Assembly: GCA_965224245.1 (NCBI GenBank)
Contig: OZ245046.1
Location: forward strand, 4,800,001 to 4,864,000
Reading direction: 5' to 3'
Length of the DNA: 64,000 nt
Source of the DNA: Candidatus Eiseniibacteriota bacterium
GTDB lineage: Bacteria; Eisenbacteria; RBG-16-71-46; CAZAMP01
Shown one piece after another: positions 1 to 64,000 of the stretch; positions within the stretch are counted from its first letter, which is position 1, and each line of letters opens with the position of its first letter. The position numbers were made by a program, and so were the translations under genes. The notes beneath the pieces were generated by a model. It was not told the DNA's origin, did not search any database, and saw only the letters and a list, made by a program, of their open reading frames with translations.

Positions 1-649
1 CGTAGTGACGCTCCACCTGGGCGAGGCCCGTGATGCCGGGATAGGCCCGGAGGCGCCGGAGGTAGTCCGGCACGCTTCCCGTCAACTCGGTCACGAAGTG
101 GGGTCGCTCCGGACGCGGACCCACCAGGCGCATTTCTCCGGCGACCACGTTGAACAGCTGTGGAAGCTCGTCCAGCCGCGTGTAGCGCATGAACCGCCCC
201 AGGGTCGTGATTCGCGGATCCCCATCGACGGCCCACACCGGACCCGACAGCTTCTCGGCGTCGGGGACCATCGTGCGGAACTTGCAGATCTCGAACAGCT
301 GACCGGCGGCGTCATGCGATCGGCGCTCCACGCCACCGGGCGGCAGGCCGTCCGGCTCGCGCCGCCGGCGTTCGCATCCGACGCGTGTCTGTCGATAGAG
401 CACGGGAGCCCGCGGCGCCGAGACCTTGAGCGCCAACGCCACCACACTCATCAGGGGAGCGAGGATCGCCAGGAGCACGGCGGCGGCGACGCGCTCGAGA
501 AACCCGACACACATGTGGCGATCCTGCCGCGGCACCGCCGCCGGCTGGGGCGCACCGCTCCCGAGCGGGGGCAGGTGACTCCAGTTCGAGAAGTCGAACC
601 CGTCGATCCGGACTTGCCTTCCTTCATCGTGCAGCTTCGTGTTGCTCAT
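1..649 (-). CDS. Bacterial sugar transferase (polyprenyl-phosphate glycosylphosphotransferase, WcaJ/WbaP C-terminal type); 3' end runs off the window
   Basis: Not in the ORF track; translated by hand from ATG 649 (ATGA overlap with the upstream stop): ...KFRTMVPDAEKLSGPVWAVDGDPRITTLGRFMRYTRLDELPQLFNVVAGEMRLVGPRPERP...PGITGLAQV, the family signature. Confidence 0.92.
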   Translation of the reverse strand, partial: MSNTKLHDEGRQVRIDGFDFSNWSHLPPLGSGAPQPAAVPRQDRHMCVGFLERVAAAVLLAILAPLMSVVALALKVSAPRAPVLYRQTRVGCERRRREPDGLPPGGVERRSHDAAGQLFEICKFRTMVPDAEKLSGPVWAVDGDPRITTLGRFMRYTRLDELPQLFNVVAGEMRLVGPRPERPHFVTELTGSVPDYLRRLRAYPGITGLAQVERHY

Positions 650-2523
650 GACGATTCCCGGCGAGTTGTGGTCGTGATGCTGATGGTGTTGCTCCCTGTC
701 GACGCCTCGTCCTCCGCGTCGTCCACGACGAACACCCGGTAGTAGTAGCGCGTCACCGGCTCGAGCTCCTCGTCCCGAAACGCGATGCTCGTCGGGTCGT
801 CCAGCTCGACCACCAGGTCCGAGCTGCTCGACACCGTGGGGATCACGTCGCGACGGAGTCGGTAGAACGCAAAGTCGTGCGCGTCACTGACGCTCCAGCT
901 GATCGTGGCCGCCGTGGAGTCGACGTCGGTCGCCTCGTTCAAGACCACCGCCGGCGGAGACTCGTTGGCGGTCGTGAGCATCACCTCCGCGCTGCGACCG
1001 ACGAGACCGCCCTCGTCATCGGTATAGATCCGGTAGAAGTAGTCCGTGTTCTCCCGGAGCCCCCCATCGTCCCAGTAGGTCACGTTCACGTCGGTGATGG
1101 TGGCCACGAGCACGTCGCCGTCGCTCACGGCGCCGATCTCGTTCCGGTAGAGCCGGTAGGCGGCGAAGTCTGTGGCCTCGACCCGGCTCCACGAGAGACT
1201 GATCCGGCTCGTACTCACCTCCGCGCTCGTCGCGAGCGTCGGGGCATCGGGCGGTCGCTCGTTCGGCACGGTCGCCGAGATGGTATTGGAGCCCGTCGAG
1301 AGACCGGCGCCGTTCAACACGTAGGCCCGGTACCGGTAGGTATGACCCTCCACGACGTCGGGATCGCTGAACGACTCCGTGGCGATGTCGGTCACCGTGC
1401 CGACGCGCTCGTCCGTCGAGTCCACGGTCGCGCTCTCGGAACGGTGAACGTGAAGGGCCGCGAACCGCTCCTCGCGCGAGCGTTCCCATCGCAGCGTGAC
1501 GCTCGGAGCGTCGGGGGGCGACGCGGAGCGTGCCTCGAGGATGAGGACTGCATCCGGGGGAGCTTGAACCGTGAGGAGCCGGTCCGCGGCGACTGGAGAG
1601 GCCGCGTTCCCGACCTCGTCGACGAAGCTGGCCGTGACGGCGGCCTCGGACGAGAACGTGCCGGCGGGCAGGGTCAGCGTGCGCTCGTAGATCCCGTCGT
1701 TCGCCACCGTGTCGCCCTCGGTCCCGTCATCGAACAGCGGCACGGCGTCAAACACCCCGTCGACCGTGATCGACGCCGCCCCGGAGGGCTCGCCGGCGTC
1801 GACGCGGACGTGAACACGCTCACCCGGCTGCCGGACGTCGGCGCCATCGAAGCTGACCGTTGCGATGACGGCGCGTGTGTCCAGCCGGATCTGGTCCGAG
1901 ATGGGCAGGCTCACCACGCCATCGGGGAAACGGAATCGCGCGTGGACCGCCTTCATGCCGTCGCCGGCGCTGAGCGTCCACGCGACGGTGCCGGTGCTCG
2001 GACGCCACGCGCCGGAGAAGTCGTCCACGTCCTCGCTGAGCTGCACGGCCTCGGCACCCGCGGCGTCGACGAGGACGGACACGGAACGGTTGCGCGTGGC
2101 CGGAGCATCGTCGTCGATGATGATGGTGAAGAGCCCGGGCACCGCCTGAATGCGATCGCTGCGAGCCCCTGGGCGGCCGTCGATCATGGCCGCCACCCGA
2201 TAGGCGTAGACGCGACCGTTCAGCACGCCCCGATCGGTGAAGGCCGTCGCGGACACGGTCGCGATCTGACGCTCGTCCTCCTCGTCCCCTCCGACGAGGG
2301 TCTCCCGGAGGACGGAGTACGCGCCGACGTCGGCCGAGGGAGCGCGCCAGGAGAGCCGGACCACGTTGTCGCCGACCTCGACGACGACGGAGTCGGGCGC
2401 GTCGAGGCCGCCTCCGACGCCGGGGTCGAGCGGGTTGTCGAAGACGGGATCCTCACGATCCACCGTACAGGCGAGGAACGCGACGCCGACCAGCGCGGCG
2501 AGCGTCAGGCGGCGCCTCATCAT
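646..2523 (-). CDS. Lipoprotein with multiple fibronectin type III domains and a choice-of-anchor X-like motif
   Basis: Lipobox MMRRRLTLAALVGVAFLA-C; repeated W...Y.YR FN3 patterns; LFDDGTEGDTVANDGIY motif. Confidence 0.8.
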   Translation of the reverse strand: MMRRRLTLAALVGVAFLACTVDREDPVFDNPLDPGVGGGLDAPDSVVVEVGDNVVRLSWRAPSADVGAYSVLRETLVGGDEEDERQIATVSATAFTDRGVLNGRVYAYRVAAMIDGRPGARSDRIQAVPGLFTIIIDDDAPATRNRSVSVLVDAAGAEAVQLSEDVDDFSGAWRPSTGTVAWTLSAGDGMKAVHARFRFPDGVVSLPISDQIRLDTRAVIATVSFDGADVRQPGERVHVRVDAGEPSGAASITVDGVFDAVPLFDDGTEGDTVANDGIYERTLTLPAGTFSSEAAVTASFVDEVGNAASPVAADRLLTVQAPPDAVLILEARSASPPDAPSVTLRWERSREERFAALHVHRSESATVDSTDERVGTVTDIATESFSDPDVVEGHTYRYRAYVLNGAGLSTGSNTISATVPNERPPDAPTLATSAEVSTSRISLSWSRVEATDFAAYRLYRNEIGAVSDGDVLVATITDVNVTYWDDGGLRENTDYFYRIYTDDEGGLVGRSAEVMLTTANESPPAVVLNEATDVDSTAATISWSVSDAHDFAFYRLRRDVIPTVSSSSDLVVELDDPTSIAFRDEELEPVTRYYYRVFVVDDAEDEASTGSNTISITTTTRRESS

Positions 2524-3599
2524 CGGAAGCTCCAATCGATGCGTGCCCCGATGCCGTCGCCGGCCGGCGCGACCGACAGGGCAGGGCCACTCACCCGCTC
2601 GCGCCCGGATCGCCCGCCGATGATGAACGCATCGATCACGTTGAGCGCATGAACGGCGATCGCGGCGCCCACGAACACCCCGCGCTTCAGCTGCTCGTCG
2701 TCGACGTCGTCCGCCGTGCGCTCGAGCTCGGCCAGTGCCGTGCTCACCTCCTGTGGACTCGCTGCGCGGTCGTAGCGGGTCTGGGCGGCCGACTGCCTGC
2801 GGCGCGCCGCCAGAAAGTCGTCATGCGACTCGATGGCCTGGGCGGCGAGGAACGCGACCGCGAACGTGAACAGCGTACCCCGCTCGTAGCGTCCCGCGTA
2901 CCGCTGACCGGATCCGGGCACGAGAAGGCTCATGCTCACGAGCCGCGTGCGGTCGGCCCTCGGGATCGCGAGCTGGTACTCGCCGCCGTCCCGGGAAATC
3001 AGCCTCGCGCGAGGAGAGAACACCCCGCCCTCCAGGGCCGCCGCCGCCCACGTGGCGCCGAGGTAGATTCCCCACAGCCGCCGGACCTCCTCGTGATCTT
3101 CCTTCGAGCTGGCGGCCTCGGTCACGGCCTCGCGTGCGTCGAGGATCGCCGACTCCGTGGCGGCCCGACGGTACGCGCGCATCGCGCGGTCGAGGTCGTC
3201 ATCGGCGTCCCGGACGTCGGCGTGCGCCTGCGCACCGCGAACGCCCGACACGACGCTGGCGCCGAGGAACGTCAGCCCTCGCCAGCGCTCATCTCTCAGC
3301 TGGCGCCACCCGGGGGGATAAAGCAGGGACGTGACCCCGGCACCGCCGTCCGCGCTCACGCCCTGGTCGGACAGGAGAAGGCGCGAACGTCCTTGCGCCA
3401 GACCATCGCCGCCGGCGACCACGGTGTACTCGCCCGCCGGAAGATTCGTGATCGAAAGGGGCGCGCGACCTCTCACCGAGATGGGGCCCTCGATCGACAC
3501 GTACGCGCGCGGCGGATAGGTGTCCAGGAGCCTCTCGCCGGAGCCGGAGGCCGGCAACGCGAGTACCAGGAGCAGAGCGATGGTGCAGCGAATCGCCAC
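2520..3599 (-). CDS. Hypothetical exported/membrane protein with two internal repeats (DUF5683-like)
   Basis: Signal peptide; SLLYPPGWRQ and SLLVPGSGQRY repeats, each followed by a helical hairpin; C-terminal beta strand ARIDWSFR; translationally coupled to neighbours. Confidence 0.7.
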   Translation of the reverse strand: MAIRCTIALLLVLALPASGSGERLLDTYPPRAYVSIEGPISVRGRAPLSITNLPAGEYTVVAGGDGLAQGRSRLLLSDQGVSADGGAGVTSLLYPPGWRQLRDERWRGLTFLGASVVSGVRGAQAHADVRDADDDLDRAMRAYRRAATESAILDAREAVTEAASSKEDHEEVRRLWGIYLGATWAAAALEGGVFSPRARLISRDGGEYQLAIPRADRTRLVSMSLLVPGSGQRYAGRYERGTLFTFAVAFLAAQAIESHDDFLAARRRQSAAQTRYDRAASPQEVSTALAELERTADDVDDEQLKRGVFVGAAIAVHALNVIDAFIIGGRSGRERVSGPALSVAPAGDGIGARIDWSFR

Positions 3600-3601
3600 G
3601 G

Positions 3602-5002
3602 TTACCCTCGGGTGCGATAGTCGTCGGCGCTGATGTCGTGCTTCTGCATGATCTCGTGCAGGCTCGGGCGCGCCACGTCCAGCAGCCTGGCCGCTTCGGA
3701 TACGTTCCCCGCCGTGTGTCGCAGCGCTTTCGTGATCATCTCGCGGTCCAGTCGACGACGAGCTTCCCGAAGCGACAGCACGGGGTCCGTGTCCAGTTCG
3801 TCCAGGCCCAGGTCGGCGACGTCGACCTTGCTTCCGGATGCCATGACGACGCCCTTCTGCACGGCGTGCTCGAGCTCGCGCACGTTACCCGGCCATGCGT
3901 ACTGACGGATGGCGGTGCGTGCTCTCGCCGAGAAGCTGAGGCGTCCGCGCTTCAGCTGCTCGCAGAATCGGGACAGGAAGTACTGGGCGAGAAGCAGGAT
4001 GTCGTTCTGGCGGTCACGAAGTGGCGGCAGCCAGAGCGTGACGACCGAGAGACGGTAGTACAGGTCCGCGCGCAGGCGGCCACTCTCGACCTCCTTCTCC
4101 GGGTCGCGATTCGTGGCCGCGATGACCCGGACGTCCAGCGGGATCTCGACGCCGCCGCCCAGTCGCGTGATCTTGTGATCCTGCAGAAACCGGAGCAGCT
4201 TCACCTGTAGCAGCGTCGGAAGCTCGGCGACCTCGTCGAGAAACACGATGCCGCCGTCCGCTCGCTCGAGGAGTCCGCGATGGGTTGCGTGTGCCCCGGT
4301 GAAGGCGCCCTTCTCGTGCCCGAACAGCTCGCTCTCCAGGAGGTTCTCGGGAATCGCACCGCAGTTGATGCTGACGAAGGGCCGGTCCGACCGCGGGCCG
4401 AGTCGCCGGATCTCGCGTACGACGAGCTCCTTGCCCGTCCCGCTCTCGCCGAGAACCAGTCCGCTCACGTCTGCGGTCGCGATCCGACGGATGCTCTCGA
4501 AGAGGGCTCTCATCTGCGGACTCGCTCCGATGATCGCGCCGAGACGGTCATTCCCGTCGACCGCCGGGCACTCCTCGGCGTTCTGCCGCTGGAGCCGACC
4601 GATGACCCGGAGCCGCCTCAGCATGACGCGGAGCTCGTCCACGTCGACCGGCTTGCCCAGGAAGTCCGCCGCACCGTGATCCACGGCCCGCAGCGCGTTC
4701 GCGTCCGTGTCGTTCCCGGTGATCATGAGGATCTTCATGTACGGGTCGATCTGTGTGCATCGCTGGAGGAGTCCGAACCCGAGCTCCGGGTTGCTACCGT
4801 CGAGGGCGAGATCCAGCGTGATCAGCTCCGGCCGAAAGTCCTGGATCGTCTGCCAGGCCGATTCGACGTCGCCGGCCGCCTGTACCTCGAACTCGGTTCC
4901 CAGGGCGAGTCTCAGCTGGCTCACGAACGAGGGATCGTCGTCGACCACCAGGAGGCGGGCGTGCTTGGTCTCGGTTTCGCTAGGTTTGGATGACACGGAC
5001 AC
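3602..5002 (-). CDS. prsR: Sigma-54-dependent response regulator, PEP-CTERM system PrsR type
   Basis: REC domain (LLVVDDD, ITLDL), GESGTGKE, GAFTGA, WPGNVRELE, C-terminal HTH; directly downstream of a PrsK-like kinase. Confidence 0.85.
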   Translation of the reverse strand: MSVSSKPSETETKHARLLVVDDDPSFVSQLRLALGTEFEVQAAGDVESAWQTIQDFRPELITLDLALDGSNPELGFGLLQRCTQIDPYMKILMITGNDTDANALRAVDHGAADFLGKPVDVDELRVMLRRLRVIGRLQRQNAEECPAVDGNDRLGAIIGASPQMRALFESIRRIATADVSGLVLGESGTGKELVVREIRRLGPRSDRPFVSINCGAIPENLLESELFGHEKGAFTGAHATHRGLLERADGGIVFLDEVAELPTLLQVKLLRFLQDHKITRLGGGVEIPLDVRVIAATNRDPEKEVESGRLRADLYYRLSVVTLWLPPLRDRQNDILLLAQYFLSRFCEQLKRGRLSFSARARTAIRQYAWPGNVRELEHAVQKGVVMASGSKVDVADLGLDELDTDPVLSLREARRRLDREMITKALRHTAGNVSEAARLLDVARPSLHEIMQKHDISADDYRTRG

Positions 5003-7157
5003 CCGCGACCTCCCCTCCGGTGCTCTCTGGTACCTGGCTGCGCTCGGGTCGTGACGCGGAGATCGCCGCGGGAAGAACGACCTTGAACTGCGTGCCCGTC
5101 CCGAGATGGCTCCGTGCGACGAGCTCCCCGCGGTGGGCCTGAACGATCAGCCGGCTCTGGTAGACCCCGAGTCCGAGGCCGCCGCGCTTGGTCGTCGAGA
5201 AGGGGCGAAACAGTCGATCGCGGAGGAACTCCTCGGTCATTCCCTCGCCGGAGTCCTCGACCGAGATCACGACGACGTCGCCGCTCGCGCGCGACTCCTC
5301 GGCCGTCTCGATCGTCAGACTCCCTCCGTGGGGCATGGACTCGACGGCGTTGGTCACGAGATTGACGACCACGCGGAGCAGCATGGTCTCGTCGCCGCGG
5401 ATGTGGTGTGCGGCGTTGCTCCGGCAGGTCACCTCGATCGCCGGGCTCGCGCCCGCCGCCGTCTCTGCCAGGGCGGTCTTCACGAGCTCGTTCGGGTCGA
5501 GCAAGGAGTCCCGGCGTTCGGACGACTGGCGCAGCTCCGAGAGGTTGTTCACGAACCGCTGCATCCGCACGGCGACGCGGTCGAGATCCTCGGCACACAC
5601 CGCGCTGACCTCGGGATCGCCACCCCGCTCCTGGAGGTTCCGCACCGCCATCCGGAGCGGCGCGAGGTGGTTCTTGAGGTCGTGAAGCAGCATGCTGCTC
5701 CACTGCGAGATCAGCTCCATCTCGCGGGTCTCCGCGAGCTCCCGAGCCAGATCGCATGCACGAAGCGTCGACGCGATGTGCGCGGCGACGCTCTCGAGCA
5801 GGGTCGCGTCCTCGTAGGTGAAGGGATCGTCCGAGCTGGTCCGCGCGATGCCGACCACGCCGAGCAGCTGTCCGCCCTCCAGGAGCGGCACCAGGACCTG
5901 GCTCGCGGTACCGTCCAGCCAGTCGTCGTGCTCGGCGTAGATCGGAATGTAGGCGAAGTCGTCCGCGGCTCGATCGAGGATGATCGCGTTCCGGTTGACA
6001 CTCAGATGGTCGAACAGGGGCGTGTCGGGCCGGAGCGCGAGACCCCGTCCGACGCCCTTGCCGGTCACGGGGCGAACGTCGCCGGCGCCGCGATCGACGA
6101 GCGAGATCGTGACGACGTCGGCCAGGAAGACGCTCTCCAGGACCGTGACCGCCCGGTCGAGCACCTCCTGTCGATCCGACGTCGAGGCGAACGACTCGGT
6201 GACGAACGACCACTGGCTGCGGTAGTCGTAACGATTCACGTAGAAGTTGCGGTCGATGAACCGGCGGACCAGTCGTTGAAACCGGTGCGAGAAGATCAGG
6301 AGCGTACCCGCGAGGAGAATCAGGATTCCCGACGAGATGATCAGGACCTCATCGGGTGACGAGTTCGTCCACACTGCGACCTGGGCGGCGAGGCCGGCCG
6401 CGATCACGAAGAGCCCCGCCGCCAGGGCCGTGAACGACGAGTACACGAGCTTGCGCGACACCGGCGCCGCGACGTCCGTGAGGGATCCCCTCATGTATCC
6501 GTAGCCGACCAGGATCGAGGTCAGGCTCACCGGCAGGCCGGCCGCGACCATCTTGCCCAGGCCGAGGGACGAGTAGAGCATGCCGCTCACGAGGACGAAC
6601 GCCGCGTAGCCGGTCGTGAAGAACATGCCGAGCAGCGGCAGATGCATCCGCGTGCGCATCTCGGGTGGCGCGACCCGCAGCGTCTTCTCGAGGTTGTAGC
6701 CGATGAACACGAGCCCGCACATGATGTACGTCAGATACGCCTTCCCGATGTAGCCGAGCAGGATGGTCGCGCTCGGCTGGTCGGCGGCGACGCCCGATAC
6801 GAATCGACGGCTCGACAGACCGCAGAGGAGCGCGACGCCAACGATCGCGAGCAGGAGGATGTTCCGCCGCGAGGCGTGGAGCGAGTCCGCCGGGTTCTCG
6901 CGGCCGAACACCAGCGTGAACGCGTACGCGGCCAGGACGACGGGCGTGGCCATCGCCAGAATCCACTTCGCCACCACGGTGTCCGGTTCGCTCGCGTGAA
7001 GCAGTGACAGAATGAGCCCCAGGAGAACCGCGGTCGTGATGGAGAGAAGGGCCGTCGTCAACAAAAGCGGCCGCGATCGTCCGCGGATGACCACCGCACC
7101 GACGGGGAGCGCCGTCGATACCATGCTGGTGATGAGAAGCGCCTGCTGGATCGTCAC
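4980..7157 (-). CDS. prsK: PEP-CTERM system sensor histidine kinase PrsK type (multi-TM, GAF, HisKA, HATPase)
   Basis: True start is GTG 7157 (GTGA overlap). About 9 TM segments, FIDRNFYVNRYDYRSQW, H-box LLHDLKN, FRPFSTTK, GLGLGVYQSR. Confidence 0.85.
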   Translation of the reverse strand: MTIQQALLITSMVSTALPVGAVVIRGRSRPLLLTTALLSITTAVLLGLILSLLHASEPDTVVAKWILAMATPVVLAAYAFTLVFGRENPADSLHASRRNILLLAIVGVALLCGLSSRRFVSGVAADQPSATILLGYIGKAYLTYIMCGLVFIGYNLEKTLRVAPPEMRTRMHLPLLGMFFTTGYAAFVLVSGMLYSSLGLGKMVAAGLPVSLTSILVGYGYMRGSLTDVAAPVSRKLVYSSFTALAAGLFVIAAGLAAQVAVWTNSSPDEVLIISSGILILLAGTLLIFSHRFQRLVRRFIDRNFYVNRYDYRSQWSFVTESFASTSDRQEVLDRAVTVLESVFLADVVTISLVDRGAGDVRPVTGKGVGRGLALRPDTPLFDHLSVNRNAIILDRAADDFAYIPIYAEHDDWLDGTASQVLVPLLEGGQLLGVVGIARTSSDDPFTYEDATLLESVAAHIASTLRACDLARELAETREMELISQWSSMLLHDLKNHLAPLRMAVRNLQERGGDPEVSAVCAEDLDRVAVRMQRFVNNLSELRQSSERRDSLLDPNELVKTALAETAAGASPAIEVTCRSNAAHHIRGDETMLLRVVVNLVTNAVESMPHGGSLTIETAEESRASGDVVVISVEDSGEGMTEEFLRDRLFRPFSTTKRGGLGLGVYQSRLIVQAHRGELVARSHLGTGTQFKVVLPAAISASRPERSQVPESTGGEVAGVRVIQT

Positions 7158-8662
7158 GGCATGGCCTCCCCCCGGAGGCGGTCGGCCTCGGAGCTGGCCC
7201 AGAGACCGACGTCGGACCGGGGCTCCATCGCGGCGATCCGGTCGAGGATGTCCACCGTGCGGGCCGTGTCCGCGAGCTGGGACATGGCCAGCCGTGCGGC
7301 ATCCACGAGCACCAGCGCGCCCGTCCGGGTGCTGCCGGCGACCTCGCCCAGCCGCTCCATCTCCGTGACCGCGCCGGCGAAGTCCTCGTTCAGCATGAGC
7401 GACTCGGCCAGCTTCCTGCGGGCCAGGAGTGTGCGGTCGCTCGGTGGGAAGCGCTCGATGAAGTCGCGGTACTCGCGTACGGCTCGGGTCAGGGCCTCCT
7501 TCATCGCATCGGTCTCGCCGGTGGTGCGGTAACGGAGCGCGATCTCGAGCGGCGCCGTCAGCGCGGCCTCGCTGATCGGGTGCTCCACCGTCAGCTCGCG
7601 GTAGGCGGCGAGGGCGTCGGGCCAGCGTCCGTCGATGGAGGCCATGAGCCGGGCCCGTGTCAGCATTGCGCCGGATACGACGTCGTCGGAGCCGATCTCC
7701 AGCGCGCGAAGCCGGTCGATGTAGCCGATCGCTTCCTCGATCTCGCCGCGCGTGGCCGCGTTCCCGGCCAGCGTCACGTAGACCTGCGGGATGAACGGCG
7801 AGGAGGGATAGTCGTCGATGATGGACTGGAGCAGGGCCCGCACGTCTCGCTGATCGGCGCCCGAACGTGCGTGAAGGTCGGCCCGGCGAAGGCGGAAGCC
7901 CTCGGGCGGGAACCTCTCGGACCCGGTATCGCGGGCCCACTCCTCGAGCGTCACGAGCTGCCGCTCGGCCGAGGACCACTCGCGGAGATCCACGCTGATC
8001 TCCGCCAGGAGAGTCTGGGCCGAGGCCCCGAGCTCCGTCCTGTCCTCGGTCTCGACGATGGCCTCGTAGTACGCCCTGGCGGCCGCGTAGAGTGACGGGC
8101 GTTCGGCCTCGGACGCCTCACCCGCCCGGAGCCGCGCGATCCGGAGATACAGGTCGAGCTCCATGCCGGCCTCGTTCGCGGCGGGCGTGGTCAGGTCGGC
8201 TCGGGAGACGACCTCGGAGTAGTACTCCGCGGCCTGGAGCGCGCGTCCTCGCCGCTCCGCGATCGCGCCCTGGGACAGCGCGGCCTGGGCGACGATCGCG
8301 TCCATGTCCGCGTAGCGCTCGCGCATCGCTCCCAGCGTCTCCAGGACGGCGGCGGTGTCGCCCAGCGCACTCTGGATCTGAACCGCGCTGAACGCTGCCT
8401 GGGCCGTCGCCCGGCGGATCTGACGGCCCACGAGACTCGTGTCACCCTCGACGTGTGCGTATCGAGGCGGGATGGCCTCGTACAGGTCGATCAGTGCGTG
8501 CCACTGGTCACGCGTGACCAGATCGGGGCGAACGGCCAGGTTCCGGTACTCGTAGTCGGCCAGCCACACGTCGCGGTCCGCCCGAAAGCGATCCCCGATC
8601 CTCGGGTCCACGCACCCGACGACGAGCAGCCCCAAGAGCGCGATCCACCGGGAGTCCCTCAT
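7154..8662 (-). CDS. TPR-repeat lipoprotein (PrsT-like position)
   Basis: Start ATG 8662, MRDSRWIALLGLLVVG-C lipobox; TPR/BamD-like repeats (IDDYPSSP, VEHPISE, IERFPPSD). Confidence 0.75.
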   Translation of the reverse strand: MRDSRWIALLGLLVVGCVDPRIGDRFRADRDVWLADYEYRNLAVRPDLVTRDQWHALIDLYEAIPPRYAHVEGDTSLVGRQIRRATAQAAFSAVQIQSALGDTAAVLETLGAMRERYADMDAIVAQAALSQGAIAERRGRALQAAEYYSEVVSRADLTTPAANEAGMELDLYLRIARLRAGEASEAERPSLYAAARAYYEAIVETEDRTELGASAQTLLAEISVDLREWSSAERQLVTLEEWARDTGSERFPPEGFRLRRADLHARSGADQRDVRALLQSIIDDYPSSPFIPQVYVTLAGNAATRGEIEEAIGYIDRLRALEIGSDDVVSGAMLTRARLMASIDGRWPDALAAYRELTVEHPISEAALTAPLEIALRYRTTGETDAMKEALTRAVREYRDFIERFPPSDRTLLARRKLAESLMLNEDFAGAVTEMERLGEVAGSTRTGALVLVDAARLAMSQLADTARTVDILDRIAAMEPRSDVGLWASSEADRLRGEAMP

Positions 8663-9504
8663 CGCGCGACCTCGATGCGCCACATGAACAGCCGCGTGAT
8701 GGCGCCGACGGCGAGGAACGTGGCCAGCATCTGCGTGACGAACTGGGCCACGAGCAGTCCAGTGACGACCTCGGGACGGAACCGACTGACGAGGAAGTCG
8801 ACGCGAAGTCCCGCATACCAGAACGGCAACAGGAGAATCAGCGCGAGCGTCAGCACCAGCATGGTCGGAAGAAACGTCCGGGCCGCGACCCGGAAGGAGT
8901 CGCGCACGGCGGGCAGCGCGCGATGGCCCGCGATCAGCATCCATGGAGTGGCGTAGGCAAACGCGCACTGCACGAGGAGGAACAGGACCACTCCACCGCC
9001 TCGAACGCCCCAGCGCGCTGCGCGGCTCGCGGCGATCGGATCCGGGGCGAACCGTCCGATGAGCCAATCGAGGGCAAGCACGACCAGTGCGGAGACCGCC
9101 GCCACGAGAATCAGACCGGGCGCCCGACGCACGGCTCGCCGCCACGGCTGCGCCGCGTCCCCGCTGACCAGCCCGAAGACGCGAGCGAAGTAGAGCGTTG
9201 CCGCACCGATCGCGATCGACTCGACGAGCACCGTGATCACGAGCCCGCCGCGCACCATCATCGTGGGCAGTGCCAGGTAAAAGGCGGGGTATCGGGTCGC
9301 GAGGTCGCCGCCGAGGGCCTTCACCAGCGGTGCGGCGATTGGAAGGACCGCCGGTCGATGGAACGACACGATCAGCGCGAGCAGCCCCAGCTGAACGAGG
9401 AGCGTCACGAAGAAAGGCACCCAGATCCGGGGCCGGAAGAAGACCTGAAACACCGATGCGTATGAGCGGCCCGACACCGACACCGCTGCGACCAGTCCTG
9501 CCAT
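8659..9504 (-). CDS. Hypothetical integral membrane protein (about 6 TM)
   Basis: Hydrophobic segments; ATGA overlap with the TPR gene; first gene of the operon. Confidence 0.75.
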   Translation of the reverse strand: MAGLVAAVSVSGRSYASVFQVFFRPRIWVPFFVTLLVQLGLLALIVSFHRPAVLPIAAPLVKALGGDLATRYPAFYLALPTMMVRGGLVITVLVESIAIGAATLYFARVFGLVSGDAAQPWRRAVRRAPGLILVAAVSALVVLALDWLIGRFAPDPIAASRAARWGVRGGGVVLFLLVQCAFAYATPWMLIAGHRALPAVRDSFRVAARTFLPTMLVLTLALILLLPFWYAGLRVDFLVSRFRPEVVTGLLVAQFVTQMLATFLAVGAITRLFMWRIEVAR

Positions 9505-10120
9505 CTGAGCTGTCCACCCTCGCGTCGACCGCCGAGGCGACGCAACTGTTTGGCGTTACACGTTCACGTTCACGTTCACGTCGATCGATGTCGGTATGCG
9601 CATGTGGGCGGACAGATTCTGCGGGGCTGCGAGGATTCCGCGGCGCGCGCCCGGCACTGACCCAAACCGTCGTGATGAAGCCCGAGTCCAGGCTGTGTAT
9701 GGTACCGCTGACGCGGCACTTTGGGGAAGGAAAATGACAGTCTTCCAGGATACACCTCATGATTGGGGCGCCGATGCATGCCCGCGAGGGGTGCGACACC
9801 GGGGAGCGGCGAGGCAACCCGTTGTCAGATAGGGGCAATTGAACAACAGGACCTCTTCCGCGGCCGGGTACCGCTCGCGGTCGGTCGGCGCGCGTCGAGA
9901 ACGGCCCGACCGAGCTGTTGGCATTTCACGACATTATGTGAAAGGAGAGACAACCTGTTGATGTATATGATCTTATGGCTCAAATCGCACCGTGGCGAGT
10001 CCCGGTGAAAGCCCGACCTGACACCGGGCCGGTCGCCTGGGCACACGTGCCCCGGGCCGTGTAGCGATCGTTCTAATGCATCTCGTTATCTGGCAATAAA
10101 ATACGTCGCCGTCGGGGTCG

Positions 10121-10135
10121 TGGCATCAATCGTGC
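10121..10135 (+). promoter_or_regulatory. Sigma-54 (-24/-12) promoter of PEP-CTERM gene 1
   Basis: TGGCATCAATCGTGC = GG-N10-GC, about 100 nt upstream of ATG 10237. Confidence 0.6.
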
Positions 10136-10236
10136 GAATGGTGTCCAATCGCTGGGTTTGCTCTGAACGGTGCCTTCGGCTGGTTCTTTCGTAAATCTAC
10201 CCATAGAGACACGAAGTAGCAAAGATTGGTGAATAG

Positions 10237-11004
10237 ATGAACTTTTCCGCTGCATTACCGGCGGCGGCCATCGCGCTGGTGGTGACTCACGGACCCGCGC
10301 TGGCAAGCGGCACGCTGACGATTCCAGGCTGGTACGACGGCTACTCCGCGGTGTCCGTCTCGCTCGACGTCGACGGCGCGAGCCACAGCAACGTGTTGCT
10401 GGGACCCTTCCGCGCCACGTTCACCCCGACCGGCGGCGTCGCGGAGACCGTCGAGGGCCCCCTCTACTGCCTCGACATCTACCACTCCTTCAGCTGGGGA
10501 CAGACCTGGGACGTGACCTGCTACACGATCCCACCCGACACGCCGCCGGCGCCGCCGTACAACGTCGAGCACGCGGCGTACATCTACAACAGATTCGGCT
10601 ACGACTACGGGACGAACGCGAACGCCCGCGCCGTTCAGCTCGCGATGTGGGAGGTCTCCCACGAGGGCGAGACCGGCGGCGTCGCAGACTGGATCGCTCA
10701 GTTCGACGCCGGCACGTCGTGGACCACCGGCACGTTCAAGGGTTCGGGCTCGACCTTCGACACGATCGCGACGAGGGCCAACGACTACCTGGCGGACCTC
10801 CGCGCACACCTCGCGGCCGTCGAGGGCGGAGGGACCTTCGACCAGGGCCAGGCCGTCGTGTACTACGAGCCCTACGACGGGCAGCCCGGTCAGGGCCAGA
10901 TGGGACGCGCACGGGTACCCGAGCCCGGGGTTCTGCTGGTCCTCGGAACCACCGCGTCACTCTTCTGTGGCGCGCAGCTGCGCCGCCGGCGGCGGACCGG
11001 ATAG
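10237..11004 (+). CDS. PEP-CTERM sorting domain protein
   Basis: Signal peptide; YCLDI and VQLAMWE motifs; C-terminus VPEPGVLLVLGTTASLFCGAQLRRRRRTG. Confidence 0.9.
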   Translation: MNFSAALPAAAIALVVTHGPALASGTLTIPGWYDGYSAVSVSLDVDGASHSNVLLGPFRATFTPTGGVAETVEGPLYCLDIYHSFSWGQTWDVTCYTIPPDTPPAPPYNVEHAAYIYNRFGYDYGTNANARAVQLAMWEVSHEGETGGVADWIAQFDAGTSWTTGTFKGSGSTFDTIATRANDYLADLRAHLAAVEGGGTFDQGQAVVYYEPYDGQPGQGQMGRARVPEPGVLLVLGTTASLFCGAQLRRRRRTG

Positions 11005-11031
11005 GCGGCGCGTCACGATCGTTCCTCATCA

Positions 11032-11064
11032 CGGAGCGGGGTCGCACGAGCGGCTCCGCTCTTT
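11032..11064 (+). terminator. Putative intrinsic terminator
   Basis: GAGCGGGGTCG...CGGCTCCGCTC stem (with G-U pairs) followed by TTT. Confidence 0.5.
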
Positions 11065-11232
11065 GCTCGTCACCACCCATCCGCGCCCGTCGCTCATCGT
11101 CACACCCAGCACGTCGGGAGTGCGTCGACTCACCACCTGGACGTGCCCCTCCGTAGCTCGATCCGAGGGCCCTGCGGTATAGTCGCGGACTCCGGCCGCC
11201 GATCACCCGTTCCCATCCAGCGGGAAACGACC

Positions 11233-12102
11233 ATGAGAGTGCTGTCCGTGCTCGACACCGAGAACCAGGCACGTGGGATCACCAGGACGTTGCTCTCCGT
11301 CACGGCGCTCGTGGCGGTGCTCGTCGCGACGTACCTGCACACGCTCACCGAGTGGGTCCGTGACTGGATCCGGGACGAGAACTACAACCACGGGTTCCTC
11401 ATCGCGCTCATCTCCGGCTACCTCGTCTGGAGTCAGCGTGCCGGGCTGAGGACGTTGCCCCGGCGCCCTTCCTGGATTGGCGCGATCACGCTGGTCGTGT
11501 CCTGCGGCCTGTTTCTCCTGGGAACGGCCGGGGCCGAGGTCTTCACGCAGCGCATGAGCTTTCTCGGCGCTCTCGGCTCACTGGTGCTCCTGCTGGGCGG
11601 CTGGCGACACCTCCGGGCAACGGCGTTCCCGATCGCGCTCCTCGTCCTCGCGATCCCGTTGCCGTACGTCCTGTACTACGGCATGACGGCACCGATGCAG
11701 GCCTTCGCGGCTCGGTGCGCCCTCCTGGGCCTCGACCTCGTGGGGATCCCGGCGGCGATCCAGGGCAACGTGATCTACCTGAACCAGGCCACGCTCGAGG
11801 TCGCGCACGCGTGCTCCGGCATCCGGTCGCTGTACTCGTTTCTGGCCATCGGCGCGCTGGCGGCGCGCTTCACGCCCGCGCCGATCTGGACGCGCGTGCT
11901 ACTGTTCCTGCTCGCGATCCCGCTCAGCATTCTCGGCAACGCGATTCGCGTGTGGGGCACGGGCATCGGTGTTCACATGTTCGGCCTGGGGGTTGCCGAG
12001 GGCGCCGTGCACGAGGTGTTCGGCATCGTCACCATCGTGCTGGGGCTGGGCTTCTTCTTTCTCGTTCGCTTCGCGCTGAGGCAGCGATGGTCATCCGGCT
12101 GA
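11233..12102 (+). CDS. Exosortase (EpsH/Xrt family)
   Basis: DENYNHGFLI, LEVAHACSGIRSL (catalytic Cys), NAIRV (Arg), HEVFG (His); multi-TM. Confidence 0.93.
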   Translation: MRVLSVLDTENQARGITRTLLSVTALVAVLVATYLHTLTEWVRDWIRDENYNHGFLIALISGYLVWSQRAGLRTLPRRPSWIGAITLVVSCGLFLLGTAGAEVFTQRMSFLGALGSLVLLLGGWRHLRATAFPIALLVLAIPLPYVLYYGMTAPMQAFAARCALLGLDLVGIPAAIQGNVIYLNQATLEVAHACSGIRSLYSFLAIGALAARFTPAPIWTRVLLFLLAIPLSILGNAIRVWGTGIGVHMFGLGVAEGAVHEVFGIVTIVLGLGFFFLVRFALRQRWSSG

Positions 12103-12704
12103 TCCTCGCGATCGTCCTTCTGGCCGGCTCCGGGATGTACGCCCATCAGCTGCGGGGCGCGCGGACGCCCATCGGTGAGCTGCCCGCGCTGGGAGAGCTC
12201 CCGGCCGAGTTCGGATCGTGGTGGAGTGAGGACATCCCCATCAGCGACGTCGAGGTCCGGGTGCTTGCGGCCGACACGCTGATCAACCGTCGCTATCGCG
12301 ATCCGGCCGGCACCGTGGTCTGGCTGTTCGTGGCGTACTTCAAGGAGCAGTCCGTCAACTCCCAGATTCACTCGCCTCGGAACTGCCTCCCGGGCGCCGG
12401 GTGGCGGGTGGAATTCGTGGACACCCGCGACGTGGCCGTGGGTCCGGTGACGGCGCCGGTCACGTGCATGCGCATCGCGAACGACGAGCACCACGAGGAC
12501 GTCTTCTACTGGTTCCGCACGAGATCGGGGTGGATCGCCGGCGAGTATCGGCTCAAGTGGGATCTGATGATGAACGCCATCGCCCGGCGGCCGACGGACG
12601 CGCTGTTCGTACGGGTCATCTCGAGCCGGCCCGAGTCCGCCCTGGCGCTGATGTCCGAGATCCAGCCGCCGCTCGATCGCATCCTGGCCGAGGTGGGCCT
12701 GTGA
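12087..12704 (+). CDS. epsI: EpsI family exosortase-associated protein
   Basis: N-terminal TM; RRYRD, VWLFVAYF, IHSPRNCLPGAGW, VFYWF, RRPTDALFVRV. Confidence 0.88.
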   Translation: MVIRLILAIVLLAGSGMYAHQLRGARTPIGELPALGELPAEFGSWWSEDIPISDVEVRVLAADTLINRRYRDPAGTVVWLFVAYFKEQSVNSQIHSPRNCLPGAGWRVEFVDTRDVAVGPVTAPVTCMRIANDEHHEDVFYWFRTRSGWIAGEYRLKWDLMMNAIARRPTDALFVRVISSRPESALALMSEIQPPLDRILAEVGL

Positions 12705-13630
12705 CGGCCCCGGAGGCGATTTCACGCGCGGCGCTCTCGGTCGACGTCGAGGACTACTTCCAGGTCGAGGTGATGCGCGAGCTCTGTCCGCGTAGTGCCT
12801 GGGATCGGTTCGAGGACCGCACGGTCGCAAACACCGAACGTCTCCTTCGGATCGCCGCCGAGCGAGGCGCACGGGCGACGTTCTTCGTTCTCGGGTGGTG
12901 CGCGGAACGACACCCCGACCTCGTGCGACGGATCGCGAGCGAGGGTCACGAGATCGCCTCTCACGGCTACGATCACGAGCTCATCTACAACCAGACTCCG
13001 GACGAGTTCCGGGAGGACGTCCGGCGGGCGAAGCGGCTTCTGGAGGATCTCGCCGGCCGCGAGGTCGTCGGATACCGCGCGCCGTCCTACACGATCGTCG
13101 AGCGCACGCGGTGGGCGCTGCCCATCCTCGTCGAGGAAGGCTATCGGTACGACAGCAGCATCTTCCCGATTCGACGCCGGCGCTACGGCTGGCCGGACGC
13201 GCCGAGCCTCCCCCACCGCATCCAGGTGGCGGACGGGCGGTTCATCGCCGAGTTCCCGATGCCCACCCTGCGGGTGGGTCCGATCCGGCTGCCGACGACC
13301 GGAGGGGCATATCTCCGACTCCTGCCGTTCTCGTTTCAGAAGTGGTGGGTACGCGATGCCGTGAAGAGGGCGAGGCCGTTCGTGATGAACATCCATCCCT
13401 GGGAGATCGATCCCGGGCAGCCACGACTCCCGGTGGGGCGTCGTATCCGGGTGACGCACTACCACGGACAGGCCCATGCGGCGCGAAGGCTCTCTGCGCT
13501 GCTGGCGCTGGGGGCCTATCGCTCCGTCGCGGACGTCCTCCAGGCCATGGGCCTCATGGAGGGCACGGGCGATTCCCGGACCCCCGACTCCACCGACTTC
13601 TCGGCGGGCCGGGACGGCGTCGCACGCTGA
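12701..13630 (+). CDS. XrtA-system polysaccharide deacetylase (DUF3473-associated)
   Basis: LSVDVEDYFQV, ATFFVLGW, GHEIASHG, GYRAPS, YDSSIFP, HPWEID; GTG start overlaps the epsI stop. Confidence 0.9.
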   Translation: MTAPEAISRAALSVDVEDYFQVEVMRELCPRSAWDRFEDRTVANTERLLRIAAERGARATFFVLGWCAERHPDLVRRIASEGHEIASHGYDHELIYNQTPDEFREDVRRAKRLLEDLAGREVVGYRAPSYTIVERTRWALPILVEEGYRYDSSIFPIRRRRYGWPDAPSLPHRIQVADGRFIAEFPMPTLRVGPIRLPTTGGAYLRLLPFSFQKWWVRDAVKRARPFVMNIHPWEIDPGQPRLPVGRRIRVTHYHGQAHAARRLSALLALGAYRSVADVLQAMGLMEGTGDSRTPDSTDFSAGRDGVAR

Positions 13631-13658
13631 CCCGACCGTCACCGGCGGGCATGAAGAA

Positions 13659-13686
13659 GCCCCCTCATCCCACCGGATGAGGGGGC
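13659..13686 (-). terminator. Intrinsic terminator between convergent genes
   Basis: Perfect 12-bp stem GCCCCCTCATCC-CACC-GGATGAGGGGGC, followed by TTCTTC on the minus strand. Confidence 0.7.
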
Positions 13687-13723
13687 CGCCATCGGATCGA
13701 ACGAGACGCTACCGCGGCGATCG

Positions 13724-14397
13724 CTACGCGATGGGCGTCCTCCGGAACCGCGCCAGGCCCGCGCCGATGCCGAAGAGGCCGAGCACGAGCATCGTGGCCG
13801 GCTCGGGGATCGCGCGCATGCCGTCGGTCGCGTATCCGGTCACGCCGGTGTTCGTGCCGTCCTCGTTCGCGACGAAGATGTGGGCCGCCACGTACTGATC
13901 CTTATCGTTCAGGGCCAGGATGTCGGCGTCCGAGGACCAGGCGCCGGAGGTCCGGGTCAGGTTGAACGTGATGTCGGCGACGCAGTACGAGAAGCCATCG
14001 AAGTTGTTCCACCGCGTGTTGAACGTGCCCCAGCCGTCGACGACCCCGGATCCACCGGACACCGGATAGCCGGCTGCGAGGGACGCCCACGGGGCGGCCG
14101 TGGCGGTCGACAGCGCCGAGCTCACGTTCCCCGCGTCGGCGAGGTTGTAGGCGACCATCGAGCCGTCCCCGAAGCCGTACCGGAAGCCGCCGATCGGCCC
14201 CAGGTTGGAGATGAATCGGATGGTTGCCGTCGTCGGGCTCAGATACGTCACCTCGACGCTGCCGAACGGCGCCGGCTTGTCGGCTATCGACGTATTGCCC
14301 AGTCCCAGCTCGAGCGTGAGAGCCGATGCGGGTCCACTGACGCCCGCCAGCAGGACGGCTCCCAGCAACGCAGCCACCGTTGTCTTGATCCGTGTCA
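13724..14397 (-). CDS. PEP-CTERM sorting domain protein
   Basis: Likely GTG start near 14397 (VTRIKTTVAALLGAVLLAG signal peptide); C-terminus IPEPATMLVLGLFGIGAGLARFRR. Confidence 0.9.
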
Positions 14398-14500
14398 CGT
14401 CGGGTCTCCCTTCACAGAACCAAGATGCCGGCACAGCGCGTCGTCTTCGTGCCGACCCTCTTTGGTGATCAGCTGTCTCTCGTTTCAGCCATCTCTCTTC

Positions 14501-14516
14501 AGCAAGCTTCGTTCCA
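14501..14516 (-). promoter_or_regulatory. Sigma-54 (-24/-12) promoter of PEP-CTERM gene 2
   Basis: Minus strand TGGAACGAAGCTTGCT, near-consensus TGGCACG-N4-TTGC, about 105 nt upstream of the start. Confidence 0.75.
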
Positions 14517-14976
14517 TCTCGGCCGCCGGGATGCCGGGATCGGACGGGGAATCTGTCAAGTCATTCAAGGGAGACTACATAGAGCGGCAGCCGCGCCGCC
14601 GAGTCACGCACGACGGCGGACCCGTGGGCGCCGACCGGCGGTCGGCTCGGGTGCGTGGTGTCTGCTCCACCCGATGGTTCTCGTTCCCCTGGACTTCGGC
14701 CGGGACAGGCCCGCCCGCAACACATTTCAGAAAATGAAGTTAGATCGATGGAGGCCCCGCGCCGCATCGTGTCAGGCGAGGCTGACACCCCGCCGGGTGG
14801 CGTCGCGGTCGTGGTCGACGCGCCCCCGCGCGCGACAAACGACCGGGGCGGTCGCCGGTCGCTCGAGGTCCGCGGCGCGACCTTTGTTCCCCCGTCACGA
14901 CATCTCGTACACTCACCCTTGCGAACGTCGGGTCGAAACGCTCTCCATTCCGCATCACGACAAAGGAATGCAATCC

Positions 14977-17610
14977 ATGTTCCGTCACCTCGCCGGCTCG
15001 TTCCTGGGCCTGATCGTCGTTCTGGCCGCCCTCTGGGCCCTCGGACACCGTGCTGATCTCCTCGGCCCGACCGGCGAGCCCGCGGGCACCCTTGCCGAGG
15101 CGAAGACCTGGCGCACCTGGCGGCCCGGCGAGCGTCTCTCCCGGGAGCCCGCCGGGAAGATCCCCGGCGACTGGTTCACCGCGCAGCGCGCCTATCCCGC
15201 CACCGACCTGCCGGCGGCCACGGTTCGTGCCGCAATGCGCGACGCGCTCACGTTCGATGCGCTCCACCGCGCCGGCGGAGCCGGCGTGTGGACACCGGCC
15301 GGGCCCACCAACGTCGGCGGACGGATCACCGACGTCGAGGCCGACCCTGCCGACCCCAGCACGATCTACGCGGGAAGCGCGGCCGGCGGCGTGTTCAAGT
15401 CCACGGACGGAGGGGTGGACTGGACCGCGATCTTCGACGACCAGCCCTTCGGGGCGATCGGCGCCATCGCTCTCGATCCGAGCGACGCGAGCACGATCTA
15501 CGTGGGCACCGGCGAGGCCAACGCGGCCGGCGACACGTACTCGGGGGACGGCGTCTACAAGTCCACCGACGCCGGCACCTCCTGGCAGCACATCGGCCTC
15601 GAGGCCACGGCGAAGATCGCAGACATCGAGATCGATCCCACCGACCCCCAGCGCGTCTTCGTGGCGGCGATGGGCCGGCTCTTCTCGACGAACGTCGAGC
15701 GCGGGCTGTACCGTTCCGAGGACGGCGGCGCCTCGTGGACGAACGTTCTCTTCGTCGACGACTCGACCGGCGTGGTGGACGTCGCCATCCATCCCACCGA
15801 CCCGGACGTCGTCTACGCCGCCTCGTGGACGCGCATCCGCAAGCCGCAGTACCGGCTGTCGGGCGGACTGGGCAGCGGCATCCACAAGTCGACCGACGGC
15901 GGCGACACGTGGACGCGCCTGGGCGCGGCCGAGGGCCTGCCCGCGCAATCCAGCACGATCGGCCGGATCGGTCTGGCGATCGCCGAGTCCTCGCCGAGCA
16001 CGGTCTACGCGTACTACTGCGACCACCCCGGGTACTTCCTCGGCGTCTACAAGACGACGAACGGCGGCGCGAGCTGGTCGCGCGTGAACGACGGCGCGAT
16101 CGACGACGTGACGTCGTCCTTCGGCTGGTACTTCGGTCAGATCCGCGTCGCGCCGAGCGACGCCGATCGGGTCTGGGTGCTGGGCGTTCCGCTCTACCAC
16201 TCCAGCAACGGCGGCGGATCGTGGGACGATCTCGATTCGGGCGTCCACGTGGATCATCACGCGCTCTGGATCAACCCCACCAACCCGAACCAGATCTACT
16301 CCGGCAACGACGGGGGCTTCTATCGCACCACGAACGGCGGCCTGTCGTGGACCAAGTCCGGCAATCTGCCGGTCACGCAGTTCTATGCGATCACCGTGGA
16401 TCCCACGAATCCCGAGCGGCTCTACGGCGGCACGCAGGACAACAGCACGCCCCGCACGCTCGACGGCGCACCCGACGGCTGGGACGTGATCTACTACGGA
16501 GACGGCTTCTACACGCTCGTCGACCCGACCGACCCCAACACGATCTACGCCGAGTACCAGTACGGGGGACTCGGCAAGTCGACGAACCTCGGGAGCAGCT
16601 GGAGCGACGCGACCGGCGGCATCAGCGGCAGCGACCGGCGCAACTGGTCGACGCCCGTCGTGATGGATCCCGACGATCACAACACGCTCTACTACGGGAC
16701 GTACCGCGTATACCGGACCACGAACGGCGCGAGCAGCTGGTCGTCCATCTCGGGCGACCTGACCAACGGCGACGATCCGGGGAGCCTCGTGTTCGGCACG
16801 ATCACCACGATCGACGTCGCCCGCACCGACCCGCAGACGATCATGGCCGGAACCGACGACGGCAACGTGTGGATCACGTTCGACGGGGGCTCGTCGTGGA
16901 ACCGGGTCTCCGATACCCTCCCCGATCGATGGGTCACCCGCGTGACGATCGATCCCACGAACGACCAGATCGCCTACGTCACGCTGTCGGGCTACAAGAA
17001 CGACGAGTACGTACCGTACGTCTTTCGCACCGGGAACGGGGGGCTGAGCTGGACCGACATCACGTCCAACCTGCCGCCGGTGCCCATGAACGACATCCTC
17101 GTGGACCCGGAGGACCCCACTCGGCTCTATCTCGCCGGCGACAGCGGTGTGTACTGGTCGGCGACCACCGGAGCATCGTGGGCCCCCCTGGGTTCGAACC
17201 TGCCCCCGGTGCCGGTGTACGACCTCCATCTCGACGACGGCTCGCGCACGCTCGTCGCGGGCACGCACGGCCGTTCGATGTCGACGTTCGATCTCGATCA
17301 GATCGTGGTGGGCGTGCCGACCGCACCGGGCGTTCCGGCCCTCACCGTGCGTGCGGCACCGAACCCCTTCGCCACGCACACGACGCTGTCGGTGTCGCTC
17401 GATGCGGGGGGTCCGGTCGTGGTGGAGATCTTCGACGCCCGAGGCCGCCTCGTGCGACGCCTCGCCGATCGTGTCGTGACCGCGGGCGAGGCTCGCTTCA
17501 CCTGGGACGGCCACGACGAGCGCGGCGTCGAGCTGGCGGCGGGCACGTACTTCCATCGCGTGCACACGGCATCCGGTGTCGGCGTCGGAAAGCTGTTGCG
17601 GCGCCGGTAG
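14977..17610 (+). CDS. Secreted BNR/Asp-box beta-propeller protein (VPS10/GH74-like) with C-terminal FlgD-Ig-like domain
   Basis: Many KSTDGGxxW repeats, HVDHHALW, GGTQDN, GTHGRS; tail APNPF...IFDARGRLVR...WDG...AGTYF. Confidence 0.88.
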   Translation: MFRHLAGSFLGLIVVLAALWALGHRADLLGPTGEPAGTLAEAKTWRTWRPGERLSREPAGKIPGDWFTAQRAYPATDLPAATVRAAMRDALTFDALHRAGGAGVWTPAGPTNVGGRITDVEADPADPSTIYAGSAAGGVFKSTDGGVDWTAIFDDQPFGAIGAIALDPSDASTIYVGTGEANAAGDTYSGDGVYKSTDAGTSWQHIGLEATAKIADIEIDPTDPQRVFVAAMGRLFSTNVERGLYRSEDGGASWTNVLFVDDSTGVVDVAIHPTDPDVVYAASWTRIRKPQYRLSGGLGSGIHKSTDGGDTWTRLGAAEGLPAQSSTIGRIGLAIAESSPSTVYAYYCDHPGYFLGVYKTTNGGASWSRVNDGAIDDVTSSFGWYFGQIRVAPSDADRVWVLGVPLYHSSNGGGSWDDLDSGVHVDHHALWINPTNPNQIYSGNDGGFYRTTNGGLSWTKSGNLPVTQFYAITVDPTNPERLYGGTQDNSTPRTLDGAPDGWDVIYYGDGFYTLVDPTDPNTIYAEYQYGGLGKSTNLGSSWSDATGGISGSDRRNWSTPVVMDPDDHNTLYYGTYRVYRTTNGASSWSSISGDLTNGDDPGSLVFGTITTIDVARTDPQTIMAGTDDGNVWITFDGGSSWNRVSDTLPDRWVTRVTIDPTNDQIAYVTLSGYKNDEYVPYVFRTGNGGLSWTDITSNLPPVPMNDILVDPEDPTRLYLAGDSGVYWSATTGASWAPLGSNLPPVPVYDLHLDDGSRTLVAGTHGRSMSTFDLDQIVVGVPTAPGVPALTVRAAPNPFATHTTLSVSLDAGGPVVVEIFDARGRLVRRLADRVVTAGEARFTWDGHDERGVELAAGTYFHRVHTASGVGVGKLLRRR

Positions 17611-17634
17611 CCGAGACAGGGGGAGGCGTCACGC

Positions 17635-18402
17635 ATGTGGCTGGCGATCGGGTCGAGATCCGCGCGCGCGGCCCTCGTCTCGTGGTCGATCGTCGCACTC
17701 GCGCTGGCTCCCTGGAGCACCGCCCGAGCCCGAAGCGCGGTCCGCCTGAAGGACGCCGTGGACGGTGGCCGCGCCACGGTCGACACCGCCGCCGAGCTCG
17801 AGACGGACGACGAGGGTGAGGTCTGGTCGTTCGAAGCGGCGCTCCAGCTCGGCCTCAGTGACCGCTGGCAGCTCCTCGTCGAGGCCGTGCCGTTCACGGC
17901 GGAGTCCCCGGACGACGGCGACGGCGCCAGTGGGGTCGGCGACACCGACGTCTCGCTGTCGTGGGCGGCGTTCGGCGATGCGGAGGCCCTCGCGTCGCTC
18001 GCCGTGGCGGCGAGGATCAAGGTGCCGACGGCCCGCGATTCCGAGATCGGAACCCGACGTCCCGACTACTCCGGGCTCCTGATCATCACGAAGGTGATCG
18101 ATGAGCTCGAGCTCGATCTCGAGACCGAGTACGTCACGTTCGGCGCGCCCGACGGCGAGGACCGCCGCGATCAGCTCCTGTACACGTTCACGGTCGAGTA
18201 CGGTCTCATGGAGGACCTGGCCGTGTACGCCGAGCTGTTCGGGCAGAGCGCCCCCGCCGGTGACGAGTCCCGGTCCGACGCGGCCCTCGCGGGCGCCGAG
18301 ATGGACGTTCCCCTCGGCGATGCCGTGACGCCCTACGCGTCGCTGGAGCTCGACACCGACGGCGTGGCCACGTACCGCGCGGGAATCGAGTGGGACTGGT
18401 GA
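17635..18402 (+). CDS. Putative outer-membrane beta-barrel ('transporter'/meta-pathway channel-like)
   Basis: Signal peptide, SGVGD, KVPT motif, alternating strands, terminal aromatic GIEWDW. Confidence 0.65.
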   Translation: MWLAIGSRSARAALVSWSIVALALAPWSTARARSAVRLKDAVDGGRATVDTAAELETDDEGEVWSFEAALQLGLSDRWQLLVEAVPFTAESPDDGDGASGVGDTDVSLSWAAFGDAEALASLAVAARIKVPTARDSEIGTRRPDYSGLLIITKVIDELELDLETEYVTFGAPDGEDRRDQLLYTFTVEYGLMEDLAVYAELFGQSAPAGDESRSDAALAGAEMDVPLGDAVTPYASLELDTDGVATYRAGIEWDW

Positions 18403-18451
18403 GTCGATGGCGCTCGGGCCGCGCCGGGTCGGGACTCCGCGGCCGAGGCGG

Positions 18452-19312
18452 CTAGATCTCGACCTCCCGGAACGACACCTCCCCGTTCGCGGCCACCACG
18501 ACGAGCGAGCTGGGCGCCACCTTGGACCAGCCCTCGTCGTCGCTGAGTCGCTCCGACGCGATGATGGTGGCGCCGTGCGCCTCCTCGGCGTCCAGCATGC
18601 GACACACGCCGCCCTCGCACACGTAGCGACGCCCGGTGTGCACGTACAAGCTGTTGGCGGTGTGATCCACGTCCGACACGAAACGGCTGGCGACCGCGCA
18701 CTCGCCGTCGGTCACCGCGAGGTTCAGGTAGCTCGGCTCGCGATAGCCGGCGGCGTGGGCGAGCGCGACGACGTCGCCGATCGTCATGGCGAGAGCGTTG
18801 GCCATGCGATCGTGCGCGGGTAGCGCGTCGTCTTCCGCGTTCAGCCGGTCGATGAAGCGTCCGAACACCGCCTCGGAGTCGGTGTTCCCGTTGATGGCGT
18901 CGAAGGCCTCGTCCGACAGCATCCGCAGGAGATCGCGTCGAATCGCGCGAAACCCGGCCACGTGGCCGTTGTGCATGAACGCGTAGTGTCGCCACGCGAA
19001 CGGGTGGCAGTTCAGGAGCGTGACCGGAAGCCCCGGCGTCGCGGCGCGCACGTGGCCGAGGATGCAGCGACTCGTGGTCACGCGGGCCACGTTGAAGAGG
19101 TTCTGGTTGCTCCAGGCGGGGGACACCTCGCGCACGATGGCCGGATGCCGGTCCACCGCCGGCACATACCAGGCCACGCCGAAGCCGTCGCCGTTCAGCG
19201 GCTCGTCGCGCTCCTTGCTGTCGTAGCTCTGGCGGATGATCGAGTTCGTGGGCTCGGTGATCAGACTGCTGACGAGCAGCTCATTGCCCAGATAGAGAAC
19301 GAAGCGACACAT
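18452..19312 (-). CDS. Class II glutamine amidotransferase (EgtC/YafJ-like)
   Basis: N-terminal MCR, NGDGFGVAWY, HVRAAT, NCHPF, HNG, TDSE, IASERL. Confidence 0.9.
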   Translation of the reverse strand: MCRFVLYLGNELLVSSLITEPTNSIIRQSYDSKERDEPLNGDGFGVAWYVPAVDRHPAIVREVSPAWSNQNLFNVARVTTSRCILGHVRAATPGLPVTLLNCHPFAWRHYAFMHNGHVAGFRAIRRDLLRMLSDEAFDAINGNTDSEAVFGRFIDRLNAEDDALPAHDRMANALAMTIGDVVALAHAAGYREPSYLNLAVTDGECAVASRFVSDVDHTANSLYVHTGRRYVCEGGVCRMLDAEEAHGATIIASERLSDDEGWSKVAPSSLVVVAANGEVSFREVEI

Positions 19313-19473
19313 GGTCGCACCTCCCGCGACCCTTCCGGGGCCGCTCGTCCCGCCGGCAGCGGCGGGGATGGAACGCGCGCGGATCGGAGCCGGAGATCAT
19401 ACCGGAATCGCGTCGCCGGAATGACCCGAGCTCTCGAGCAGCCGCGCCTGCGGACGCGGCGTGAGACGACCCG

Positions 19474-20034
19474 TCACCCCGGTCGCGCCGGCGCCCTGGG
19501 CCCGATCTCGTCGGCCAGGATCGCCCAGCGCTCGTGGTCTCGCCACTCGCCGGCGATCTTCAGGTACGCCGGCGAGAAGCCCTCTCGGCGGAATCCGAGG
19601 CGCTCCACCAGCCGGATCGACCGCGTGTTCGACGGCTGGATGTTGGCCTCCACCCGGTGCAGCTTCAACGCCGAGAACGCGTGCAGCACGACCAGCGCGA
19701 GCCCCTCGGTCATGTACCCGCGCCCCTCGGTGTCGCCGAGTCCGTAGTAGCCGAGGTACGCGCTCTGAAACCCGCCGCGGACGATCTCGCTCAGATTGGC
19801 CACGCCGACGATGCCGGCGTCCTCGCGACGACACACCAGGTATCCCCGGCGACGGCTCGAGCGGAGCCCTCCCAGGTACCGGTGGAATGCCTCGGGCGTG
19901 TCGGGAGGATGCGCGAACGGATGAAGCCGCGAGCGGCTGGCCCGCGCCAGCGCCACGAACGCCGCCGTGTCGGACGCGCGCGGTCGACGGATGAAGACCA
20001 CGGTGCCGGACCGAATGGCCGCGACGCGCGCCAC
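19474..20034 (-). CDS. RimJ/RimL-type GNAT N-acetyltransferase
   Basis: FQSAYLGY, GRGYMTE, LHRVEANIQPSN, GFRREG, WRDHERWA. Confidence 0.9.
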   Translation of the reverse strand: MARVAAIRSGTVVFIRRPRASDTAAFVALARASRSRLHPFAHPPDTPEAFHRYLGGLRSSRRRGYLVCRREDAGIVGVANLSEIVRGGFQSAYLGYYGLGDTEGRGYMTEGLALVVLHAFSALKLHRVEANIQPSNTRSIRLVERLGFRREGFSPAYLKIAGEWRDHERWAILADEIGPRAPARPG

Positions 20035-20037
20035 GTG

Positions 20038-20487
20038 TCAGCCGCTCGCGCCGTTCATGCGGCGCCGCCGGCGGTCGGCATCCTCGGCCAGCGCCTTCAT
20101 CTCCTGGACCGCTGCCTCCAAGACCGGGGTGAGATCGTGATCGTCGGGCGTGTCGGGGTCCTTGGGCGTCATGTCGATCGTGAACGTCAGATCGAGCGAG
20201 CCCGGAGCATCCTCCGGCTCGGCCACGCGGTGCGTCACGTAGCCGATCAAATGCGGGTGGTCGAGAACCGTGTACGTGATCGTGTGCGTCGGGTCGTCGA
20301 CGACCACGCGCTCGGTCGTCTCCAGCGTCTTCGTGCGCACGCGCCGCAGGATGCGCCCGTCCTCACGCTCGAGCACCTCGCAGGCCTGGACCCCCGACGC
20401 GTCCGGGGTCTCGATCTTGGCCAGGAGCAGTCGCCAGAGGACGTCCAGCGACGACTGAACCCGCGCGGTCGCCTGTGCGTACGGCAT
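20038..20487 (-). CDS. SRPBCC/AtaL-like (DUF1857) protein
   Basis: LWRLLLAKIETP start, helix-grip pattern, C-terminal MKALAE helix. Confidence 0.65.
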   Translation of the reverse strand: MPYAQATARVQSSLDVLWRLLLAKIETPDASGVQACEVLEREDGRILRRVRTKTLETTERVVVDDPTHTITYTVLDHPHLIGYVTHRVAEPEDAPGSLDLTFTIDMTPKDPDTPDDHDLTPVLEAAVQEMKALAEDADRRRRRMNGASG

Positions 20488-20490
20488 CGT

Positions 20491-21945
20491 CTACTCCTGG
20501 ACGAGGACCTTCAGACGCGTGCCGGCGGCGATGCGATCGGTCGCGCCGACGCCGTTCATCAGTGCCAGGCGGTCCACGTCGGCCTTCGCGAGCGCCGGGA
20601 TGGGATACGCCGCGACCAGCTCGCGGAAGCTCGCCGCCCGGTCGGCCTGGATGATCTTCACCCGGACCGGCTTCACGTTCATCGCATCCCGGTCCCGGAG
20701 CTCGCGGAAGCCGTCGGCCACCGCCGAGAACGTGCCTTCGAGCCGCGAGAACGACGCGGCGGCCGTCATGCCGTGAAACACGAACACCGACGGCCCCTTC
20801 TGGATGAACGTGGACTGGAGCTTCAGCGTCCCGTTCTGCTGTGCGACCGAGGCGACCACCCGAACGCCGGAGAAGCCACCGATCGACACGCTCCGGCGAG
20901 ACTCGACCGTGACGTTGGACGTGGCGCCGAACGCGCTCGCCGCCGCGTCGGCCGTGGACTCGGAGGCGAGCGTGAACAGGATCGCGGCGTTGCCGTCCTC
21001 GGAGACCATCTGCACCTGCGACTTCCCGTTCGCGAGCTGCCAGCCGCCGGGTACCGGAAACTGGAAGCCCAGGTCGGGGTGCTTGAACTCGCCGCCGTCC
21101 ACGAAGCCCTCGCGCGGGTTTGGCCCGAACACGATGCCGTCGATCCGCTGCAGGAAGCGATCGCGATCGGTTTCGTAGGACGGCTTGCCCACCTTCGGCT
21201 GCCACTCGGCGGTGAGCTGGAGCACGTTCTCGTACCGGCTCCCGGGGTCGGGGTGGGTGCTCGTCCACTCCGGCAGGCGCGACGCCCCGCCCGAGAGCGC
21301 GCCCAGCGTCCTGAAGAACTCGGCCATGTCGCGCGTGTCGTAGCCGATCCGGGTCGCGTACTCGACGCCCAGCGCGTCGGACTGTCGCTCGTCATCGCGG
21401 CCGAACTTCAGGAGAAGCAGCCCCGAGGCCTGCGACGCCAGCCCGGCGTAGCTCGCGAACGTCTCGCTGAGCACCGATCCGAGCCCCAGTCCGAGGCCGA
21501 AGAGGGTCTGCTGCGTCGCCTGCTGAACGCCGTGCTTGGCGGTCACGTGACCGACCTCGTGGCCGAGCACGCCGGCGAGCGCCGCTTCGGAGTCGAGATA
21601 GGCCAGGATGCCGCGAGTCACGTACACGAAGCCGCCGGGGAGCGCGAACGCGTTCACCACCGGATCGTCCAGGACCCGGATGGTGAACGCCAGCTCCGCG
21701 CGGTGGCTGACGCGGACGAGCCGCTGTCCGAGGTCGGAGACGTACGACGCGAGCGCGGGATCGTCGACGAGGCCGTACTGGGCCACGATCGCCTGATCGC
21801 TCCGCGCACCCAGCTGGACCTCCTGGGCTTCGCTCATCAGGCTGAGCTCTCGCTTGCCGGTGACCGGGTTCACGGCACAGCCGGCCACCACGGCCAGGAG
21901 CATCATCACGAGAGCCGACGCGGTCGCGGGGCGCGCGGGGATCAT
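20491..21945 (-). CDS. M48 family zinc metalloprotease lipoprotein with C-terminal LysM-like region
   Basis: Lipobox VVAG-CAVNPVTG, NAFALPGG, HEVGH, STHP. Confidence 0.9.
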   Translation of the reverse strand: MIPARPATASALVMMLLAVVAGCAVNPVTGKRELSLMSEAQEVQLGARSDQAIVAQYGLVDDPALASYVSDLGQRLVRVSHRAELAFTIRVLDDPVVNAFALPGGFVYVTRGILAYLDSEAALAGVLGHEVGHVTAKHGVQQATQQTLFGLGLGLGSVLSETFASYAGLASQASGLLLLKFGRDDERQSDALGVEYATRIGYDTRDMAEFFRTLGALSGGASRLPEWTSTHPDPGSRYENVLQLTAEWQPKVGKPSYETDRDRFLQRIDGIVFGPNPREGFVDGGEFKHPDLGFQFPVPGGWQLANGKSQVQMVSEDGNAAILFTLASESTADAAASAFGATSNVTVESRRSVSIGGFSGVRVVASVAQQNGTLKLQSTFIQKGPSVFVFHGMTAAASFSRLEGTFSAVADGFRELRDRDAMNVKPVRVKIIQADRAASFRELVAAYPIPALAKADVDRLALMNGVGATDRIAAGTRLKVLVQE

Positions 21946-22141
21946 CGGAGCCTCCAGGTGGGCACGGGTTGGACGTGTATCGAGCCGATCATGCCGCGAC
22001 CGGGGCCGCTCCGCAAGGATGGGCCCGGGGAGCCACCGCGGTCCGTCGCGGCGGTATACTTTGCCGGTGCCACGCGAGACCTCCACTCGCGTTCGGGCGA
22101 TCGCACGCGCCGCGGTCCACCCTGGAGCTCGGGGACGGTTG

Positions 22142-22741
22142 ATGGGTCTCTTCGATCGGATCGTCGTCGTCGGCACCAGTGGATCCGGCAAGACGACCCT
22201 GGCCGCCGCGATCGCCTCGCGAACGGGCGCCCCACACACCGAGATCGACGCGTTGCACTGGCGCCCGGGGTGGACGCCCGCGCCGCGCGAGGAGCTTCGG
22301 GCGGCGATCGACGCGGTCACGTCGCGATCGCGGTGGGTCGTGGACGGGAACTACGACAGCCTCCGGGACATCGTGTGGCCGCGGGCCACGCTGATCGTGT
22401 GGCTGGACTATCCGTTTCCGATCGTGTTCGCCCGCGTGGTGCGCCGGACCGTGGGGCGCATCGTTCGGCGAGACGCGCTCTTCTCCGGCAATCGCGAGAG
22501 CTTCCGCCAGTCGTTCCTGAGCCGTCACTCGATCATCCTGTGGATGCTCACGACGTTTCGGCGGCGGCGGCGGACGTACGCCGCACGGATGCGTGCCGCA
22601 TCGGCGGACGGTCCCGAGTGGTGGCGGTGCGGGCGCCCATCCGAAGCGGACCGGCTCCTCCGGTCGATCACCGACGCGATCCACGCGTCCGGGGCGCCGC
22701 CCGCAGGCGAGCCCGACGGCGCCCGGCGGGCGGGAGCCTAG
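22142..22741 (+). CDS. Adenylate kinase-like P-loop protein (FlaR/topology modulation family)
   Basis: GTSGSGKTT, IDALHWRPGW, WVVDGNY, WLDYP, GNRES. Confidence 0.85.
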   Translation: MGLFDRIVVVGTSGSGKTTLAAAIASRTGAPHTEIDALHWRPGWTPAPREELRAAIDAVTSRSRWVVDGNYDSLRDIVWPRATLIVWLDYPFPIVFARVVRRTVGRIVRRDALFSGNRESFRQSFLSRHSIILWMLTTFRRRRRTYAARMRAASADGPEWWRCGRPSEADRLLRSITDAIHASGAPPAGEPDGARRAGA

Positions 22742-24174
22742 GCCCCGGCCGCGCCCGAGCGCACGTCGCGCGAGCCGGACCGACGCCTCAGGAGAAGGCG
22801 CTGGATGCGCCGGTGTCGCTCCTCGGTCAGCGGCATCGCCCACAGGACGAGCCCTCCGGCCACGAACGTGAGCCCCACGACCGGACCGAAGATCAGCGCG
22901 AGCCGCCAGGCCACCTCGGGCGACTGCGTGATCGCGGTCCGGTCGAACCCGATCCCGCTCAGGAGATAGCCGGACATCAAGAGCCCGAGCGCCCGCGCCA
23001 GCTTCGTCGACATCTTCCAGACGCCGAAGTAGAGCCCCTCGCGGTTGAGCCCGGTCCGGAGCTTGTCGTAGTCGACCGTGTCGGCCACCAGCGAGTCCAG
23101 GAGCACGATGGACGACCCGAAGAACCCCCCGAGCACGGCCGTGATCATCGGCCCCAGCACGCTCCCCGGCGGGAGCGCCGGGTAGAGGATCGTCGTCATC
23201 GCGCCCAGCCCGAGGACCCCGAGAATCGCCGGCGTCTTCTTCCCCTTCCGGCGGGAGACCCGGACCCAGAACGGGATGCACACGAGGAACGTCGCGAAGA
23301 ACGGGAGGAGCACCGCGAACACGGTGCGCTCCTCACCGAGCCCGAGCCGGTAGTCGTAGTAGTAGAGCGCGATCGACGCGTTGACGGCGCGGCCGACGCC
23401 GGCGATCACGAACGCGACCAGCAGCGGCAGGAACACCGGGTTTCGAAACGCCGAGCGCTGCTGACGGAACGTGTCGACGAGGTGTCGCCACACCGAGCGA
23501 CCGGTCGCGGGGTGCGTGGCGGCCTCGTCGTCACGTCCCCGCGTGGCCCGGAACGACCACGCCGCGGTGGCGATGAGGACCGGCGCGATCACGACGCTGG
23601 CGAGGCTCCGCGAGCGCGCGACGGCGCCGGGCTCGGACTCGCCGCCCAGCGTGCCCAGGATCACGGCCGGAAGCACGGTGCCGACCACGAGCCCCAGCGC
23701 CCCAAAGACCCGGCGGGAGGCGTAGATCGACGTGCGTTCGTGCCGGTCGAACGACAGCTCCGCGCCGAGCGATGCGTGCGGCACCCCGATCACGGTGGTC
23801 GCGGTGTTCAGGATCAGATAGGACGAGAGCAGGTAGAAGAACAGCGCCGAGCGCCCGGTGAGGGCGGGCGGATTGTAGATCGCGATGAAGGCCAGGCTCA
23901 GCGCGATCGCGCCGGGCAGGAAGTACGGCCGGCGACGGCCGTGCCGCGTCTCGGTCCGGTCGGAGATGGTGCCCATGATCGGATCGGAGATCGCGTCCCA
24001 CACGATGGCGATCGCCAGAGCCAGACCCGTGTAGAACGGCGGCAATCCGGCCACCGTGTTGTAGAACTTGAGCAGGTAGACCTGGAGCAGGATCTCGATC
24101 GCCTCTATTCCGAGCTCCACCGAGCCGTACCCGAGCTTCGTCGCCCGACTGAGTCGACGCGACTCCTCGGTCAC
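22738..24174 (-). CDS. Glycoside-pentoside-hexuronide (MelB-like) MFS transporter
   Basis: WDAISDPIMGTISD, GRRRPY, DTVDYD, REGLYFG; 12 TM. Confidence 0.9.
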   Translation of the reverse strand: MTEESRRLSRATKLGYGSVELGIEAIEILLQVYLLKFYNTVAGLPPFYTGLALAIAIVWDAISDPIMGTISDRTETRHGRRRPYFLPGAIALSLAFIAIYNPPALTGRSALFFYLLSSYLILNTATTVIGVPHASLGAELSFDRHERTSIYASRRVFGALGLVVGTVLPAVILGTLGGESEPGAVARSRSLASVVIAPVLIATAAWSFRATRGRDDEAATHPATGRSVWRHLVDTFRQQRSAFRNPVFLPLLVAFVIAGVGRAVNASIALYYYDYRLGLGEERTVFAVLLPFFATFLVCIPFWVRVSRRKGKKTPAILGVLGLGAMTTILYPALPPGSVLGPMITAVLGGFFGSSIVLLDSLVADTVDYDKLRTGLNREGLYFGVWKMSTKLARALGLLMSGYLLSGIGFDRTAITQSPEVAWRLALIFGPVVGLTFVAGGLVLWAMPLTEERHRRIQRLLLRRRSGSRDVRSGAAGA

Positions 24175-25361
24175 CGATCGAGCGTCCGCGTGGCGAGGTC
24201 CGAGAGGCGCGCGGCGGCGGCGATCAGATCCGGGATGTCCGCGTTGCCGACGGCGACGCGGAGCGCCCGTCCCTCGCGCGAACCGAAGGGCGACCCCGGC
24301 AGGACGAGAACGCCGGCCGACGTGGCCAGCTCCCGCGCGAACGTCGGGGCGTCGAGATCCGGCGCACGGTCACCGGCGACGACGTAGGCGAAGAACGCGC
24401 CGGCGCTCTCCACCCGGAGGGGCGCGCCGCTCCCGGCGAGCGCATCCACGAACGCCTCCACGCGACGTCCGATCTCCCGCCGGCGATCCGAGAGCCAGCC
24501 GTCCAGGTCGGGCCACTCGAGCGCCGCCTCGACGGCGAGCTGGGAGGCCCGGGGTGCGCACACGACCTGCGCGTCCTGCACCTTGAGACACGCGGCGATC
24601 ACGTGGGGGTGCGCGGCGATGTAGCCGACCCGGTAGCCGGCCATGGCCAGGGACTTGGAGTACGTGCCGACGACGGCCGCGTGCTCGGGCCAGCCGTCGC
24701 GCGACATCAGCGTGATCGGCGGTCGACCGATCGGGTGGAACTCCAGATACGTCTCGTCGACGACCAGCCGGACGTCCTCCGCGCGACACCGCTCGTCCAG
24801 GACGGACAGCTCGCGCGGCGCGAGCGCGCGCCCGGTCGGGTTGCCCGGGTTGACCACCACCAGCACGCCACCCGGCGGCGCGGGCATCGGCGTGTCCGGC
24901 CCGAGAACGCCGTCGAGGCCGGCGGGCGCCGGTCGCCACTCGGCGACGCGCCCGCCGAGAAGCTCGACCGACATCGCGTGGTTGAAGTAGTACGGCGTCA
25001 TGAGCGTCACGGTGTCGCCCGGATCGACGACCGCGTGCGCGAGCGTATGAAATGCCGAGTTGGCGCCGGGGGTGATCAGCACGTGATCGGCTGTGATCGA
25101 GGCGTCGTGGCGCCGGACGAGATCGGCGGCCACCCTCTCGCGAAGCGAGTCGAGGCCGGGGTCGGGCGTGTAGCGCGACGCCGAGGGGTCGTCCGCCGCC
25201 GCGCGCAGCGCATCCCGCGCCGGCGGCGGAGGTGCGTATGACGGCAGCGCCTGACTGAGATCGATCACGTCATCCCGGCCGCCCAGCGCGGACGCGATGC
25301 TCCGCTTGAACTCGACGATGGGGGGCGCGATCACGGGCGTCGTGCGCGCGGCGGTCTTCAT
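24171..25361 (-). CDS. PLP-dependent aminotransferase class I/II
   Basis: DLSQA, PYYFNH, NPGNPTG, DETY, SKSLAMAGYRVG, LPGSPF. Confidence 0.88.
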   Translation of the reverse strand: MKTAARTTPVIAPPIVEFKRSIASALGGRDDVIDLSQALPSYAPPPPARDALRAAADDPSASRYTPDPGLDSLRERVAADLVRRHDASITADHVLITPGANSAFHTLAHAVVDPGDTVTLMTPYYFNHAMSVELLGGRVAEWRPAPAGLDGVLGPDTPMPAPPGGVLVVVNPGNPTGRALAPRELSVLDERCRAEDVRLVVDETYLEFHPIGRPPITLMSRDGWPEHAAVVGTYSKSLAMAGYRVGYIAAHPHVIAACLKVQDAQVVCAPRASQLAVEAALEWPDLDGWLSDRRREIGRRVEAFVDALAGSGAPLRVESAGAFFAYVVAGDRAPDLDAPTFARELATSAGVLVLPGSPFGSREGRALRVAVGNADIPDLIAAAARLSDLATRTLDR

Positions 25362-25411
25362 CGATCGCGCTCCTCGTGACGATCGTGGCGGCGCTCGGCG
25401 GCGCCATGATA

Positions 25412-26026
25412 TCACTCGCGCGATCGTGTGCCGACGTCCTCCGGGAGCCACCGGGAAGTACCCGTCCGTGTCGTGTACGCGCACGCCGGTACCGCATCCG
25501 GCGAGGCCGCGCCCGTCGCGCACTCGTGCTCGAAGCGCCACTCCACGAGCGGCCGATCGGCGTGCTCGCCGGCATCGTCCAGGTACGTGGTCAGCCCGAA
25601 GTCGGGGGTGCACCACCACCAGTCCACGTCCTCGATCCCGGTGCCCGCGCTGGCTGCTCCGATCATCTGCTGATAGCGGATGACCAGTCCGCGCAGGTAG
25701 TGCGCGGGTCGCTGGCCGATCGGGGTGGAGTCGTACGCGATCATCGCGAGGAGGCCGCCCCGGAAGTCGAGCCGCACCTCGACGCGCTCACCGAGGAGAA
25801 TCGTCGCGAACGTCCAGCCCTCGCCGCCGTAGCCACGCGACGCGAACGCGCGCGCGACCTCCTCCTCGGTGCTGCCCAGGGGCGCGATGGCCGGGAGCAA
25901 CAGGAGATCGGTCTCGGTCAGGGGCGGGACGCCGGACCCGCCCGACACGTGCTCGGCCTCGCAGCCCACGCCGGCGGCCAGGGTGAGGGCCAGCGTCGCC
26001 ACGGTTCGTGGGGTCCGGATGGTCAT
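25412..26026 (-). CDS. Hypothetical lipoprotein
   Basis: MTIRTPRTVATLALTLAAGVG-C lipobox; no recognisable domain; C-terminal part uncertain. Confidence 0.55.
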   Translation of the reverse strand: MTIRTPRTVATLALTLAAGVGCEAEHVSGGSGVPPLTETDLLLLPAIAPLGSTEEEVARAFASRGYGGEGWTFATILLGERVEVRLDFRGGLLAMIAYDSTPIGQRPAHYLRGLVIRYQQMIGAASAGTGIEDVDWWWCTPDFGLTTYLDDAGEHADRPLVEWRFEHECATGAASPDAVPACAYTTRTGTSRWLPEDVGTRSRE

Positions 26027-26065
26027 GAAGGCGCTCGAAGTGGTTGCCGGAACGCGATGACGACA

Positions 26066-26101
26066 CGGGGAGCCGGCCCCTCGATGGGCGCCGGCTCCCC
26101 G
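26066..26101 (-). terminator. Stem-loop downstream of the thioredoxin-TPR gene
   Basis: CGGGGAGCCGGC...GCCGGCTCCCCG 12-bp stem; no clear U tract. Confidence 0.45.
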
Positions 26102-26127
26102 GGCATCACACGTTCGCGACGAGGGTG

Positions 26128-27315
26128 TCAGCCCTGGTCGGTCAGGATCTTCTGGAAGCGCTCCAGCTGCTCGGCGTAGTACTCGTTGTCCGGATCGTCG
26201 GCGATCGCCTTCTCGATCCACTCGATCGCCTCGCCGCAGTTGCCGAGCGCGTTGCAGAGCTCGGCCAGCGTGTCGAGAACCATCGCGCGCTCGGCGCCGG
26301 CCGGGGACAGCTCCACGCCGCGCTTGGCCAGCTCCTGCGCCTTCTCGAGCTTCACACCGTTCTCGAAGCACCACCAGGCCACCGAGTTCAGTGAGCTGCC
26401 GGTGTTCTCCCAGCCCTCGGGCATCGTGGCCACGTGAAGCTCGTAGGCCTTGTCACCGTTCCTCTCCACGTGAAGCGCGTGCTCGACCTGGAAGTGCTGG
26501 TGGTAGCGGGACAGCGACTCGTCGTCCCTGGTGGCCTCGAGCGCCCGGGTGATGAACGGGACGTACTGCGTATCGGTGTCCTCGGCCATCCGCCCCATCG
26601 TCATGACGACGTTGGCGATCGTTCGCGCATCGGGGTCGGCGGCCATGACCACCTGGGCCTGCTCGAACAGCGCGGTGCCGGTGTAGAGCCCCCGCGACGC
26701 GCCGCGGGACAGCGACTCGAAGATCATCGCATCGTAGTCGTGCTCGGTCGTGGTCGCGAGCTCGGCGGCGCGCCGGAAGTAAGCGATGGCCTCGGCCGGA
26801 TAGCCGCTGGCCTCGCGGATCGAACCGATCTTGCGCGCGTCGGCCTCGGTCTGCTCCTTGCCGAAGCGCCGCTCGCGAGCGCGGAGCGTCATCGCGTCGG
26901 CGAGGCGCTCGTTCGTGCTCTCGACGAACTCGGCCACGTTGCCGTAGCCGAGCCAGCGGTCCATGGTCTCGGCGTCGCCGTTGGTCAGGATGAACGTCGG
27001 ATAGCTGGTGACGTTTCGGGCGCGCGCGATCTCGCGGCCGAGCTCGTCGGCCTCGGCGTCCAGCTTCAGCAACACGACGTTGTCGGTCAGGTACGACTGC
27101 ATGGTGGCGTCCTCGTTCACCGCACGGGCGAACCTCTTACAGGAGCCTCACCACGCGGTGCCGAGCTCGATCAGAATCGGCTTCTCATTCTCGGCGGAGA
27201 GCGTCTTGGCTTCCTCGAGCGATGTGGCTCCGAGGCCAAAGGCCGGGCTCGCGCCCAGCGCGACCGCGAGCGCCAGCGTTCCGACCACGCGGCCGGAGCG
27301 AACGTTCAACATCAT
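26128..27315 (-). CDS. Exported thioredoxin-fold + TPR protein, probable selenoprotein (Sec at UGA 27150-27148)
   Basis: ORFs 27148..27333 and 26128..27120 are in one frame, separated by a single TGA: KPILIELGTAW-U-GSCKRF...LKLDAE...VTSYPTFIL (cis-Pro loop), then TPRs; signal peptide at N-terminus. Confidence 0.85.
27106..27147 (-). promoter_or_regulatory. Putative bacterial SECIS element
   Basis: Immediately 3' of the UGA: GGCUCCU...GUUCGCC-CGUGC-GGUGAAC...AGGACGCC hairpin; apical loop begins 22 nt after the UGA. Confidence 0.6.
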
Positions 27316-27688
27316 CTTCCATCCTTTGGTCACGGTCCGCCGGATTGCGAACCGCCGTTACGAGTGTCGAACACATTGGACCCGATCTCGACCCGCCGGT
27401 CACTCTCCCCCCGGCCGGCGCCGGGACCCGAGATCGTCACATGCGGGTATGATGACATACTTCATTCGTCCTCGGGTGATGGCAGCGCCGAGGCGGGGAA
27501 TTGTATGCAGCGGCGGCCGTGTACGGACGGCCGGGGGCGGTTTTGGCGCTCGTCCGGAGGCCCGGGAGTCTCCGTCCGGGGGCTTCCTGGTGCGGTCAGG
27601 GGGCCTCTGATACCATTGCGACATCACACCGTCTCGAGGAGGGCTCGCGCCGGGGCCCGTCGAGACGGGCGCGTTTCCTGGAGGCGTC

Positions 27689-28534
27689 GTGGCATTCTCG
27701 ACCAAGGTCCCTGCGGGGTTCCGGTCCTTCGCGAGGCAAATCGATCGGTGTGTCGATCCGCTGGAAGCCGCCATCGCGCTGGACGAGGCGTTCCACCCGG
27801 ATCTGGACAGCTCCGACACGCGCGCCGAGGTCGACTCGCTGGCGGGCGAGCTCGCCCCGCGCATCCGGGACGCGTACGACGCGGCCACGCGTCTGGAACG
27901 CCTGGGCGAGTTCCTGGGTCAAGAGGCCGGCTTCCGCGGTGAGCGCCGCGGATACGAGGACGCGGACAACTCCTTCGTCCACCGCGTCCTGGAGACGCGG
28001 CGCGGCCTTCCGATCACGCTCTCGGCGGTGTACGTGTCGGTCGCCCTCCGCCTGGACGTGTCGGCCGTCGGGATCTCGCTGCCCGGGCACTTCGTGGTCG
28101 GCCAGCTCGACAGCGCCCCTCCCACGTTCGTGGATCCGTTCCGGAGCGGCCAGCCCATCGCGAAGGAGGGCTGCGACCGCATCGTGCGCGAGGTCACGCG
28201 TGGCGAGGTGCTGACCGCCGACCGGTTCCTCAAGCCCACGTCGCCGCGGACGTTCCTGACCCGGATGCTCAACAACCTGCAGATGGTGTACTGGCGCTCG
28301 CGTCACGACGACCGCAGCTTGCTCTCGGCGCGTCTCCTGTGTGTGCTGAACCCCGAGTCGCCCGACGCGTTCAAGGCGCGGGCCTACTCGTACGATCGAA
28401 TCGGCGACGTCTCCTCGGCGCTGTCCGACTACGAGGTCTACCTGCGCAGCGCGCCCGACTCTGCCGAGGCCGACCGGATCCGCCGGCGCGTGACCCTCCT
28501 GAAGTCGGCGGCCCGCGGCAGCGATCCTCGTTGA
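27689..28534 (+). CDS. SirB1 family transglutaminase-like/TPR protein
   Basis: RRGLPITLS, PGHFVV, FVDPF, RMLNNL, C-terminal TPR. Confidence 0.85.
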   Translation: MAFSTKVPAGFRSFARQIDRCVDPLEAAIALDEAFHPDLDSSDTRAEVDSLAGELAPRIRDAYDAATRLERLGEFLGQEAGFRGERRGYEDADNSFVHRVLETRRGLPITLSAVYVSVALRLDVSAVGISLPGHFVVGQLDSAPPTFVDPFRSGQPIAKEGCDRIVREVTRGEVLTADRFLKPTSPRTFLTRMLNNLQMVYWRSRHDDRSLLSARLLCVLNPESPDAFKARAYSYDRIGDVSSALSDYEVYLRSAPDSAEADRIRRRVTLLKSAARGSDPR

Positions 28535-28743
28535 CGCGTGGCCGGCACTGCCGGCCATGGTCGCAAGTGACTGGGATCATGTATACATACGCGCGTCTGC
28601 GTTGGCAGCCGGCCGAGGCCCGTGATATGGTCGAGATCTCCCTCTAGCGCACCCTGTCGCCTCGTCGCTCGTGCACGTTGGCCCGACGGCCCCCCTCTCC
28701 GCGACCGGAAGGTGGGGAGCCACCCGCAAGGAGGCTTCGAGAG

Positions 28744-30285
28744 ATGCACCGCTACCCCGGACGATTTCAGGCACTCACGGGGATCGTGACGGCGTTGCTC
28801 GTCACCGCGACCGCGGCATGGTCGGAGACGATCGACGTACCCGGCGACTTCGACACGCTCGACGAGGCCGTCGCCGGCGCCTCGGCGGGCGACGTCATTC
28901 GCGTCGCCGACGGGACGTACTATCCGGAGGTCACGATCACGATCCCGCTGACGATCACGTCGGTCAACGGCGCCGGGACCACGATCCTCGACGGTCAGCT
29001 GTCCCACCGCGTGTTCGACGACGTCACCGCCGACCTCACGCTCGTCGGCTTCACGGTCCAGAACGCCGGCGAGGGTGCACTCTCCGGCTACGCCTACGCG
29101 GGTGGTGCGCTGCGTGCCCGGTCGTCGGCGACGATCGTGGTCGAGGACTGCGTCTTCACCGGCTGTCGCGCCGGCAAGGGCGGCGCCATCTGGAGCGAGG
29201 GCCCGCTCACGGTGCGCCGGACCACCTTCGACGATTGCGGCTCGGGGTATCAGTTCCCCGGATCGGGCCTCGAGGGGGGCGGCGTCCACGTGCGCGCGCC
29301 GACCGCGCTGATCGAGGATTGCAGGTTCATCAACAGCCGTGCGTATCGCGGCTCCGGGGTGTTCGCGTTCGCCGAGCTCACCGCCGTCCGGAGCGATTTC
29401 GCCGATCTGTGGTCGAACTCCAGCGGGGGCGGAATCTTCCACGTCGGCACTGGCACACAGATGCTCGTCGTCGAGGACTGTCACTTCGAGGCGAATCACG
29501 CCGGTTCGGGGGGCGGGCTGTCCAGCAACTCGTCGGGCCTGCGCACGGTTCGCGGGTGCGAGTTTCGCGAGAACGAGGGCGGTCAGGTCGGCGGCGGGAT
29601 CGCCATCTCGTTGAACGGTGCCGTGACGATCGAGGACTGTACGTTCGTGGACAACGTCGCGCTGCAGCAGGGCGGCGGCGGAGCGTTCATCTACCAGGTC
29701 CTCGAAGGCGTGACTGTTCGCGACTGCTACTTCCGAGGCAACTCCGCAGATGATCTCGAGGACATCAACGCCGGCGGCGGCGCACTCTGGCTCGCCGAGA
29801 ACGCATCGGGACACGGAGTCGACGTCCAGGACTGCACGTTCGTCGAGAACGTGGCCGCGCGCGGGTCGGTGGCCATGATCCAGAAGCTCGCGTCGGGCAC
29901 GGAGTTCCCGCGGTTTGCGCGCTGCATCTTCGCCTACAACCAGTCGTTCAGCGGCGGCTCGGTCTACAACATCTACTCCTGCGGCATTCCGGGTACGCCC
30001 GGGGCCCCCACGGCCTCGACGTCGTGCTCGGTGTTCTTCTCGAACTCGCCGAGCGATCAGTTCTGTGGCACCGACGTCGGTGACAACGCGATCATCGACC
30101 CGGCGCGAATCGAGTCTCCGCTGTTCTGCGACGACAACTACGACTCGATCTGCGCCGACTCCATCGCGAGCGAGATCTTCTGCGGTCCGGTGGGCGGACT
30201 TCCGATGTGCGGCGAGTGTCTCGTGCCGATCGAGGCGTCCTCGTGGGGTCGCATCAAGAGTCGATACCGCTCCACCGGCGAATGA
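28744..30285 (+). CDS. Secreted right-handed beta-helix (pectin lyase-like) protein with SWGRIKSRY tail
   Basis: Signal peptide, IDVPGDFDTLDEAV, repeated EDCxFxxN..GGG, Cys-rich end, VPIEASSWGRIKSRY. Confidence 0.85.
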   Translation: MHRYPGRFQALTGIVTALLVTATAAWSETIDVPGDFDTLDEAVAGASAGDVIRVADGTYYPEVTITIPLTITSVNGAGTTILDGQLSHRVFDDVTADLTLVGFTVQNAGEGALSGYAYAGGALRARSSATIVVEDCVFTGCRAGKGGAIWSEGPLTVRRTTFDDCGSGYQFPGSGLEGGGVHVRAPTALIEDCRFINSRAYRGSGVFAFAELTAVRSDFADLWSNSSGGGIFHVGTGTQMLVVEDCHFEANHAGSGGGLSSNSSGLRTVRGCEFRENEGGQVGGGIAISLNGAVTIEDCTFVDNVALQQGGGGAFIYQVLEGVTVRDCYFRGNSADDLEDINAGGGALWLAENASGHGVDVQDCTFVENVAARGSVAMIQKLASGTEFPRFARCIFAYNQSFSGGSVYNIYSCGIPGTPGAPTASTSCSVFFSNSPSDQFCGTDVGDNAIIDPARIESPLFCDDNYDSICADSIASEIFCGPVGGLPMCGECLVPIEASSWGRIKSRYRSTGE

Positions 30286-30944
30286 CCCACGTGGTCGTGT
30301 CCCGCGCACGACGGGCGGCGTGTGCCGGTGCGCTCGCCGCTCTCGTCGCGACGGCGGTCGCCGCGACGACGCAGGCCGCGACGCGGTGGATCCGGGTGGC
30401 CGTCGGCCCCTCGCTTCCGGTATCGGATCTGGCCAACGAGGAGCCGGGACGGTACCTGGGTGGTCAGTCCACCGGCTACACCGCGGAGGTGGGCGTTCGC
30501 GTTCCGCTGGCCGAGGCGTTCTTCGTCAGGCCGTCGCTGTCGTTTCACCGGTTCGGCAAGTGGCACGAGCCCATGCTGGCGGTTCTCGACACCGACGGCG
30601 AGCTGACGTCGCTGGACTGGACGCGGCGGACGTCGATGGGCGGGCTTCGCATCTACTTCGAGTACATCCCACCTCCCGAGAACGGGTTCACCGTCTTCAT
30701 GAACGGCTCGATGGGGCTTCTGTACCTCCGACAGGACGACGACATCGTCTTCCTCGACGGCAGCACCCAGTCGCTGCTCGAGGAGGTGTCCGGCGCCGGC
30801 GCCACCGCCGGCGTCGGCATCCGCGTGAGCGACGCCGAGCTCGCGCTCGCCATGACGTTTCAGCAGCCGGGGTTCGAGTTCGAATCGCCCAACTGGTTCT
30901 CGGTCGACGTGACGCTCGGCTACACGTTTCCCAGCCCGTTCTAG
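30282..30944 (+). CDS. Outer-membrane beta-barrel protein (porin/OmpA-like)
   Basis: Signal peptide, amphipathic strands, C-terminal VDVTLGYTF; ATGA overlap with the upstream gene. Confidence 0.7.
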   Translation: MTHVVVSRARRAACAGALAALVATAVAATTQAATRWIRVAVGPSLPVSDLANEEPGRYLGGQSTGYTAEVGVRVPLAEAFFVRPSLSFHRFGKWHEPMLAVLDTDGELTSLDWTRRTSMGGLRIYFEYIPPPENGFTVFMNGSMGLLYLRQDDDIVFLDGSTQSLLEEVSGAGATAGVGIRVSDAELALAMTFQQPGFEFESPNWFSVDVTLGYTFPSPF

Positions 30945-31645
30945 ATTCGCGGCCCCCGCTGGATGGAGCCGTCGGGCTCTGGGCCGGCGAGCTCGCACCA
31001 CCGGGCCAGGATCCGCCACACGCCGATCATGTCGTCGGCCATCGCATCCGGCCCGGTCGTGGCGAGCTCGGCCCGCGTGGAGAGCCCACTCGCGACCGCG
31101 ATCGAGCGGCACCCGGCCGCGCGGGCGCTGGCGACGTCGGTGACCGCGTCGCCCACGAGGACCGCATCCCCGGCCGGGGTGTCGAGGCGACGACACGCTT
31201 CGAGCACCGGCTCGGGGCCGGGCTTCAGGTAGGGGGTCGTGTCTCCCCCGACGATCACCTCGAAGGGCGCGTCGAGATCGAAGGCCGACAGGATCTGCCG
31301 GCAGAAGCGCTCCGGCTTGTTCGAGACGACGCCGAGCCGCCGGCCGGCGAGCGCGTCGATCAGCGGGCGCACGCCGTCGTAGACGGTGGAGTGGTCCAGG
31401 CAGTGCTCCCGATAGTGGGCACGAAAGCGGGCGACCGCGTCGGCCTCTCGACCGACCCACGCCGGCCCGAGCGCGCGCTCGAGGAGCACGTCGAGCCCGT
31501 GGCCGATGAAGCCGGCGACGACGTCGTCGTCGAGTACCGGGAGTCCCAGCTGTCGGCGCACCTCGTTGGCCGACCGGGCGATGTCGAGTCGCGTCTCGAC
31601 GAGCGTCATGTCGAGGTCGAACAGGATCGCGTGTGGACCGCGCAT
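30941..31645 (-). CDS. HAD-IA hydrolase, phosphoglycolate phosphatase-like
   Basis: FDLDMTL, VVSNK, KPGPEP, VGDAVTD. Confidence 0.88.
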   Translation of the reverse strand: MRGPHAILFDLDMTLVETRLDIARSANEVRRQLGLPVLDDDVVAGFIGHGLDVLLERALGPAWVGREADAVARFRAHYREHCLDHSTVYDGVRPLIDALAGRRLGVVSNKPERFCRQILSAFDLDAPFEVIVGGDTTPYLKPGPEPVLEACRRLDTPAGDAVLVGDAVTDVASARAAGCRSIAVASGLSTRAELATTGPDAMADDMIGVWRILARWCELAGPEPDGSIQRGPRI

Positions 31646-31794
31646 CGGCGATCGTCCTTGCTATGATGCGTGATCGGGTTCGGTGACGACGAGCGATCGG
31701 GCTCGTCGCCGGGAAAGAGGATCCTACGGGAAGTGGCGGTCGCGTGTCGCCGGTGCAAGCCGCGCCGGCCGACGCTCAACGGCGGAGGCCATGT

Positions 31795-32196
31795 ATGTGG
31801 GGACGCATTCAGATCGTCATGGTCATCGTGGCCATCGTGTTCATCGCGTCGGTGCTGGAGCTGATCCGGCGCCGGCGGATCAAGGAGGAGTACTCGCTAC
31901 TGTGGCTCCTGGCCGGCGTGGTCGTGCTGACGCTGTCGATCTTCCGATCGTTCCTCGAGGACGTCGCCGCGGCGATGGGCATCTATTACGCCCCCTCGGC
32001 CATGTTCCTGGTGGCCGGCCTCCTGGGGATGGCGCTCGGCCTCCACGTCACCGCCGTGATCTCACGCCTCTCGGATCAGAACCGGATCCTCGCCGAGCGG
32101 CTCGCGCTGCTCGAGCACGCGGTGGAGCGCGTGGCCGCCGGCGACGTCCCCTCCGGACGGGAGCCCGGTCGGACCGAGACCCCCGATCGGTCGTGA
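31795..32196 (+). CDS. DUF2304 family membrane protein
   Basis: LELIRRRRIKEEYSLLW, GIYYAPS, ISRLSDQNRILAERLALL. Confidence 0.85.
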   Translation: MWGRIQIVMVIVAIVFIASVLELIRRRRIKEEYSLLWLLAGVVVLTLSIFRSFLEDVAAAMGIYYAPSAMFLVAGLLGMALGLHVTAVISRLSDQNRILAERLALLEHAVERVAAGDVPSGREPGRTETPDRS

Positions 32197-32231
32197 CGCC
32201 GCCCGCGGCCGCGGATCACCGCGCCTCGAGA

Positions 32232-33908
32232 TCATCGCATCAAGCAGAGCTTCTGCGCGGCCACACGCGACGGTGTGGTCAGCCGCACGTAGTAGACACC
32301 CGGTGAGACCGGCATGCCGGCCGCCGATCGGCCGTCCCACTCGATCGCACCGATGCCCGCCTCGCGCACGCCGCTCCACAGCGTCACCACGAGACGACCG
32401 TCCACGCCGTACACGCTCACGTCGGCCGGTCCCGCGTCGCGGAGCGCGAAGCGGAGCGTGGTCGCGCCCTGGAACGGGTTCGGCCGAGCCGGTAGCAGGA
32501 TCGCCGGCGCCCCGGTGAGGTCGAGCATCGGATCCCCCACCGCCACGAGGTCGGCGCGGAAGCACATGTAGACGTTGTCGGCCTTCCCGCCGAAGTCCCA
32601 GCCGGCACCGCCGAGGCGGATCCTGTCGATCGTGGCGGGTGGCGAGAGAGTCGAGAGCTCGCCGATCAGATCGAACGACTCGGGATACCACACGTCCGCA
32701 TCGATCTGCTTCGAGTAGACGATGGTGTTGCCGTCGTTCACGACCGCGCCGTCCGGTGGCGGGCCGGTCTCCTCGTCGATCCAGATGTACCACCCGTGGA
32801 CCCACGTCTTCGCGAATCCGTCGACGTCGGTGTAGCTGATGCGGAGCGTGACGGGATACTCCCACTCGTCCTCGGTCCAGCCGCTGCCGCCGAGGTTGTG
32901 ATGGAGTGCCTTCACGTCGAGCTCGAGCGAGACGTCGGCGGGTCCCGAGACGTCCAGATCCATGTCCTGCTCGATCGTGGTCCAGTCACCCGACACGCCG
33001 CCGTCGAGGCGCTCCCATGCGGTCGACGACGTGCCCGGGAAGGAGGGCCCGTTGTCGAGGTCCTCGTAGATGATCGTGGTCTCGGACGGATTCGTCTCCA
33101 GCTTGGTCCACCGGTTCGGGATCATGTCGTCGGCGTCGGCGTAGAACCCGTCCTCGAAGTGCCCGTTCTCGGTGTTGAGGACGCCGAACATGCGCACGTT
33201 GTCGGCCTTGCCCTCGAAGCTCCAGCCGCTGCCCCCCAGCTCGATGCCGGTGATTCGCTGGGCCGGGGCGAGCGTGCTCAGGGCGGGTCCGAGGTCGATC
33301 GTGCGCTGATACCAGGTGTCCGCCTGGATCTCGGCGCACCAGACGATCCCGCTGCCGTCGGCCACGACCACGCCCTCGGGGGGCGGGCCGGTCGCCTCGT
33401 CGATCCAGATGTACCACCCGAACATGTAGAAGCACGCGGAGCCGGTGTCGTCGAGGTAGTAGACCTTCACGAAGACGGGGAACTCCCACTCGTCCTCGGT
33501 CCAGCCGCTGCCGCCGAGATCGTGCGACATCGCCTTCACGTCGAGCTCGAGCCAGAGCTGCTCGTAGCACCCGACGTCGACGTCGAGGTCCTGGCGGATC
33601 GCCGTCCAGTCACCGGAGACGCCTCCGGCCGTGCGCGTCCACGCGACCGACGTGACGCCCGCCCCGTAGGGGCCGTTGTCGGGATCGGGGGATATGAAGG
33701 AGCCCTCCTCGGGCGCCGTCTCGTGCTTCGTCCATCCCACCGGGATCATGTCGTCGTCGTCGGGCGTGAAGCCGCTCTCGAAGTCGCCGTTCGTGATGTG
33801 ATCGAGTCCGAGCGCGGGAGCGGGTGTCAGTGCCAGCGCCCCGAGCGCGGCGCACCCGATGGAGAGTGCGGCCAGTCTGACCGTGACCGGTTGCGGTGTG
33901 GTAGTCAT
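32232..33908 (-). CDS. Secreted protein with two tandem carbohydrate-binding-like domains and C-terminal FlgD-Ig-like domain
   Basis: Signal peptide; NGDFE/NGHFE repeat starts; tail RPNPF...VYGVDGRLV...WDGR...PGVYY. Confidence 0.85.
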   Translation of the reverse strand: MTTTPQPVTVRLAALSIGCAALGALALTPAPALGLDHITNGDFESGFTPDDDDMIPVGWTKHETAPEEGSFISPDPDNGPYGAGVTSVAWTRTAGGVSGDWTAIRQDLDVDVGCYEQLWLELDVKAMSHDLGGSGWTEDEWEFPVFVKVYYLDDTGSACFYMFGWYIWIDEATGPPPEGVVVADGSGIVWCAEIQADTWYQRTIDLGPALSTLAPAQRITGIELGGSGWSFEGKADNVRMFGVLNTENGHFEDGFYADADDMIPNRWTKLETNPSETTIIYEDLDNGPSFPGTSSTAWERLDGGVSGDWTTIEQDMDLDVSGPADVSLELDVKALHHNLGGSGWTEDEWEYPVTLRISYTDVDGFAKTWVHGWYIWIDEETGPPPDGAVVNDGNTIVYSKQIDADVWYPESFDLIGELSTLSPPATIDRIRLGGAGWDFGGKADNVYMCFRADLVAVGDPMLDLTGAPAILLPARPNPFQGATTLRFALRDAGPADVSVYGVDGRLVVTLWSGVREAGIGAIEWDGRSAAGMPVSPGVYYVRLTTPSRVAAQKLCLMR

Positions 33909-34346
33909 GAGGTCCCTCGCGTCGTGCGGGCCGATGGCCGCGCCGCGTCGTTCGCGCATCGCATGGTGCGCCCGGTCACCCGGCACGCGCCTCCCCCGCA
34001 CGGGGTTGCCGTCTCTTGGGCTCCGTTGTCGCTGGTGGGCTCCTCGTCAGCTTCGTCTCGTCATGAGCCTCCCAACCGGCTCGACGGGACGCGAGCCGTC
34101 CGTTCGGTGAGCAATGTCGGTTGCGTCCGCGTGCGGGCGAGGTTCTTGCACGGCCGAGGATCGGCCGCCGCACCCCGGGACCGCAATGATGCGATCGCAT
34201 CAATTTGCTTGTTCGAACAGCGGGACGGGGTTTTTCGGTGTGCGCGGATTCCGGCGCGAGCGATGGACCGGGAACGTGGCGACGTCTCGAGGGGCGGTTC
34301 GAACGGGGGCGGAGAGCGACGCGGGGCCGCGGGGACCCCGAGCGGG

Positions 34347-35558
34347 CTAGGCCGCGAGCTCGTCGGCCGAGCCGCGCTCCATCGATCGCCGGACGCGCGC
34401 GATGAACTCGTCGCGCGACAGGCCGGGCGTCGGGTACGTGATCATCTCGGTCCAGAACTGATCGGGCTGGATCCGCGCGCCGAGCGTCTCCTCGATGCGA
34501 CGCACGACCGCGCGCGCCGAGCGCGAGCACGCGGGCGCGGCGACCACGGCGAAGTCATCGTCGAGCGCCAGGACGCGGTCGGAGCGGCGCAGCTGCCCCT
34601 TGATGATCTGGGGCCAGCCGGGACCGAGCGTCGTGGCCGCGTCGGGTCGAAGCTGCACGCTGACCACGCTGAGCCCCTGGTTGGGATCGTTCGCGAAGTG
34701 ATCGGCGCCGGGCTCGATGACGAGACGCTGCACCGCGTCGACCGTCATGCGAGGAACCGTGAACCAGAAGATCGTGCCGCCGTCGGGACGTTCGGACAGT
34801 CCGATGTCGCCGCCGTTGCGGTGCGCGATCGCGCGCGAGATGGTCAGGCCCAGACCGACGCCGCGCTGGTTTGCCGTGAGGCCGGCGCGGCCCTGTGTGA
34901 ACGGGCCGAAGATGTAGTCGACCTCGTCCGGATGCACCCCCGGGCCGGAGTCCTCCACCTGGACGCGCACCATCTCGTCGTCGGACACCGAGTCCGCCGC
35001 GATGCGCACGACACCGCCGGGCTCGGTGAACTTCACCGCGTTGTCGGCGAGACACATCAGGATCTGGCGAATGCCGCGCGGCTCGACCAGGATTTCCGGC
35101 AGATCCACCGGGATGTCCCACTGGATCGTGATGTCGCGGGCCTCGGCCTTCTTCTCCAGTACCCGCGACGCGCCCACGGCGATGCTGTACACGTCGGAGC
35201 GCTCGAACTCGAGGTGGAACCCGTTGCCGGCCTGCACGAGCGCGAGGTCGTGCATCACGTCGATGATATTCGTGATCTCGTCCAGTCGATCCATGGCGAG
35301 ACGCTGATACTGGTTGCGGCGTTGACCGGCCGATGGATCGCCGGAGTCGCCGGCCAGCACGATGCACTCGCGCGTCGCGGCGAGCGGTGTCCGCAGCTCG
35401 CGCGCGAGGCGCGACATCAGGTCTCCGGGGCGAAACGACCCGTCCCAGCGCACGGGCTCCCGTCGGCTGTCGGCCAGACGTCGCAGGCGACCTTCGTCAC
35501 CATTGGGTGCGTCGGCCGTCTGCGTAATCGAGAGCTCAGGAGTAGACGGATCCTTCAC
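34347..35558 (-). CDS. Cytoplasmic histidine-kinase-like protein lacking the phosphoacceptor His, with degenerate GGDEF-like tail
   Basis: ARELRTPL H-box, NAVKFT, DSGPG, GVGLGL; start GTG 35558 after GGAGG. Confidence 0.8.
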   Translation of the reverse strand: MKDPSTPELSITQTADAPNGDEGRLRRLADSRREPVRWDGSFRPGDLMSRLARELRTPLAATRECIVLAGDSGDPSAGQRRNQYQRLAMDRLDEITNIIDVMHDLALVQAGNGFHLEFERSDVYSIAVGASRVLEKKAEARDITIQWDIPVDLPEILVEPRGIRQILMCLADNAVKFTEPGGVVRIAADSVSDDEMVRVQVEDSGPGVHPDEVDYIFGPFTQGRAGLTANQRGVGLGLTISRAIAHRNGGDIGLSERPDGGTIFWFTVPRMTVDAVQRLVIEPGADHFANDPNQGLSVVSVQLRPDAATTLGPGWPQIIKGQLRRSDRVLALDDDFAVVAAPACSRSARAVVRRIEETLGARIQPDQFWTEMITYPTPGLSRDEFIARVRRSMERGSADELAA

Positions 35559-35780
35559 GCGGATTCCTCCGTATCGTCCGCTTCCGATCGTGCACCGGCC
35601 GTCGAGCCGGACGCACACCCTTCCCACAACCGACCGCCCGGCCGGTATGCCGTTGGAGCGGGCATTCTTGGTGGGGTTATCGGCCATCGCGCGGGGGTCA
35701 TCACGCGCGATGATGGGACGGGCGCCGAAGCCACTCTTTCGGCTGATACGCACCGTCCGCGGAACGACCGGGCCGCCCCC

Positions 35781-35981
35781 TCAGGTCCTCGTCAGCGGCT
35801 CGTGAACGGTGCGCTCGAGAATGCTGTCGAGCGGACAGAAGTGCGTGAAGGCGGACTGGAACAGGTTGGCGCCGATGAATGTCGTGAACAGGAGCCACCA
35901 CTGACTCACGAATACCGTCAGGGCGACGCTCGCGAGAATCATCAGCCCGACGATCACGCGGAAGACGTCCGACCGTGCCAT
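35781..35981 (-). CDS. DUF2892 (YgaP-like) small membrane protein
   Basis: Two TMs, FIGANLFQSAFTHFCPL; AAGGAG RBS. Confidence 0.88.
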   Translation of the reverse strand: MARSDVFRVIVGLMILASVALTVFVSQWWLLFTTFIGANLFQSAFTHFCPLDSILERTVHEPLTRT

Positions 35982-36044
35982 GTCTGTCTCTCCTTTGATT
36001 GAGTCCATGCTCGAACCGGGTCGGTTGACCGGGTGCCACATCAT

Positions 36045-36060
36045 TGCGATCGTCGTGCCA
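36045..36060 (-). promoter_or_regulatory. Sigma-54 promoter of the DUF2892 gene
   Basis: Minus strand TGGCACGACGATCGCA = GG-N10-GC, 64 nt upstream of the ATG. Confidence 0.7.
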
Positions 36061-36246
36061 GCCCCAGGCGGGAGGATCCGACCCCGGTCGTTTCCAGGGC
36101 CAAGGAATTGCCGGACAACGAATTGAAGCCGCCGACCCCGGTCTCTCACGCTCCGCGGGCCGAGCCTCGGTGTTGCGCTGCAGTTGATGCATCTGCAACA
36201 ATTCGTTGATGCATGCGAAACATGGGCCACGTACGGGGAGCGGCTG

Positions 36247-37650
36247 GTGACACGTGGTGAGACGCTCGAGATCTGCCTGGCCCAGCGGGCCAACATGCAG
36301 GCCATCTTCCACTCGGTCGCCGACGGCCTGATCACGCTGGACGCCGACGGGCGTGTCCTGAACCTCAACCGCGCGTTCGAGGCGCTCGTCGGCATCTCCG
36401 AGGACGAGGCGGCGGGTGCTCCCGTGAACGAGATCGTGCGCGGCTCGCTGTGGTCGGTGGAGCCGATGGTTCGCGAGGTCCTCGCCAGCGGCGAGACGAT
36501 CCGCGAGCGCGAGAACGTGCTCGCGGTCAACGAGGGTCGCGAGGCCCGCGTCGTCATCACGTGCAGTCGCCTGCTGGACGCCGAGGGCCTGCCCGCCGGC
36601 GCCGTGCTGACCCTTCGCGACATCACCGCGCTGCGCGCGCTGGAGTCGAGGCTCGAGGCACGCACGTCCGTCGAGCGCCTGGTCGGATCGAGTCACGCCA
36701 TGCAGGAGATCTACGCGCTCATCGATCAGGTGGCGCCGACCGACTCCACGGTGCTCGTCCAGGGCGAGAGCGGAACCGGCAAGGAGCTCGTGGCCGACGC
36801 GATTCACCAGCGCAGCCGGCGCGCGAGAGGTCCGTTCGTGAAGGTCAACTGCTCGGCGCTCTCGGAGGGGCTTCTGGAGAGTGAGCTGTTCGGCCACGTG
36901 AAGGGTGCGTTCACGGGCGCCTTGAACGAGCGCACGGGACGGTTCGAGCTCGCCGACGGCGGCACGATCCTCCTCGACGAGATCGGGGATCTCTCCGAGA
37001 CCATCCAGGTGAAGCTGCTCCGCGTGCTCCAGGAGCGTGAGATCGAGCGGGTCGGTGACACGCGTGTGCGCCGGATCGACGTGCGCGTGATCACGGCGAC
37101 GCACCAACCGCTCCGCCAGCGCGTGGCCGAGGGACGGTTCCGCGAGGACCTCTTCTATCGCCTGAACGTGATCCCCATCGAGATGCCACCGCTTCGGGCT
37201 CATCTGGAGGACGTGCCGCTGCTCGCACGGCTGTTCCTGACGGAGATGGTCGATGCCGTCGGCAAGCGCATGGAGCAGATCTCGCCCGATGCGATGCGCG
37301 TCCTCATGGATCATCGCTGGCCGGGCAACGTGCGGGAGCTCCGGAACGCGATCGAGCACGCGGTCGTGAAGGCGCGAGGCGATCAGATCCTGGCCGAGGA
37401 CCTCCCGCGCGAGATCGTGGCCGGACCCTCGCCGGCGATGGTGTCCCAGTGGTCGGCGACGGCGACCCCGCAGCACCGCGACGCGTTCATGAAGGTGGCC
37501 AGACCCGACGACGAGGCGGAGCGAGGTCGCATCCTCGCCATCCTCAACGAGACCGGATGGAACCGTGGGGCCGCCGCCGAGCGGCTGGGGATGAACCGGA
37601 CGACGCTGTGGCGGAAGATGCGGCGGCTGGGCATCACCGGGGGGGGATGA
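36247..37650 (+). CDS. PAS-domain sigma-54 transcriptional activator (bEBP)
   Basis: PAS, GESGTGKE, GAFTGA, WPGNVRELRN, HTH; likely GTG start 36247 after GGGGAG. Confidence 0.9.
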   Translation: MTRGETLEICLAQRANMQAIFHSVADGLITLDADGRVLNLNRAFEALVGISEDEAAGAPVNEIVRGSLWSVEPMVREVLASGETIRERENVLAVNEGREARVVITCSRLLDAEGLPAGAVLTLRDITALRALESRLEARTSVERLVGSSHAMQEIYALIDQVAPTDSTVLVQGESGTGKELVADAIHQRSRRARGPFVKVNCSALSEGLLESELFGHVKGAFTGALNERTGRFELADGGTILLDEIGDLSETIQVKLLRVLQEREIERVGDTRVRRIDVRVITATHQPLRQRVAEGRFREDLFYRLNVIPIEMPPLRAHLEDVPLLARLFLTEMVDAVGKRMEQISPDAMRVLMDHRWPGNVRELRNAIEHAVVKARGDQILAEDLPREIVAGPSPAMVSQWSATATPQHRDAFMKVARPDDEAERGRILAILNETGWNRGAAAERLGMNRTTLWRKMRRLGITGGG

Positions 37651-38003
37651 GCGACCCCGCGCAGCCTGCCACGGTCCGGACGGCTCGGTCGGCACGCCGA
37701 GGAGCTCGTCGCGGGAAGGGCCGGATGATGCACGGAATGTTGCACAGCGTTGCCCGCCTCGCAACAATACGTCTCTCCGATGATGCACGTCAAGGGGAGC
37801 GCGCCGGTGGGCGGGCGCCTCGACGGACGCCACATCTCATTTTCTGACAGCGCGTTAGGTAGGCCGCCGCCGGACGTGCGCCTTTGTCACGCTTCGTGCA
37901 TCGGAGAAGGTGTGGTCACGCACGTCGGCCTGCCGCCGCCGGGCACACTCTCAGACGACTCCCATCGCTCCCCGAGCGGTGTGAACGAGACCAGGAGATG
38001 GTC

Positions 38004-38339
38004 ATGTCCGACATCCTCAACATCACCGACGCCCAGTTCCAGGCCGAGGTCCTCGACTCCACGCTCCCCGTCGTCGTCGACTTCTGGGCGCCGTGGTGCG
38101 GTCCGTGCCGGATGATCGCACCGACGCTCGAGAAGCTGGCCGGCGAGTTCGACGGCAAGGTCCGTTTCGTGAAGGTCAACGTGGACGAGAATCAGCAGTA
38201 TGCCGCGCAGTTCGGCGTGCAGGGCATTCCGAACCTCGTCATCTTCCGCGGCGGGGAGAAGGTGCAGCAGATCGTCGGGGCGTTGCCGGAGCCCGCGCTG
38301 CGCGAGCAGATCGAGACCGCGCTGGGTGTGACGGCGTAG
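38004..38339 (+). CDS. trxA: Thioredoxin
   Basis: VVDFWAPWCGPCRMIAP, GIPNL. Confidence 0.95.
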   Translation: MSDILNITDAQFQAEVLDSTLPVVVDFWAPWCGPCRMIAPTLEKLAGEFDGKVRFVKVNVDENQQYAAQFGVQGIPNLVIFRGGEKVQQIVGALPEPALREQIETALGVTA

Positions 38340-38410
38340 GTCCGGGCACGACCGGGGCTTCGCGGGCGGGGGTTTGAGCTACGCGTTTTGCGGGCCAGAG
38401 CCGCACGTCC

Positions 38411-38529
38411 GCGATCCGGAGGGGGGCATGAACCCCTCTGCTCAAACAGTCCTCGGGCGGCCGGCCCCTCGAAGGGCCGGCCTGATTCCCTGCGGAACTC
38501 GCCGGGGTCCATGCCCCCCTCCGGATCGC
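38411..38529. repeat. Hairpin repeat element, copy A
   Basis: Self-complementary ends GCGATCCGGAGGGGGGCATG...CATGCCCCCCTCCGGATCGC; 97-nt core is an inverted copy of 39385-39480. Confidence 0.85.
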
Positions 38530-38854
38530 TGGGTTCGGGGGCGTCGGCTCGCGATGGCGAGACCTCTCCTCGCCGGGTTCGGTGATCGCTCGGTTCGCCT
38601 CGGCGCTCGCGATCCTGGAGTGCCACCTGCCGGGCCTCGACCCCTGCGCACGCCGCGGGCCCATGCAAAGACTGCGCTCCACGAGCAGCCATCACGTCCG
38701 AACTGACGCGGGCCAACGCCATGCTCTGGAATCGTTCCTGGGTCACGGCGCACCGGCCCCGGGACGAGTGACGCGCGACGCACCATCGGGACCGGACGAC
38801 GGTGTGGCCGGTCCGCTCCGAGTTTCACGACGATCGACACCAGGAGGTGTGCGC

Positions 38855-39291
38855 GTGAAACGTCCCTTAGCCGTCGGCGCCGGGGCCGTCCTCGCGTTCG
38901 CGAGCGCGCGTGCCGGATGGCGGCGGCGCGCATCTCATCGATTGCGTGTCGTGGGGAAACTGCGCCCGCCGGTGGGGAGACGAGGTCTTCGTCTTCATGT
39001 CCGTGGTGACCGCGGAGTGCTCGGTCATCGACGAGACCGGGCTCTACGGGTGGGGCGGCGGCACCTTCGACATCCACGACACCGTGGTCTCGGTCGATCC
39101 GCTGCTTTGTGAGCCCGCCCCCTGCGACGCGGCACCGACCCCTCGAGGGCGACTACCACGTCGCCGCATCATACCCGTGTCTCCCACCATCCAGCCCCTG
39201 CGGCCACCCGACCGGTGCTCTGGGCCAGGGATGCGACGCCGTCCCCGTCCACACCACGACCTGTGCCGGGATCAAGCGCCACTATCGCTAG
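38855..39291 (+). pseudogene. Remnant of a secreted beta-helix-type protein with degenerate WG-IK tail
   Basis: AGGAGG RBS plus signal peptide VKRPLAVGAGAVLAFASARA, frame change to ...VDPLLCEPAPC, second frame change to EGDYHVAASYPCLP...GALGQGCDAVPVHTTTCAGIKRHYR-stop. Confidence 0.7.
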
Positions 39292-39371
39292 CCGCCAATC
39301 GAGCGCGTGCGCCCGTGCACGCCGGTCGTCCGGCCCATGCGGTCTTCCATCGACGCGATGCCCCCGAGCTA

Positions 39372-39493
39372 GCGTCACGGGGACGGGGGCATGGACCCCG
39401 GCGAGTTCCGCAGCGGATCAGGCCGGCCCCCGAGGGGCCGGCCGCGCGAGGACTGTCTGAGCAGAGGGGTTCATGCCCCCGTCCGCGGGACGC
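39372..39493. repeat. Hairpin repeat element, copy B (inverted relative to A)
   Basis: GCGTCACGGGGACGGGGGCATGGACCCC...GGGGTTCATGCCCCCGTCCGCGGGACGC. Confidence 0.85.
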
Positions 39494-39515
39494 GAAACCC
39501 AGGAGGAGGAGCGGC

Positions 39516-40793
39516 TCAGTGTCCGGAAGGCCGCTCCGCCGACGCGTCCCGGGGCGGTCCCTCACCGCGCGGCGGTGCCGCCGCCAGGGCCGCCCGCGCC
39601 GCCGCGTCGTCCCACGACGCCATGAACAGCTGCCCCTGCTCGTTCGGGGTGCGGCTGGCCGTCCAGCACAGGTGATCGCCGTCGGGCGTGAACACCGGAA
39701 GCCCGTCGAACGCGTCCGCGGTCGTCACCCGCACGGGCTCCTTCTCGCCCATGGCGTCGACCATGTAGAGCTCGAAGTTCTGGTACCCGTGGAGGTTCGT
39801 GGTGAAGATGCAGTACTCGCCGCTGGGGTGGAAGTACGGCGCCCACGACATCGCCCCGAGCTCGGTGAGCTGGCGTCGGTCCGTGCCGTCGAGCTTCATC
39901 GTGTAGACCTCGGCGGTACGGCCGGACGCGTCGAAGTGGCGCCAGACCACCCGCCGGCCGTCGGGCGTGAAGAACGGCCCGCCGTCGTATCCGTCCCACT
40001 CGGTGAGGCGGGTCACGTCGGTCCCGTCCGCGTTCATCATGTACAGCTCGCCGAAGAACGAGACGTCCTTGGCCGCCTGCTCCTGGAGCTCGGGCGACAG
40101 CGCGTCGATCGGATACGCGTGCCGCGTCGACGAGAAGACGATCTTCGAGCCGTCGGGCGAGTACGCGGCCTCGGCGTCGTAGCCCATCTCCGTCGTGAGC
40201 TGGCGGAGGTCGTCGCCGCTCCGGTCACAGACGAAGATGTCCATCGTCTCGTCGTAGTCCCACACCCGGCGCCGCTCACCGGCCGCGCGTGACGCGTACT
40301 CGTCCTTCTGCTTGCGCGGCGCGTCGGGATCCAGATGCGACGACGAGAACTCGAGGTCGTTCGAGTGCGGCCGGAAGAACGCGCAGGTCGTGCGGCCCAC
40401 CCCCGGAGAGACGCGGTGGTGAGCCCCCGTCGTCATCTCCATCACGTAGATCTGGAAGAAGGGGTTGGCGTTCTCCGCGGAGACGGGGACGTCGGCCCCG
40501 GGCTCCGGCGGCGCGCCCTCGTCCGCGACGACGGCCTCGGCCTGGAACACCATGTGATAGCCGTCGCGTGAGAAGTATCCCTCGCCCGCCCGGCGAAAGC
40601 CGCCGGCGACGGTGGTCAGCTGGCGCGGGTCGGAGATGTAGGGCGATTCGAAGCTGTCCCACTGGACCGCCTCGCCGAGCGACGAGTAGTCGGGCGCGGC
40701 GGATACTTCCCGGGTGCAGCTCTGAAGGGTCGCCGAGACGACCATCAGCGTGGCCGCGGCGGACAGGAGCTGGAGCGTCGACTTCGTGTTCAT
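39516..40793 (-). CDS. TolB-like PD40/WD40 beta-propeller lipoprotein
   Basis: AGEGYFS, GYDAEAAYSPDG, YDGGPFFTPDG, SWAPYFHP, FDGLPVF. Confidence 0.85.
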   Translation of the reverse strand: MNTKSTLQLLSAAATLMVVSATLQSCTREVSAAPDYSSLGEAVQWDSFESPYISDPRQLTTVAGGFRRAGEGYFSRDGYHMVFQAEAVVADEGAPPEPGADVPVSAENANPFFQIYVMEMTTGAHHRVSPGVGRTTCAFFRPHSNDLEFSSSHLDPDAPRKQKDEYASRAAGERRRVWDYDETMDIFVCDRSGDDLRQLTTEMGYDAEAAYSPDGSKIVFSSTRHAYPIDALSPELQEQAAKDVSFFGELYMMNADGTDVTRLTEWDGYDGGPFFTPDGRRVVWRHFDASGRTAEVYTMKLDGTDRRQLTELGAMSWAPYFHPSGEYCIFTTNLHGYQNFELYMVDAMGEKEPVRVTTADAFDGLPVFTPDGDHLCWTASRTPNEQGQLFMASWDDAAARAALAAAPPRGEGPPRDASAERPSGH

Positions 40794-40963
40794 GAACGGT
40801 TCCTCGTCGAGGGTCCACGGTGGATCGGAATGCGGCCGAGTCTAGCACCCGGGACCGCCGGTGCACGGGCAAAACGCGCTCCCGCTGGACACGGTTCCAC
40901 GTCGCCGGGTACCGTCACGCGCCCGGAAAGCCGTCCACCGCCGGAGGATCGGAGAGCGCGCCC

Positions 40964-43219
40964 ATGTCCCGGACCGATCGCCACGCCGAGACCGCGTTTG
41001 CGGAGATCGAGACGCTGGATCTGGCGGGTGTCGTCGCGGCCGAGGCCGATCTCCCCATCGCCGGCGTCCGCGCGGCCCTCGCGCTTCTCGACGACGCGTG
41101 CACCGTGCCGTTCATTGCCCGCTATCGCAAGGAGGCCACGGGCGGTCTGGACGAGGTCGCGATCGAGACGATCTGCGATCGCAGCCGGCATCACCGCGAG
41201 CTCCTCGATCGGAAGCGCACCGTGCTGTCGACGATCGCCGAGCAGGGAGCGCTCACCGCCGAGCTCCGGGATGCGATCGTCACCTGCACGACGCGAACGG
41301 CGCTCGAGGACCTCTACGCACCCTTCAAGCCTAGGCGCCGTACGCGGGGCTCGATCGCGATCGAGCGCGGTCTCGAGCCGCTGGCCGATCGGATGTGGCG
41401 CGTCCGGGAGGCGGGATCCGACGATCCGGTCGATCCCCTGGAGGTCGCGGCGGCCTACGTCGACCCCGCGCGCGACGTCCCCACGGCCGAGGACGCCCTG
41501 GCCGGGGCACGCGACATCGTCGCCGAGCGGATCGCGAACACGGCGGCGCTCCGGGCCGCGGTCCGAGATCTCACCTGGGAGAGCGGGCACCTCCGCTGCG
41601 CCGCCGCCCGGGGCAAGAAGGACCAGACGAGCAAGTTCCAGGACTACTACGACTTCACCCAGCCCGTGCGAGACGTCCCTCCCCATCGGGTCCTGGCCAT
41701 TCGCCGGGGCGAGAAGGAGGGCTTCCTGACGTATCGCATCCGGCCCGACGAGAACCGCGCCCGCGAGCTCGTCCGCTCGCGCGTGATCACGAACCGGGGC
41801 TCGGCCTGGCGCGACACGCTGCGGACGGCCTGTGACGATGCCTACGATCGCCTGCTCTCGGTTCAGGTCGAGACCGATGTTCGCACGGCGATCCGGGAGA
41901 CCGCCGAAGCCTCGGCGATCGACGTGTTCGCATCCAACCTCCGCGAGCTTCTCCTGTCGCCGCCGTTCGGGGCCCGCCCGGTGATCGGCGTGGATCCAGG
42001 CTTTCGCACCGGCTGCAAGCTCGCCGTGCTCGACGCGACCGGCAAGCTCGTGGCTCACGGCGTCGTGCATCCGGTCGAGCCGCGATCCGACGTGCACGGC
42101 ACCACACGCGCGCTCGTGCGCTGGATCGACGCGCACGACGTGGCCGCCGTCGCGGTCGGCAACGGCACCGCGGGCCGCGAGACGTTCGCGATCGTCCGCC
42201 GCGCGCTGGCCGAGGTGCGACCCGACGTCGGCGTCGTGCTCGTCAACGAGTCGGGGGCGTCGGTGTACTCGGCATCGGCGATCGCACGGGAGGAGCTCCC
42301 CGACGTGGACCTCACCGTGCGCGGCGCCGTCTCCATCGGGCGGCGCCTCCAGGATCCCCTGGCCGAGCTCGTTAAGATCGACCCCAGGTCCATCGGCGTC
42401 GGTCAGTACCAGCACGACGTGGACCCGAAGAGCCTCCGCGAGCGACTGGGTAGCGTGGTCTCGAGCAGCGTGAACCACGTCGGCGTGGACGTGAACACGG
42501 CGTCGGCGTCGCTTCTCCGTCACGTGTCCGGCCTCGGTCCGTCGGTCGCCGGTGCGATCGTCTCGCATCGAGACGCACACGGCGCGTTCGCCTCGCGCTC
42601 GGCGCTCATGAAGGTGCCGCGCCTGGGTGACAAGACGTTCGAGCAGGCCGCGGGCTTCCTGCGCGTTCGCGGGGAGAATCCGCTCGACGCGTCGGCCGTG
42701 CACCCCGAGCGGTACGCGCTGGTCGAGCGCATCGCCGCGGATCTCGGCACGCCGGTGGCCGAGCTCGTCGGCAACGCGGGCCTGGCGGCGCGCATCGACG
42801 TCGGGCGCTACGTGGACGACGCGGTGGGGCGATACACGCTGGACGACATCGTCGCCGAGCTCGAGCGTCCCGGCCGCGACCCGCGCCACGACTTCGATCC
42901 GGTGGCGTTCCGCGACGACGTCACGTGCCTGGAGGATCTGGCCGAGGGCATGGACCTCGCCGGCGTCGTCACCAACGTCACGCACTTCGGTGCGTTCGTG
43001 GACGTCGGCGTGCACCAGGACGGCCTCGTCCACGTGAGCGAGATCGCGCACCGCTTCGTGCGAGACCCGTCCGACGAGCTTCGCGTGGGTCAGAGGGTCG
43101 ACGTCCGCGTCATCGGCGTCGATCGCGCGCGCGACCGGATCGCGCTCAGCATCAAGGCACGCCGGCCGGCCCCGGCCAACGCGGACCGTGCGCGGGAGCG
43201 GCGACACGATGGACGCTGA
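40964..43219 (+). CDS. tex: Tex family transcriptional accessory protein
   Basis: TVPFIARYRKEATG, GVDPGFRTGCK, IGVGQYQHD, C-terminal S1 domain. Confidence 0.95.
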   Translation: MSRTDRHAETAFAEIETLDLAGVVAAEADLPIAGVRAALALLDDACTVPFIARYRKEATGGLDEVAIETICDRSRHHRELLDRKRTVLSTIAEQGALTAELRDAIVTCTTRTALEDLYAPFKPRRRTRGSIAIERGLEPLADRMWRVREAGSDDPVDPLEVAAAYVDPARDVPTAEDALAGARDIVAERIANTAALRAAVRDLTWESGHLRCAAARGKKDQTSKFQDYYDFTQPVRDVPPHRVLAIRRGEKEGFLTYRIRPDENRARELVRSRVITNRGSAWRDTLRTACDDAYDRLLSVQVETDVRTAIRETAEASAIDVFASNLRELLLSPPFGARPVIGVDPGFRTGCKLAVLDATGKLVAHGVVHPVEPRSDVHGTTRALVRWIDAHDVAAVAVGNGTAGRETFAIVRRALAEVRPDVGVVLVNESGASVYSASAIAREELPDVDLTVRGAVSIGRRLQDPLAELVKIDPRSIGVGQYQHDVDPKSLRERLGSVVSSSVNHVGVDVNTASASLLRHVSGLGPSVAGAIVSHRDAHGAFASRSALMKVPRLGDKTFEQAAGFLRVRGENPLDASAVHPERYALVERIAADLGTPVAELVGNAGLAARIDVGRYVDDAVGRYTLDDIVAELERPGRDPRHDFDPVAFRDDVTCLEDLAEGMDLAGVVTNVTHFGAFVDVGVHQDGLVHVSEIAHRFVRDPSDELRVGQRVDVRVIGVDRARDRIALSIKARRPAPANADRARERRHDGR

Positions 43220-44096
43220 CGAGAGGCTCATGCGGTTCGTGTCCGGCGTGAGCCGGACGCTGGACCCCTCCCTGATGGCCGAGCCCGCGGCCCTCGTGGC
43301 GCTGACCGACGAGCTCCAGGACGAGCTGAGCGCGCGACCCGGGCACGATCGCCGGAAGAACCGCGTCGTCGACGTCCCCGGGTGCGGCATTCTCCTGAGC
43401 GGACCGCGCGCGTACGGCGGCGATCGGACACGACCGTTCGTGGACGTGGTGGCCTGGTCGTTCGATCCCATCGACGAGACCCACTGGGACCGTCTGGCGG
43501 CGGCGGCTCGCGGAGAGCATCGCCATCATGGTCCCCGGCTGCGCGTGCGCGTGTCCCCACCCGCGGCGCGGGCGCTCGCCGCCTTCGCGGACGTCGAAGG
43601 GGATCTGCACGTGATGTCCGAGCGCATCGATCGGCTGCGGGCGCGGCCCCGCCCGGCGGAGTCCGGGCGCGTGGCCGTCGTTCCCATCACGCGTGACAAC
43701 TACTACGAGCGCTACCGAAAGGTGCACGAGGCGTTTCGCGAGGCGGACCCGGTCCTGCGGGATCGGGTGTCGATCTCCAGCCACCCGTCGCTGGAGGTCG
43801 CGCGAGCCGCGGGTCTCCTGTACGACGTGATCGTGGACGGCGCGTGGGCCGGGCTCATCGCCGCGAGGCCGGGGCGTCTCGCCGGCGCCGCGGGATACGT
43901 CGTCGAGGAGGAGATCCTCGTGGCCGAGCATCGCGGGCGCGGTCTCGGCGCGGCGATGCAGCGCGCGTTCGTGGATCGGCTCGACGGGTCGGGGGGGCGG
44001 CACCTCGTCGGGACGATCGATGTGGCCAACGTCGCGTCGCGCCGAACCGCCGAGCGCGTGGGGCGCCGGGAGATCGCACGCTACGTGTTCGTTTGA
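43209..44096 (+). CDS. Protein with C-terminal GNAT domain
   Basis: EHRGRGLGAAMQR, NVASRRTAERVG; overlaps the tex stop. Confidence 0.7.
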   Translation: MDADERLMRFVSGVSRTLDPSLMAEPAALVALTDELQDELSARPGHDRRKNRVVDVPGCGILLSGPRAYGGDRTRPFVDVVAWSFDPIDETHWDRLAAAARGEHRHHGPRLRVRVSPPAARALAAFADVEGDLHVMSERIDRLRARPRPAESGRVAVVPITRDNYYERYRKVHEAFREADPVLRDRVSISSHPSLEVARAAGLLYDVIVDGAWAGLIAARPGRLAGAAGYVVEEEILVAEHRGRGLGAAMQRAFVDRLDGSGGRHLVGTIDVANVASRRTAERVGRREIARYVFV

Positions 44097-44134
44097 GCCG
44101 TCCGACCGTCCGGCGCTGGCCGACGCGATGGGCG

Positions 44135-45604
44135 TCACTTCCCGATGCAGAACTCCGAGAAGATCACGTCGAGCACGTCGGCGCCCACGCGCTCTCCGGT
44201 GATCAGCCCGATCGCGTTGGCCGCGGCGCGCAGCTCTTCGGCCACGAGCTCGTGCGCCGCGTCGGGCGCGCCGCCGGGCGCGCCGCCGGACACGTCGTCG
44301 TGTCCGGCGGCACAGGAGAAGAGGTCCCTCGCACGGGCGATCGCGGCCGCCGCCTCGTCGAGCGCGGCCTCCTGACGGCGCCCCACGACGAGCACGTCTC
44401 CAGCCTCGATCCCCTCGCCGACGATCGTGCGCTCGACCGCGCGGCGGAGCGTGTCCACGCCGGCGCCGGTCAGGGCCGAGACGTGCAGCACACACGCGCT
44501 CGGCGCCGGCGCCCCCGGCGTCGACGGCGATGCCGACGTCGGAGGAAGGGTCAAGACGACGGGGCGGTCGCACTTGTTCACGACGACGAGCGCGCGCCCC
44601 GGGACGCATGCGTCCACGAGTCCGCGCTCCTCGTCCGTCAGGTCGGGGCGGCTCCCGTCCAGCACGACGACGTGCACGTCTCCGCCGGCCAGCGTCTCGC
44701 GCGTTCGACGAACACCTTCGGCCTCGACCACGTCCGGGGCGTCGGCCAGGCCCGCGGTGTCCACCAGACGAGCAGCCACGGCGCCGAACGTCACCTCCGC
44801 GTCGATCACGTCACGCGTGGTTCCCGGCGTCGCGTGCACGATGGCGCGATCTCGTCCGAGAATCGCGTTGAAGAGCGACGATTTGCCGACGTTGGGAGCC
44901 CCGGTCAGGACCACCTCCGTCACCCCGAGGAGGGGTCGGCCCCGGCGTGCGGCCTCGACGAGCCGGACCAGCGCGCGGTGCACCTCGCCGAGCGACTCGC
45001 GCATGCGCACCCGATCCGGATCGGCCAGGTCCTCGTCCGGGAAGTCGATCGTCGCCTCCAGGATCGCCAGCTCGTGGAGGACGCGACGTCGCAGCTCGCC
45101 CACCTCGGTCGAGAGCGTTCCGCCGAGCTGCCGGAGTGCCGCACGAGCCGCGGCGTCCGTGCGGGAGTCGATGAGCCTGGCCACGGCCTCGGCCTGAGAG
45201 AGATCGAGCTTGCCGTTCAGGAAGGCGCGGCGGGTGAACTCCCCGGGCTCGGCGACACGAGCACCGGAGGCCACGAGGGCATCGATGGCGCGCCGGGCGA
45301 GCGCCGGGTTGCCGTGAAGGCTGATCTCGAGAACGTCCTCGCCGGTGTACGAGTGGGGTGCGCGGAACACGGCGACCACGACCTGGTCGATCGGCTCGTC
45401 GTCTCCGGCCTCGTGAAACGTCCCCACGTGGACCGTGTTCGCGGGCGCGTCGACGAGCGGGGATCGGGCGCGGACGTGGCGGGAGCCGATCGCGAGCGCG
45501 CCCGGACCGGCGAGGCGGACGGTCGCGAGCGCGGCGCGCCCGACCGGCGTCGACAGCGCGACGATCGTGTCGTCCGACGCGTCGCCCGGGTCCTCGCGCG
45601 CCAC
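44135..45604 (-). CDS. mnmE: tRNA modification GTPase MnmE
   Basis: GAPNVGKSS, GTTRD, DTAG, NKCD, C-terminal FCIGK. Confidence 0.97.
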   Translation of the reverse strand: MAREDPGDASDDTIVALSTPVGRAALATVRLAGPGALAIGSRHVRARSPLVDAPANTVHVGTFHEAGDDEPIDQVVVAVFRAPHSYTGEDVLEISLHGNPALARRAIDALVASGARVAEPGEFTRRAFLNGKLDLSQAEAVARLIDSRTDAAARAALRQLGGTLSTEVGELRRRVLHELAILEATIDFPDEDLADPDRVRMRESLGEVHRALVRLVEAARRGRPLLGVTEVVLTGAPNVGKSSLFNAILGRDRAIVHATPGTTRDVIDAEVTFGAVAARLVDTAGLADAPDVVEAEGVRRTRETLAGGDVHVVVLDGSRPDLTDEERGLVDACVPGRALVVVNKCDRPVVLTLPPTSASPSTPGAPAPSACVLHVSALTGAGVDTLRRAVERTIVGEGIEAGDVLVVGRRQEAALDEAAAAIARARDLFSCAAGHDDVSGGAPGGAPDAAHELVAEELRAAANAIGLITGERVGADVLDVIFSEFCIGK

Positions 45605-45621
45605 GCCGGAGTCCTCGTGGC

Positions 45622-46989
45622 CTACAGTCGGCGGCGTGCCGGCCGGCGGCGGCGGGAGCGCGCGCCCACCTTCGGCTGCTCGTCGCTCGGTGACTCGCTC
45701 GACTCGGTGGACTCGCGCGGGTCCTGACCCGAGGACGAGCCGCTGCCGAGGCCGAGCATGTCGAGGGGCTCCTCGGCGACGACGTACTTCTTGCCGGAGT
45801 CCGGCTCGCCGCCACGGTCGTCGTGTCGCGGCCGATCCTCGCGCGGGCCGCCACGGGGGCGCCGGTCGCCCCGGCCCCTACCGCCCCGATCGCCGCGGTC
45901 GCCTCGATCGCCACGGTCGCCACGGTCGCCACGACGTCCGGAGCCCTCGCCCCGGGGGCCGCGGTCGTCCCGGTCGCGTTCCATGCGCTCGAAGCGCGGT
46001 GCGCGATCGGGCTCGGTGGGCTCGATCTCGCCGGTCGGACGGATCAGGATGCGCTTCTGGCTCCCGTTGCCGATGGCCTGCGTCTCGACCCCGGGCGTGT
46101 CCGCGAGCGCGCGGTGCACGATGCGACGATCCCCGGCCACCATGGGCTCGGTCTTGATCTCGCGCCCGGTCTTGATCGCTTCTTCACCCATCTCGACCGC
46201 GCGCTCGTGCAGCGCCTCGGTGCGGCGCTCGCGATACCCGCTGATGTCCACCGTCACCGACAGCCGTTCCTTCATCTCGCGGCTCGTCACCCGGGTCACG
46301 ACGTGCTGGAGCGCCTGCAGCGTCTCGCCCTTCCGGCCGATCAGGAGCCCTTCGCGATCGTTGCAGTCGACGTTCACTCGAACCTGGCCGTCGTCGACGC
46401 CACCCTCGACGGTCGCCTCGAACCCCATCTTCTCCAGGATCGTGTTGGTGATCGTCGCCGCCGTGGTCGCGGCGGCCGAGAGGTCGATCGTGGACGCGGC
46501 GTCACCGCGATCGGCGCGGGGGGAGCGCCCGTCGCGGCGACCGCCGCGATCGCCACGGGCCGATCGGCCTCCACGGGAACGCTCGCCGCGCGGGCCATCG
46601 GACCGACGCCCGCTTCCCTCGCCGGCGGACGAGGCGGACGAGCCGGCCCGGGGGGCGTCCCGGCGCCCTCCTTCCCGGCGCGGCTCGCGGCCGCGCTCGC
46701 GGCCGCCGCGGCCTCGGTCCCGGTCCCGGTCGCGTCCCCGGCCCCGGTCGCCACGGCCGCCATCACGGCTCCCGGCGTCACGACCGCCGGCGCCGCGGCG
46801 CGCCTTCTTCAAGCTCACGAACACCCGGGCCGGACGACCGCCGAACACGCCGAGGAAGCCCTTCTTCCCCTCGTCGATGACCTTGACGTCGACGTCGTCA
46901 CGCGTGGCCCCGAGCCGTCCGAGCGCGTCCTGAATGGCCGCCTCGACGGTCTCGGCGCTGGCTTCGATGTGAGTCTCGGTGGACTGCAT
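45622..46989 (-). CDS. jag: Jag/KhpB/EloR RNA-binding protein
   Basis: Jag-N (EGKKGFLG), KH (LIGRKGETLQALQ), R3H (RRIVH); long RG/RD-rich linkers. Confidence 0.93.
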   Translation of the reverse strand: MQSTETHIEASAETVEAAIQDALGRLGATRDDVDVKVIDEGKKGFLGVFGGRPARVFVSLKKARRGAGGRDAGSRDGGRGDRGRGRDRDRDRGRGGRERGREPRREGGRRDAPRAGSSASSAGEGSGRRSDGPRGERSRGGRSARGDRGGRRDGRSPRADRGDAASTIDLSAAATTAATITNTILEKMGFEATVEGGVDDGQVRVNVDCNDREGLLIGRKGETLQALQHVVTRVTSREMKERLSVTVDISGYRERRTEALHERAVEMGEEAIKTGREIKTEPMVAGDRRIVHRALADTPGVETQAIGNGSQKRILIRPTGEIEPTEPDRAPRFERMERDRDDRGPRGEGSGRRGDRGDRGDRGDRGDRGGRGRGDRRPRGGPREDRPRHDDRGGEPDSGKKYVVAEEPLDMLGLGSGSSSGQDPRESTESSESPSDEQPKVGARSRRRRPARRRL

Positions 46990-47037
46990 GTGGGTTTCTC
47001 CTCGTCCCTTCCGGTCAGCGCCGGTGGGATGTCGCGG

Positions 47038-48747
47038 TTACGCCGCTTTCGCGGGCTTCGAGGCCGCATCGCCTCGAGTGATGGCTTGCTCCGCCCAGGT
47101 GAACAGGTTCTGCACGGTCCAGTACAGGTTCAGCCCGGCGGGCATCGAGTAGAAGAAGAACAGCATCATGACCGGCATCAGGTACATCAGGCTCTTTTGC
47201 CGCGGATCGGTCATCATGGCCGTCGTCTTCTGCATCAGGATCGTGGACGCGGCCATCACGAGCGGCAGCACGTGTAACGCGTCCGGCAGCATCGGGAACT
47301 GGCCGAAGTGCACGAGGGTGTCCGGCGCCGACAGATCGTTGATCCAGAACAGGAACGGCGCCTGACGAAGCTCGATCGCGTTCCGGAGGACACCGTACAG
47401 CGCGAAGAAGACCGGCATCTGGATCAGCAGCGGCAGACAGCCCGCGGCCGGATTCACCCCGTGCTTCTTGTAGAGCGCCATCGTCTCCAGGCTGACCTTC
47501 TGCTGATCGCCCTTGTACTTCTCCTGGATGCGCTCGATCTCGGGCTTCAGCGCCGACATTCGCTTCATCGACGCGGTGCCCTTGCGCGTCAGGGGGAAGA
47601 ACAGGAGCTTCGTGATCAGCGCGACCAGGATGATCGCGATCCCGTAGTTCGGGATGACGGCGTGGATCGCATTCAGCGCCTCGTACACCAGGCGCGCGAG
47701 CCAGCCGAAGATCGCGCCGAGGAACATGTTGGATCGGATCCCGATCTTCGAGTCGATCCCCTCGCCCAGGTGCGTCAGGCGGTCCTGCTCGATCGGCCCC
47801 ACGTACAGCACGAAGCCGTCGCCGGCCGCCCCCTCGACGAGCTCGGAGGTCACCGCCCATCCGACGCGATGGGTCAGCTTCTCGCCGAACAGCGCCGCCT
47901 CCTCGGCGCCTCCGCCCTGGACGAAGAGCGCCGATATGAAGTACTTCGTCCGCGTGGCCGCCCATCGCACCTGACCCTCGAACTCCGAGGAGAAGTCGTC
48001 GAGCCCCTTGCGCTCGATGTTCTCGCCGATGCGGGCCAGGGCGGCGAACTCGGTCAGGTCGCCCTTCTGGTGCTCCTCGGTGACCGGGAGTCCGTCGGTC
48101 CACGAGAGCGTGTAGTGTCCGTCCGCTCGCCGGCCCACGCCGGAGATCTCCACCCGCGAGTCGATCGTGTAGTAGTCGGGGTCGAACGCGTAGTGGCGTT
48201 CGACGTGCGCTCCGTTGGCGCCCGTCGTGGTGAAGACCAGCTTCGCGATCTCGAGCTCGGGGCTGGACTCGGCGCGGGTGGAGAAGATCGTCTCCTCGAG
48301 GGTCAGCGCGGCCCGGCCGCCCTCTCCGTCGGGATCCACGCGGAGGACCGGCTGGGCCACGTCGGTGTCGACGAGCACCAGCGGCTGCCCGCCGGGGTCG
48401 TCGTAGCCGAGTGTCGTGAAGCGGACGAGCCCGCCGCCACGATTGGAGAACACCGCCTCGTAGAGGGGCGTCCGTACGGTGATGAGCTCCTCGATGGTCG
48501 TCTCGCCACCGGCGAACGTGTCGGTCGTGTCGGCCTCGTCCACGTCGGAGCCGAGGTCGTCCAGGGTCGAGGGGCGCTCGGGCTCGGTGAGGGTCGGCGG
48601 TTCAGGGGTGCCGCGGCTCGCGACCTCTCCGGTCGCGGGGAGATCGTCGGTCTCGTGCCGTGGCGTCGGCCGGGGTCCGAAGAAGACCATCCAGCCCAGG
48701 TAGACCAGCACGCTGAGCATGACGGCCAGGAGTGTTCGTCGGTCCAT
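47038..48747 (-). CDS. yidC: Membrane protein insertase YidC
   Basis: NYGIAII, GCLPLLIQMPVF, WINDLSAPD, PAGLNLYW. Confidence 0.97.
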   Translation of the reverse strand: MDRRTLLAVMLSVLVYLGWMVFFGPRPTPRHETDDLPATGEVASRGTPEPPTLTEPERPSTLDDLGSDVDEADTTDTFAGGETTIEELITVRTPLYEAVFSNRGGGLVRFTTLGYDDPGGQPLVLVDTDVAQPVLRVDPDGEGGRAALTLEETIFSTRAESSPELEIAKLVFTTTGANGAHVERHYAFDPDYYTIDSRVEISGVGRRADGHYTLSWTDGLPVTEEHQKGDLTEFAALARIGENIERKGLDDFSSEFEGQVRWAATRTKYFISALFVQGGGAEEAALFGEKLTHRVGWAVTSELVEGAAGDGFVLYVGPIEQDRLTHLGEGIDSKIGIRSNMFLGAIFGWLARLVYEALNAIHAVIPNYGIAIILVALITKLLFFPLTRKGTASMKRMSALKPEIERIQEKYKGDQQKVSLETMALYKKHGVNPAAGCLPLLIQMPVFFALYGVLRNAIELRQAPFLFWINDLSAPDTLVHFGQFPMLPDALHVLPLVMAASTILMQKTTAMMTDPRQKSLMYLMPVMMLFFFYSMPAGLNLYWTVQNLFTWAEQAITRGDAASKPAKAA

Positions 48748-48784
48748 GTTTCGCTCTCAGCGAGGCGATCGTTCGGAAGCTCGG

Positions 48785-49069
48785 TCAGACGACGGGGTCG
48801 CAGCCGCTCCCTCCGTAGGGATGACAGCGACCCAGGCGCCGCACGGCGAGCCAGACCCCTCTGACGGGGCCGTGCTTCTCGATGGCCTCGCGGGCATACT
48901 GGGAACAGGTCGGCACGAAGCGACACGTGCTGGGAAGGACGGGCGAGAGGACCTTCTGATAGGCGACGATGCACGCCACGAGCGCGCGCGCGACGATCCA
49001 CCGCAACCGGCTCGCGGCCGCCGCGGGCGACGCGTGCGTCTCAGGATGGAGGTTCGCGGTGTGCGCCAT
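48785..49069 (-). CDS. yidD: Membrane protein insertion efficiency factor YidD
   Basis: [20 protein letters not shown]. Confidence 0.95.
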
Positions 49070-49535
49070 CGATCACTCCGGACAGCTCGAAGAGCCGACG
49101 CATCTCGGCCAGCGCGTCGTCCCGGTGCGCGTCGACCAGGGGCCGGCGGGCGATGAGGACGATGTGCATCGCGCGCGCGGTCTCGTTGAGCTCCACGCGC
49201 AGGTACCGATACGCCTCGCGAAGGAGCCGGCGTGCCCGGTTGCGCGCCACCGCGCCCCCGACCTTCCGGCTCGCCACGAAGCCGACGCGCCGCGCTCCCG
49301 GAACCGGGTGCGTGATCAGCACCATGAGCTGGCCACGCACGCTCTTCCCGTTGTCGTATGCGCTGCGGAACCCCTGCCGGCTCCGGAGCAGCTCGCCTCG
49401 GGGAAGACGGTATCGGGGCGTCTCGTCGACCTCGACTCTCGACGTTGCTGGTTCTCGCTCGTCCTTCCCCTCCCGGGGCTCCGTCGCGTCGGACCGCTCG
49501 GGTCCTGTCTCGTCGGGACGATGGGCTGGAGCCAC
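49041..49535 (-). CDS. rnpA: Ribonuclease P protein component
   Basis: [25 protein letters not shown]; start position uncertain. Confidence 0.92.
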
Positions 49536-49585
49536 CGGAGGGAAGTCACTTCGCAGGTAAACGAACTGGTTAGCGCCGAACGCGC

Positions 49586-49729
49586 CTACTCGTCGGACAC
49601 CGTGAGGCGCTTGCGCCCCTTGGCGCGGCGCTTCTTCAACACGCGCCGGCCGTTCGCCGACGCCATGCGCTTGCGGAAGCCGTGCTTCTTGCGGCGCCGG
49701 CGGTTGTGCGGCTGATACGTCCGCTTCAT
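49586..49729 (-). CDS. rpmH: 50S ribosomal protein L34
   Basis: [22 protein letters not shown]...RRAKGRKRL. Confidence 0.98.
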
Positions 49730-49966
49730 CTGTTTCGTACCTCGATCGGTAGAGGGTTGGTCGGGATCACGCCGATCCCGCGTGCGCGCGCCCCGCCGGC
49801 GCCGCGACGGCACCCGGGACGATCAAGAAGCGCGTACGTCTCCCACGCGTCTCGTTTGCAGACGGAGGAGTGTCGGCCAGACCGGCTTCGCCTGTCAAGA
49901 TTCGCGCTTCCGGGCCTCGGGGTCGATCCTCGGCGTCGGGCCCGTCGCGATGTCCGGGGTGGTGAC

Positions 49967-51865
49967 GTGATCGTCGCGTTCGACGACCTGGTCGACTCGG
50001 CGGCCTCGGTGATCGGGCCTCTGTGCCATGGGCCTCGGCTCCACGGTCAACCTGGCCTACCATGGGGCCGACCGGCAGAGGACCCCTTCGGCAGGAGACA
50101 CGCAATCCGATCGCTCGTTCGAGCCCTGGGCTCTCGCGGCAGTGCGGCGCCGGCGCTGATCGTGGTCTCGCTCGTCTACGTCGCCTCGCTCGCGACCCAG
50201 GAGACGCAGGCATTCTGGACGACCGACAACGCCAACAAGTTCCTGCAGATGGAGTCGATCGTCGCTTCGCAGCATCGCGACTACGCCATCGCCTGGCCGG
50301 GGGTCGCGATCGACCCTGGGTATCGGTTCAACCCACTGCCGGCGCCGTTCTCCATCGTCGTCGACGGGCGACTCTTCTCGCAGTACTCGCCGGTGTTCGC
50401 GACGGTCTCGTCGGTGCCCTACGGGCTGTGGGGTTACCCGGGCCTCTTCGTGCTCCCGATTCTCGGCGCGATGGTGGCGCTCGCGGGCGTGGCGACGATC
50501 GCCCGTGAAGGGGCTCCCGGCCGCGCGGGGGCCCCCGCACTGGCGGTGGTGATCGCGGGGCTGTCCACCCCGCTGTGGTTCTACGCGGTCGCGTTCTGGG
50601 AGCACACCCTGGCGCTGGCCGCATCGGTGTGGGCGACGCGCACGTTCATCGTCTACGCGCGCAACCCGTCCTGGGGGCGCCTCGTCGTCGCGGTCGGGCT
50701 GTCGTGCGTCGCGGTGGCCTTTCGTGAGGAGCTCGTGCTCCTCTCCGTGGTGTCGATCGCGATGGCGATCGGGGCCTCGCCGCGCCGGCGGGTCCGCACG
50801 GCGGCCATCGCCGCCTCGACGGCCGCGTCATCGCTCGCACCGCTTCTCGCATTTCATGCGTGGGCGCTCGGGCACCCCCTCGGGTTTCACGCGGCGAGCA
50901 ACGCGTCGTCGCTCGCCCAGCTGATCGAGTCGCGGCCGACGGCGTTCTACAACCTGCTCCTGCGCGCCGGGAACCACATCGGGGAGTCGCTCGTGATCAC
51001 GTCGGTGTTCGTCGGCCTCCTGGCGTGGCGGCCGCGCGTGTCGGCTCGTGTGTTTCGCGTGGTGGTGCCGGCGCTCGCGGGCTTCGCGTCGCTGACCGGG
51101 GGCCTGGTTCTGTGGCACCTGGCTCGCTCACCGGATCCGATCGCGACGCTGTCGGTCGTCAACAGCGTGTACCCGTGCGCGCCGATCGTCCTCCTGGCGC
51201 TGGTGCGCCGGCGCTCCGACGACGTCCGGCGCGATCTCGCTGGCCGCGAGTCGGACCCGCTCGCGGCGCGGTGGCTGTGGACGCTCTCGGTCGGTCTCGC
51301 GCTCGGGTACGCGCTGCTCGCGCCGGAGATCTCGACGAGCGGCATGCACTGGGGCAACCGGTTCCTGCTCCCGCTCTATCCGATGCTCTCGGTCCTCGCG
51401 GCATGGAACGTCGTGGACTGGCTCTCGGCCGCGGGGCGATCCGCTCGGGCCAAGGCCGCGATGCTGCCGATGGCGGCCGTGTGCGCGATCGGTGTCGCGG
51501 CCCAGGTCTGGTCCATCGACGTGGCCCGGGCCAAGCGGGCGTTCTCCGCGCGACTGAACCGGATCGTCGCGGAGCGGCCGGAGCAGATCCTCGTGACCGA
51601 CCAGTGGTGGGTGCCTCAGGAGCTCCATGTGTCTTTCGGCCGGAAGATGATGTTCGTCGCTCGAACGCCGTCGGATTTCGCCGATCTCGAGCAGATACTC
51701 GCCGAGCGCGGCCGGCCAGAGTCACTTCTGGTCACGAGCGCGACCGGCCGAGGGGTCCCGGCGGGTGCCGAGCTCGTCCAGGATCGTGACCTGGGGCACT
51801 TCTCCATAATTCTGGCATCACGCCGTTCCGGCGCCTGGCAATCGGAAATCAGAGAAGCAAAATAG
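49967..51865 (+). CDS. Multi-TM putative GT-C-fold glycosyltransferase (start uncertain)
   Basis: FWTTDNANKFLQ loop after TM1, FWEH, FREE, HWGNRFLLP; more than 10 TMs. Confidence 0.65.
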   Translation: MIVAFDDLVDSAASVIGPLCHGPRLHGQPGLPWGRPAEDPFGRRHAIRSLVRALGSRGSAAPALIVVSLVYVASLATQETQAFWTTDNANKFLQMESIVASQHRDYAIAWPGVAIDPGYRFNPLPAPFSIVVDGRLFSQYSPVFATVSSVPYGLWGYPGLFVLPILGAMVALAGVATIAREGAPGRAGAPALAVVIAGLSTPLWFYAVAFWEHTLALAASVWATRTFIVYARNPSWGRLVVAVGLSCVAVAFREELVLLSVVSIAMAIGASPRRRVRTAAIAASTAASSLAPLLAFHAWALGHPLGFHAASNASSLAQLIESRPTAFYNLLLRAGNHIGESLVITSVFVGLLAWRPRVSARVFRVVVPALAGFASLTGGLVLWHLARSPDPIATLSVVNSVYPCAPIVLLALVRRRSDDVRRDLAGRESDPLAARWLWTLSVGLALGYALLAPEISTSGMHWGNRFLLPLYPMLSVLAAWNVVDWLSAAGRSARAKAAMLPMAAVCAIGVAAQVWSIDVARAKRAFSARLNRIVAERPEQILVTDQWWVPQELHVSFGRKMMFVARTPSDFADLEQILAERGRPESLLVTSATGRGVPAGAELVQDRDLGHFSIILASRRSGAWQSEIREAK

Positions 51866-52346
51866 TCTCTGCTATGTCGCATGCGGCTTTTTTTGCAACG
51901 AGTTATCTGTTTTCAATCGGTCTTGTTAGGCGAAAGTGAGCATGCTAGACTTCGCCTCCGCTTCACGAAGCTGGACACGGAAGCGGCGCGCGAGGCGCCT
52001 GTTTGCTTCGCCGAGGACACCCGAGCTCACACACCTGTCCTTTCCTGGGAGTCTCGTTCTTTGGGTCCGCTTTTTGGGGCTCGTTTTTTCGGAAACGGTC
52101 TCAAGATATAGCGAATATTGTGAGTTATTGTGGAAAACCCAAGGAAAACCCTTCAACTCTTTGTCCTTTTTGAGTTTAGTGGCTATCCACATATCAACTG
52201 TTGATTGTGGATAACCACCCGGCCTGCGTCCGGGGCTGTTCAACTTGTTCCAACTTCAGCCCTTGGAAGATTCTCCACATGTTCGTCGCACGGCGGCGCA
52301 TGCCCGGCGCCGCCCGAACGACCAAGCGCCGGTAGGAGGTCCCCGA
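51866..52346. other. oriC subregion upstream of dnaA (AT-rich, DnaA boxes)
   Basis: TGTGGAAAA 52129-52137, CTATCCACA 52183-52191, perfect TGTGGATAA 52206-52214, TTCTCCACA 52271-52279. Confidence 0.8.
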
Positions 52347-53774
52347 GTGGAATCCCACTCCTCCGCATCCGATGCCTGGGCCCGCATCTTGGCGTACGTC
52401 AAGGAAGTGGTCAGCGAGCAGACGTTCCGCACCTGGTTCAGTCCCCTGTCCGCCGGGGAGTTCGACAGATCGCGGCTGACGATCGTCGTCCCCAACCCGT
52501 TCTACTCCGACTGGCTTCAGGAGCACTACTCCGAGCTCCTGACCCAGGCGGTGGGAGCGGTTTTCTCCGAGGGCGTCGCAATGTCGTTCGTCGTCAGCGA
52601 CGACTACAGCGACACCGCTCGACCGCTGGCGCCGTCCGAGTCGTCGGACGGCGGCGACGCGGCGGCGACGAACGGCGTGATGAACGGCGCGGGCGCCCGC
52701 GCCTCCGGGATGCGGCAGGCGCGTGTCGCCGGCCAGGACGACGGCCTCCTCAACCCGCGCTTCACGTTCGAGAACTTCGTCGTGGGCAAGTCGAACGAGT
52801 TCTGCTTCGCGGCGTGCGAGGCGGTCGCGAAGAGCCCGGGGAACGTCTACAACCCGCTGTTCATCTACGGCGGCGTGGGGCTCGGCAAGACGCACATCAT
52901 GCAGGCGATCGGACATCGGTTGCGCCAGAACCGACCCTCCTCACACGTCCGCTACGTGTCGTCCGAGAAGTTCATGAACGAGATGATTCAATCCATCCAG
53001 CGCGGCACGACGTTCGAGTTCAAACGGCGCTATCGGTCCGCCGACCTCCTGTTCATCGACGACATCCAGTTCCTGACCGGCAAGGAGTCGACGCAGGAGG
53101 AGTTCTTCCACACGTTCAACACGCTGTACGATGCACACAAACAGATCGTGATCACGTCGGATCGGCCGCCCAAGGCGCTGAACGACCTCGAGGATCGTCT
53201 CGTCTCGCGCTTCAACTGGGGACTCGTCAGCGACATCAGTGCGCCCGACTACGAGACGCGCGTGGCCATTCTGCGGCGCAAGGCCGAAGCGGAGAACATG
53301 GAGATCTCCAACGACGTGCTCATGTGCATCGCCGATCGCATCACGAACAACGTGCGCGAGCTCGAAGGATCGCTCGTTCGCCTCAGCGCGCTCGCGTCGT
53401 TGACGAAGAGCAAGATCGACGTCGACCTCGTTCAGGAGTTCCTGAAGGACCTGATGCGCGATCGCTCCCACCGTCCGGTGGAGGCACGCGACGTCGTGAA
53501 GGTGGTCTGCGCGCATTTCGGTCTGAGTGCCGAGGCGCTTCGCAGCCGGCGACGCACGCAGAAGATCGCGTTTCCCCGTCAGGTGGCGATGTACCTGTGC
53601 AAGCAGCTCACGAACATGTCGCTGGTGGAGATAGGCGCCCAGTTCGGGGGGCGCGATCACACCACGGTTCTCTACGCGTGCGACAAGATCGAGTCCCGGC
53701 GCACCCAGGATCCCGAGCTGGACCGCACCCTGGACGAGCTCACGCAGGCGCTGTCGACCCCTTCGAGATCCTGA
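52347..53774 (+). CDS. dnaA: Chromosomal replication initiator DnaA
   Basis: YNPLFIYGGVGLGKTH, DDIQF, NVRELEG, GGRDHTTV; GTG start after AGGAGG. Confidence 0.98.
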   Translation: MESHSSASDAWARILAYVKEVVSEQTFRTWFSPLSAGEFDRSRLTIVVPNPFYSDWLQEHYSELLTQAVGAVFSEGVAMSFVVSDDYSDTARPLAPSESSDGGDAAATNGVMNGAGARASGMRQARVAGQDDGLLNPRFTFENFVVGKSNEFCFAACEAVAKSPGNVYNPLFIYGGVGLGKTHIMQAIGHRLRQNRPSSHVRYVSSEKFMNEMIQSIQRGTTFEFKRRYRSADLLFIDDIQFLTGKESTQEEFFHTFNTLYDAHKQIVITSDRPPKALNDLEDRLVSRFNWGLVSDISAPDYETRVAILRRKAEAENMEISNDVLMCIADRITNNVRELEGSLVRLSALASLTKSKIDVDLVQEFLKDLMRDRSHRPVEARDVVKVVCAHFGLSAEALRSRRRTQKIAFPRQVAMYLCKQLTNMSLVEIGAQFGGRDHTTVLYACDKIESRRTQDPELDRTLDELTQALSTPSRS

Positions 53775-54010
53775 CAACCTTACCCACACCCTGTGGGATA
53801 CCCGTGGACCGATGGCCCCCCCGGGGACAACCCCGACATCGGTCCACGGTCTATCCCCATCGCGAGGCGCATCAACTCGGTCATAAGTCATTGGTAGAAA
53901 GGTCGTTTCGGGCGACGGACGGGGTTGTCGACATATCCCCAGCCCCTACCATTACTACTGGTTGTAAATGATTGGTATGTAGTAGTTTAGAGGCGTGGGG
54001 AAAACCCATT
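53775..54010. other. oriC subregion between dnaA and dnaN (degenerate DnaA boxes, DnaA-trios, unwinding element)
   Basis: TTACCCACA 53780-53788; TTGTCGACA-TATCCCCA-GCCC-CTACCATTACTACT 53925-53959; AT-rich core; IHF-like TAAGTCATTGGTA. Confidence 0.8.
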
Positions 54011-54225
54011 TTTGCTTGCGCGGCTCCGATCGCGTCCCTAGAATACGGCAGGTCGGAAACGGACCCGACATCCGCGGATCCGGCGTCGCGACGAGAGGCT
54101 CGGCGACCAACGGCACAGGGATCGCCAACCGGAGAACCGGACGGCGTGCCTCTAACACTCTCTAACGAAAAGATTTAACTGTGTCGGTGCCCCGAGCCAC
54201 CGCACTGACGACCGAAGGAACACCC

Positions 54226-55347
54226 ATGGCCATGAAGTTCTCGGTCCCGCAGTCCGAGCTGTCCCGCGCGGCGCAAACGGTCAATCAAGCGGTTCCGACG
54301 CGGAGCACCCTGCCCGCGCTCTCCAACTTCCACGTCGAGGTCGAGGCCGATACGCTCCGGATCAGTGCGACCGACCTGGACACGTCGGTTTCGCTGAAGG
54401 TGGCCTGCGAGGACGTGTCTCCGGGGCGCACGCTGGTTCCCGCTCGCCTGTTCACCGACCTCGTGAAGAGCCTCCCCGCCGACGTCGTCACGGTGTCGTC
54501 GGAGGGCGAGAGCGTGAAGATCGTCTCGCGAGGCGGCGAGTTCTCACTGCCGACCGCGGATCCCGACGATTACCCGCAGCTTCCCCGGATCGAGGAGGAG
54601 CGCACGGTCGAGCTGTCCGCGGCGGTGTTCGCGGGTCTGGTCAAGAAGGTCGTCGACTTCGTGGCGTCGGACGACTCGCGTCCCGAGATGAGCGGCGTGA
54701 AGGTGGAGTTTCGCAAGGGTGAGCTTCGCATGGTCGCCATCAACGGACACATGCTCGCGCTCGCGGGCGTGACCGGGAACTACGCCAAGGGTGAGGACGT
54801 CATCGTGCTTCCGTCGGCGCTCCAGTACGCGCTGCACGGCATGGCTGCGGGATCCAACGTCCAGCTCGGGATCGCACGCACGCAGATCGCGTTCCAGACC
54901 GGCAACCTGACGGTGTTCTCGCGGCTCCTCGAGGGCAAGTTCCCCGACTACGAGAAGGTCCTTCCCGAGAACAACCCAAAGCGTGTCGTGGTGCGCCGCG
55001 ACGAGCTGCGCGAAGCGCTGCGTCGGGTCGACGTCGTGGCCGACAACATCACGCACCAGGTACGGGTGAAGCTCACGAAGGGCTCCATCGAGCTCGACGC
55101 GCAGCAGACCGTCGGTGGCGGCCGCGCGAACGTGCACATCGAGGCCCAGTACGACGGCGATGCGCTGGAGATCGGGTTCAATGCGAAGTATGTGATGGAC
55201 CTCCTCAAGACCATCGACGCCGAGGAGATCGAGCTCGCGCTCGATCGTCCGCTGACTGCGATGGTCGTCGAGCCGATACCGGCCCCGGAGAACGGTTTGC
55301 ACCGCTGTCTGGTCATGCCGCTGCGGCTGGCGAACCGGTCGTCCTGA
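54226..55347 (+). CDS. dnaN: DNA polymerase III beta clamp
   Basis: SATDLD, SRLLEGKFPDYEKV, IGFNAKY, LVMPLR. Confidence 0.97.
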   Translation: MAMKFSVPQSELSRAAQTVNQAVPTRSTLPALSNFHVEVEADTLRISATDLDTSVSLKVACEDVSPGRTLVPARLFTDLVKSLPADVVTVSSEGESVKIVSRGGEFSLPTADPDDYPQLPRIEEERTVELSAAVFAGLVKKVVDFVASDDSRPEMSGVKVEFRKGELRMVAINGHMLALAGVTGNYAKGEDVIVLPSALQYALHGMAAGSNVQLGIARTQIAFQTGNLTVFSRLLEGKFPDYEKVLPENNPKRVVVRRDELREALRRVDVVADNITHQVRVKLTKGSIELDAQQTVGGGRANVHIEAQYDGDALEIGFNAKYVMDLLKTIDAEEIELALDRPLTAMVVEPIPAPENGLHRCLVMPLRLANRSS

Positions 55348-55372
55348 GCGGCCACCAAAGGATCGGATCCCA

Positions 55373-57612
<2,240 letters not shown>

Positions 57613-57713
57613 GCCGCGCCACCGACACGAGTCACGTCAGAACGCACGAGGTGAGCGCTCGCCGCTCGCGCACGGGAACACCCGCGCCGGCGGCCGGAGA
57701 AGGATGAGACGAG

Positions 57714-60344
57714 ATGGCTGACGATCCGAACCGCATCGTACCGATCAACCTCGAGGACGAGCTTCGCAGCGCGTACCTCGACTACTCGATGAGCGTCATC
57801 GTGAGTCGCGCGCTGCCCGATGCGCGCGACGGATTGAAGCCCGTGCAGCGACGGATTCTGGTCGCGATGCGCGAGCTCAACCTCACGCACGATCGCAAGC
57901 ACCGGAAGTCCGCCAAGATCACCGGTGACGTGACCGGTAACTACCACCCGCACGGCACCGCAGCCGTGTACGACACGATGGTGCGCATGGCGCAGGACTT
58001 CTCTCTGCGCTACCCGTTGATCGATGGACAGGGCAACTTCGGGTCCGTGGACGGTGACGGGGCCGCGGCCGAGCGGTACACCGAGGCCCGCCTGACCGAA
58101 GCCGCCGAGAACCTCCTCGGCGACATCGAGAAGGACACGGTCGATCATCGGCCGAACTACGAGGAGACCCGCGACGAGCCGGTCGTCCTGCCCGGACGGT
58201 TTCCGAATCTGCTGGTCAACGGCGCCACCGGGATCGCGGTCGGGATGGCCACCAACATCCCGCCACACAACCTCGGCGAGATCGTCGACGGTCTGTGCAT
58301 GCTGCTCGACGACCCGGACGCGACGGTGTCCGATCTGCGGCGCGCGGTGAAGGGCCCCGACTTCCCGACCGCCGGCATCATCCAGGGGACCGACGGCATC
58401 CAGCAGGCGTACGAGACCGGCCGCGGGCTCATCCGCGTCCGCGCGCGGGCGGAGATCGAGACGAACGAGAAGACCGGGCGCGAGCGCATCCTGGTCACCG
58501 AGCTCCCGTATCAGGTGAACAAGGCCACGCTGCTGGAGAAGATCGCGCACCTGGTCAAGTCGGGCGTGGTCGCCGGCATCTCGGACATCCGCGACGAGAG
58601 CGACCGCGACGGCATGCGGGTGGTGATCGACGTCCGCAAGGACGGCGCGCCGAACATCATCCTGAACCAGCTCTTCAAGCACACGGCCATGCAAAGCACG
58701 TTCGGCGCCAACATGGTCGCGCTCGTCGACATGCGCCCCAAGCAGCTCTCGCTCAAGGAGCTGATGAACGAGTACCTCCGGCACCGGCGCGAGGTCGTGG
58801 TGCGGAGGACCGAGTTCGAGCTGGCCCAGGCCGAGCGGCGCGCGCACATCCTGGAGGGCCTCCGGAAGGCGCTGGATCACATCGATGCCATCATCGAGAC
58901 CATCCGCGCCGCGGCGGACGTGCCCGTGGCCCGCCAGAACCTCATGTCCGGGTTCGAGCTCAGCGAGGCGCAGGCCAACGCGATTCTCGAGATGCGCCTC
59001 CAGCGCCTGACCGGCATGGAGCGCAAGAAGCTCGACGAGGAGTACACCGATCTCATCCAGGAGATCGAGCGCCTGCGCGGCATCCTCGAGAGCGACGCCC
59101 AGGTGCGCGAGGTCATCCGCGACGAGCTCCAGGAGATCCGCGAGGCCTACGCCGACGAACGCCGGACCGAGATCACCGCGATGGCCGCCGGCGAGTTCGC
59201 CGACGAGGACCTCATCCCCGAGGAGGACATGGTCGTCACGATCAGCCACCTCGGGTACATCAAGCGCATCCCGCTGACCGCCTATCGCTCGCAGCGGCGC
59301 GGCGGCAAGGGCATCACCGGGGCCACCACGCGCGAGGAGGACTGGACGCAGGAGCTCTTCATCGCGTCGACGCACGACTACATGCTCTTCTTCACCGATC
59401 GCGGTCGCTGCTACTGGCTCAAGGTGCACGCCATTCCGAAGGCGGGTCGCACCGCGCGCGGAAAGGCGATCGTCAACTGCATCCAGATCGGATCCGACGA
59501 GCGGGTCACCGCGTACACGCAGGTGAACGAGTTCGACGACCATCGCTACCTGATCATGGTGACCCGTCAGGGCACGATCAAGAAGACGCCCCTGAATGCG
59601 TTCAGCAACCCGCGCCGGGCCGGCATCCGCGCGGTCAACCTGGCCGACGGCGACATGCTGATCGCGGCCTCGCTGACCAACGGCGACAACGAGGTCATGC
59701 TCGCCACCCGGAAAGGCCGCGCCGTCCGATTCCACGAGAGCGCGCTGCGCCCGATGGGACGGACCGCCGGCGGCGTGCGCGGGGTCTCCCTCGACGGCGA
59801 CGAGGACGGCGTCGTGGGCATGGTCGTCGTCGAGCGCGACGCCACGCTCCTGTCGGTCACCGAACGTGGATATGGCAAGAGGACCCCGATCGCCGAGTAC
59901 CGGCTGACGAACCGCGGGACGAAGGGCGTCGTGAACATCCGGACCAGCGAGCGCAACGGTCCCGTGGTGGGCATCCTCGAGGTCACGTCGGATGACCAGA
60001 TCATCATCATCTCGTCGTCGGGGATCGTGATCCGGAGCCCGGTGCGCGACGTGCGCGAGATGGGTCGCGCGACGCAGGGCGTGCGCTTGATCACGATGGA
60101 CGAGGATGCGACCGTGGCCGACGTGGCCAAGGTGCCGTCGGGCGACGACGACAACGGTGGGATGCGGGGGCCCAGGGGAACCGATCCCGCGACGCCCGTG
60201 TCCAAAGGGTCCGAGCCGTCGGCCGAGCTGAGCGCCGCGGTGAGAGACTTCGCCGACGAGCTCGTGGATGAAGCGGACGGGGATCCGGCCGGTGACGATC
60301 CGGCGGACGGCGCGGACGCGCCGGATGACGACGACGAGAGCTGA
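57714..60344 (+). CDS. gyrA: DNA gyrase subunit A
   Basis: RALPDARDGLKPV, YHPHG, ERYTEARL, GyrA-box QRRGGKG, acidic tail. Confidence 0.98.
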   Translation: MADDPNRIVPINLEDELRSAYLDYSMSVIVSRALPDARDGLKPVQRRILVAMRELNLTHDRKHRKSAKITGDVTGNYHPHGTAAVYDTMVRMAQDFSLRYPLIDGQGNFGSVDGDGAAAERYTEARLTEAAENLLGDIEKDTVDHRPNYEETRDEPVVLPGRFPNLLVNGATGIAVGMATNIPPHNLGEIVDGLCMLLDDPDATVSDLRRAVKGPDFPTAGIIQGTDGIQQAYETGRGLIRVRARAEIETNEKTGRERILVTELPYQVNKATLLEKIAHLVKSGVVAGISDIRDESDRDGMRVVIDVRKDGAPNIILNQLFKHTAMQSTFGANMVALVDMRPKQLSLKELMNEYLRHRREVVVRRTEFELAQAERRAHILEGLRKALDHIDAIIETIRAAADVPVARQNLMSGFELSEAQANAILEMRLQRLTGMERKKLDEEYTDLIQEIERLRGILESDAQVREVIRDELQEIREAYADERRTEITAMAAGEFADEDLIPEEDMVVTISHLGYIKRIPLTAYRSQRRGGKGITGATTREEDWTQELFIASTHDYMLFFTDRGRCYWLKVHAIPKAGRTARGKAIVNCIQIGSDERVTAYTQVNEFDDHRYLIMVTRQGTIKKTPLNAFSNPRRAGIRAVNLADGDMLIAASLTNGDNEVMLATRKGRAVRFHESALRPMGRTAGGVRGVSLDGDEDGVVGMVVVERDATLLSVTERGYGKRTPIAEYRLTNRGTKGVVNIRTSERNGPVVGILEVTSDDQIIIISSSGIVIRSPVRDVREMGRATQGVRLITMDEDATVADVAKVPSGDDDNGGMRGPRGTDPATPVSKGSEPSAELSAAVRDFADELVDEADGDPAGDDPADGADAPDDDDES

Positions 60345-60358
60345 ATGGTGACCCACGA

Positions 60359-61609
60359 GTGACGCACGACACGACTCGTCCGGCGGCGATCGCCTCGGTC
60401 GCGTTGATCGCCGCGCTCGGATCGGCCCCGCTCTGGTCCGGGTGCGCTCCCGAGACCGACCCGGTGGCGGTGCGCCTGCCGGCGAGAAGCCCCGAGACCG
60501 CCGCGGTCCGACTCCTCACGGTCCCGGCCGACTCGGTGGCCTACCTGAGCTACGACGCGCAGGCCGACGTCGGCAAGAGCGACCGCCTTCTCTTCGGCGA
60601 TTTCGGCGGGATCCGCGCGCGGACGTTCGTGAAGTTCGAGATCGACTCGATCGCGGCGGACTCGCTCGCGGCACGCGACGTCACGTCGGCCGAGCTGCGC
60701 TACTCCTGCATACCCGGCGCGTCCACCGACTCCATCACCGTCGAGATCATGACGTACGCCGTGATGCCGGGCGCGTCGTGGTCCGAGAACGACACGCTCT
60801 CGTGGCCGGGTCCCGCGATCGACGAGGCCTCGGTGACCGCGACGCCGATTCTGGACGATTGCGACGAGACGCAGGTGTCGGTTGCGGTGTCACCGGCCGT
60901 CGTCGAGGGCTGGCTCGACTCGCCCGCCGACGCGAACGGCCTCATGGTCGGATACACCAGCGGCGCGTCGATGATCGAGGCGGCGTCCGCCGAGAACCTC
61001 CTCGTCGACTCCGAGCTCGATCGACTCGTGGGGCCGGTGCTGGCCGTGACGTTCGCGGACTTGGACGAGACCTACCTCTTCTCGGAGACCACGGTTTCCG
61101 ACGACGTCTTCGTGCTGTCGCCCGACGAGGCGGTGCTGCCCTGCGCCGACCCCGCCGACTGCCTGGTCGTCAGCCGTGGGGTCAACAGGCGGATCCTGAC
61201 CTGGCCGAGGATCGACCTGCCGCCCGGGAGCAACGTGCATCGCGCCACCATCAATCTGCATGTTCTGGGGCACCCGCGCTTCGACCGCGACCTCCCGCTC
61301 CAGGTGTTCCGGCTGACCAGCGAGTGGCCGACCGAAGCGCCGGTCGACTCGATGGTGACGAACAGCGGGGTCGTGTGGCACACGGTCGAGGTCGAGGTCG
61401 ACGGGGACTCCGTCGTGGAGGTGCCCATCACCGATCTCGTTCAGGCCTGGCACAACGGCATTTATGAGAACAGAGGCGTCATGGTTCGCACGGCCGACCA
61501 GGACGAAGGGGTCAGTGCGGTCGCGTTCGCGAGCCCGATGCACCCGGACGAGGCGCTGAGGCCCAGCGTTACCGTCGCGTACACCGTCCCGTACGGGGGG
61601 CGGCCATGA
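60359..61609 (+). CDS. Lipoprotein with two DNRLRE/disaggregatase-like beta domains
   Basis: LWSG-C lipobox; VVEGWLDSPADANGL and ITDLVQAWHNGIYENRG...RPSVTVAY patterns. Confidence 0.7.
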   Translation: MTHDTTRPAAIASVALIAALGSAPLWSGCAPETDPVAVRLPARSPETAAVRLLTVPADSVAYLSYDAQADVGKSDRLLFGDFGGIRARTFVKFEIDSIAADSLAARDVTSAELRYSCIPGASTDSITVEIMTYAVMPGASWSENDTLSWPGPAIDEASVTATPILDDCDETQVSVAVSPAVVEGWLDSPADANGLMVGYTSGASMIEAASAENLLVDSELDRLVGPVLAVTFADLDETYLFSETTVSDDVFVLSPDEAVLPCADPADCLVVSRGVNRRILTWPRIDLPPGSNVHRATINLHVLGHPRFDRDLPLQVFRLTSEWPTEAPVDSMVTNSGVVWHTVEVEVDGDSVVEVPITDLVQAWHNGIYENRGVMVRTADQDEGVSAVAFASPMHPDEALRPSVTVAYTVPYGGRP

Positions 61610-62820
61610 AACATGCCGCCGTGGTGATGGTCGTGGGGCTATCGACCGCCCTGGCCGTGTCCGTGGTCGAGGCGGACAGCATTTTCTCTGGATTTGGTTA
61701 TGGAAGACTCCTGCATCCGGTCGACGCACGCGCGGCGGGCATGGGGGACGTCTCGCTGGTCTCGAGCTCCGCGTGGTCGTTCAGCCCTCGCAACCCCTCG
61801 CTGATGGCGGGGCTTCCCGACGCGGCCGCCTACCTGTCGTTCAACGCGGACTTCACACAGGTGGACGCCGGCGCCGGGCGCGAGACCCGGCCCGACGGTG
61901 GGCTGCCGTTCGTCGCCGTCGGGCTCCCCATCTCCCGCGTGACCCTGGCGCTGTCGCTGTTCGAGATGACCGATGCCCGGCACAGCTTCGTACAGCGCAT
62001 CGAGGGCGACCCGACCGCCTACGACCTGATCTCCGAGGGCAGCGGCGCCTGGTCGCGCATCCAGGCCGCGGTCGCGGGGTCGGTCGGGCGATCGTTGAGC
62101 GTGGGGGCGTCGGTCGGCATCCCGTTCTCGTCCATCGAGGATCACGTCACACGCGACTTCCACACCACAGGATACGTGGATCGGGACGAGCGGTCGCGGA
62201 CGAGCCTCGAGGACGTGTCGTTCCTGGCCCTGGGCGCACAGTACCGCGTCGGCGCCCTGACCTTCGGCGGGTTCGGCGAGCTTCCGACCAGTGGCGAGAT
62301 CTCGACGGTCGTCGAGCTGATCGGCGACACCGAGACCCGGACGACCTACGACATCTCCCTGCCCGGGGCGTTCGGGGTCGCGGGCTCGTTCCTCGTGTCG
62401 CCGACTCTGGCCGTGTCGGGGGAGTTCCGCCGGCAGCCATGGTCCGACGTGGAGATCGACGATGTGCCATGGGAGGAGAGCGATCTCGACATCGCACGCG
62501 CCTACGAGGACGTCGACGCGTGGGGGGTCGGGCTGGAGTGGCGGCGGGGCGCCCGATCCGAGTCCATCCGGGTGCGAGACCACATCCAGTACCGCCTCGG
62601 CTACGCATTCACCCCGTGGATGACCGCCGGGCCCAACGGGGGTCGGGTGACGGACCGAAGCCTGACCACCGGCATCGGGATCCCGTTCGCGCGCGACAAC
62701 GGCGAGCTGAACGTGGCGCTGCGGTACACGCAGCGCCGCGAGGCCGGGAGCGATCTCCGCGAGAACGTCGTCAGCGTGACGTTCGGGGTGTCCTTCGCAC
62801 GACAGCCCCGGGACTACTGA
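61606..62820 (+). CDS. FadL/PorV-like outer-membrane beta-barrel
   Basis: SIFSGFGYG, ARAAGMG, NPS motif, beta strands, terminal VTFGVSF. Confidence 0.75.
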   Translation: MKHAAVVMVVGLSTALAVSVVEADSIFSGFGYGRLLHPVDARAAGMGDVSLVSSSAWSFSPRNPSLMAGLPDAAAYLSFNADFTQVDAGAGRETRPDGGLPFVAVGLPISRVTLALSLFEMTDARHSFVQRIEGDPTAYDLISEGSGAWSRIQAAVAGSVGRSLSVGASVGIPFSSIEDHVTRDFHTTGYVDRDERSRTSLEDVSFLALGAQYRVGALTFGGFGELPTSGEISTVVELIGDTETRTTYDISLPGAFGVAGSFLVSPTLAVSGEFRRQPWSDVEIDDVPWEESDLDIARAYEDVDAWGVGLEWRRGARSESIRVRDHIQYRLGYAFTPWMTAGPNGGRVTDRSLTTGIGIPFARDNGELNVALRYTQRREAGSDLRENVVSVTFGVSFARQPRDY

Positions 62821-62953
62821 TCGCCGCCAGGCGCTTCTCGACGCGCTTCTCCCGCGTGGCGCCCGCCGCCGCGGTCCCTCCTGGCCGGAGCGATCCCCCG
62901 ACGAGACGAAAAAGAGTGACGGCACCCGGTACATCCCCGGCTAGAGTCTCGAC

Positions 62954-64000
62954 ATGACTCGCGCACGTCAGGACACCGCGATCGTCCTCGCGGTCGCGCT
63001 CGCGCTCCGGCTCGTGTACGCCATTCAGCACAGCGCGACGATCTACTTCGACCATCCGATCCTGGACTCTCTGTGGATTCACCAGTGGGCCCAGGCGCTC
63101 GTGCGCGGGGAGGGGTCGGGTGACGGGGCGTACTTCCGTGCGCCGCTCTACCCGATGCTCCTGGCGGGCCTGTATCGCGCCTTCGGAACCTCACAATGGG
63201 TGGTCGTCGCGTTCCAGCACCTTCTCGGGGCGGCCACCGCGGTGTTGTGCCTGAGGATCGGGACGGCCATCGGCGGCCGGGGCGTCGGGCTGATTGCGGG
63301 GCTCCTGTGGGCGGGCTGGTGGACCGCCATCTTCTTCGAGGGCGAGATCCTCATCGTGACCCTGGCCACCTTCCTGGGGACCGTCGTCCTGGAGCGTCTG
63401 ATTGCGGCATGCCGGCAGGCCCCGGGATCGCGCGGCCGCACGTGGAGGCTGGCGAGCGCCGGCGCCGCGCTCGGGCTCGCCGCGATCGCACGCCCGAACT
63501 TCCTGATCCTGGCCCCACTGGTCGCCTTCGCGCCGTGGGCGGCCGATCGGAGAGTTGCCGCGCACTCCGGAGCTGGCCGGCCGGAGCTCCGCGTCGGGAG
63601 GTCCGTTCTCGTGGCGCTCGGGTCGATGGTCGCGGTCATCCTGCCCGTGACCGTGCGAAACCTCGTCGTCGGACACGACCTCGTGCCGATCGCGGCACAG
63701 GGTGGACTGAACTTCTACGTCGGCAACGGGCCCGATGCCGACGGCAAGACGGCGATCGCGCCCGGGTCCATCGGACCGATGCGGCGTGACGTCATGACAT
63801 CCGCGTTCAGGGACAACGTCACGCTGGCGGGACGGGAGATCGCGGAGGGGGAGGAGGGCCGCGCGCTGAAGGAATCGGAGGTGTCGAGATACTGGCTGGG
63901 GCGCGCGGTGGCATTCATCGTCGGCGATGGTCCGGGCTGGCTCAGGCTCGCGATGACGAAATGTTACTATTTAATAAATAGTTTTGAAATAAGCGACAAC
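62954..64000 (+). CDS. GT-C (family 39/ArnT-PMT-like) glycosyltransferase, truncated by the window edge
   Basis: Not in the ORF track; hand translation MTRARQDTAIVLAVALALRLVY...PILDS...YFRAPLYP...RPN...RN...GGLNFYVGNGP. Confidence 0.85.
   Translation, partial: MTRARQDTAIVLAVALALRLVYAIQHSATIYFDHPILDSLWIHQWAQALVRGEGSGDGAYFRAPLYPMLLAGLYRAFGTSQWVVVAFQHLLGAATAVLCLRIGTAIGGRGVGLIAGLLWAGWWTAIFFEGEILIVTLATFLGTVVLERLIAACRQAPGSRGRTWRLASAGAALGLAAIARPNFLILAPLVAFAPWAADRRVAAHSGAGRPELRVGRSVLVALGSMVAVILPVTVRNLVVGHDLVPIAAQGGLNFYVGNGPDADGKTAIAPGSIGPMRRDVMTSAFRDNVTLAGREIAEGEEGRALKESEVSRYWLGRAVAFIVGDGPGWLRLAMTKCYYLINSFEISDN

Follow-up and report, generated by a model that had tools for sequence, protein, structure and literature searches.

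A predicted exported thioredoxin-TPR protein of a Candidatus Eiseniibacteriota bacterium with an in-frame TGA almost certainly read as selenocysteine

Thioredoxin-fold proteins with selenocysteine (Sec) in the first position of the CxxC active site are a catalogued class of bacterial selenoproteins. Among 119 selenoprotein families, Table 1 of a 2026 inventory (PMC13188914) lists the UxxC thioredoxin (PF00085, an experimentally verified class), a predicted ‘Thiol:disulfide interchange protein’ (PF13098), a DsbG-like family and a Trx7/PDZ protein (NF041199) with a CxxU motif. CnoX/YbbN (PDB 3qou, 3qdn), described in the available part of PMC8129009 as a partner of the cytoplasmic GroEL/ES and DnaK systems, is a protein of about 280 aa with an N-terminal thioredoxin domain followed by C-terminal TPR, in which the first active-site residue is Ser in E. 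coli. In the periplasm, thioredoxin-like proteins are reduced by DsbD (PMC3322552, available part).

The gene described here lies in a 64,000-nt stretch of DNA (the window) and encodes a protein that shares with the catalogued UxxC class the position of Sec, an in-frame bacterial SECIS (bSECIS) and matches above the PF00085 and PF13098 cut-offs, but adds a TPR-like solenoid of 250 aa. Like NF041199, as far as Table 1 of the inventory describes it, it joins a Sec-bearing Thioredoxin_7-type domain to a protein-interaction domain, although the combination is UxxC with TPR here and CxxU with PDZ there, and NF041199 is absent from its matches. It is assigned to the catalogued UxxC class because of its domain and motif, the architecture being unlisted: no TPR fusion appears among the 119 families in the available part of the inventory, in the text of which ‘TPR’ and ‘tetratricopeptide’ have no occurrence, nor does ‘TPR’ occur in the available text of PMC2398784, PMC13326102 and PMC12013277. 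A literature search found no paper on an exported thioredoxin-TPR selenoprotein family, while supplements and the online BSepDB may contain members, in the latter case under a generic thioredoxin name. No NCBIfam model (e.g. TIGR01068, NF041199, NF045694, NF043050) scored above its cut-off for P0001, P0003, P0004 or P0010. A UxxC motif in a thioredoxin fold is no surprise to a specialist and the class is already known; what is new is the layout, signal peptide plus Trx7 plus TPR, which is well supported as that of a selenoprotein and has no name in NCBIfam or in the part of the 2026 inventory available. Features of the locus, in window coordinates, are as follows.

27322..27327, minus strand: Shine-Dalgarno-like AAAGGA, 6 nt 5′ of the ATG at 27315, identified by eye from the sequence.
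26128..27315, minus strand: full gene, 395 aa with Sec56; ATG at 27315 (alternatives ATG 27312 and GTG 27333), TGA stop at 26130-26128; defined from the frame and the family alignment.
27235..27315, minus strand: predicted Sec-pathway signal peptide, aa 1-27, with basic n-region, hydrophobic core and A-F-G before the likely cleavage site.
27148..27150, minus strand: in-frame TGA, the Sec56 codon, from the TGA column in 54/92 family loci and the Sec machinery in the genome.
27115..27133, minus strand: bacterial SECIS, a 7-bp stem whose 5-nt loop, CGUGC, begins 21 nt past the UGA and has G as its second base.
26893..27234, minus strand: thioredoxin domain (roughly aa 28-141) containing the U56-G-S-C59 site and, in YPT, the cis-Pro loop (P106), from Pfam, the model and structure matches.
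26131..26892, minus strand: all-helical TPR-like solenoid (roughly aa 142-395) in which LNxxAWWCFE (C316) and LDTLAE are conserved, from Pfam, the model, Foldseek and conservation.
26067..26100, minus strand: GC-rich inverted repeat with 11-bp arms, 28 nt past the stop, lacking a U-tract, from the sequence.

An earlier sequence-only reading had proposed that an ORF caller splits this gene at one TGA placed exactly at the first Cys of a thioredoxin WCxxC motif. Translated with TGA as Sec (U), the gene is indeed a 395-codon frame (27315-26128, minus strand) ending in a TGA stop, and its sole internal TGA lies at W-U-G-S-C (ELGTAW-U-GSC-KRFAR); calling with table 11 cuts it into a 61-aa ORF (27333-27148) and a 330-aa ORF (27120-26128). 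Both pieces are as that reading claimed, the 5′ piece carrying a signal-like N-terminus and the KPILI strand and the 3′ piece the YPT motif (P106) and the TPR matches. On both sides the sequence looks coding, with GC3 of 0.85 before the TGA and 0.94 after it, and treating the TGA as a stop would leave the downstream piece with neither signal peptide nor active site. Mis-annotation by standard pipelines, also foreseen, is what the protein database contains, its entry for the contig (P0002) being the 324-aa downstream piece only. A scan for sigma-70 promoters and intrinsic terminators at the locus returned none, leaving the inverted repeat at 26067..26100 uncalled as well; its sequence makes a terminator or an RNA-stabilising hairpin possible. 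UGA56 is almost certainly read as Sec by SelB and Sec-tRNA with the help of the in-frame hairpin, giving a U-G-S-C site, on the strength of the sequence comparisons that follow.

Homologs carry TGA or Cys at this column, as had been expected from the single sequence, with Ser in a few. In a first search, 19 of 61 genomes of the same class proved to carry full-length copies, 30 in all (16 TGA, 14 Cys). A second, with one genome per species, confirmed 162 stretches; among the best 80 of these 162 loci the site was readable at 77, representing 82 genes (48 TGA, 30 Cys, 4 Ser), with L089 (a further frame break) and L091 and L104 (site unaligned or off the contig) left out of the counts. Merged, the searches comprise 92 distinct loci (including the best 80 of 162), 54 with TGA, 34 with Cys and 4 with Ser at the Sec56 column, and TAA or TAG was found at this column in none of the 92. 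Since 54 of 92 loci share TGA at the same column, its placement is not due to chance. Record titles place family members in Ca. Eisenbacteria, Krumholzibacteriota, Zixibacteria, Acidobacteriota, Gemmatimonadota and others. Of the best 150 matches when 1.84 billion representatives were searched with a profile, 81 begin past the Sec codon, 68 cover the site (65 with CxxC) and one is unclassified; truncation therefore appears to be the rule for this family in databases, although some of these may be contig-edge fragments. The family thus brings in members from poorly studied phyla and corrects a systematic annotation error.

Trees (a quick tree and FastTree) are unrooted and do not set the direction of change between Sec and Cys. 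On the FastTree tree the Sec label must change 12 times, with no fewer than 5 of these changes forced by strong branches, and the window protein groups with two further Sec proteins as sister (support 99) of a 15-member Cys/Ser clade. A member of that clade, a Cys paralog with motif WCSVC and 39% identity to the window protein, is encoded in the same genome (G000). With at least 5 forced changes, SECIS relics in Cys members and Sec-competent genomes holding Sec and Cys paralogs side by side, the family offers good natural material for studying what makes periplasmic proteins keep Sec or lose it. Sec copies lie in tandem or nearby pairs with a divergent CxxS/CxxT copy in L086, L100 and L101 (about 6190-7600, plus strand) and with a CxxC copy in L097 (3626-4855) and L139.

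The hairpin after the window TGA pairs positions +15 to +21 with +27 to +33 after the UGA. In the available part of PMC13188914 the bSECIS consensus has a loop of 3-9 nt, a stem of 4-16 bp, G in the first two loop positions, spacing of 16-37 nt and MFE of at most -7.5 kcal/mol; the window hairpin agrees in all of these (5 nt, 7 bp, G2, 21 nt, -8.1 to -9.7 kcal/mol). Taken alone it proves nothing, because SECIS-like hairpins follow 210 of 732 candidates in a loose scan of G000 (TGA plus hairpin, open frames) and because the region folds no better than shuffled sequence (z 0.19 to 1.36 for the 60-100 nt after the TGA, with 0.19 at 60 nt; z -1.18 for 47 nt, not significant). The family comparison carries the weight: a stem with at least 5 of 6 pairs and G at loop position 2 is present in 54/54 TGA loci and 0/38 other loci. 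Across 43 TGA sequences 97.7% of cells pair and four of the seven pairs vary on both sides (compensatory), a pairing level reached by 0 of 500 shuffles and compared with 36-54% in slid windows. The closing pair in 45 distinct sequences is C-G in 36 and U-A in 9 with no mismatch; few lineages account for the covariation, about two clades in the case of the U-A closing pair. For the loop Arg, CGT or CGG is used in 15/15 cases and CGC in none, CGC making up 45% of Arg codons in G000. Two Cys members retain parts of the element: L028 (1630-1665) keeps a 6-bp stem and has lost the loop G, and L140 (5043-5080) keeps the loop and has lost the stem, its genome being the one of 29 in which selA was not found. 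These apparent SECIS relics suggest Sec-to-Cys losses, within an unrooted tree.

Genome G000 (6.94 Mb, 97% complete, 69% GC) encodes the Sec machinery that the sequence-only reading had made a check of its proposal: selA (E 7e-128), selB (324 bits), selC (tRNA-Sec, anticodon tca, 71.9 bits) and selD, the last with an in-frame TGA of its own. TGA-carrying genomes of the class have selB in 14/14 and selA in 13/14, the genome with no selA match being 81% complete, and selA was found in 14/14 other TGA-carrying genomes. Such co-occurrence discriminates little, since the Cys-only class genomes also have both selA and selB (4/4) and only carrier genomes were counted.

The protein is predicted to be exported by its signal peptide and to fold into two parts, a thioredoxin domain and then a TPR-like solenoid. 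Cleavage is likely after A-F-G, and an N-terminal hydrophobic stretch is present in all 80 scorable homologs (8 lipobox-like) by a simple heuristic, not a dedicated predictor, in line with the periplasmic location first suggested for the window protein alone. Pfam scores exceed cut-offs for Thioredoxin (PF00085, 39.4 > 23.5 bits), Thioredoxin_2 (PF13098, 37.1 > 27) and Thioredoxin_7 (PF13899, 48.4 > 27), and for TPR_12, TPR_14, TPR_2 and TPR_8. AlphaFold2 with a 103-row alignment gave a thioredoxin domain then an all-helical solenoid (pLDDT 96.9, pTM 0.91). C59 and P106 are invariant in the family alignment (A1), the cis-Pro being assigned from the motif, not from geometry, and C59 is kept in 75/75 aligned rows. 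The most conserved stretch of the family is in the C-terminal TPR part, where C316 (26368-26370, WWCFE) is present in 99/103 rows; C354 (26254-26256; 60 rows) and C360 (26236-26238; 44 rows) are a variable pair that could form a structural disulfide, to judge by the alignment.

By VIA, the thioredoxin domain matches DsbH (2ju5) and a putative Bacteroides disulfide isomerase (2kuc) with Z 14.7 and rmsd 2.3-2.5 over 112 residues, ordinary thioredoxins lying within about 1 Z unit, and the C-terminal part matches common TPR domains. Unlike the window protein, the DsbH and 2kuc chains are short (144 and 121 residues as aligned) and have no TPR part, at 16-26% identity. The best thioredoxin-type profile match is 2kuc (E 2.5e-22), with the DsbD C-terminal domain also among the best, and the ESM Atlas returned only generic thioredoxin/TPR clusters. 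With the whole protein, Foldseek places consensus TPR proteins first and YbbN at ranks 4-5 (TM 0.24, rmsd 22 to 3qou).

CnoX shares the domain order and a variable first position of the active site (Ser in the E. coli protein, against Sec, Cys or Ser in the family described here), but the present family differs from it in length (about 395 aa) and in having a signal peptide, as far as the hydrophobic-stretch heuristic goes. PF14559 and PF14561, which we take to be CnoX-type TPR subdomains, are respectively below cut-off (16.7 < 25 bits) and absent in the window protein; PF14561 gave only two marginal matches among long ORFs of G000. Predicted export and the type of TPR rule out identity with CnoX. 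By analogy, the protein may work like a chaperedoxin without being one.

The favoured reading of the whole chain, which we hold to be probable with real room for others, is an exported Sec-dependent thiol/selenol oxidoreductase fed by DsbD, with the TPR arm binding clients. SelB and Sec-tRNA would decode UGA56 aided by the hairpin 15-33 nt downstream, the signal peptide would direct export, and the thioredoxin domain and then the TPR-like solenoid would fold. In the periplasm Sec56 would act as nucleophile on client disulfides or oxidised cysteines, with Cys59 resolving the selenenyl-sulfide, and a DsbD-type membrane protein would presumably re-reduce that bond, for which the available part of PMC3322552 offers a precedent. 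The TPR arm would select or hold envelope clients, whose wrong disulfides or oxidised cysteines would be reduced or isomerised. G000 has two DsbD-type genes elsewhere (C1, near 4.03 and 4.41 Mb), and dsbD adjoins no Sec member among 60 scanned neighbours. The window gene itself is flanked by a divergent Transglut_core2/TPR gene on one side and, downstream, by a gene with no Pfam match (25412-26026, minus strand; 204 aa, lipoprotein-like N-terminus), then an aminotransferase and an MFS transporter. Neighbours of Sec members are scattered families, none common to them (60 scanned of 85 picked), with aconitase-like, amidohydrolase, DUF4136 and DUF5916 genes limited to lineages.

The same selenoprotein could instead work chiefly as a redox-switched holdase or sensor of the periplasm, whether chaperedoxin-like or feeding into ECF-sigma signalling, in which the TPR part does the main work and UxxC serves as switch or as guard of client cysteines. 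We consider this unlikely, though it has several points in its favour: the CnoX/YbbN-like domain order (PMC8129009, available part), the concentration of conservation in the C-terminal TPR, and the make-up of the sister clade. Motifs in that Cys/Ser clade include SxxC, SxxS and SxxA, and since one or both of the active-site cysteines are missing from some relatives, redox chemistry seems dispensable for some members. An ECF sigma gene lies directly downstream in 12 of its 15 loci, followed in 10 by a gene for a small single-TM protein with no Pfam match, here called a putative anti-sigma factor. Against this reading stand the 54 loci that keep Sec and a SECIS, which suggests that catalysis is under selection, the weak overall match to YbbN, and the lack of an adjoining ECF sigma gene at the window gene and its two Sec sisters.

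The ECF-associated arrangement (thioredoxin-TPR, ECF sigma, putative anti-sigma) was seen at L041 (3819-6510, minus strand; G000:C1 about 5010800-5013500) and at L061, L063, L065, L070, L071, L077, L078, L079, L085, L090 and L134, and several of the putative anti-sigma proteins end in a YRDEPD motif. Complex prediction for the Cys paralog at L063 and the periplasmic tail of the putative anti-sigma scored 0.02. TGCAACC-N17-CAC lies upstream in 12 of the 15 loci, counted on the same sites from which the motif was derived; in another the spacer is 1 base shorter, and one locus lies at the edge of its contig. A separate Sec clade has GGAAC-N16-CGT upstream, a motif that precedes 11 of the 45 Sec-encoding loci, 10 of which belong to a single lineage, versus 3 of 192 control windows; as GGAAC-N16-CGTA it lies 250-330 nt before the TGA in the Krumholzibacteriota-labelled loci L075, L081, L087, L111, L115, L121, L124, L125, L128 and L132. 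From their consensus shapes we take both motifs to be ECF promoters. The window gene has only weak sites for either (ranks 2785 and 22570 of 12.9 million), also at the matching distance, the best score in the window being 1.4 versus 26.4 for the Cys paralog. Neither this gene nor its two Sec sisters has a strict match, which speaks somewhat against the holdase or sensor role. In G000 the paralog site ranks second for TGCAACC-N17-CAC (C1, 5013696, minus strand), and two other strong sites (5075458, minus strand; 2334941, plus strand) precede a GntR-like regulator and an exported TPR/alpha-beta-hydrolase-like gene, labels given by reading the sequences; the three sites, each of the form TGCAAC-N18-CAC, are a candidate small ECF regulon.

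ECF-type promoters in these two clades suggest, by extension, a role for the family in envelope stress. A more far-reaching conjecture, which we think doubtful, is that the family is an exported counterpart of chaperedoxins whose active site moved repeatedly among Sec, Cys and Ser, the Sec form repairing envelope proteins while a sister branch lost Sec, then Cys, and joined an ECF-sigma/anti-sigma operon that regulates itself, to serve there as sensor or co-regulator in the periplasm. On this view, since G000 has both copies, the Cys copy under ECF control might be an inducible substitute that needs no selenium, or a regulator, for the Sec copy.

Other redox roles for a genuine selenoprotein, as a DsbA-like oxidase, a cytochrome c maturation reductase or the donor to one enzyme (e.g. 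a periplasmic peroxiredoxin), seem less probable again. Such roles are known for exported thioredoxin-fold proteins (PMC3322552, available part), and the residues between U and C vary across the family (GS, GA, GP, PS, SA), so that the redox potential cannot be read from the dipeptide. However, the thioredoxin domain is closest to DsbH, DsbD-gamma and thioredoxins, DsbA does not occur in the structural and profile matches listed for it, and no ccm, dsbB or peroxiredoxin gene recurs beside the family in the 60 scanned neighbours. A DsbD-fed reductase or isomerase with a client-binding arm remains the preferred reading.

That the TGA is simply a stop, through nonsense mutation, assembly error or a true division into two genes, is very improbable. 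This is how gene callers and the protein database handle it, and one TGA homolog (L089:5073-5260), with its SECIS intact, breaks frame again 61 codons on (assembly error or decay); but the same codon recurs at the same column in several phyla, always as TGA and with a covarying hairpin, and the frame stays open for 335-351 codons after it in 47 of 48 TGA members, the 48th reaching a contig edge. Sequencing error, which the sequence-only reading had left as a way to overturn it, is contradicted by contigs from other runs and samples that carry the TGA. Two runs of one sample, possibly the source, gave contigs over 26000-27600 with 0 differences to the window; a second sample of the same study gave a 147-nt contig across the TGA codon with 0 differences and only 23 nt on one flank; and a low-depth relative from another study differs close by and not at the TGA codon. 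That Trp or Cys is inserted at the TGA, by a suppressor or because the whole genome is recoded, can be set aside for practical purposes, nothing having been found in its favour: TGA terminates 491 of 696 long high-GC3 ORFs on contig C1, which excludes genome-wide recoding as the earlier reading had argued from neighbouring genes, and the only G000 tRNA with anticodon tca is tRNA-Sec.

From its sequence the source organism looks selenoprotein-rich, although the TGA-plus-hairpin scan was rejected as a list of its selenoproteome, being too loose at the pass rate given above. Other likely selenoprotein sites among those listed by that scan on G000:C1 are 4156964, 4437671, 4920231, 319722, 2704515, 4276597, 2360128, 5175363 and 2987867, with UxxC thioredoxin-like contexts and three CxU UshA-like ones. 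A more distant thioredoxin lineage, belonging to another family of the class (L053, L054, L055 and L056), has TGA at the same column in the motif DFYTDW-U-xWCKALE, followed by a hairpin that differs from that of the thioredoxin-TPR family.
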